NCBI RefSeq assembly: GCF_000940845.1
Contig: NZ_CP010341.1
Location: forward strand, 450,001 to 482,000
DNA from: Propionibacterium freudenreichii subsp. freudenreichii
GTDB lineage: Bacteria; Actinomycetota; Actinomycetes; Propionibacteriales; Propionibacteriaceae
Reading direction: 5' to 3'
Length of the DNA: 32,000 bases
A program made the translations under genes and the position numbers. Below the pieces are notes generated by a model. That model was given only the letters and a program-made list of their open reading frames with translations. It searched no databases and was not told the origin of the DNA. Positions 1 through 32,000 of this stretch are shown piece by piece (position 1 is the stretch's first letter; every line of letters starts with the position of its first letter).

Positions 1-1535
1 CCAAGGTGGTGGGCCAGGCGCTCGCCGCCGACGCCTTCCGGCTGGCCAATACGCTGCCCAACTACATCCTGGTGCTGCTGTCCGGCGGCATCCTCAACGC
101 GGTGCTGCTGCCGCAGATCACCAAGGCGATGAAGCGCCCCGATGGGGGCAAGGACTTCGTGGACCGCCTGCTGACGGCCACCCTCACCCTGATCCTCGTG
201 GTGGCGGTGTTGTGCACCGCGGGCGCCGGGGTGTTGATGCGGGTCCTCTACCAACTTGAGGGCGCCGGCCTGCACCTGGGCATCGCCTTCGCCTATATCT
301 GCATGCCGCAGGTGCTGTTCTATGCGCTGTTCGCGGTGCTGGGCAATCTGCTCAACGCCCGCGGATCGTTCGGCGCCTTCGGCTGGGCCCCGGTGGTCAA
401 CAACGTGGTGGCCATCGGCGGCGAGATCGTCTTCCTGAGCCTGTGGGGCCAGCAGGCGGACCCGTCGGTGTGGAGCTCGCAGATGGTGTGGACGCTGGCG
501 GGCAGCGCCACCCTGGGCATCATCGCCCAGACGCTCGTGCTGCTGCCGGTGCTGAAGAAGATCGGCTTCCGCTACACGCCCCGCTTCGGACTGCGCGGCT
601 ACGGCTTCGGTCAGGTGGGACGCTTCGCGGCGCTCACCTTCATCGCCCTGTGCATCGCCCAGGCCGGCGGCATCTACATCGCCAATGTGGCCTCGGGCAT
701 GATGTACCGCGCCCCGCAGGGCACGACGGTGGCCGGCTATGCGGCCTATCAGAACGCGATGACGCTGTTCCAGATGCCCTATTCGCTGATCGGCTTCTCG
801 ATCCTCACCGCCCTGTTCCCGCAACTGGCCAGGGCCTGGCAACGTCGGGCGAGCGCGGGGCTGGGCGACGCCCGCGACCTGGTCTACCGGGGGCTCACCC
901 TGCCGGCGGTCGGCATCATCCCGGTCGCCTTCCTGCTCATGGCGCTGGCCCGGCCCATCGTGCGCGGCATCTACTGGGGCATCTCACCGGCGCAGGCGTC
1001 GGTCACCGCCCCGCTGCTCATGTTGATGGCGGCGGCCCTGCTGCCGTTCACGATCGTCACTTTCCAGCAGCAGTTCTGCTTCGCGCTGGAGCGCGGCTTC
1101 ACGAACCTGTGGATGCAGTGCCTGGTCACGGCCGTGCAGGTGGGCTTCGGGTTCGCCGCACAACGCCTCGACCCGGCCCACGGCGTCGAGATCATCTGCC
1201 TGGGCATGATCGCCGGCAACTCGGTGCTCGCGATCGTCTTCGTGCTCTATGCCCGCCGCGAGATGGAGGGCATCGGCCTGGCGCGGATGATCTGGCTCTA
1301 CCTGCGGCTGGCAGTGGCCTCGTTGCTGGGCGCCACGCCCGCCTACCTGGTGGGACGCGTGGTCGTCGCCTCGCAGGCCGATTCGTTGATCTCACAGTTC
1401 GGCGCGATGGCGCTGGGTGCGGTGGTGTTCATCATCGGTTTCCTGATCGGCGTGAAGCTGCTTGCCATCGACGAATTCCGGGCCTTCCTGCGGCCGATCC
1501 TGCGGCGCCTGCACCTGGTGCGCAGCGCCGAATAG
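1..1535 (+). CDS. murJ: Lipid II flippase MurJ/MviN (about 510 C-terminal codons; 5' end outside window)
   Basis: The frame is open to the window edge (track ORF 6..1535). It encodes a polytopic membrane protein with the MurJ-like stretch FRLANTLPNYILVLLSGGILNAVLLPQITKA and many hydrophobic helices. Third-position G+C is strong. Confidence 0.85.
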   Translation, partial: KVVGQALAADAFRLANTLPNYILVLLSGGILNAVLLPQITKAMKRPDGGKDFVDRLLTATLTLILVVAVLCTAGAGVLMRVLYQLEGAGLHLGIAFAYICMPQVLFYALFAVLGNLLNARGSFGAFGWAPVVNNVVAIGGEIVFLSLWGQQADPSVWSSQMVWTLAGSATLGIIAQTLVLLPVLKKIGFRYTPRFGLRGYGFGQVGRFAALTFIALCIAQAGGIYIANVASGMMYRAPQGTTVAGYAAYQNAMTLFQMPYSLIGFSILTALFPQLARAWQRRASAGLGDARDLVYRGLTLPAVGIIPVAFLLMALARPIVRGIYWGISPAQASVTAPLLMLMAAALLPFTIVTFQQQFCFALERGFTNLWMQCLVTAVQVGFGFAAQRLDPAHGVEIICLGMIAGNSVLAIVFVLYARREMEGIGLARMIWLYLRLAVASLLGATPAYLVGRVVVASQADSLISQFGAMALGAVVFIIGFLIGVKLLAIDEFRAFLRPILRRLHLVRSAE

Positions 1536-1598
1536 GCCCTCGACGACCCGCCGGGGTGCCGCCTCCCAGCGTCTGCCCGCCGTGGCAGGTGGGGCACA

Positions 1599-3674
1599 AT
1601 GAACAAAGTGTCCTTCCTTCGGCGTCTCGGTAATTGGCTCACCAGCCCCCGTGTGCTGGCCCTGCTCATCGGCGTCGGCGGCATCATCAATGTGGTGGGG
1701 GTGATCGCCGCACCCCATGGTTCGCGGCGCATGCGCATGGTGCTCGACGTCTTCTCTCCCACCGTGGTGGGCCTGGCGTCGGTGGCCACGGCAATCGTCG
1801 GCCTGGTGCTCATTGCGCTGAGCACCGGCCTGAAGCACCGCAAGCGCGTCGCCTGGTGGCTGGCCGTCGCGATGGTCGTGATGACGGTGCTGCTGCACGT
1901 GGTGAAGGGCTTCGACTTCGAGCAGTCCATCGCCGGGCTGGTGGTGCTCGCGCTCCTGGTGGCCGGGCACCGCCACTTCACCGGCATCCCCGACCCGCGG
2001 TCGCGACGCAGCATCTGGACCACCGTGATCCTGGCGCCCCTGGCCGGCATCACCCTGGGCACCGTGCTGCTGACCGCCACGGCACGCACCCAGGCCCATG
2101 ACACCACGCTGGTCGACCGCATCGTCGAGACAGTCGTCGGCATGGTCGGCATCTCCGGGCCGGTGGTGTTCATCCGTCCGCACTGGGACGACCGCTGGTT
2201 CTTCGCGATGCTCATGATCGGCGTCTTCGTGATCATCACGATCCTGGTGGCGCTGTTGCGCAGCCCCAACGGGCCCCACTCGCTGCATCCCGACGAGGAG
2301 AACGAGCTGCGGTCGATCCTGCCGATGAACCCCCGCATCGGCTCCCTGGACTATTTCGCGACGCGCCGCGACCGTGGCGTGATGGTGGGGGCGTCGCGCC
2401 GGGCCGCGATCAGCTACCGCGTGGTGGGCGGTGTGAGCCTGGCCGGGGGCGATCCCCTCGGTGAGCCCGGGCAGTGGGGGGAAGTCGTCGACGCCTGGAT
2501 CGCCGAGGCCAACCGCTACGGCTGGTTGCCCGCCGTGCTGGCCTGCGGTGAGGAGGCCGGCCGCCTGTTCGCCGACCGTGGCATGGAGGTGCTGCACCTG
2601 GGCGATGAGGCCATCATCGACGTGGCCGACTTCAGCCTGGCCGGACGCGTGATGAAGCCGGTGCGCAATACCGTCAACCATGCCAAGCGGGACGGCGTGG
2701 TGGTCGATTGCCTGCGCGCCAAGGACCTGTCCGCCCTCGAGGTGGCCGAGGTGCGCACCCGCGCCGATGAGTGGCGCGACGGCCCCGTGGAGCGTGGCTT
2801 CTCGATGGCGTTGGGACGCTTCGGCGACCCGGCCGACGGCGAATGCGTGCTGGTGCGGGCGCGGGTGGACGGCCAGATCGTCGGCCTGCTCTACATGGTG
2901 CCCTGGGGCAAGGACGGCCTGTCGCTCGACCTGATGCGACGCAGCCCGCAGGCGCCCAATGGCGTGGTCGAGTCGATGGTCACCGGCCTGGTCGACTGGG
3001 GCCGCGACAACCACCTCGCACATATTTCGCTGAATTTTGCCGTGCTGCGCGATATCTTCCAGCGCGGGGAGGAGTTGGGCGCAGATCCGGTGACGAAGGT
3101 GGCCTACAACGTGCTGATGTTCCTGTCGCGCTTCCTGCAGCTCGACAGCCTGTATCGCTCGAATGTGAAGTACCAGCCGCGCTGGCAGCCCCGCTACATC
3201 TGCTACGAGCCGGGCTCGCTCATCGAGGTGGCCGTGGCCTGCCTGCGGGCCGAGGCGTTCCTCACCCTGCCGAGCTTCGGACGTCGGCGCCGCCAGAGCC
3301 GCAAGTGGACCGAATTGGAGGCCACCGAGCAGTACGCGCGCCGTGAAGCCGGTGCACGGGACGGTCAGGACGACGACAGCGACGACAGGGTCAGCAGCAA
3401 GGATGCGACGCGGGCCGTGGGCAAGGACCTGCCGGGTGTCGCCGCCGCCGAGGCCGTCACCAAGGGCGATGGAACGCCTGTGGGGAGCAAGGACGAGCTG
3501 CAGGGCGAAGCGGCAAAGGCCGCGGACGGCGAGGCCGGGAACGAGTCAGGCCCAGGCAAGGCGGGGGACAAGGCCGTGGGGGACAAGGCGGCCGAAAAGG
3601 GCGCCGCCGCTGGCGGCAATCCAGAGGCGAGCAGCAGCGAAGATCGCGGTCCGAGCGGTCCGAAGGCCGACTAG
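1599..3674 (+). CDS. Membrane protein with aminoacyl-phosphatidylglycerol synthase C-terminal domain (MprF/LysX-type DUF2156), no LysRS module
   Basis: N-terminal TM helices are followed by DUF2156/LPG_synthase_C-like blocks (LDYFATRRDR, GGDPLG, ERGFSMALGR, LSLDLMRR, ISLNFA, YRSNVKYQPRWQPRY). The last ~130 aa are low-complexity (D/K/A/G-rich). The TAG stop shares a CTAG tetranucleotide with the convergent gene 3671..4096. Confidence 0.75.
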   Translation: MNKVSFLRRLGNWLTSPRVLALLIGVGGIINVVGVIAAPHGSRRMRMVLDVFSPTVVGLASVATAIVGLVLIALSTGLKHRKRVAWWLAVAMVVMTVLLHVVKGFDFEQSIAGLVVLALLVAGHRHFTGIPDPRSRRSIWTTVILAPLAGITLGTVLLTATARTQAHDTTLVDRIVETVVGMVGISGPVVFIRPHWDDRWFFAMLMIGVFVIITILVALLRSPNGPHSLHPDEENELRSILPMNPRIGSLDYFATRRDRGVMVGASRRAAISYRVVGGVSLAGGDPLGEPGQWGEVVDAWIAEANRYGWLPAVLACGEEAGRLFADRGMEVLHLGDEAIIDVADFSLAGRVMKPVRNTVNHAKRDGVVVDCLRAKDLSALEVAEVRTRADEWRDGPVERGFSMALGRFGDPADGECVLVRARVDGQIVGLLYMVPWGKDGLSLDLMRRSPQAPNGVVESMVTGLVDWGRDNHLAHISLNFAVLRDIFQRGEELGADPVTKVAYNVLMFLSRFLQLDSLYRSNVKYQPRWQPRYICYEPGSLIEVAVACLRAEAFLTLPSFGRRRRQSRKWTELEATEQYARREAGARDGQDDDSDDRVSSKDATRAVGKDLPGVAAAEAVTKGDGTPVGSKDELQGEAAKAADGEAGNESGPGKAGDKAVGDKAAEKGAAAGGNPEASSSEDRGPSGPKAD

Positions 3675-4096
3675 GCGGCGCGCGCCGCGCGGCGGCGCTT
3701 GATCACCCGGCGCAGGGTCCAGGAACCCAGGGCCAACGCCGAGGGCACCTCGATGAGTGCGGCCATGCCGATGGCACGATCACGATCGGGGCCGGGCTTG
3801 GCAATGCTGACGTCCAGTGCCGCGTCGCCGACCACCAGGGCGGTGCCGGCCAGCGCCCACACATGCGAATAGCTGGGCCGCCAGGCGGCCGTCACCGACA
3901 GGCCCGCCAGCGTCGCCACTTCGGCGGTGTCGATGGCCAGCCATTTGTTGAGGTCGTCGCGCTTGACGCCCCCGATTTCGGGGATGAAGCGCATGACGGC
4001 GATCCAGCCGCCGAGGATGACGGCAGCGGCGCCTGCCGCGGTGCTGACAAATCGCATTCCCACAATCATGAGAGTAGGCCGACCAGCAGCGCGCAT
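3671..4096 (-). CDS. Hypothetical small membrane protein (about 4 hydrophobic segments)
   Basis: Third-position G+C is high and the protein has hydrophobic segments and a basic C-terminus (RRVIKRRRAARAA). No family recognised. The start is uncertain (ATG 4096, or in-frame ATGs at 4069/4057). Confidence 0.5.
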   Translation of the reverse strand: MRAAGRPTLMIVGMRFVSTAAGAAAVILGGWIAVMRFIPEIGGVKRDDLNKWLAIDTAEVATLAGLSVTAAWRPSYSHVWALAGTALVVGDAALDVSIAKPGPDRDRAIGMAALIEVPSALALGSWTLRRVIKRRRAARAA

Positions 4097-4222
4097 CCAA
4101 GGTGTTCACGATGAGTTTCCTGTGTGGACGCCCGATCGGCCATCGGGGTCTGCCGGGGGGCCGCTCCGGGGTCGGACCAGCACATGGACCAGCGCCCGCA
4201 GACGTTCGGCGATGACCAGCGG

Positions 4223-5188
4223 TCAGGCGGTGTCGGGCGGCGGGTCGGTGCGGGTGGGACCAGCGGCCAGCAGCTCATCGACCTCGGCGGCGGTCGGCGG
4301 ATCGGCCCCCACCCGCGTGCAGACGATGCTGGCCGCGGCGCATCCACGCAGTAGGGCGGCGGTGAGGTCGGCGTCGCGCAGCCAGCCCTGCAGGAAGCCG
4401 GCGGTGAAGGTGTCACCGGCGCCCACGGTGTCGACCACGGCGGCCGGGAACCCCGGCACGCGCACCGTCTCGCGGCCCACGCCGGTGGCCAGGGCACCGT
4501 GTGCGCCGAGGGTGACCACGAGCAGGTCCATGCCGTAGCGCTCCACCGCGGCGCGGGCCAGGTCGTCGATCTCGCCGTGGCCGCCGGCCAGCCACAGCAG
4601 GTCCTCGTCGGAGGCCCGCACGACGCCCCCGCGTTGGCTCACCACCTGCACGAAGGGATCGATGAGCGCCAGATAGGCGTCCGGATCGGGTTCGACGGTG
4701 GGGCGCACGTTCAGGTCGTACGACAGGTGGGCGGGCGTGGTGCGCACGAAATCCAATAGCGCCGAGCGGCCGGGTTCCACGGTGGCGACCAGGGATCCGG
4801 TGTGCAGCCAGTCGTCGGCATCCAGCTGCGGGAACTCCTCGGGCTTCCACCCGAAGTTGGCCGTGCCGCGCAGGTGGAACACATAGCGGGCAGCGCCCGA
4901 GGAGTCCACCGAGACCACCGACAACGACGTTGACCCGGCGAGCGTCTGCACGCCCAGCGAATCGTCCACGCCATTGGCCCGCAGGTGGCTGCGCAGCTGG
5001 GCGCCGAAGCCGTCGATGCCGAAGCGTCCCAGGAAGCGGGTGGGCATTCCGAGGCGGGACAGTGCCACCGCCGTGTTCAGGGGTCCGCCGGCCGAGTGCG
5101 CCTGCCAGTACGACGACTGCGTGGTGCCGGCGCGCGAATTGTCCGGGATGAGGTCGATCAACGCCTCGCCGCATACGACTACTGCCAT
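4223..5188 (-). CDS. PfkB-family carbohydrate kinase (fructokinase-like)
   Basis: The N-terminus VVCGEALIDLIP and the PfkB signature DTVGAGDTF are present. The track ORF (to 5284) was trimmed to ATG 5188 (MAVVVCGEAL), which matches normal family N-termini. Confidence 0.85.
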   Translation of the reverse strand: MAVVVCGEALIDLIPDNSRAGTTQSSYWQAHSAGGPLNTAVALSRLGMPTRFLGRFGIDGFGAQLRSHLRANGVDDSLGVQTLAGSTSLSVVSVDSSGAARYVFHLRGTANFGWKPEEFPQLDADDWLHTGSLVATVEPGRSALLDFVRTTPAHLSYDLNVRPTVEPDPDAYLALIDPFVQVVSQRGGVVRASDEDLLWLAGGHGEIDDLARAAVERYGMDLLVVTLGAHGALATGVGRETVRVPGFPAAVVDTVGAGDTFTAGFLQGWLRDADLTAALLRGCAAASIVCTRVGADPPTAAEVDELLAAGPTRTDPPPDTA

Positions 5189-5267
5189 GGTGCACCAGCC
5201 TAGGTGAGGGCCGCGGCCTGCTTGGGTGTACGTGGTGTACCCGGTGCACACAGCGCCCCCACTGGGT

Positions 5268-5309
5268 GGGCGGTTGTGCGGCAATGACGCCGCACAGGTG
5301 TCCTGTTAG
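5268..5309. repeat. Palindromic dispersed element, copy 1 (hairpin TTGTGCGGC-aatgac-GCCGCACA)
   Basis: The sequence gggcggttgtgcggcaatgacgccgcacaggtgtcctgttag aligns by hand with copies at 31491..31532 and 31798..31845. The central loop is the reverse complement of the loop in the other two copies. It lies in the divergent pfkB/permease intergenic region. Confidence 0.7.
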
Positions 5310-5430
5310 CGGTCACATCAGCGCGTCCGCCAGCCCCCGACGCCACCACCATGGGACGCGTACGACACACATGCCTGAGGCCCACTACGATTCCCCGTGG
5401 TCGGTACGGCACCGGCCGGGGAAGGAACAC

Positions 5431-6909
5431 GTGGCCAGGTCGGATCAGGAAGTCAATACCCGGATGGCCGATCGGCAGACCACTCGTCTGCAGCGCACGC
5501 TGAGCCGCTTCGACATCGTCTTCCTCATCGTGTCGGCCGTGGTCGGCCTGGAGATGCTCGGCTCGGTCAGCGCCGAGGGTCCGCAGACCTTCACCTGGCT
5601 GGTCGTGCTCATCGTGATCTTCGTGATCCCCTATGCGCTGATCTTCGCCGAGACCGGCTCGGCCTTCACCGGCGAGGGCGGCGTCTACCTGTGGGTGCGT
5701 CGCGCGTTCGGACGCCCGGTGGCCGCCGTGGCATCAGCCTTCACCTGGATCACCCAGCCCGTGTGGGTGGGCGGTTCGATGGCCTTCCTCAACGCCGAGG
5801 CGGCCCGCAACCACCTGGTGCACTTCGCGGAGGGTTCGCCGGCCGACTATGCGTTCAAGCTGTGCTTCATCTGGATCACGGTGCTGGCGGCGATCCTCTC
5901 GCTGGCGAAGGCCAAGTGGATCCCCACCGTGGGTGCGATCCTCAAGCTCACCTTCATCAGTTTCTTCGTGATCACCGCCATCATCTACGGCGCCACGAAC
6001 GGCATCCAGCAGATCACGCTCGGCTCGTTCTCACCCACCCGCGCCGGATTCATCACGCTGGTGCCGCTGCTGATCTTCGCCTTCCTGGGTTTCGAGGGGT
6101 CATCGAGCGCGTCGGGTGAGATGAAGAACGCCCCGCATGACGTGGCTGTCTCGGTGATGCGGTCCTCGGCCATGGCCGGCTTCTTCTACCTGGTGCCGGT
6201 GTTCGCGATCATCCTGGTGGTGCCGCCCAGCTCCATCGACGGGGTGTCGGGCCTGCTCAATGCCGTGGCCACCGTGTTCTCGGTGTACGGGCCGGCCGCC
6301 AAGCCGATGATGGTGCTTGCCGTGGTGATGTTCACGCTGGCCAATATCGGCCAGGGTGCCGCATGGATGATCATGAGCGACCGCATGCAGGCCATGGCTG
6401 CGGCCGATGGTTCCTTCTTCGGCGGTTTCTTCGGACGCTTCAGCCCGCGCCTGGGCACCCCGATCCGCGTCAACCTGCTGTCGGGCACCGTGTCCACCGT
6501 GTTCATGCTGGCGGCGATGCAGCTCACCGGCTCGTCGGCGGCACTGTTCGACGTGGTGCTGGGCGTGGCGATCACCACCTACTTGTTCAGCTATTTGTTG
6601 ATCATCCCGGCCGCGATGCGGCTGCGCCTGCACGAACCCGATGTGGTGCGTCCGTTCAGGGCGGGGCCCAACTGGTTCTTCGTCACCATGTGCGTGGTCA
6701 CCACGGCCCTGGTGGCCTTCGGATCGTGGGCGTCGATCTTCCCGGGCACCCTCGAGCGGCTGTTCGGCCTGCCCTATGACTTCTCGCAGGCCTCGGGCGT
6801 GTCCTATGGGGCCTTCGAGGCGCTGACGCTGGGCACGCTGGCCTTCATCATCATCTTGTCGCTGGTGGGTTACTGGCGCGGACGCCCGGTGCGCCAGGGC
6901 CTGCGCTGA
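5431..6909 (+). CDS. APC-superfamily amino acid permease
   Basis: About 12 TM helices with APC-like N-terminal blocks (LSRFDIVFLIVSAVVG, IFAETGSAFTGEGGVYLWV). The start is set at GTG 5431, preceded by GAAGGA. ATG 5464 (MADRQTT) is an alternative, and the track start 5266 is probably too long. Confidence 0.8.
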   Translation: MARSDQEVNTRMADRQTTRLQRTLSRFDIVFLIVSAVVGLEMLGSVSAEGPQTFTWLVVLIVIFVIPYALIFAETGSAFTGEGGVYLWVRRAFGRPVAAVASAFTWITQPVWVGGSMAFLNAEAARNHLVHFAEGSPADYAFKLCFIWITVLAAILSLAKAKWIPTVGAILKLTFISFFVITAIIYGATNGIQQITLGSFSPTRAGFITLVPLLIFAFLGFEGSSSASGEMKNAPHDVAVSVMRSSAMAGFFYLVPVFAIILVVPPSSIDGVSGLLNAVATVFSVYGPAAKPMMVLAVVMFTLANIGQGAAWMIMSDRMQAMAAADGSFFGGFFGRFSPRLGTPIRVNLLSGTVSTVFMLAAMQLTGSSAALFDVVLGVAITTYLFSYLLIIPAAMRLRLHEPDVVRPFRAGPNWFFVTMCVVTTALVAFGSWASIFPGTLERLFGLPYDFSQASGVSYGAFEALTLGTLAFIIILSLVGYWRGRPVRQGLR

Positions 6910-6968
6910 GTCCGGGCGCGGCGCAGGCCGCAGCCGGGGGCGTGCGGCCAACGCGAAGCCGGGGAGCC

Positions 6969-7206
6969 TGACGCCCGGCGAAGTCCGGGCCAACGACGCC
7001 CACCCTGATGACGCCCGTGCCAATGACGCCCAGGCTGACGAAGCCCGGGACGATGACGCCCAGCCCGACGGAAGCCCAGCCCGGCGGGAGCCCAGCCCGA
7101 GGAAGCTCAGGCCGTCTGATCGCCCGCAGGCGGTTCCTGCGTGCCCGGTTCCTGCCGCTCTGAGTTCTGCCGGCCCGAGTTCTGCGTGCCCGAATTCTCG
7201 GCCGGG
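6969..7206. repeat. Two adjacent 15/16-bp-period tandem arrays straddling the stop codon of the MFS gene
   Basis: Array A is non-coding. The motif GA(C/A)GCCC recurs at 6998, 7013, 7028, 7043, 7058, 7074 and 7090. Array B is coding and has five 15-nt units at 7132..7206 (ggttcctgcgtgccc, ggttcctgccgctct, gagttctgccggccc, gagttctgcgtgccc, gaattctcggccggg), which encode the pentapeptide-periodic tail ENSGT-QNSGR-QNSER-QEPGT-QEPPA on the minus strand. Confidence 0.75.
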
Positions 7207-8858
7207 GGCATGTCCGGATCCCTGGGCCGCAGGTCGCCCATCGGGTGATCCTCGTCGTCGGGCATCCGGGGCACCCCGGCAATCGGGGCGTCGGCCGGGA
7301 GCTCGCGGCGCACCCGCGGCTCATCGGAGGTGAGTCGCAGTGCCGCGCGCAGGTTGGCGCGGTCGTGGCCGGTCATGCGCTGGGTCTCCTGCAGCAGGTA
7401 TTCGCCCCAGCTGGGCACCGAATAGCGTTCGAAGAACAGGCCGGGGTCCTCCAGCCGGTGCGTCAGCTCCCAGAAGTTGGCGCCGGTGCGCATCCGCGAC
7501 AGCCGCACCGCGTCCATTGCGGTGACGAAGGCCGGCGCCTTGTCGGGATGCACCCGATAGCTCACCTGGATCTCGATGGGTCCGGTGCGCGGGTCGACGC
7601 TGTTGGCCATCGACAGGTTGTGGGTGATCAGGTCGTGGCTGCGGTCGAGCTCGCCGGTGCGCGGCCGGATCGGCCAGAAGCGCACCGAAATCGGCACGAA
7701 CACCAACAGCAGGCCGCCGGCCACCAGGAAGGAGATTTGGGCCGTCCACAGGGTCGCGATGGTGCCCCACAGGGGTGAGCCGAGCGCCTGGCCGGCCATC
7801 ACGATGAGCAGGTAGATCGCCATGCCGCGGGCCCTCACCCAGGGCGCCAGGGTGAGCTGCAGCAGCGAGTTGAAGGTGGTGAAGTTGCACATCCATGCGA
7901 TGCCCGCGACGACCAGCGAGACGCCGACGCCCCAGCTGGGCAGCAGGGCGGCCCCGACCGTCCCTGCGCCGTAGGCGATGGAGGCGACCACCACGATCTT
8001 GTTGCTGCTGATGCGACGCCGCAGCCATGGCAGCACGAACACGCCGCTCAATGCGCCGACGCCCAGGCAGGCCAGCAGCACGCCGTAGCCACCCGAACCC
8101 ATGTGCAGGCGGCCATGGGCCTCCACCGGCAGCAGTGCCCAGATGGCCGACGCCGGCACGATGAACAGTGCCGTGCGCAACATGATGCGGTTCACATGGG
8201 GCGCGGCCTTCGTGTAGCGCATGCCCGAGAACAGTGCCGAACGGAAGGGTTCGCGGCGTCCCACCCGCTTGGCCGGACGCTTCCAGGTGAGCACCGCCAC
8301 CACCGACAGCACATAGGCCGCGGCGTTGACCGCGAAGACGGCCGAGGTGCCGGCCAGGGCCACCAGGAAACCGGCGAAGGCGGGCCCCAGCGCGCGGGCG
8401 GCGTTGATGGTCACCGAGCCCAGGGCGGTGGCCGCCGGGATCTGCTTCCTGGGCACCAGCGAGGGGATCACGGCCTGCCAGGTCGGGGCGTTGAGCGCCA
8501 TGCCACAGCCCAGCAGGAAGGTGCATGCCAGCAGCCCCACCGGGGTGAGCACGTGCAGGAATGACACCACCGCCAGCACGGTGCTTGCCCCGGCGGCGAT
8601 CAGGTTCGCGGCGAGCAGCACATGGCGACGGTCGTAGGAATCGGCCATCACCCCGGCCGGCAGCCCGAAGAGCAGGGAGGGCGCGGTGGTGGCGGTCTGC
8701 ACCAGGGTGATGAACACGGCGCTGGCGCCCACCTCCACCAGGAACCACTGCGCACCGACGGTCTGCATCCAGCCGCCGATGTTGGCGCCCAACTGGGCGA
8801 GCCACAGGATCAGATAGGCACGAATGCGGAAGGGGGCCCATGGGGACGACTTGGCCAT
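7107..8858 (-). CDS. MFS transporter (MFS_3 / enterobactin-exporter-like) with C-terminal soluble domain and repeat tail
   Basis: The N-terminus MAKSSPWAPFRIRAYLILWLAQLGANIGGWMQTVGAQWFLV is followed by ~12 TM helices. The ~190-aa C-terminal extension contains SVPSWGEYLLQETQRMTGHD, a block I recall from C-terminal extensions of MFS_3 proteins (from memory, unverified). The track ORF (to 9113) was trimmed to ATG 8858. Confidence 0.8.
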   Translation of the reverse strand: MAKSSPWAPFRIRAYLILWLAQLGANIGGWMQTVGAQWFLVEVGASAVFITLVQTATTAPSLLFGLPAGVMADSYDRRHVLLAANLIAAGASTVLAVVSFLHVLTPVGLLACTFLLGCGMALNAPTWQAVIPSLVPRKQIPAATALGSVTINAARALGPAFAGFLVALAGTSAVFAVNAAAYVLSVVAVLTWKRPAKRVGRREPFRSALFSGMRYTKAAPHVNRIMLRTALFIVPASAIWALLPVEAHGRLHMGSGGYGVLLACLGVGALSGVFVLPWLRRRISSNKIVVVASIAYGAGTVGAALLPSWGVGVSLVVAGIAWMCNFTTFNSLLQLTLAPWVRARGMAIYLLIVMAGQALGSPLWGTIATLWTAQISFLVAGGLLLVFVPISVRFWPIRPRTGELDRSHDLITHNLSMANSVDPRTGPIEIQVSYRVHPDKAPAFVTAMDAVRLSRMRTGANFWELTHRLEDPGLFFERYSVPSWGEYLLQETQRMTGHDRANLRAALRLTSDEPRVRRELPADAPIAGVPRMPDDEDHPMGDLRPRDPDMPPAENSGTQNSGRQNSERQEPGTQEPPAGDQTA

Positions 8859-9082
8859 GCCGCTGCTCACCGCCTTCTGTTCTGATGTGGGGACTGCTGT
8901 GATGTGTTCCGGTGCTGTGGTGCGCCCCCAGCACTCTATCCGGCCCCACTGACGTGGACCGGTGCGCTGGGGTGGCCCACCCATCCGTCCACCGACCCGC
9001 CGACCGGCGCCGTCGCCGTGGCGACAAGCCGCACCGCTGACATCGTCGTCACAAGCTGCCCGGATAGAGTCGGGGTGGAAAT

Positions 9083-9850
9083 ATGGCGTGCGCATCGCCA
9101 CGATGCGTGCCACCCCTTGCCGATCAGGAGCATCATGCGTGTCGTCCCGTTGTTCTCATGTGCGCTGGCGTGATGGCGCTCAGCCTCGTCGCTGCCGGAT
9201 GTTCCAGCACGGGCGCCCCGGCCTCGGTGCCGACGCGCAGCGTGGAGGAACTCACCAAGGACATGGGCAATGCGGTGAACTCGCAGGCCTCCACGAAGTC
9301 AGTGCGCATCACCGACTCGGGTGCCCAGAAGGACCCGACGAGCGCCGACGCCACCCAGAACTTCGTGGTCGAGGGCACCATGGACGGCTCGAACATGCTC
9401 TTCGAGCAGAACTTCAGCACCGGCTATTCAGTGTCGATGGTGCTCGTGGACGACAAGGTGTACACCAAGGCGAACGACAAGTACTGGCAGCTCAACGGCG
9501 ACGTGGACGGCGCCACGGTGGCGAAGTATGCCGACAAGTGGGTCAGCGACGACCCCAACACCACTGCCGACAATGTGAAGAACACCGCCCCGGTGAAGGT
9601 GCTCACCACCGTGTTCACCGAGCTGCAGGCCGACACCTTCCAGAAGGTCGACATCGTCAAGCGCAATGGCAAGAAGGTCTACCAGATGACCAATGACAAG
9701 GGCTCGGAGGTGGACGTCGACCCCGCCACGATGTACCCGATCCACATCAAGCTGAGCAACCACCCCGACACCTTCGAGTTCGAGAAGTGGAACAACGCGG
9801 CCACCCAGGTCGTCCCGCCCGCCGACCAGACCGTCGTCTACTCAGGCTGA
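9083..9850 (+). CDS. Putative secreted lipoprotein, paralogue 1 of 3 (start codon problematic)
   Basis: It has the lipobox LVAAGC and C-terminal blocks shared with the two downstream paralogues (VLVDDKVYTKANDKYW, KWVS, ATMYP, EKWN). The SD+ATG that matches the paralogues (CAGGAG-4 nt-ATG at 9135) is in a different frame, so the true start (9083, 9158 or a frameshifted 9135) is unresolved. Confidence 0.65.
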   Translation: MACASPRCVPPLADQEHHACRPVVLMCAGVMALSLVAAGCSSTGAPASVPTRSVEELTKDMGNAVNSQASTKSVRITDSGAQKDPTSADATQNFVVEGTMDGSNMLFEQNFSTGYSVSMVLVDDKVYTKANDKYWQLNGDVDGATVAKYADKWVSDDPNTTADNVKNTAPVKVLTTVFTELQADTFQKVDIVKRNGKKVYQMTNDKGSEVDVDPATMYPIHIKLSNHPDTFEFEKWNNAATQVVPPADQTVVYSG

Positions 9851-9908
9851 TCGTCCACGCGGGCCGGCCCGCTGCGACGTGCCCGACCCACCTACCCGCA
9901 GGAGAAGG

Positions 9909-10673
9909 ATGAAATACCGTCCCTTGGTTGTCCTCGGCAGCTGTGCGCTGGCGTTCGGCCTGGTGGCCGGGTGCTCGGCCAAGCCGGCGGTGAGCGGTGC
10001 CGGCTCGTCGGCCAGCTCCGCGTCGTCGAGTGCGTCGCCCAGCAAGTCCGCCGGCGAGGTGATCGACGCCATGATGAAGGCGATGCAGCAGGCCACCTCG
10101 GTGCGGGTCGCCCAGGTGCAGGGTTCCAGCAGCCCAGTGCAGGCCAGCGGTTCGGCGGGTGCCTCCGCGAGCGCCGCGGCCCCGGTCTCGGTGGTCAGTG
10201 AGGGCTCCCTGACGGGCGCGAACTACCTCTCCGACCTCTCGCTGGCCGGCGGCAGCCATGTGAACGTGCTGGTGGTGGACGACCAGACCTACCTGCAGGG
10301 CAATGACGCCTATTGGGCTTCGGCCGGCTCGCCGGAGGACCTGCGCAGGACCCTGGTGGGCAAGTGGGTGAGCAAGCAGGCGATGATCGATGGCTCAACG
10401 CTCAACAAGCTGGAGCCGTCCACGGTGATCGCCGAGCAGGTGGCCGACATCAGGGGCCAGGGATTCAAGAAGGTGGAGCAGGACACCCGCGATGGCCGTC
10501 AGGTGTTCAGGCTGCGCGCGAATGGTGACGCCGAAGTGGTGATCGATGCCGCCACCATGCTGCCGAGCCGTGTGAAGGTGACCTCGCGCAGCTTCCCCAC
10601 CGACCTCAGCGAATGGAATGCCGTGCCCCTGAAGACGGCGCCCCCCGAAGACCAGATCGTGAAGGTCAGCTAG
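9909..10673 (+). CDS. Putative secreted lipoprotein, paralogue 2 of 3
   Basis: The context is CAGGAG-aagg-ATG. The signal peptide MKYRPLVVLGSCALAFGLVAGC carries a lipobox and is followed by a Ser/Ala-rich linker. Conserved blocks are VLVVDDQTYLQGNDAYW, KWVS, ATMLPS and SEWN. The track start 9879 was trimmed. Confidence 0.8.
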   Translation: MKYRPLVVLGSCALAFGLVAGCSAKPAVSGAGSSASSASSSASPSKSAGEVIDAMMKAMQQATSVRVAQVQGSSSPVQASGSAGASASAAAPVSVVSEGSLTGANYLSDLSLAGGSHVNVLVVDDQTYLQGNDAYWASAGSPEDLRRTLVGKWVSKQAMIDGSTLNKLEPSTVIAEQVADIRGQGFKKVEQDTRDGRQVFRLRANGDAEVVIDAATMLPSRVKVTSRSFPTDLSEWNAVPLKTAPPEDQIVKVS

Positions 10674-10734
10674 CACGCCGGTCCGTCGCCGTGCCCGGCC
10701 ACCGTTCCCAGCCCCAAGGAATCGCAGGAGAGAA

Positions 10735-11310
10735 ATGAAGCTTCGTCCATTGGTCCTCGTCGTGGGTGCCGCCCTGTCGGTGACGCTCGTCGCCGGTTGC
10801 GGTGGGAGCTCGTCGAGCGGGGCGTCCGTGCCGACGACCACCTCGGTGGAGGGACAGTTCGACGACTCCAACTACCAGCTCGCCAACAGCTATGCCGGCG
10901 GGGCGTCGCTCAATGTGCTGATCGTCGACCAGAAGGGCTATGTGAAGGGCAATGTGACCTACTGGACCGGCGTGGGGTTGCCCAATGATGATGCCACCGC
11001 GCTCTCGCAGAAGTGGGCGCAGGGCAATTCGACCCGGCCCGAGGCGTTTGCCGAGTACTCCCCGTCGAAGGTGCGCGACCAACTGGTCAGCGACCTGGAC
11101 GCCACCACCTTCACCAGCTCTGAATCAATCACCGTCAACAACAAGGCCGCTTACCGGCTGCAGTCGGCCACCGGCACGCAGCTGGTGATCGATGCCGAGA
11201 CGATGCTGCCCAGCGCGATGAAGAGCCAGACCAAGACCTATGACATGAGCCAGTGGAATTCGGTGAGCCCCAAGGTGGCACCGCCCACCAGCCAGGTGAC
11301 CACCGGCTGA
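10735..11310 (+). CDS. Putative secreted lipoprotein, paralogue 3 of 3 (shorter)
   Basis: The context is CAGGAG-agaa-ATG. The signal peptide MKLRPLVLVVGAALSVTLVAGC carries a lipobox. Conserved blocks are VLIVDQKGYVKGNVTYW, KWA, ETMLPS and SQWN. It lacks the N-terminal half of paralogues 1 and 2. Confidence 0.8.
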   Translation: MKLRPLVLVVGAALSVTLVAGCGGSSSSGASVPTTTSVEGQFDDSNYQLANSYAGGASLNVLIVDQKGYVKGNVTYWTGVGLPNDDATALSQKWAQGNSTRPEAFAEYSPSKVRDQLVSDLDATTFTSSESITVNNKAAYRLQSATGTQLVIDAETMLPSAMKSQTKTYDMSQWNSVSPKVAPPTSQVTTG

Positions 11311-11834
11311 GGCCCCGACGAGCCGTCGGCCCGGTGGCCATCTCGCAATACAAGACAAACCGGCAAAGTGTCGGCAGTCCCGCGGAAAGAGATTACCTTT
11401 CATCCATAGAGATGCCGATTGAGTTGGACGGCGTCCCGATGTGGTGGCAACCAGGTGCGGCGACAATAGGGTGCGGTGGCAACAAAGAGGTTGACGGCAA
11501 GCGCGGCAGTTCCAGCAAGCAGTAGCAACACAACAGACGGCCCTTACGTCGTTGGCAACACAGCGTCGCAGGGCCGGCAGAGCTCGATGCAGCTGACGAG
11601 GCGGAAAACATCCGCTTGGTGACAACGCACGTCAGTGACATCGATCACAACCGGTTCCAGTGCCGTTCGAATCAGAGCCTTGGGCAGTGGATCCGGTTGT
11701 TCCAAGGGTGGATGCCCCGTCGGGGCGACCCGGCGGGGTAGCCCCGATGCAGCGAACGGTTCCGTAACTCGCGCACCCCGCAACCCGCGCGCCTCTCAAC
11801 CCGCATGTCTGGGGGCGGTCACCACGGCAGCCGG

Positions 11835-13403
11835 CTACAACAGCAGCGGGATGACCTGCACCAACAGGATCTTCACCACCGTGCCCAGCGCGAACAATGC
11901 CCCGTAGGCGGAGTCGATGCGCTCGTCGTTGACCAGCTGGTTGGCATAGCCCAGCACCGCTGGCTGGCCGACGAATCCGGCAAAGCCCCCCGCCGCACGC
12001 TGCGCCGACAGGCCCAGCCACTTGGCTCCGAGGAGCACCACCAGCGCGCCCAGTACCAGTGCGACCGCCGAGACGAGCAGGATCTTCAACCCGATCAGCG
12101 AGAACGCCTGCGACAGGAAGGCCGGACCGGTGGCCAGGCCGACGCATGCCAGGAAGATCATGAGGCCCATCTGGCGCAACACCGAGTTGGTCGCGTGGGG
12201 CAGGTCCCAGCGGAACGGGCCGGTGCGGTGCAGCGCGCCCAGCACCATGCCGACGATCAGCGGGCCCGCGGCGCTGCCGAGCTCGAAGTTGATGCCACCG
12301 GGCAGCGGCACCCGGATGGCCCCGGCGAGCAGGCCGAGCGCGATGCCCAGCCCCAGCGTCAGGGCGTCCAACTGCGAGATGCGGTTCTCCGAGTCACCGA
12401 AGAAGTCCTGCGCGTCGCCCATCCGTCCGCGCGGCACCACGGCCAGCACGCGGTCGCCGGGCTGCAGGATCAGGTCGTCGGTGGCCAGCATCTCCAGGTC
12501 GCCGCGGCGCACGCGGGTGACGATGCCGTCGAGGTTGCTGCGCACGTTGATGTCGCCGATGGTGCGTCCGGCAAGGTGCGGGTTCGACACCAGGAAGCGG
12601 CGGTAGTCGACGTCGCGGCGGTTCTCGGTGAGGCGCATCTCGGAGGGATGGCCCAGGAACTCGACCGCGCCCTGCACGTCGTCGGGCATGCCCACCACCA
12701 GCACGATGTCGCCGTGGTGCAGGTAGTCGGCGGCGGTGATCAGGCGCATCTCGCCGGCGCGACGCAGGTAGCTCATGCGGATGCGGGAGGGCCACCCGGG
12801 GATCTCGCTCATGCGGGTGTCATGGGTCACCAGGGTGCTCACGGCGGTGATGCCGGCTTCTGCCATCGACGTGTTGTCGCGTTTGCCGGGCCAGCGCTTG
12901 GTGGCCACCATGGCGACGATGATCATGGCCACGATCACGCCGGTGGGGTACGACACCGCATATCCCACCAGGGTGTCGGGGGAGTTGTTGGTGGCGTGTT
13001 GGGCCGCGTCGATGGCCGGTGAGGTGAGCACGCCGGCGAACAGGCCGGCCACGTGCCCACTGGACAGGTTCACCATCCTGCCGACGCCCACGCCGAAGCC
13101 GGCCATCAGCAACAGGCCGACGACGCCGGCTAGCATGAGCGTCCACTGGCGCTTGAGGTCGGACAGGAAGGTGGAACCGGCGGCCAGGCCGACGGTGTAG
13201 CAGAACAGTCCGACGCCCAGTGACTTCACCAGGGTCATGCCGTCGCCCAGCCGGGGATCGAGCATGCCCACCATCAGGCCGACGAACAGGGCGCCGGCGG
13301 CGCCGAAGCGCAGGGGGCCGAACTTGATCTGGCCGAGCAGCGCCCCCAGCGACAGCACCCCCATGATGGTGACGAGGGGATATGAGACGAGGAAGTTGAT
13401 CAT
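11835..13403 (-). CDS. AAE-family transporter (AspT/YidE/YbjL type) with central RCK_C/TrkA-C domains
   Basis: Two homologous membrane halves (MINFLVSYPLVTIMGVLSLGALLGQIKFG... and ...LGLGIALGLLAGAIRVPLPGG) flank two soluble repeats (HHGDIVLVVG, LQPGDRVLAVV), which is the typical family architecture. Confidence 0.85.
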   Translation of the reverse strand: MINFLVSYPLVTIMGVLSLGALLGQIKFGPLRFGAAGALFVGLMVGMLDPRLGDGMTLVKSLGVGLFCYTVGLAAGSTFLSDLKRQWTLMLAGVVGLLLMAGFGVGVGRMVNLSSGHVAGLFAGVLTSPAIDAAQHATNNSPDTLVGYAVSYPTGVIVAMIIVAMVATKRWPGKRDNTSMAEAGITAVSTLVTHDTRMSEIPGWPSRIRMSYLRRAGEMRLITAADYLHHGDIVLVVGMPDDVQGAVEFLGHPSEMRLTENRRDVDYRRFLVSNPHLAGRTIGDINVRSNLDGIVTRVRRGDLEMLATDDLILQPGDRVLAVVPRGRMGDAQDFFGDSENRISQLDALTLGLGIALGLLAGAIRVPLPGGINFELGSAAGPLIVGMVLGALHRTGPFRWDLPHATNSVLRQMGLMIFLACVGLATGPAFLSQAFSLIGLKILLVSAVALVLGALVVLLGAKWLGLSAQRAAGGFAGFVGQPAVLGYANQLVNDERIDSAYGALFALGTVVKILLVQVIPLLL

Positions 13404-13585
13404 TCGCGCCTCCTAGTGCGGGCCGAGGTGACCATACCGGAGACGGGCTGTCGCGGTGCCATGCGTTCACCATTGCCGGCGGTTCACCGGGTGCCGGGCG
13501 CCGTGCACGGAACGGCGCCGGGCACGGCTCGGACGCATCGCAAGCACTGCCGTCCGCGCCTGTGGTGCCCGGATAGACTTCCCGC

Positions 13586-14917
13586 GTGACTGCACCGAGC
13601 ACTGGTTCTTCGACGCATTCGTCCCCCTCCGGCCATATTCGGCCCACAGCTGATTCGCTCACCGTGCTGGTGGTGGGCGCCGGGGGACGCGAGCATTCGT
13701 TGGCCCTGGCTGCCAGCCATGATCCCGGCGTGGGCGCGGTGCACGTGGCCCCGGGCAATCCCGGCACGGCCGCCTTCGCCACCAACCACCCGGTGGACAT
13801 CATGGATGGGCCCGCCGTGGCCGCCCTGGCCACCTCGATCGGTGCCGACCTGGTGATCGTGGGGCCCGAGGCCCCGCTCGTCGCCGGTGTTGCCGACGAC
13901 GTCCGCGCGGCCGGTATCGCCTGTTTCGGGCCGAGCCGCGCCGCCGCCCAGCTGGAGGGGTCCAAGGCGTTCGCCAAGAAGGTGATGGCCGACGCGCAGG
14001 TGCCCACGGCCCAGTCCCGCGTGGCCACCACCCCCGCACAGGCCGCCGCCGCCCTCGACGAGTTCGGTGCGCCCTATGTGGTGAAGGACGACGGCCTCGC
14101 CGCCGGCAAGGGTGTCATCGTCACCTCCGACCGCGCTGCCGCCCTGGCCCATGCGGCCGAATGCGACCAGGTGGTGATCGAGGAATACCTCGACGGACCC
14201 GAGCTGAGCCTGTTCGTCATCACCGACGGCACGAGCGCCGTGCCGCTGCTGCCGGCCCAGGACTTCAAGCGGGTGGGGGAGGGCGACGCCGGCCCGAACA
14301 CCGGCGGCATGGGCTCCTATGCGCCGCTGCCGTGGTTGCCGGCCGATGTGGTCGACGAGGTGATGGTGCAGGTGGTGCGTCCCACCCTGGAGCGCATGCG
14401 CGAGCTGGGGACGCCCTTCGCCGGGCTGCTCTATGTGGGGCTGGCCCTCACGGCCGCCGGGCCGCGCGTGGTGGAGTTCAATGCCCGCTTCGGCGATCCG
14501 GAGACCGAGGTGGTGCTGCCGCTGCTCGAGGGCCCGTTCGCCCGGGTGTTGTTGGCCGCCGCCACCGGCACCCTGGCCGATGCACCGGCGCTGACGGTGG
14601 GGCCCGGTGCCGCAGTGGGTGTGGTGCTGGCATCCACCGGATATCCCACCGACCCGCACCCCGGCGGCGTCATCAAGCTGCCGCCCGCCCATGACGATGT
14701 GCAGGTGATCCATTCGGGCACCGCCCTGGACGCACACGGCCAGCTGGTCTCGGCCGGCGGACGCGTGCTGGTGGTGGTCGCCCGTGGCATCGACCTGGCC
14801 GATGCGCGCGCCAAGGCCTATGCCGCCGTTGACCGCATTGATTTTCCCGATGGCTTCTGCCGACGCGACATCGCGTCGCCGCAACGGTTGGCCGCCATCG
14901 CCGACCAACTCAGCTGA
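13586..14917 (+). CDS. purD: Phosphoribosylamine-glycine ligase
   Basis: PurD blocks are present: VLVVGAGGREHSLA, GPEAPLVAGVAD, VVKDDGLAAGKGV, GPNTGGMGSY and VEFNARFGDPE. The start is uncertain. GTG 13586 gives a 26-aa N-terminal extension, and in-frame GTG 13664 fits family N-termini better. Confidence 0.9.
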   Translation: MTAPSTGSSTHSSPSGHIRPTADSLTVLVVGAGGREHSLALAASHDPGVGAVHVAPGNPGTAAFATNHPVDIMDGPAVAALATSIGADLVIVGPEAPLVAGVADDVRAAGIACFGPSRAAAQLEGSKAFAKKVMADAQVPTAQSRVATTPAQAAAALDEFGAPYVVKDDGLAAGKGVIVTSDRAAALAHAAECDQVVIEEYLDGPELSLFVITDGTSAVPLLPAQDFKRVGEGDAGPNTGGMGSYAPLPWLPADVVDEVMVQVVRPTLERMRELGTPFAGLLYVGLALTAAGPRVVEFNARFGDPETEVVLPLLEGPFARVLLAAATGTLADAPALTVGPGAAVGVVLASTGYPTDPHPGGVIKLPPAHDDVQVIHSGTALDAHGQLVSAGGRVLVVVARGIDLADARAKAYAAVDRIDFPDGFCRRDIASPQRLAAIADQLS

Positions 14918-14945
14918 CCCTTTCCGCTGTCCGCAAGGAGGACCC

Positions 14946-16379
14946 ATGACCGTTCCCAATGTGTTGGCCACCCGTTATGCGTCGGCCCAGATGAAGCACA
15001 TCTGGTCGCCCGAACACAAGATCGTCGAGGAGCGCAAGCTGTGGATCGCGGTGCTCGAGGCGCAGCGCGACCTGGGCGTCGACTTCGGCGGCGACGACCC
15101 CGACGAGGTGATCAATGCCTACCAGTCGGTGATCGACGAGGTTGACCTCGCCTCGATCGCCGCCCGCGAGCGGGTGACGCGCCATGACGTGAAGGCCCGC
15201 ATCGAGGAGTTCAACGCGCTGGCCGGCTACGAGCACATCCACAAGGGCATGACCAGCCGTGACCTCACCGAGAACATCGAGCAGCTGCAGGTGCTGCATT
15301 CGCTCCAGTTGGTGCGCTCGCGTGCCGTCACCGCCCTGGCCCGGCTCGGCGAGCTGGCCGCCCGCTACGAGAGCCAGCCGATTGCCGGACGCACCCACAA
15401 CGTGGCCGCCCAGGTGACCACGCTGGGCAAGCGCTTCGCCACCTGCGCCAACGAGCTGCTGGTGGCCCACGCCCGGCTCAGCGACCTGATCGACCGCTAC
15501 CCGGCCCGGGGCATCAAGGGTCCGGTGGGCACCTCGCAGGATATGCTCGACCTGCTGGGCGGCGACGTCGACAAGCTCGCGGAGTTCGAGCAGCGCATCG
15601 CCACCGGGTTGGGCTTCAACCATGTGCTCATGAGCACCGGGCAGGTGTACCCGCGCAGCCTCGACTTCGACGCGGTCACCGCGCTGGCCCAGACGGCTGC
15701 CGCGCCCAGCAACCTGGCCACGAGCATCCGCCTGATGGCCGGTAACGAGCTGGTCACCGAGGGCTTCAAGCCCGGCCAGGTGGGCAGTTCGGCGATGCCC
15801 CACAAGATGAACACCCGCAGCTGCGAGCGCATCAACGGCATGAGCGTGGTGATCCGCGGCTATGTGTCGATGGTGGGCGAGCTGGCCGGCGACCAGTGGA
15901 ACGAGGGGGATGTGTCCTGCTCGGTGGTGCGGCGCGTGGCGCTGCCCGACGCGTTCTTCGCCATCGACGGGCTCTTCGAGACCTTCCTCACCGTGCTCGC
16001 CGACTTCGGGGCCTTCCCCGCGATGATCCAGGCCGAGCTAGACCGCTATCTGCCGTTCCTCACCACCACCAAGGTGCTGATGGCGGCCGTGCGCAAGGGC
16101 GTCGGTCGTGAGGACGCCCATGAGGCCATCAAGGAGAATGCGGTGGCGGTGGCCCTGGAGCTGCGTGAGACGGGCTCGAAGGTCAATCCGCTGTTCGAGC
16201 GCCTCGCGGCGGACAAGCGCCTGGGCCTCACCCGCGATGAGCTGCACGCCCTGGTGAGTTCCCCGCTGGAGCTCACCGGTGCGGCCCGCGTGCAGGTGGG
16301 CCAGGTGGTGGCGCAGGTCGAGAAGATCGTGGCGGACGACCCCGAGTCGGCCCAGTACCATCCGGGTGCCGTGCTCTGA
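14946..16379 (+). CDS. purB: Adenylosuccinate lyase
   Basis: The fumarate-lyase signature GSSAMPHKMNTR is present, with N-terminus MTVPNVLATRYAS preceded by AAGGAGG. The track ORF from 14784 overlaps purD and was trimmed. Confidence 0.9.
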   Translation: MTVPNVLATRYASAQMKHIWSPEHKIVEERKLWIAVLEAQRDLGVDFGGDDPDEVINAYQSVIDEVDLASIAARERVTRHDVKARIEEFNALAGYEHIHKGMTSRDLTENIEQLQVLHSLQLVRSRAVTALARLGELAARYESQPIAGRTHNVAAQVTTLGKRFATCANELLVAHARLSDLIDRYPARGIKGPVGTSQDMLDLLGGDVDKLAEFEQRIATGLGFNHVLMSTGQVYPRSLDFDAVTALAQTAAAPSNLATSIRLMAGNELVTEGFKPGQVGSSAMPHKMNTRSCERINGMSVVIRGYVSMVGELAGDQWNEGDVSCSVVRRVALPDAFFAIDGLFETFLTVLADFGAFPAMIQAELDRYLPFLTTTKVLMAAVRKGVGREDAHEAIKENAVAVALELRETGSKVNPLFERLAADKRLGLTRDELHALVSSPLELTGAARVQVGQVVAQVEKIVADDPESAQYHPGAVL

Positions 16380-16388
16380 TCGGCTGAC

Positions 16389-17495
16389 TCAGCCGTCGTC
16401 GCGGCCGTCCTGCTTGCCGCCCGCATCGACGAACTCCTGCACGGCCCGGGCGAAGGACACCAGGGGGTTGTCGGCAGGGGGCGTCGGGGCGTCGTGTCGC
16501 GAGGTGCTGGCGCCCACTCGTGTGCCGGCGGGCCGCGCTGTTGCCGGCACGGAGAACCAGGCCAGGTCGAGGCGCACCGGCTTGCCCCATCCCGCGGAGC
16601 GTTGCGCCATGGTCGACATGGTGGTCGCAAAGTCCTCTGCGCTGCCGAAGACGAGCGTCCAGGGCAGCGTCGCCTTGAACAGGGCGGATGCCCCGGCAGG
16701 GTCGACCTGTTCGGGACGCAGCGCGTCCAGGTGGCGTCGGTAGGCATCGAGGTCGTCCAGCAGGTGGTTGCCCAGGGCCGAGCGTGGCGCACGCAACCGG
16801 CCCAGGGAGGCCAGCAGGAGGCCGCCGGCCACCACCAGCAGCGGCCCGACCATGGCGCTCCACTTGCTGGTGGCCATCACGTCGATCGCGCTGATCACGG
16901 CCAGCACCAGGCCCACGATCGTCAGCACCCCGCCGACCCAGCCCCACGTGGTGTGGTGGTCATGCGGGTCGCGATGGAACCAACCCAGCCGGGTGCCCTC
17001 GGCGCGCAGCGCCTGACGGGCCTGCGACAGGGGCTCCGAGTGGTCGGCCAGCAGCAGGCCGAGTCGCACGCTGGGGCGTGGCGTCCGCTCGTCGGTGCCG
17101 GGCACCGGGGGTGCGGTGAAGATGGCTGCCAGCACGGCCCGGTCGGCCTCGGGGAGGTCGGCGTCGGCCTTCTGGGTGCGTTGCATCTGCCAATCGGGGG
17201 CTCCGGCCCCCTGCGCGGTCAATCGGGTGATCTGCAGGTATCCGCGGGCGGCCAGGTCGGCCAGCGCCACGAACACATCGCGCATGTCGGTGCGTCCGTT
17301 CAAAAGGGCGCCCGCCAGGCCGGGCTCGACGCCGGCGGGAGGTTGATCGTGGGTCGTGGGCGCGATGAGTCCCGGATCGACGTCGGGCAGGGCCTGGTCG
17401 GCACGGTGGCGACGTCGGGTGATCGTGTAGACCGTCGCACTGAAGACGGCGACGACCACGCCGAATACGAGCATGATCAGTTCTGCCTGGCGCAC
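16389..17495 (-). CDS. DUF2207-like membrane protein
   Basis: It has an N-terminal TM, the DUF2207-like block PPAGVEPGLAGALLNGRTDMRDVFVALADLAARGYLQI, and two further TM helices. The start is set at GTG 17495, preceded by GGAGGGG-5 nt. The track ORF (to 17711) would overlap purC. Confidence 0.6.
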   Translation of the reverse strand: MRQAELIMLVFGVVVAVFSATVYTITRRRHRADQALPDVDPGLIAPTTHDQPPAGVEPGLAGALLNGRTDMRDVFVALADLAARGYLQITRLTAQGAGAPDWQMQRTQKADADLPEADRAVLAAIFTAPPVPGTDERTPRPSVRLGLLLADHSEPLSQARQALRAEGTRLGWFHRDPHDHHTTWGWVGGVLTIVGLVLAVISAIDVMATSKWSAMVGPLLVVAGGLLLASLGRLRAPRSALGNHLLDDLDAYRRHLDALRPEQVDPAGASALFKATLPWTLVFGSAEDFATTMSTMAQRSAGWGKPVRLDLAWFSVPATARPAGTRVGASTSRHDAPTPPADNPLVSFARAVQEFVDAGGKQDGRDDG

Positions 17496-17592
17496 GCGAA
17501 CCCCTCCTGCCCGAAAGACTAGACAGTCACGGGGGTGACCATGTGGAACCGCGCGGCAACGGACAGCACCGGTTCCGCGTAATCTGGGCCCC

Positions 17593-18471
17593 GTGAAGCA
17601 CGCCCAGTATGCGAACCTCGGTCTGCCCCTGATCCACGCCGGAAAGGTGCGCGAGCTGTTCGACCTGCCCCGCGAGCCGGCACACCTGCTGATGGTGGCC
17701 ACCGACAACATCTCGGCGTTCGACTATGTGCTCGATTCCATGATCCCCGACAAGGGCGTCGTGCTCACCCAGTTGTCGCTGTGGTGGTTCAAGCAGTTGG
17801 GCGACATTGTGGACAACCACGTGGTGAGCACCGACGTACCCGACGAGGTGGCCGGTCGCGCGATCGTCGCCGAAAAGCTCGACATGGTGCCGGTGGAGTG
17901 CGTGGCACGCGGCTACCTCACCGGATCGGGCTGGGCCGAATACCAGGAGACGGGCTCGGTCACCGGCATTGCGTTACCCGCCGGCCTGCACGACGGTTCC
18001 CGGTTGCCCGAGCCGATCTTCACGCCGGCCACGAAGGCACCGATGGGCGAGCATGACGAGAACGTCAGCTTCGACCAGATGAGCCGCACGGTGGGCTACG
18101 ATACCGGGGCGGCCATTCGCGACCTGACCCTGCGGCTGTATGCCAAGGCCGAGCAGATCGCGCGGGAGCGTGGCATCGTGCTCGCCGACACGAAGTTCGA
18201 GTTCGGGCGTCGCCCGGATGGCGTGCTCGTGCTGGGCGATGAGGTGCTGACGCCGGACTCGTCGCGCTTCTGGGACGCCGACGCCTACGAGGCGGGCCGG
18301 CTCGAGAGCTTCGACAAGCAGTACCTGCGCGACTGGCTCACCCACGATTCGGGATGGGACCGCAGCAGCGGCGAGCGTCCGCCGGCGCTGCCTGACGCCA
18401 TCGTCACGGCCACTCGCGAGCGCTACTTGGAGGCCTTCGAGAGGCTGACCGGTGCGCCGTTGGCGCTGTGA
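17593..18471 (+). CDS. purC: SAICAR synthetase
   Basis: PurC blocks are present: LIHAGKVRELF, ATDNISAFD and LADTKFEFG. Confidence 0.9.
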   Translation: MKHAQYANLGLPLIHAGKVRELFDLPREPAHLLMVATDNISAFDYVLDSMIPDKGVVLTQLSLWWFKQLGDIVDNHVVSTDVPDEVAGRAIVAEKLDMVPVECVARGYLTGSGWAEYQETGSVTGIALPAGLHDGSRLPEPIFTPATKAPMGEHDENVSFDQMSRTVGYDTGAAIRDLTLRLYAKAEQIARERGIVLADTKFEFGRRPDGVLVLGDEVLTPDSSRFWDADAYEAGRLESFDKQYLRDWLTHDSGWDRSSGERPPALPDAIVTATRERYLEAFERLTGAPLAL

Positions 18472-18553
18472 GCGCCGCCCTGATCGCCACCGGGATAATC
18501 GTCCGGGTTCAGACGGGGAAGGCTTTGCTGGGCCGGCAGGATAAGCTGCGCGC

Positions 18554-18799
18554 ATGGCCCGTGTAGTTGTGGACGTCATGCCGAAGCCCGAGATTCTCGA
18601 TCCGCAGGGAAAGGCCATCACCGGCTCCCTGTCGAGGATGGGATTTGACGGGCTCAATGTCCGTCAGGGCAAGCGCTTTGAGATCGAGGTTGACGGTGGA
18701 GTCACCGAGGAACGCCTCGTGCAGGTGAAGGAAGCCGCTGAGAAGCTGCTTGCCAACACCGTGATCGAGAGCTTCACCGTGCACATCGAGGACAACTGA
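18554..18799 (+). CDS. purS: FGAM synthase subunit PurS
   Basis: An 81-aa protein beginning [22 protein letters not shown] sits immediately upstream of purQ. Confidence 0.9.
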
Positions 18800-18800
18800 G

Positions 18801-19478
18801 GTGACCTCTCGCATTGGGGTGGTGACCTTTCCCGGCACGCTCGACGACCATGACGCGCTGCGCGCCGTGGAGCAGTGTGGCGGCGAGGCGGTGAGCCTGT
18901 GGCACGCCTCTGATTCGCTCAACAACGTTGACGCCGTGATCCTGCCCGGCGGATTCAGCTACGGCGACTATCTGCGGTGCGGCGCAATTGCCCGTTTCGC
19001 GCCCGTGATGGATTCGGTGATCGATGCCGCCAACAAGGGCATGCCGGTGCTGGGCATCTGCAACGGCTTCCAGATCCTGTGTGAATCGCATCTGTTGCCC
19101 GGGGCGCTGATGCGCAACGAGAAGATGAAGTTCATCTGCCGTGAGCAGCGGCTGCGCGTCGAGGTCACTGACACCACGTGGACCTGCGCCTTCGCGCCGT
19201 TCGAGGAGATCTCGATCGTGCTCAAGAACGGCGAGGGGAACTACATCGCCGACGACGAGACGCTGCGGATGCTGCGCGACAACAACCAGGTGGTCTTCCG
19301 CTACCTGGACAATCCCAATGGGTCCAGCGACGACATCGCCGGCATCACCAACGACCGCGGCAATGTGGTCGGGCTCATGCCGCACCCCGAGCACAACATC
19401 GACGAGCTGACCGCCGGATCCACCGACGGTCGTGGCTTCTTCGAGTCGGTGCTCAAGTTCCTCAGCGCACGCGTCTGA
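18801..19478 (+). CDS. purQ: FGAM synthase glutaminase subunit PurQ
   Basis: Class I GATase blocks are present: [19 protein letters not shown] and MPHPEH. The GTG start is 1 nt after the purS stop. Confidence 0.9.
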
Positions 19479-19556
19479 CGCGCGTCCGGGCCCCGCAAGC
19501 CGCCGCACGGGCAACCTGCGGGGCACCGGAATCCTGCATTCGGGCCTCAACGTGGA

Positions 19557-20255
19557 TCAATCGTTGAGATGGGCGAGTGCGTAGTCGGCCTCGGCCTGGG
19601 TGAACTTGCCGCCGTAGCTCGAGGTGAGCTGGTCGTGGATCGCGGCCGGTGACATGTTCAGCGTCGACTGGTAGCTCTTGGCGGCCGCCAGCGCGTTCGC
19701 GTTCCAGTCGGCCTTCACGTTGTCGATGGCGTACTGGGCGGCCGGGGCACTGAACTGCTCGCCGTATTCCGACACCAGCTGGTCGTAGACCCCCTGCTTC
19801 GACATGTGCATCATCGACCCGGCGTACGAAGCGGCCTTCTTGGCAGCCGATTGGTACTCAGGGGGCACGGCCGGCTGTGCAGCAGTGGTCGGCGCCGCCG
19901 CCTGGGTGGTCTTCGGCGCCGAGGTGGTCGCAGGGCGGCTGGTGGCCGTGGTCGCAGGCTGCGTCGTCGACGATGACGTCGAGGACGACGAAGACGAATC
20001 CGAGCCCTTGGTGAGGCCCTGGCATCCCGCGATCACCGCGATGAGCACGACAACGGCGATCACGATGTTGCGCACGGTGTGCTTCTTCTTGCCTTGGCCT
20101 TCCGGCGACTGCGGCGGCTGCCCGCCAGCGGGCGGCTGCGGGGGCACGGGTGGTTGGCCGCCCGGCGGGGGCGGCTGCGTGCCCGACGGGGGCTGGAAGT
20201 CCGGCTGGCCCTGCGGCTGGTTCGGGTAGGGCGCATCTGGTGGGTTGATGCTCAT
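19557..20255 (-). CDS. Membrane-anchored protein with two Ltp-type (host cell surface-exposed lipoprotein) repeats
   Basis: The context is GAAGGAG-5 nt-ATG. The order is a P/Q/G-rich N-terminal segment, one TM ending in IAGC, a Ser/Thr/Ala linker, then two Ltp-like repeats (SMMHMSKQGVYDQLVSEYGEQFSAPAAQYAIDNV and LNMSPAAIHDQLTSSYGGKFTQAEADYALAHL). Confidence 0.7.
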   Translation of the reverse strand: MSINPPDAPYPNQPQGQPDFQPPSGTQPPPPGGQPPVPPQPPAGGQPPQSPEGQGKKKHTVRNIVIAVVVLIAVIAGCQGLTKGSDSSSSSSTSSSTTQPATTATSRPATTSAPKTTQAAAPTTAAQPAVPPEYQSAAKKAASYAGSMMHMSKQGVYDQLVSEYGEQFSAPAAQYAIDNVKADWNANALAAAKSYQSTLNMSPAAIHDQLTSSYGGKFTQAEADYALAHLND

Positions 20256-20433
20256 GGGAGCTCCTTCGCTCGCGGCGATTTGCCGATAGCCAAGAAGCTA
20301 GTGAGCACCTCTGACAGTTTTCGGACGCCGGGGGCCGCCACGCGCCGCCACGGGGCCGGGGACGGCCCTTCAGAGCAGACTCACTGCGCTGAAGGACCGA
20401 TGGCTCCAGATCATGTCAAGGGCATCCAGTCGG

Positions 20434-21531
20434 CTACACGTACCGTCGCGCTGCTTCCCGAATCTCGTCCGCGTAATTGTAGATGTCTTGGATCTGCTCG
20501 ATGGGCAGACGAGTTTCGGTCTTGTCTTCGTCGAGCAGCCCGATCGACTTTGCTTTGTGGTCAAGATGCAGGCGGCAGATGGGCTTGCGGTTGTTGTCGT
20601 CGACCAGAATGCCAAAGTAGGACTTTGCGTCGCGATAGAAGATGCGGTCCCAGTTGATTTCGGATGCTGCGACGGCGCGGACGATCTGGAATCCTTCGAG
20701 TTCCTCTTCTGTGGTGATGACGCCGGGCTTTTCTTGGTTTGTTGTTTCGCTTTGGGGGGCAGTCTCCTCCGGGCTCGCATCGGTTGACGAGGCGACCACT
20801 CCTACCGCGGGAGCTTGATCTTGCAGGGCAGACTTGAGTCGTGCATTTACGCGGTCATTGAGGAACTGTTTCGTTGCTTTGCCGACTAGCGGGTGGAAGA
20901 AATCGCGGACCCTGGCTGTGATTGATCCCTCGTACACATGCGCAACAATCAGGCGCAGGAAGTCGTCATCAGGCTCTTCGAACAGGGCGGCTAGGGTCTT
21001 CTTGATGCTTGAAACGTATTTTAGCTCTTCCGCGGCCGTGAGGACTGAATCAAGATCAAAGCTCTCCCTGGTGAGCTTCTTCAGCTCTGGGAGAATGTAG
21101 GGATCAATGTTGGTGAGGTCAAGCAGCAAGAATGGCTTCTCGTCCATCTTGTTCGGCTCATCCAGATCGGTGAAGAACTCCCACGTCTTTCCATTCGTGA
21201 GAACTCCGATTCGTGCGCTTGATACGTGAAAATATCGGAACAGTTGTGATGCATTGTTGAGACTGAGGGGCTCATCGATTCTCTTGCATTCGATCAGCAC
21301 CTGCACCTCACCGTTGCGGCGGATGGCGTAGTCAATTTTCTCGCCCTTTTTCGTCCCTACGTCGGTCGTGAATTCCGGCGTTACTTGGGTTGGATCGAAT
21401 ACGTCGTAGCCGAGCACTTTGGACATGAATGGCATGATGATCGCGTTCTTGGTGGCTTCCTCAGTGTCCAAGGTGTTTCCGTAGTCGCCAATCCGACTTG
21501 CGATGTCTTCAAGTGCGTCTTCGAAATCCAT
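20434..21531 (-). CDS. HsdR N-terminal-domain (PD-(D/E)xK, Mrr-like) protein, stand-alone, uncharacterised C-terminal half
   Basis: The context is AAGGAG-9 nt-ATG. HSDR_N-type blocks are TEEATKNAIIMPFMSKVLGYD, KIDYAI, VLIECKR, QLFRY and VLTNGKTWEFF. There is no helicase module. G+C and codon usage are visibly lower than in neighbouring genes. Confidence 0.75.
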   Translation of the reverse strand: MDFEDALEDIASRIGDYGNTLDTEEATKNAIIMPFMSKVLGYDVFDPTQVTPEFTTDVGTKKGEKIDYAIRRNGEVQVLIECKRIDEPLSLNNASQLFRYFHVSSARIGVLTNGKTWEFFTDLDEPNKMDEKPFLLLDLTNIDPYILPELKKLTRESFDLDSVLTAAEELKYVSSIKKTLAALFEEPDDDFLRLIVAHVYEGSITARVRDFFHPLVGKATKQFLNDRVNARLKSALQDQAPAVGVVASSTDASPEETAPQSETTNQEKPGVITTEEELEGFQIVRAVAASEINWDRIFYRDAKSYFGILVDDNNRKPICRLHLDHKAKSIGLLDEDKTETRLPIEQIQDIYNYADEIREAARRYV

Positions 21532-21995
21532 TATGACCGACTCCTTGGTCGTGGTGCGATCGGCGTTGGCTTACCCCGGTCGGGGTGGCACGCAGCAATT
21601 TATCAAATGGAGCGACGGTGTGCAGGCAGTGTGGCAGATTCATCTCGGTCTGCGAGTTTCCAGTCACGTCGATGATCGCGGAGAGTGCGGGGCGACGGTC
21701 GGATGTGAAGGCACCAGTGTCAGCGGCCCTCATATCAATGGGAGAGTTTGGGGTCGATCTCTCTCAGCGCGGACGGCTACGAGGTGGCGGGCGGACTGGC
21801 GCATCTCTGCGGAGCAGCCAACGGGAGCTTCGTGCCGGGCGCAACGCCTGAGGGACGAGCCTCATTGCCGCGGGGACACGAGCACCGGTATCGTCGCACG
21901 AGGCCCTGCCAACGGACGTCCGCGCCACCCCACGAGGTGACCGCCTGCTCGCCGGTGGACCACATCGTCAAGTGTGGAAAAGAAGTGCATGAAGC

Positions 21996-23279
21996 GTGAC
22001 AAACGCGCAGCAGAATACGAATAGTTCGCCCGGCCTGCTCGAAAGGCAGGGCATCCAGGGATCCCTCAAGTGGGGTTTCCTGGCCGTGATGATCTTCATG
22101 GCCGGTAACTCCCTCGAATTGGGATTCATCTCCCCGTTCCTGCAGGACAGGGGACTGTCGGCCAGCCAGGTGAGCGTGATGCTCACCGTCTACGGCGCCG
22201 TGGTGGCCGTCGCATCATGGTTGTCCGGGGCGCTGGCCGATTCATGGCGTCCGCGACGCGTGATGCTCACCGGCTTCGTCCTGTGGCTGATCTTCGAGGT
22301 CATCTTCCTTGCCGGCGGCGTGGCCACCGGCAGCTACCTGGTGATGATCATTTCGTACGCATTGCGTGGCGTGGGATATCCGCTGTTCGCCTATGGATTC
22401 CTCGTGTGGATCACCATGGCGACCCCCGAGGAGCGCCTGGGCCGTGCCACGGGTTGGTTCTGGTTCTCGGTCGCCCTGGGGCAGGGCGTCATCGCCGGAT
22501 ATGTTCCCTCGCTGCTCATCCCGGTGATCGGTGAGGTCACCACCCTGTGGCTGTCGGTGGCCTTCGTCGTCGTCGGCGGCGTGATGGCCCTGCTGCTGCT
22601 CAAGCCCGAGAACACCGAGGGCCACGAACAGCGTCCCAGCGCCGCGGAGACCATCGCTGGGCTCGCCCGCAGTGCCACCATCGTGGTGCATCGTCCGAAG
22701 ATCGCCATCGGCGGCGTGGTGAGGATCATCAACCAGATCGCCTATTTCGCCTTCCCGGCATTCTTCTCGTACTACATGATCAAGAGCGTTGGGTTCACCA
22801 CCTCGAATTGGCAGATCGTGTGGGCGGCGTTGAACCTCGCCAATGTGTTCGCGTCGCTGGTGATGGGCTATGTGGGCGACAAGATCGGCCGTATCAGGAC
22901 GACCGCATGGATCGGCGGCCTGGGCTGCGCGATCACCGTGTTCGCCATGTACTACGGCTCGGTGCTGTTCGGCACCAATATGCTCGCGGCCATCGTCCCG
23001 GCCATGCTGTTCGGCATCACCCTGGGCGCCTATGTGCCGCTGTCGGCCATCGTGCCCACGCTTGCCCCCGATCAGAAGGGCTCCGCCGTGGCCATCCTGA
23101 ACCTCGGCGCCGGCCTGTCGAACTTCGCCGGCCCGCTCGTGGTCACCCTGTTCCTGGGCAGCGTTGGCGTCGCCGGCGTGGTCTGGATCCTCGTGGGGCT
23201 CTACGTCGTGTCGTTCGTGCTCACCTTCTTCCTGCGTCCCAGCAAGAAGCAGGCGCAGGCTGAAGGCGCTGCCGCATAG
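21996..23279 (+). CDS. MFS transporter
   Basis: About 12 hydrophobic helices in two halves, with a typical MFS loop after TM2 (LADSWRPRRVMLTG). The GTG start is uncertain. Confidence 0.8.
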   Translation: MTNAQQNTNSSPGLLERQGIQGSLKWGFLAVMIFMAGNSLELGFISPFLQDRGLSASQVSVMLTVYGAVVAVASWLSGALADSWRPRRVMLTGFVLWLIFEVIFLAGGVATGSYLVMIISYALRGVGYPLFAYGFLVWITMATPEERLGRATGWFWFSVALGQGVIAGYVPSLLIPVIGEVTTLWLSVAFVVVGGVMALLLLKPENTEGHEQRPSAAETIAGLARSATIVVHRPKIAIGGVVRIINQIAYFAFPAFFSYYMIKSVGFTTSNWQIVWAALNLANVFASLVMGYVGDKIGRIRTTAWIGGLGCAITVFAMYYGSVLFGTNMLAAIVPAMLFGITLGAYVPLSAIVPTLAPDQKGSAVAILNLGAGLSNFAGPLVVTLFLGSVGVAGVVWILVGLYVVSFVLTFFLRPSKKQAQAEGAAA

Positions 23280-23305
23280 TCGCGCAGTTGCTTCACGATT
23301 TCCCG

Positions 23306-23350
23306 GACGATGGGGGCCGCTCCGATGAGGGGGCGGCTCCCATCGTCTTT
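23306..23350 (+). terminator. Putative intrinsic terminator between convergent genes
   Basis: A 15-bp stem with one mismatch (gacgatgggggccgc at 23306..23320 against gcggctcccatcgtc at 23333..23347) is followed by TTT, 27 nt after the MFS stop. Confidence 0.5.
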
Positions 23351-23364
23351 CGTCGGGCGGTGGA

Positions 23365-24300
23365 TCAGGAGATGACCAGGACCCTGGTGATCGTGTAGGT
23401 GGCGGACTTCATTGCGTCCATCTTGTCGGTGTCGATGTACTTGAAGGCAATCTTGTCGGTCGCCCGCCCGGCATCCAGGTCGGGGATATAGATCGAGTCG
23501 GCGTTGACCTCCATGCCGTTCGCGTTGACGGCGGAGATCGAGATGTTGTAGCTCTGGCGCTGCTGGCTGATATTCGTCACCGTCACGGGAACGGACGACC
23601 AGTCGGATTCGGTGCCGGGGGTGAAGTTGCCGAACGAGACGCGGACGTCATCCCTCAGTGCCCGCTGGGTCTCGGCGTCGGCGGAGGGTGCGGGCTGGCC
23701 TGCGTTTGCCGAGGCCAGGATGCTGTTGGCGGCGCTGGCTGCGGCGTTCTTGAGCGGGCCGTAGACGGCGACCGTCATGACCACGGAGAGGACGAGCGCG
23801 ACGACGCCGAAGGCCATGGAGATGATCGCCGTGGCGCCGTGCTTCTTCACCAGGCCGACGATGCCGAGCACGATGGCGGCGAGGCCCAGTGCCATGGCCA
23901 TCGGAGGTCCGGCGTTGGGCACCAGGGCGGCGACCACCGCGATGATGCCGAGCACCAGGCCGACCATTGACAGGTTGCCCTTGCGGGGTGGCGTCTGTTG
24001 CCGGGGCTGCTGGTCGGCAGACTGCTGGAACTGGTCCTGCTCGTAGGAGGCTTCCCGGTACTGGGCGTCTTGGTAGGGCGTCCCCTGGTATTGGGCCTCT
24101 GAATAGTCGGACTGCGGCGGTGTTCCCTGGTATCCGCTCGGCGGCGTGGTCTCGTCCGGGGCCTGTGGTGGCGCTGCCTCGTCGGGGCCCTGCTCGAAGG
24201 GCTGGCGGTACCGGGTCTGGGAGAAGGGCTGGACGTACTTGCCCTGCCGTCCGCCGGGTTGCGACCAGGGCGGCGGGGTCGCCTTGTCTCTCTTGCTCAT
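23365..24300 (-). CDS. Membrane protein: P/Q/Y-rich tail, DUF4190-like TM region, DUF4352-like C-terminal ectodomain
   Basis: The context is GAGGAG-8 nt-ATG at 24300 (MSKRDKATPPPW). TM helices are GLVLGIIAVVAALV, LGLAAIVLGIVGLV and AFGVVALVLSVVMTVAV. The beta-rich C-terminus reads VPVTVTNISQQRQSYNISISAVNANG. The track ORF (to 24456) was trimmed. Confidence 0.65.
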   Translation of the reverse strand: MSKRDKATPPPWSQPGGRQGKYVQPFSQTRYRQPFEQGPDEAAPPQAPDETTPPSGYQGTPPQSDYSEAQYQGTPYQDAQYREASYEQDQFQQSADQQPRQQTPPRKGNLSMVGLVLGIIAVVAALVPNAGPPMAMALGLAAIVLGIVGLVKKHGATAIISMAFGVVALVLSVVMTVAVYGPLKNAAASAANSILASANAGQPAPSADAETQRALRDDVRVSFGNFTPGTESDWSSVPVTVTNISQQRQSYNISISAVNANGMEVNADSIYIPDLDAGRATDKIAFKYIDTDKMDAMKSATYTITRVLVIS

Positions 24301-24727
24301 GGGGGGAGCTCCTCGGGTGGGCGCCGCGGCCGGGACGCATGCCGCGCTGCGAAATATAGTGGCCGGCCCCCGGATCGGGAAGGAGCCACCGGCAATCGTG
24401 ACTGAACCGGGCACGGGCCCGATATGTGCATGGCTGCGTGTCCGCCGGGGATCCATGGGCGTGGGCGGGGCGGTGCACCGGCTGCAGGTTGCCAGCCGAG
24501 GGGCTCATTTCGCTGGCTGGTTCGTCCTCGGGGGTGTCGGCGTCCGGTCGTGGGCTGTGATCGGTCCGGGTTGCCGTGGTGACAGCCGACCCACGACGGG
24601 TGATCAGGGGTTCTGGTCTGGGCAACGGATGGGGATTTCCGGTTTGGGTGCGGCGATCCTTCGCGGCGTTGCGCACCGCGACGCCCCATCGGGCGGAGAA
24701 TGGCGGGGCGAGAAGGAGATGGGCGAT

Positions 24728-25537
24728 ATGTCCGATCAACAGTTTCCGGCAGGCCCGAACGGGACGAATCCGCAGGGGCCGGGAGACGTCGGCCCCCAGG
24801 GTGATCCCGGCGGCACGGTCAAGATGCCCCCGGTGTCCGACCCCGGTGGCGGAGCCGGAGGTGGCCATTCGCCCAGCGTTGTGCCAACGATTGTCATCTC
24901 GCTGCTGTTCGGCGTTTTCGGTGCCATTCCCGCCGCCATTGCTGCGGCGCATGTTCGCCAGCCGGGGCGCCGCAAGTCTGTCTACTGGTGGAGCTTCGCG
25001 CTGTCGTGGCTGGTGCAGTTGGTGGTGGGCGTGTTGATCGCCGTGCTGGTCTTCGGGGCGTCGCCCGCGAAGGTCGCCGCGGGGCTCGCCGGAAGCTCCA
25101 GCCCGTCGGCGAGCAGCGCGTCACCGAGTGGGGCGGCGTCGGCGAGTTCGGCCGCAGCGAGCGTGCCCGGGCAGACGACGGCTCCGGTCACGACGGTGCC
25201 CGCCCAGACCCCTGGTGCCGTGGCTCCGGGTGCGGCGGAGACGCCGGCTGCCACCGCCACGCAAGAAGGCAGGATGCAGGCGCAGTGGCGCGAGTCCGGG
25301 TTCACCATCTGTGGGCAGGACCTTGCGGTCAACGGCAACACCACCTGTGATTTCGGCACCGCGGTGCACGACGCCTACAGCCAGGCCGTCGGTGGCGCCT
25401 ACGGCAGCTACGGCAGCGCCAAGACCGTCGAGGCGAAGGACGCCGAGACCGGCGGTACCTCGACGATGTCATGCACCTCGGGCACCGGCGGCATCTTCTG
25501 CTCCGGCGACAATGGCGTGACGGTGGTGTTCGACTGA
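24728..25537 (+). CDS. Membrane protein: G/P-rich tail, 2 TM, Ser/Ala/Pro linker, 4-Cys C-terminal ectodomain
   Basis: The AAGGAG at 24713..24718 is 9 nt from ATG 24728 (MSDQQFPAGPNG). ATG 24719 directly abuts the SD. The C-terminus has the cysteines TIC..TTC..MSC..IFC. No family recognised. The track ORF from 24146 was trimmed. Confidence 0.6.
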   Translation: MSDQQFPAGPNGTNPQGPGDVGPQGDPGGTVKMPPVSDPGGGAGGGHSPSVVPTIVISLLFGVFGAIPAAIAAAHVRQPGRRKSVYWWSFALSWLVQLVVGVLIAVLVFGASPAKVAAGLAGSSSPSASSASPSGAASASSAAASVPGQTTAPVTTVPAQTPGAVAPGAAETPAATATQEGRMQAQWRESGFTICGQDLAVNGNTTCDFGTAVHDAYSQAVGGAYGSYGSAKTVEAKDAETGGTSTMSCTSGTGGIFCSGDNGVTVVFD

Positions 25538-25589
25538 CGAGGTGCTTGTGGACGGCGCATGAGCCTGCTTCCGGTGGTCCTTCCGCCGA

Positions 25590-25620
25590 CGCGAGAGAGA
25601 GACATGAAACCTCTCTCGCG
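25590..25620. repeat. Perfect 10-bp-stem hairpin; its left arm plus loop resemble the 3' end of tRNA-Leu (candidate distal att remnant or terminator)
   Basis: The arms are cgcgagagag (25590..25599) and ctctctcgcg (25611..25620). By hand alignment, 25590..25613 matches tRNA-gene positions 30546..30567 in the same orientation with 20 identities, 2 mismatches and two 1-nt gaps. Confidence 0.35.
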
Positions 25621-25712
25621 GCATGGTCACCTGGCGGGGAGAGTCCTTCATGGGCAGCGCGAAGCCGCATGTCCTGGGTGTGAGGGGACCCTGACGCCCG
25701 CAGCGGCAGGGC

Positions 25713-25932
25713 TCATGCGCCGTAGCGGAGTGTTCCGGTCTTCGCCTCGGGGATTTCGGGTGCGATGTGTCTCAGACGAGCTGGGAGACACGGCCTCTGG
25801 ATCCCGAGGATCGCGGCCGAATCGTTGACAGACAGCCCCTCGGCTCGAAGGCGTCGAGCGGCAGCGCACAGATGTGCGGCTGCGCGGGTTCGCGACGCTC
25901 GCAGTAAGAGGGGTCGCGAACGTCATTGACGG
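25713..25932 (-). pseudogene. Start-less fragment encoding an HTH-like segment (possible relic of a mobile-element regulator or recombinase)
   Basis: The minus-strand open frame has no ATG/GTG/TTG start. It reads ..AAARRLRAEGLSVNDSAAILGIQRPCLPARLRHIAPEIPEAKTGTLRYGA*. The pattern resembles the ..G.S...IA..LG.S..TV.R.L.. HTH of IS, resolvase or sigma region-4 type. It is not in the ORF track. Confidence 0.3.
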
Positions 25933-25981
25933 TAGGCTCCCAGTCACGTTGGACACCTCAGGGTTGAAAGAGGAGGGTGTC

Positions 25982-26212
25982 ATGCTTGATGTCAATGATC
26001 TGGATGAGGCCATTGCTCGCGAGGTTGAGCCGTATTTGACCGTGGAGAGTCGAGCGCTTATCCGGTCGGGTCGCGATGAGGGAGATCCTGATTTCGTCGT
26101 CTATATGACGCTACAGTTCGCGCTCCTGGATAGCGTGATCATCCCGATGGACATTCTCGACGCGATCGCGGTCGACCTGGCGGATGACGGGGGCGTTTGT
26201 GGACGCAGATGA
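25982..26212 (+). CDS. Hypothetical small acidic protein (76 aa)
   Basis: A strong SD (AGGAGG-5 nt-ATG) precedes 25982. The protein reads MLDVNDLDEAIAREVEPYLTVESRALIRSGRDEGDPDF... No family recognised. Confidence 0.5.
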   Translation: MLDVNDLDEAIAREVEPYLTVESRALIRSGRDEGDPDFVVYMTLQFALLDSVIIPMDILDAIAVDLADDGGVCGRR

Positions 26213-26252
26213 GGGCTCCGACTGGACCGTGTGGGTGGGACGTGCCGGTTCG

Positions 26253-26771
26253 TTAGTTCGGGAGGTTCCAGATCAGCACATCACCGTCCGAATTCGAATA
26301 GCGAAGCTGTTGCAGTGGTGCCGATGCGTCAAAAGCAAGCCAGCCCGTCACGCAGGTGCCGGGATCAACTGCAGGCTCGTCGCTGAAGCCTTGTGGGTAG
26401 GCGGGTTTCAACTCGGTTTGCCCAGAATTCTCGGACCGGTACCGTCCACCTTCCGCGTCGAACGCGGTCCATCGTTCGCTCGTCACCTGAATTGCCTGCG
26501 AAGTGTTGTTGCACAGATTTGCCTTGACGCCCTGGTAGTTGAAGGACCCTTTGATGCCGACTGACTTTCGGTCGTGGATGCTTATCGTGGTTCCGTGGGC
26601 TTCGGCTGGCTGACCAATGGCCAGCGCTGACTGGGTCGGCGAAGTAACCGCTGGTGTCGAAGAATTGCCACTTGAGCGTGCGGTAGTGGTGCTACCGCCG
26701 GTTGATCCGCACGCGGTGAGCAGCAGGGGCGCTGTAACGGCTACTGCCAGGAGTAGGTGGATGCGCTTCAT
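26253..26771 (-). CDS. Lipoprotein, DUF4352-like beta-sandwich domain (tentative)
   Basis: The context is GAAGGA-9 nt-ATG. The signal peptide MKRIHLLLAVAVTAPLLLTAC carries a lipobox and is followed by a Ser/Thr-rich linker and a beta-rich domain (GTTISIHDRKSV.., GWLAFDAS). Confidence 0.7.
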   Translation of the reverse strand: MKRIHLLLAVAVTAPLLLTACGSTGGSTTTARSSGNSSTPAVTSPTQSALAIGQPAEAHGTTISIHDRKSVGIKGSFNYQGVKANLCNNTSQAIQVTSERWTAFDAEGGRYRSENSGQTELKPAYPQGFSDEPAVDPGTCVTGWLAFDASAPLQQLRYSNSDGDVLIWNLPN

Positions 26772-26801
26772 GGTGGGGTTCCTTCAGGTTGGTGGGTTGC
26801 C

Positions 26802-27907
26802 GGTGGTGTCATAGCGTCGAAGCAACACTCCCGGTCGGCGGGGGTCTGATCGGTGGAGTGTGCGGATGGCGCGGGTGGGGTTGTCGTTCAGTGACAGGTC
26901 GGAGATCTCGACGGCCTCGAAAGCGGGCTGGTCGGTGCGGAGGATCGCCCGTCACCTGGGGCGTTGCCCGTCGGTGATCTTGCGGGAGCTTCACCGGAAC
27001 TCGACGAAGACCCGCGGCTACCAGGCCGTGACCGCAGACGTCAGAGCGCAGCGTCGGCGGGCTCGCCCGCAGCAGCGGAAGGTCGCGGGGGATCCGGTGC
27101 TGCAGGCGAGGGTGGAGGCGGATCTGGCCGCGTCGTGGACGCCGAACGAGATAGCGGGCCGGTTGCGTCTGGAGGCGACAGACCCGACCGTTGAACGCAT
27201 GGCGAACTCTGCTGACGCACGCGGCCGAACCGTCTCCGGTGAGGCTATCTACCAGTACATCTACGCAATCCCGAAGGGTGAGCTCGCCCGCAAGGGCATC
27301 TTCCTGCAGTCCAAGCGGACCAAGCGCCGACCACGTACGACCGGGCGGACGCGCGGTGGCCCAATCGTAGGTATGGTCCCGATCGCGGAGCGAGGTGAGG
27401 ACGCCGCCCAGCGTCGGGTGCCGGGGCACTGGGAGGGTGACCTGATCATCGGGAAGAACGGCACCTCGTGCGCGGCGACGCTGGTGGAGCGGATGAGCGG
27501 GTTCACCGGGCTGCTGGCCCTGTCCTCGAAACACGCCGAGCCAACCGCTGACGCGGTCATCGAGTTTTTCAACGACTTGCCCGAGATGATGAAGGCATCG
27601 TTGGCGTGGGACCAGGGCAGCGAGATGGCCCAGCACGCGAAGGTCTCCCTGGCCACGGCGATGCCGGTCTACTTCGCCGATCCCCACTCGCCCTGGCAGA
27701 GGCCCAGCAACGAGAACACGAACCGGCTCTACCGGGAGTATCTGCCCAAGGGCACGGTGATCCCCGATCACCAGCCCTACCTCACCACCATCGCCGAGGA
27801 GATCAACAATCGACCCCGCCGCCGACTGGGCTATCTCACGCCCACCGAGGCATTCGCTCGACTGCTCGCCGGCGAGCCCCATGTTGCTTCGACGCCTTGA
27901 CATCGCC
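26802..27907 (+). mobile_element. IS30-family insertion sequence (1106 bp) with imperfect terminal IRs and putative 3-bp GCC target duplication
   Basis: IRL at 26801..26827 (cggtggtgtcatagcgtcgaagcaaca) matches the reverse complement of 27882..27908 (cggcgatgtcaaggcgtcgaagcaaca) at 23 of 27 positions by hand. If the ends are taken as 26802 and 27907, GCC flanks both sides (26799..26801 and 27908..27910). IRR overlaps the 3' end of the transposase gene. Confidence 0.85.
26860..27900 (+). CDS. IS30-family DDE transposase
   Basis: An N-terminal HTH (GWSVRRIARHLGRCPSVILRELHRN) is followed by the DDE blocks GHWEGDLI, AWDQGSEM and PWQRPSNENTNRLYREYLPKG. Confidence 0.9.
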   Translation: MRMARVGLSFSDRSEISTASKAGWSVRRIARHLGRCPSVILRELHRNSTKTRGYQAVTADVRAQRRRARPQQRKVAGDPVLQARVEADLAASWTPNEIAGRLRLEATDPTVERMANSADARGRTVSGEAIYQYIYAIPKGELARKGIFLQSKRTKRRPRTTGRTRGGPIVGMVPIAERGEDAAQRRVPGHWEGDLIIGKNGTSCAATLVERMSGFTGLLALSSKHAEPTADAVIEFFNDLPEMMKASLAWDQGSEMAQHAKVSLATAMPVYFADPHSPWQRPSNENTNRLYREYLPKGTVIPDHQPYLTTIAEEINNRPRRRLGYLTPTEAFARLLAGEPHVASTP

Positions 27908-28365
27908 GCCTGTGTTCGGGAATCTATCGGGCAGCTAGGACATAACTCTGATTTGAGCGTCCTGCGGTGGTTTGGCTGATCGGCATGCGAGCGGGGGCCG
28001 GGGCTGGAAGGAATACCGAGATGTGCGGCAACTCGCCAGCCGGGGGGAGCCGGTTGCTGCGAGTCGTGACGCGACCAAGGGGCGCCCTCGCGCCGGCCCC
28101 CCGATGGTGGTGGTGCGTGCGCCGAAGGGCGTTGAGGGGTCGATGTTGATCCTGATGGCGCTGGCTGTCTCTCCGAGCAGGAGAAACAGCCAGCGCCGTA
28201 CTTCTGCTGCAGCCTGTGAGCAGATGTGGCGCGGGATGTGATCGCGACAAGGGGAGGGATGATCGCGGCCTAGGTGTGGCTCATTTGCCGGTGGACGGTG
28301 CTGAACAACCTATTCGAGGGCCATGTTGATTCTAGGGATCTGCACCCCCAGAATCCCGTTGGCCG

Positions 28366-28371
28366 TAGAAT
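28366..28371 (+). promoter_or_regulatory. Candidate -10 hexamer TAGAAT, 6 nt upstream of the GTG start (possible leaderless transcript)
   Basis: TAGAAT at 28366..28371 fits the actinobacterial TANNNT -10 consensus. There is no SD between it and GTG 28378, and no convincing -35. Inference only. Confidence 0.25.
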
Positions 28372-28377
28372 GCGGAT

Positions 28378-28590
28378 GTGGCTCTCCGTTTCCGTAAGCG
28401 CATCAGGCTTGGCAAGCATGCCTGGGTCAACCTGTCCAAGTCGGGCCCGTCCCTTTCTGCCAAGGCCGGCCCCTTCACACTCAACAGCAAGGGGAAGGCA
28501 ACGACGCATTTGGGGCCGGGGTTGTCCTATCAATCCGACATCCCAACGCCAGCCACCGGGGCCGGAACATCCAAGACGCGAAAGGGATAA
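28378..28590 (+). CDS. DUF4236 domain protein (70 aa)
   Basis: The N-terminus (M)ALRFRKRIRLGKHAWVNLSKSGPSLSAKAGPFTLNSKGKATTHLGPGLSY matches the DUF4236 pattern (FRFRK.I.LG.G.R.NLSK.G.S.S.G). GTG start. Confidence 0.75.
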   Translation: MALRFRKRIRLGKHAWVNLSKSGPSLSAKAGPFTLNSKGKATTHLGPGLSYQSDIPTPATGAGTSKTRKG

Positions 28591-28602
28591 GGTGCTTTTG
28601 GC

Positions 28603-29091
28603 ATGACTTCCAAGAAATCGCCCGAGCAGCGGCGGTGGGTTTTGGATCCCCCTAAGCGATTGGTCACTACTCTGTGGGCAATCGCACTGGTGATTACGGT
28701 CGTCGCGACTATTGAGTGGATTGCTCGTGGGGGTGCCGCCGGCATCGTGCCCGCAATAGGCGTAGTCGCGTGTCTCACCTTCTTCTTGTCTGCACGCGCA
28801 TTTGCGAAGGCTTGGTCGCACAGAAGCGTCAACAGCCATGAGGCGAGCATTCAGGGAAGGAAGGGCCAAGAGGTATCGCTGACCAGCGGGCTCCTCACGA
28901 ATGGGTCAAGTGTTCTCGTGCCGAGTCGGACCAAAATTGACACCACTGACCAAGCAAACGGAACTGTCACTGCGACGTTCAGAGCTGCGAAAACCACAAT
29001 GAAGCTCTCAGTAGCGCAGGAGCGCTGCGGCGACCTGAAGTCTTTCCTGGCTGAGTGCGAGGCTGCCGGCGCGGAGCTCGAGCAAGCCTAA
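28603..29091 (+). CDS. Hypothetical membrane protein (2 TM plus soluble C-terminal domain)
   Basis: ATG lies 12 nt after the DUF4236 stop. TM helices are LVTTLWAIALVITVVATIEWI and IVPAIGVVACLTFFLSA. The C-terminal ~90 aa are soluble. No family recognised. Confidence 0.55.
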   Translation: MTSKKSPEQRRWVLDPPKRLVTTLWAIALVITVVATIEWIARGGAAGIVPAIGVVACLTFFLSARAFAKAWSHRSVNSHEASIQGRKGQEVSLTSGLLTNGSSVLVPSRTKIDTTDQANGTVTATFRAAKTTMKLSVAQERCGDLKSFLAECEAAGAELEQA

Positions 29092-29108
29092 GTTATTGAA
29101 TGACCGGG

Positions 29109-29774
29109 CTATTCACAGGCCACGCCGTCGCCATCCTTATCGAGGTTTGAGCTGTAGCCCGGCTGTCCTCTGTGGAGGGGGGCTGCTCCTGCAGCGCGCA
29201 CCGCGGCGCAGTTCTTGTAATAGGTAGCAGGTTGTTATTGTACCGGTGCTGGTGCCGGATTCGCCTGCTGTTGTTGAGGCACTTGCGCGGGTTGTTCTTG
29301 TTCCTGTGTGGCAGCTGGTGCGGGACGTGGCGACGGCGACGGCGTCGGCGTGGGGGTTGGCGACTTGCTCGGTGTTGGGGTTGGGGTTGGCGTCGGTGTA
29401 GGGGTGGGGCTCGGCGTGAGCGTTGCGCTCGCGGTTGGACTTGTCGCCGGGGATGTCGCTCGAGTTGGAGCTGTTGCTGCGGAGGTCCCGCCGGCGACCA
29501 GAAGGAAAAACCCCCCTACAAGTGCTGAAACGATTACCCCGGTTCGCTGCCAAATGGGTCATCGCCCCGTCCGGGCGGGTAGAGGCGCAGTGGAATCTGA
29601 TTGTAGTTGCGAAGTCGTTGTGCTTGGGTCATCGCTTTCATCGTCAACCCAGAGTTCCCAGCCCTCCGGTGCCGGGGGCCATGAAGGGTCGGGATGCCAT
29701 CCTTCGGGGGGTTCCCATCCTTCGGGGGGTGTGGGCCAGGTGGGGGGGCGGATTGAAGCGTGCCATGTGGTCAT
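29109..29774 (-). pseudogene. Excalibur-domain membrane protein gene interrupted by two in-frame stop codons (TGA 29559..29561, TAA 29235..29237)
   Basis: A single minus-strand frame (all codons in the same phase) reads MTTWHASIRPPTWPTPPEGWEPPEGWHPDPSWPPAPEGWELWV..ARTGR * PIWQRTGVIVSALVGGFFLLVAGG..TPSPTPTPTPTPTPTPSK..APAPVQ * QPATYYKNCAAVRAAGAAPLHRGQPGYSSNLDKDGDGVACE *. The last block is a textbook Excalibur motif. The TM/linker and Excalibur segments are absent from the ORF track because they have no start codon. Confidence 0.6.
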
Positions 29775-30491
29775 TATCTGACAAAGGCACGGGCGTCGTT
29801 GAAACGGCGGGCCCAAAGTCCGGACCCTTTGATGGGGGTCATCGTGACTACATGGGACCGTTCTGTTGCGATGACTCTTGTCGCTGCGTGCTCTGCATGC
29901 TCCGACAGTGAGTAGGCGCCGCTGATGGGGAATCCGATCCGCGGAGAGCCTACTGTGCTGCGTTGGACCGGTGGTCGGAAGCTTGGGGCAGGGTCAGGGT
30001 CAGGCAACAGATTGCGTTCGATGTGGCATCTAACAACAGTGTCCAGAACCCCCCACGTGGCGGGTGTGAGATGAGGTTTGACCAAATCTTGAGTCGGATC
30101 CTCTTGATCAGGCGCCCTATCCCGAAGTCGATCAGCACGAGGCCGCCTATCCCCATCAGCCTGAGGATCGGCGAGTAGTTTCCCGACGAACTGAAGTTGG
30201 TCACCAGTCTGAGAAGGACCACCTCAAGGATGAAGTATCGCGCGATCGACGGCGCGCTGGGTCTGAGGCAAACGTGCGGGCCGCAAGTGATACATCGTCA
30301 TGCAGCTTGCTGCGTCTTGTCGGAGGTGCACAGGGTGCGGGGTCGACGTGGCGAAGCGGAGCTGGGATTGCTCCCGTCGTGACGTTCGACTCGGTCGTGT
30401 CAGGTTTTGTCTCGGCCTTTTCCCCCCTCGCGAGAGGAAGGGTCGTCCGGGGACATGCTCTGCAGCGTCACATGCGGCGCCGAGTGACATG

Positions 30492-30535
30492 AAAAACCCC
30501 TCTGACTAGGAGTTTCACCTTGTCAGAGGGGTTTT
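30492..30535 (-). terminator. Intrinsic terminator downstream of tRNA-Leu
   Basis: The arm aaaaacccctctgac (30492..30506) pairs with gtcagaggggtttt (30522..30535), and inner agg/cct pairs leave a loop of about 7 nt. On the minus strand the stem is followed by TTTTT. The A-run on the other side makes it potentially bidirectional. Confidence 0.65.
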
Positions 30536-30543
30536 ACTGCTTG

Positions 30544-30627
30544 TGCGCGAGAGAGGAGTTGAACCTCCACGCCCTAAACGGGCACTGGCACCTGAAGCCA
30601 GCGCGTCTGCCATTCCGCCACTCGCGC
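30544..30627 (-). tRNA. tRNA-Leu (anticodon CAG), type II with long variable arm; CCA not encoded
   Basis: I folded it by hand. The acceptor is GCGCGAG/CTCGCGC with discriminator A. The D arm is GCG-GAATGGCAGA-CGC and the anticodon arm is CTGGC-TTCAGGT-GCCAG. The variable arm is GCCC-GTTTA-GGGC and the T arm is GGAGG-TTCAACT-CCTCT. Confidence 0.9.
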
Positions 30628-30757
30628 ATGCCGCAATCAAACAGCTCCGAAAGACTAGCACGCAGGCCGAGTTGGAGGCCAACCCGACCACTGCGCCGTG
30701 TCCCCGTCGCCCCGCCCGACTGCCAGCCCCCGACCCCGGGAAGAACCACCCCGCCAC

Positions 30758-31456
30758 ATGCGGCAGTCTGGAGGCGTGGGGGAAGCATTCGCAGGCATCG
30801 CAGGCCTGGGCATCGCCGGGTTCGACCCGTTGGGGGCCCTGGCACTGATGGCTGCCATGGCGCTTGGAGCCCGTCGCCGCGCCATCGCGACCCTGCTGGT
30901 CACCACGGTCGCCACCATCGTCGTGACCGGCTTCGTGCTCTCCAGCACGGTCGGCCCCTGGGCGATCGCGCAGATCCACCGCCTGCACGACCCGGGGCAC
31001 ATCGTCTGGGGCCTCATCGTGCTGGCCGCCGGCGTGGGTCTCCTGGCCTGGGCCATCGTCCGACTCGTGCGTGTGCCGCAGCCGAAACCCGACGACGCCA
31101 CGCGCTCGGGCCATTCGGTGGGAATGCTGGCGGTCATCGGGATCGGCGTCGGCCTGTCTGCATTCATCGACCCGGCCTTCTACGGCCTCCTGGTGGTGGC
31201 GGGCGGCATCCATTCCTGGCCGATGCGGCTCGGGGGCATCGTCCTGTGGGCCTGCCTCAGCCAGATCGCCCTACTGGCACTCAGCGGCGCCGTCTTCGCA
31301 GGCGCCTTCGCGCCGGTCCACCGGTTCATCACCCGCGTGCGCCAGCAATGGGGCGCCCGCGCCTCACGCTTCGCGTCCTGGGCGCTGCTGGTGATCGCCG
31401 TGATCATCTGCGTCGAGGGTGCCTTCGAACTCCACGGCCACTGGTGGATTCCCTGA
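30758..31456 (+). CDS. Polytopic membrane protein, GAP/Sap (DUF2910)-like (tentative)
   Basis: About 6 hydrophobic helices begin IAGLGIAGFDPLGALALMAAMALG. The family assignment is from memory of the N-terminal DP-containing helix pattern and is unverified. The start is uncertain (ATG 30758; the track start is 30698). Confidence 0.5.
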   Translation: MRQSGGVGEAFAGIAGLGIAGFDPLGALALMAAMALGARRRAIATLLVTTVATIVVTGFVLSSTVGPWAIAQIHRLHDPGHIVWGLIVLAAGVGLLAWAIVRLVRVPQPKPDDATRSGHSVGMLAVIGIGVGLSAFIDPAFYGLLVVAGGIHSWPMRLGGIVLWACLSQIALLALSGAVFAGAFAPVHRFITRVRQQWGARASRFASWALLVIAVIICVEGAFELHGHWWIP

Positions 31457-31490
31457 CGACCGTCCGGGCCGCTCACTGCGACGCCTCATT

Positions 31491-31532
31491 GGACACTTGT
31501 GCGGCGTCATTGCCGCACAGCTGTCCAGTTAG
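31491..31532. repeat. Palindromic dispersed element, copy 2
   Basis: The sequence is ggacacttgtgcggcgtcattgccgcacagctgtccagttag. The arms GGACACTTGTGCGGC and GCCGCACAGCTGTCC surround the loop gtcatt. It lies 35 nt after the stop of 30758..31456. Confidence 0.75.
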
Positions 31533-31613
31533 TGGCCGGGCGCGGGGTGACGAGACCCGGCCGGAGGGACGGGACGTGGCCAGGGTTCTGCCGGTCCTGA
31601 TGCCGGAGGTGGT

Positions 31614-31661
31614 GATAGGTGCGGATAAAGCACCATAGACGGTGCTTTATCCGCACCTATC
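31614..31661. repeat. Perfect 21-bp-stem palindrome (gataggtgcggataaagcacc / ggtgctttatccgcacctatc), 6-nt loop
   Basis: Read directly from the sequence. It is AT-richer than its surroundings and has no adjacent T-tract. Confidence 0.8.
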
Positions 31662-31688
31662 CCTGGCCTGCCCGACGGGATCGGGCCT

Positions 31689-31735
31689 TCAGTGGATGGT
31701 CTTGACGCGTCTAATCACCACAACCATCCACTGAG
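31689..31735. repeat. 12-bp inverted repeat tcagtggatggt / accatccactga with 23-nt spacer
   Basis: Read directly from the sequence. Confidence 0.7.
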
Positions 31736-31797
31736 TGACGATCCCACCCGATCCGGCCCGAACCGGCCCCAGGACGCCGCCCGCACCCAAAACCCCG

Positions 31798-31845
31798 CTA
31801 AGTGGACAACTGTGCGGCGTCATTCCCGCACAACTGCCCATTTAG
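31798..31845. repeat. Palindromic dispersed element, copy 3
   Basis: The sequence is ctaagtggacaactgtgcggcgtcattcccgcacaactgcccatttag. It has the same core and the same loop (gtcatt) as copy 2, and the outer ctaa/ttag extends the palindrome. Confidence 0.75.
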
Positions 31846-32000
31846 GGGGGAGCCGACGTCCAGCGAGTGGAGGGTCCGGCGCCCGCGGAATGGGGGCTCC
31901 GACTCCCAACGGGCCGGGACCCGCACCCAACAAGCGGAGGACCCGCACCCACCGAACCCGCGGCCACCCGCCCCGCCTCACGCCTCCGCAGAGCCGCCGG

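Follow-up and report, generated by a model that had tools for sequence, protein, structure and literature searches.

Several described systems resemble, in part, the protein that we describe here. Mrr-type and other solitary type IV enzymes have one polypeptide in which a PD-(D/E)xK nuclease is joined to a second, putatively discriminating domain, and like our protein they come with neither a cognate methyltransferase nor an ATPase. Nucleases fused to a winged helix or to RAMA belong here too (PMC11037411). The type I subunit HsdR (EcoR124I, Vibrio 3h1t) and the type IIG/ISP enzyme DrdV (7lvv) share an HSDR_N domain with D...ExK and QxxxY motifs and are the best structural matches, but they run on into helicase motors or methyltransferase/specificity modules and belong to restriction-modification (R-M) systems. 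The QxxxY motif is characteristic of HsdR and RecB nucleases, as described in the EcoR124I literature. Borreliella linear plasmids encode proteins of similar size that combine HSDR_N with DUF5655. Ltp of the Streptococcus thermophilus phage TP-J34, a lipoprotein of the cell surface, prevents the injection of DNA. Its gene is located in the lysogeny module and transcribed in the prophage (PMC3952083). Our protein is a plain full-length member of phrog_4225, whose label 'endonuclease' is a bioinformatic category only, and in the literature we found no experimental characterisation of any family member. One candidate relative appears in a comparison of Campylobacter strains, where a 1044-bp HsdR-N gene was found only in a phage-resistant strain and its role was left open (PMC8713573).

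The window is the whole stretch of 32,000 nucleotides that we analysed, from Propionibacterium freudenreichii, a dairy starter. One of its genes encodes what we consider a good, if unproven, candidate for an enzyme that defends against invading DNA. Our best reading from the sequence is that the protein is a solitary nuclease with a type IV-like restriction or an anti-invader role, and we give this a probability of about 45%. The features that we refer to are these:

20434..21531, minus strand: coding sequence, 365 amino acids plus stop, a member of phrog_4225, whose HsdR-N nucleases stand alone
21112..21531, minus strand: HSDR_N-type PD-(D/E)xK nuclease domain, residues 1-140 (PF04313, AlphaFold, Foldseek)
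21232..21462, minus strand: codons of the catalytic motifs E24-E25-x-x-K28, D67, E81-x-K83 and Q96-x-x-x-Y100
20815..21111, minus strand: helical middle domain, residues 141-239, with an invariant AAEELKYV
20725..20814, minus strand: disordered acidic Ser/Thr/Pro-rich linker, residues 240-269, variable in sequence and length
20437..20724, minus strand: C-terminal alpha-beta5-alpha domain, residues 270-365, mostly paired with HSDR_N
20366..21871, minus strand: strain-variable one-gene cassette of 1506 bp, G+C 0.558, in which the gene has a leader of 340 bp and a trailer of 68 bp
21532..21871, minus strand: leader travelling with the gene, 340 bp, G+C 0.629, specific to the filled allele and carrying the Shine-Dalgarno sequence
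20363..20399, minus strand: hairpin at the cassette's 3' boundary, an inverted repeat with 16-nt arms around a 5-nt loop

The initial annotation had proposed a minus-strand gene of 1.1 kb with an HsdR-N nuclease domain at its N-terminus, and both proposals were correct. The open reading frame begins with ATG and has an AAGGAG Shine-Dalgarno sequence at 21546-21541, 9 nt 5' of the start. PF04313 matches the N-terminus with E=1.6e-12 and 48.1 bits (Pfam cut-off 25.1) and PF13588 with E=1.2e-7 and 32.2 bits (cut-off 25), and the pLDDT of residues 1-140 in the AlphaFold model is mostly 82-96. Foldseek recognises a restriction-endonuclease-like fold, with modest E-values: the best match is the nuclease domain of DrdV (7lvv_B, E=1.7e-3, probability 1.00), and further matches are 3ijm (E=6.9e-3) and the HsdR fragment 3h1t (E=2e-2, probability 1.00). 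The catalytic motifs are invariant across 40 sequences, and in a set of 92, drawn from several phyla and with copies from phages and plasmids among them, their conservation is 97% or more. With D67, E81-C-K83 and Q96-LFR-Y100 in the window protein, the predicted nuclease domain looks intact.

NCBI holds an identical (100%) P. freudenreichii protein under the name 'type I restriction endonuclease', and JGI lists members of the family as 'predicted type IV restriction endonuclease', so the protein had been seen before. That it is the restriction subunit of a type I R-M system, as the NCBI name implies, is extremely improbable. The HSDR_N match and the name itself fit such a subunit, but the name mirrors one common domain only and conflicts with the domain content. 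The protein is 365 aa long and has no helicase/ATPase domain; we rejected a type I HsdR identity because there is no SF2 helicase/ATPase motor by Pfam or in the model. Unlike HsdR and DrdV, it comprises, beyond the nuclease, no more than a helical domain and a small C-terminal one, and it lacks partner genes. HsdM and HsdS are absent within 6 kb and are not recurrent among 248 annotated neighbours of family members. The initial annotation had stated that the window as a whole has no methyltransferase or specificity gene, and this stands for the range that we verified with Pfam, 6 kb to either side of the P. freudenreichii copy, in which there is no helicase gene either.

The remaining ~225 aa had been described as a helical middle, an acidic S/T/P linker and a C-terminal block with no nameable function. 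We see the same middle and linker, and we likewise found no identity for the remainder in Pfam, PDB or BFVD. The AlphaFold helices of the middle domain span residues 144-151, 160-185, 189-199 and 206-239 (pLDDT 83-95). In the linker, pLDDT is below 50, the mean frequency of the majority residue is 0.24 and no column is conserved. The C-terminal domain reaches a pLDDT of 94.9 when modelled alone, is present in 1472 representative clusters, and has 17 of its 96 columns at least 95% conserved across phyla. The middle and C-terminal segments have no Pfam match even at E<=10. Foldseek with the C-terminal domain gave nothing significant among PDB structures (best E=0.07) or in BFVD (best E=3.9e-3, to unnamed proteins), and with the whole-protein model it gave nothing significant for the C-terminal half. 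Sequence searches of PDB with the single protein and with a profile returned no match that identifies this half, and a known modified-base reader fold was not recognised in the C-terminal domain in Pfam, PDB or BFVD. The domain has a predicted pI of 5.0 (4.7 for the whole protein), an acidity that would be unexpected for a DNA-binding module. Mrr has the opposite domain order to that of the window protein, which is nuclease-first. Unlike Mrr, the window protein has a nuclease of the HsdR-N/RecB type with QxxxY, and unlike type IV enzymes it has as its second domain an alpha-beta5-alpha fold and not a winged helix, SRA or known reader.

Proteins that share the C-terminal domain show what it is combined with. 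HSDR_N is the main partner (40 of 150 representatives), and TerD, SeqA-C-like, RAMA and DUF4236 domains are rare ones. RAMA is appended in a rare family member (E=2.7e-14), and fusions with RAMA and SeqA-like domains were seen in 3 of the 150 representatives, the SeqA matches being just under the Pfam cut-off; the window protein itself has neither domain. RAMA was named after its fusions to restriction nucleases and proposed to be an N6-methyladenine reader (PMC4738411), although methyl-adenine reading is biochemically unconfirmed (PMC11037411). The rare members with RAMA or SeqA-C-like domains are a further likeness to type IV enzymes. In the plasmid-borne Borreliella relatives, the nuclease and helical parts are homologous to ours (hhalign probability 99.3, residues 2-222), but DUF5655 (PF18899) replaces the alpha-beta5-alpha domain. 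A cutting part that stays constant while the second module can be exchanged is the layout expected of restriction-type enzymes.

According to our best reading, the enzyme would work alone, with no methyltransferase, ATPase or partner protein. Its N-terminal RecB/HsdR-type PD-(D/E)xK domain would cut DNA, and the helical and C-terminal alpha-beta5-alpha domains, which would be flexibly tethered, would set when and where cutting happens. Discrimination would come from the recognition of a feature not present on resident DNA. Type IV enzymes such as Mrr recognise a modified base, and the feature here may be one too, or else a DNA structure or a protein that only invaders have. A cell or prophage that expresses the enzyme would then destroy incoming phage or plasmid DNA and stay unharmed itself, because the recognised feature is missing from its own DNA. 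We infer in this scheme that DNA is the substrate, that the C-terminal domain does the recognising, and that the phenotype is protective.

The gene had also been called an orphan, which it is not. It matches phrog_4225 end to end (E=2.8e-125, profile positions 2-354 of 357) and its full-length homologues form 8000 clusters or more. Among the homologues listed, the best 120 have 97-100% query coverage and 56-69% identity, and the median identity between Actinomycetota and Pseudomonadota members is about 59%. For a gene with a defence role, this is very slow evolution. NCBIfam has no family match for the window protein, and in PADLOC-DB v2.0.0, a check that the initial annotation had proposed, we found only a weak match of 16.6 bits between residues 61-132 and the nuclease part of a type IIG model.

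Family members occur on plasmids and temperate phages of several phyla as well as on chromosomes, and this very large family circulates among all three. In six phages (Streptococcus IPP25 and Javan316, Enterococcus EG-TP1, Corynebacterium Juicebox, Fusobacterium FNU_1P and Lacticaseibacillus P7.1) the nuclease gene has the repressor on one side and the integrase on the other and shares their strand. This is the same lysogeny-module slot as that of ltp in TP-J34 (PMC3952083), and by analogy we predict that family members in lysogeny modules are expressed together with repressor and integrase. Unlike TP-J34 Ltp, the family protein is a predicted cytoplasmic nuclease. Some phage repressor loci with a family gene also have an ImmA-type protease. 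On actinobacterial plasmids the gene is accompanied by RES or DUF4041 genes, and HicAB adjoins it in E. coli and in phages of Porphyromonas. A Fic toxin gene is found among the neighbours in some contexts.

We found no recurring partner gene. When we clustered the 4448 ORFs that lie 6 kb or less from 83 loci, the only cross-taxon clusters were of ABC-F, LysR, two-component and ADH paralogues, and we rejected a conserved partner gene for this reason. The 248 nearest neighbours annotated at 64 dereplicated loci did not include a recurring partner either. These neighbours fall into 176 and 114 Pfam families in two scans, and what we say about them rests on the 25 most frequent families per scan: most are metabolism and transport genes, and no defence family recurs. 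Among the families listed, the neighbours of chromosomal copies are ordinary metabolic genes, so we rejected residency in defence islands for these copies. The survey of homologue neighbourhoods that the initial annotation had asked for supports its anti-mobile-element idea in one part and not in another. Phage lysogeny modules, plasmids and the company of HicAB are circumstantial support for such a role, but chromosomal copies lie outside defence islands, and the orphan status and the Ltp link (see below) that the idea had also drawn on do not hold.

An alternative for which the phage context matters is that the protein is an abortive-infection or toxin effector. It would be held inactive until its C-terminal domain senses a phage protein or an infection cue, and indiscriminate DNA degradation would then kill the cell before the phage cycle ends. 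A stand-alone gene with no modification partner, in a lysogeny module like many abortive-infection genes of prophages and with HicAB, RES and Fic toxin genes nearby in several contexts, would be consistent with this, and an acidic, non-DNA-like C-terminal domain would suit a protein sensor. We nevertheless think it unlikely, as sensors of phage proteins usually diversify fast and this domain shows cross-phylum conservation, neither an antitoxin nor an inhibitor gene lies alongside, and the rare fusions are to domains associated with DNA modification and not to protein sensors.

The conservation, which is unusual for an accessory gene, might instead indicate a nuclease domesticated for DNA repair or recombination, whose target would be a universal DNA structure and which would serve cells and phages alike without being primarily immune. 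The gene is solitary amid housekeeping genes, its motif QxxxY is of the RecB type, and in 13 Pseudomonas fluorescens-type loci, Glycomyces and Arthrobacter it is syntenic, has host-like codons and is apparently inherited vertically. Against this, it is patchy within species, being present in 190 of 5426 complete E. coli genomes (3.5%) and missing from some P. freudenreichii strains; many of its hosts show foreign GC3 for the gene; and it is carried by phages and plasmids. In phages that have RecT/RecE genes, it is found in the lysogeny operon and apart from those recombination genes. A repair role seems to us improbable on this evidence.

Our best reading, of a type IV-like or anti-invader nuclease, is supported by the intact motifs, the solitariness, the mobility, the slot in lysogeny modules, the accessory company, the RAMA, SeqA and TerD fusions and the Borreliella swap. 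The points against it are that PADLOC is nearly blank, that the neighbours are metabolic, that evolution is slow, that no reader fold was recognised, that the C-terminal domain is acidic and that the fusions are rare. The slow evolution suggests that the thing recognised is hard for invaders to change, and a target of this kind would be of mechanistic and practical interest. A bolder proposal, which we regard as doubtful, is that the family is a new and widespread class of single-protein immunity, present in prophage lysogeny operons and as a free cellular cassette, in which the alpha-beta5-alpha domain would sense a universal hallmark of invaders or infection. Sensing such a hallmark would account for an inter-phylum identity of ~59% in a mobile accessory nuclease, in place of arms-race diversification. 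If the family is protective, it adds a compact single-gene system of ~1.1 kb that is absent from the PADLOC v2 defence catalogue although hundreds of species, and temperate phages from five or more phyla, carry it. At a minimum, the annotation is corrected and the boundaries of the cassette are exactly defined.

These boundaries come from a comparison with empty alleles. Two P. freudenreichii assemblies (GCA_030239825.1 and GCA_025187785.1) have the same Ltp and MFS genes but no nuclease gene; where the window has 20366..21871, they carry an unrelated stretch of 117 bp (G+C 0.70). Flanks of filled and empty alleles are more than 99% identical up to 20365 and from 21872. The search for an empty site that had been suggested was thus successful, and the islet is shorter than the 20256..21995 first given. 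Natural filled and empty strains also offer a ready comparison for phage sensitivity or transformability.

The low G+C and the deviant codon usage noted at the outset were borne out as well. In windowed form, G+C is 0.51-0.59 over 20251-21750 and 0.63-0.73 on either side; the gene has 0.535, compared to 0.672 for the rest of the window. Its GC3 of 0.664 is the lowest among all confidently called genes in the window, with neighbouring genes at 0.84-0.89. The flanks had been called AT-rich too, but the spacers (178 bp and 464 bp, close to the ~180 and ~460 bp first given) have a G+C of 0.657 downstream and 0.636 upstream, and the dip is restricted to the coding sequence. About half of it is due to amino-acid composition, because GC2 is 0.35, the gene is AT-richer than its own flanks in 82 of 82 homologous loci, and family genes still have a G+C 0.07-0.09 below their flanks where GC3 is fully host-like (0.88-0.98). 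The deviant GC3 and the empty site in two conspecific assemblies together make the proposed horizontal acquisition strongly supported, in the form of a 1.5-kb one-gene cassette.

The neighbour at 19557..20255(-) is, as stated initially, an Ltp-domain protein on the same strand (PF07553, E=6e-42, two copies). The significance given to this adjacency did not survive: the Ltp gene has a host-like GC3 of 0.876 and is kept in the empty allele, so its position is uninformative, and it is a resident host gene outside the cassette. On these grounds, and with purCSQ and an MFS transporter flanking the locus, we rejected an Ltp-linked prophage superinfection-exclusion module. No Ltp-type cluster was found among the recurrent neighbours at the 83 homologue loci.

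How the cassette moves bears on one more alternative, a selfish gene similar to a homing endonuclease, which would cut genomes without the cassette and be copied in by repair. This would account for the spread as a bare gene. The E. coli cassette, which encodes WP_000061477.1 behind a leader of 301 bp, is 1420 bp with a G+C of 0.31. Strain JNEC-KY202 has the empty allele, with 103 bp at the site. Unrelated Pseudomonas-type loci have in common a gene-only segment of 1.3 kb at 90% identity. Such gene-only cassettes of 1.3-1.5 kb, the wide horizontal transfer, a predicted nuclease as the gene product, and the replacement of ~100 bp of unrelated DNA by each cassette in both P. freudenreichii and E. 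coli all fit. The P. freudenreichii cassette has no recombinase gene and no terminal or direct repeats bracketing 20366 and 21871, and the E. coli cassette likewise has no recombinase, terminal repeats or target-site duplication. For these single-gene cassettes we rejected a transposon or integrative element on the same observations. Homing is nevertheless quite unlikely in our view. From taxon to taxon the genes and the DNA on either side are unrelated, the Propionimicrobium and Tessaracoccus copies are at other loci than the P. freudenreichii copy, and there is therefore no common homing target; a conserved insertion or target site, which defines a homing endonuclease, was not found. Inheritance is stable and syntenic in some clades. 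The same position after the repressor in unrelated phages of different phyla argues for selection for expression in lysogens and not for sequence homing.

The cassette presumably has its own promoter within the 340-bp leader, although we found no strong sigma-70 consensus there. There is no Rfam match in the cassette and its surroundings, and no upstream or downstream non-coding element conserved across genera was found. The hairpin at the 3' boundary is the main stem-loop when the 100-nt 3' region is folded (MFE of the whole region -44.3 kcal/mol) and is probably the terminator of the nuclease gene. The E. coli cassette likewise closes with a hairpin at its boundary.

When we looked up the Ltp protein, we obtained P. 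freudenreichii assemblies both with and without the gene for the stand-alone HSDR_N-type nuclease (from here on, the family gene). The distance from the MFS gene to the Ltp gene is 351 bp in GCA_030239825.1 and GCA_025187785.1, versus 1740 bp in the filled allele. Aligning filled and empty alleles, we found the flanks to be >99% identical as far as position 20365 and again from 21872, with a cassette between these points in one allele and 117 bp of unrelated DNA (G+C 0.70) in the other. The islet in the initial annotation is thus real, and its empty site exists in two conspecific assemblies, although its limits are 20366..21871 rather than 20256-21995. The filled allele occupies six of the eight P. 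freudenreichii loci shown.

Features of the cassette and its surroundings
20366..21871, minus strand: cassette, 1506 bp, G+C 0.558, filled-specific in the alignment; 340-bp leader, gene and 68-bp trailer
End of the trailer, at the junction: hairpin with a 16-nt stem (inverted-repeat search)
20434..21531, minus strand: family gene, ORF of 365 aa
9 nt 5' of the ATG, minus strand: canonical Shine-Dalgarno-type AAGGAG, read directly from the sequence
178 bp downstream of the family gene, minus strand: Ltp-type gene with two PF07553 copies (Pfam, E=6e-42)
464 bp from the family gene on the other side, divergent: MFS transporter gene (ORF and Pfam)
Past the Ltp gene as seen from the family gene: purC, purS and purQ (Pfam)

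The Ltp gene had been noted beside the islet. It is present in both alleles with a host-like GC3 (0.876), so it lies outside.

Escherichia coli is a second species with the same cassette behaviour. The family gene occurs in 190 of 5426 complete E. coli genomes, always on the chromosome, and 183 of the 190 copies are at least 99% identical. In the two strains that we examined it adjoins HicAB in a variable region before aldB, and strain JNEC-KY202 has HicAB and aldB without it. The filled-specific segment in the alignment is 1420 bp long (G+C 0.31); in it the gene is preceded by a 301-bp leader and followed by 39 bp that close with a hairpin at the junction. In the empty allele, 103 unrelated bp stand in place of this segment. 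Two Pseudomonas-type loci with unrelated flanks have in common only a 1.3-kb gene-only segment with 90% identity. The cassette of L074 (OZ240079.1, flanks of about 0.60 G+C) is 90% identical to that of L079 (Pseudomonas brassicacearum). At the P. freudenreichii cassette we looked for a target-site duplication, terminal repeats and a recombinase gene and found none. That the family gene is a selfish, homing-like element seems to us improbable.

Composition only partly reflects foreign origin. A sliding window gave a G+C of 0.51-0.59 over the gene and 0.63-0.73 around it, and the gene as a whole has 0.535 compared with 0.672 for the remainder of the window. Its codon positions have GC1 0.587, GC2 0.352 and GC3 0.664, the last being the minimum among all confidently called genes of the window; the adjoining genes have GC3 0.84-0.89 and GC2 0.42-0.56, except for the small purS, which is lower (0.77 and 0.34). 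The dip and the foreign codons that had been noticed by eye are therefore there, but the flanks are not AT-rich as had been claimed: the two spacers have values of 0.636 and 0.657, so the dip is limited to the coding sequence. The family gene is AT-richer than its flanks in all 82 homologous loci, by 0.10 on average, and a deficit of 0.07-0.09 remains even in genomes where its GC3 is wholly host-like (0.88-0.98). Roughly half of the dip is therefore the composition of a conserved Lys/Asp/Glu/Ile/Phe-rich protein, and the other part is genuinely foreign codon usage.

The protein had been called an undescribed orphan, which does not hold at the sequence level. An NCBI entry from P. freudenreichii has exactly the same sequence (100% identity), and the locus was found again in many assemblies of the species. 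phrog_4225 ('endonuclease') matches it end to end (E=2.8e-125), and database names of members include 'predicted type IV restriction endonuclease' (JGI) and 'type I restriction endonuclease' (NCBI). A word-indexed search gave at least 8000 matches; the alignments of the best 120 span 97-100% of the query, with identities of 56-69%. When one genome was scanned for each species, at least 585 species had a relative. Among the matches listed are Propionibacteriales, Actinomyces, Microbacteriaceae, Micrococcaceae, Glycomyces, Pseudonocardiales and Bifidobacterium from the actinobacteria, together with many Pseudomonas, Azotobacter, Thauera, Vibrio and several Enterobacterales. Identity tracks phylum only loosely: the median is 63% among Actinomycetota sequences, 73% among those of Pseudomonadota, and 59% (maximum 66%) for pairs across the two phyla. 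Across 92 sequences, phage and plasmid copies included, 68 positions show conservation of 97% or more.

Parts of the protein, with an AlphaFold model from 40 homologues (mean pLDDT 84.6)
Residues 1-140: PD-(D/E)xK nuclease (HSDR_N, 48.1 bits)
Residues 141-239: helical part with invariant AAEELKYV (model and alignment); no Pfam match
Residues 240-269: disordered, variable, acidic linker (model and alignment)
Residues 270-365: C-terminal domain of a helix, five strands and a helix (domain-only model, pLDDT 94.9)

The HsdR-N-type reading of the N-terminus is confirmed. Besides the HSDR_N match, the best Foldseek hits of this domain are the DrdV nuclease domain, 3ijm and an HsdR fragment, and D67, E81-x-K83 and Q96-x-x-x-Y100 are invariant in 40 sequences; the last is the motif of the RecB family known from HsdR of EcoR124I. 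Searches of PDB, BFVD and Pfam with the C-terminal domain gave nothing significant. Acidity extends over the whole protein (pI 4.7; C-terminal domain 5.0).

An exhaustive search found the C-terminal domain in 1472 representative clusters. Its chief partner is HSDR_N, detected in 40 of the best 150; this is about the number that are near full length, and most of the others are short enough to be fragments. Exceptional partners among the best 150 are TerD (2), SeqA-C-like (2), RAMA (1), DUF4236 (1) and NAD_binding_4 (1, a weak match). In P0216, a 470-aa protein, DUF4236 is followed by a long linker and the C-terminal domain, and HSDR_N was not detected. Separately, P. freudenreichii strains have a DUF4236 gene some 6 kb away from the site of the cassette (L100 1-376, L104 1-262). 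Relatives on Borreliella linear plasmids (L093 2980-4143, Borreliella garinii lp36, and others) have homologous nuclease and helical parts with DUF5655 as the last domain, which suggests that the last domain is exchangeable.

Complete or almost complete copies (90-100% of the query) occur in nineteen phage records. Matches were also obtained in 48 plasmid records, and in 23 of these they extend over 80% or more of the query. One plasmid match is spurious: L091 (NZ_CP134663.1) is a 4.9-Mb E. coli replicon filed as 'plasmid unnamed1' and evidently a chromosome. Six phages have the gene between that of a CI-type repressor and that of the integrase, all three on one strand: Streptococcus IPP25 and Javan316, Enterococcus EG-TP1, Corynebacterium Juicebox, Fusobacterium FNU_1P and Lacticaseibacillus P7.1. 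In these phages an ImmA-type protease often adjoins the repressor. The family gene comes after HTH regulators in a Clostridium plasmid-prophage, after HicA-HicB in a moron cluster in Porphyromonas phages, and near RES, DUF4041 and MobF genes on actinobacterial plasmids. The ltp gene of phage TP-J34 is located in the lysogeny module and transcribed in the prophage (PMC3952083), and the family gene in other phages occupies the same module. In E. coli and Porphyromonas phages, HicA/HicB adjoin the family gene, and in some Pseudomonas and Erwinia loci HicB is within 2 kb of it (loci with these genes: L094 10908-11520; L089 5244-5881; L028 12777-13358). Since orientation and side vary, this looks like shared residence in accessory regions rather than an operon.

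There is no partner gene on chromosomes. We clustered every ORF up to 6 kb away from the gene at 83 loci and found only lineage-specific synteny, to which 13 Pseudomonas loci contributed most, and families of generic paralogues. The two closest genes on each side of 64 dereplicated loci (248 proteins) match 176 and 114 different Pfam families in two scans, mostly metabolism and transport, with no recurrent methyltransferase, helicase, integrase or defence family among the 25 most frequent of each scan. We consider a true type I restriction subunit very unlikely. The Propionimicrobium copy is between rpiB and a cyclase gene, and the Tessaracoccus copy is at yet another place.

Together, these results support an active, solitary and accessory nuclease that moves horizontally and that temperate phages favour in the operon expressed from the prophage. 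We believe that a restriction-type defence enzyme is the leading reading, at a probability of about 45%. The most economical function would be the destruction of incoming DNA by a restriction enzyme that is type IV-like or spares self in some other way, the helical and C-terminal domains supplying the discrimination. The rare RAMA/SeqA-C-like additions, the TerD additions and the Borreliella DUF5655 swap fit a cutter that stays constant while its discriminating module can be exchanged. RAMA owes its name to being fused with restriction nucleases and with adenine methylases, and was proposed to be a methyl-adenine reader (PMC4738411), a role that lacks biochemical confirmation (PMC11037411). 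Against a confident call are the absence of defence-island context, the acidic protein with a C-terminal domain that has no recognised match, and the slow evolution and stable inheritance of the family in some clades. These last two would be in keeping with a repair-type role or with a ligand that is universal. We regard a repair or recombination nuclease as unlikely, and abortive-infection-type defence as equally so.

We found no functional description of the family in the literature. PADLOC, which had been proposed as a check, has no model that covers it, and the C-terminal domain is absent from Pfam; for these reasons we file the family gene as a putative solitary restriction-type nuclease variant within a catalogued family. 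Its defence role is our inference. It is a strong, cheaply testable defence candidate, with an unusual pattern of conservation and with filled and empty strains occurring in nature.

Elsewhere in the window, an IS30-type transposase (HTH_38 and rve, 26860-27900, plus strand) lies within a second AT-richer stretch (25500-30500, G+C 0.57-0.64) with several ORFs that have no Pfam match and few with host-like codon usage. Gene content past the MFS gene, at about 23300-27000, is strain-variable (L096 and L110 versus L097-L103) and consists of two sets of small unannotated ORFs, making a second variable segment near the cassette. The longest ORF of a DUF2207_C-type membrane protein (16389-17711, minus strand) overlaps the start of purC (17593-18471, plus strand) by about 120 bp; its own start is uncertain, with 368 or 440 aa in public gene calls.
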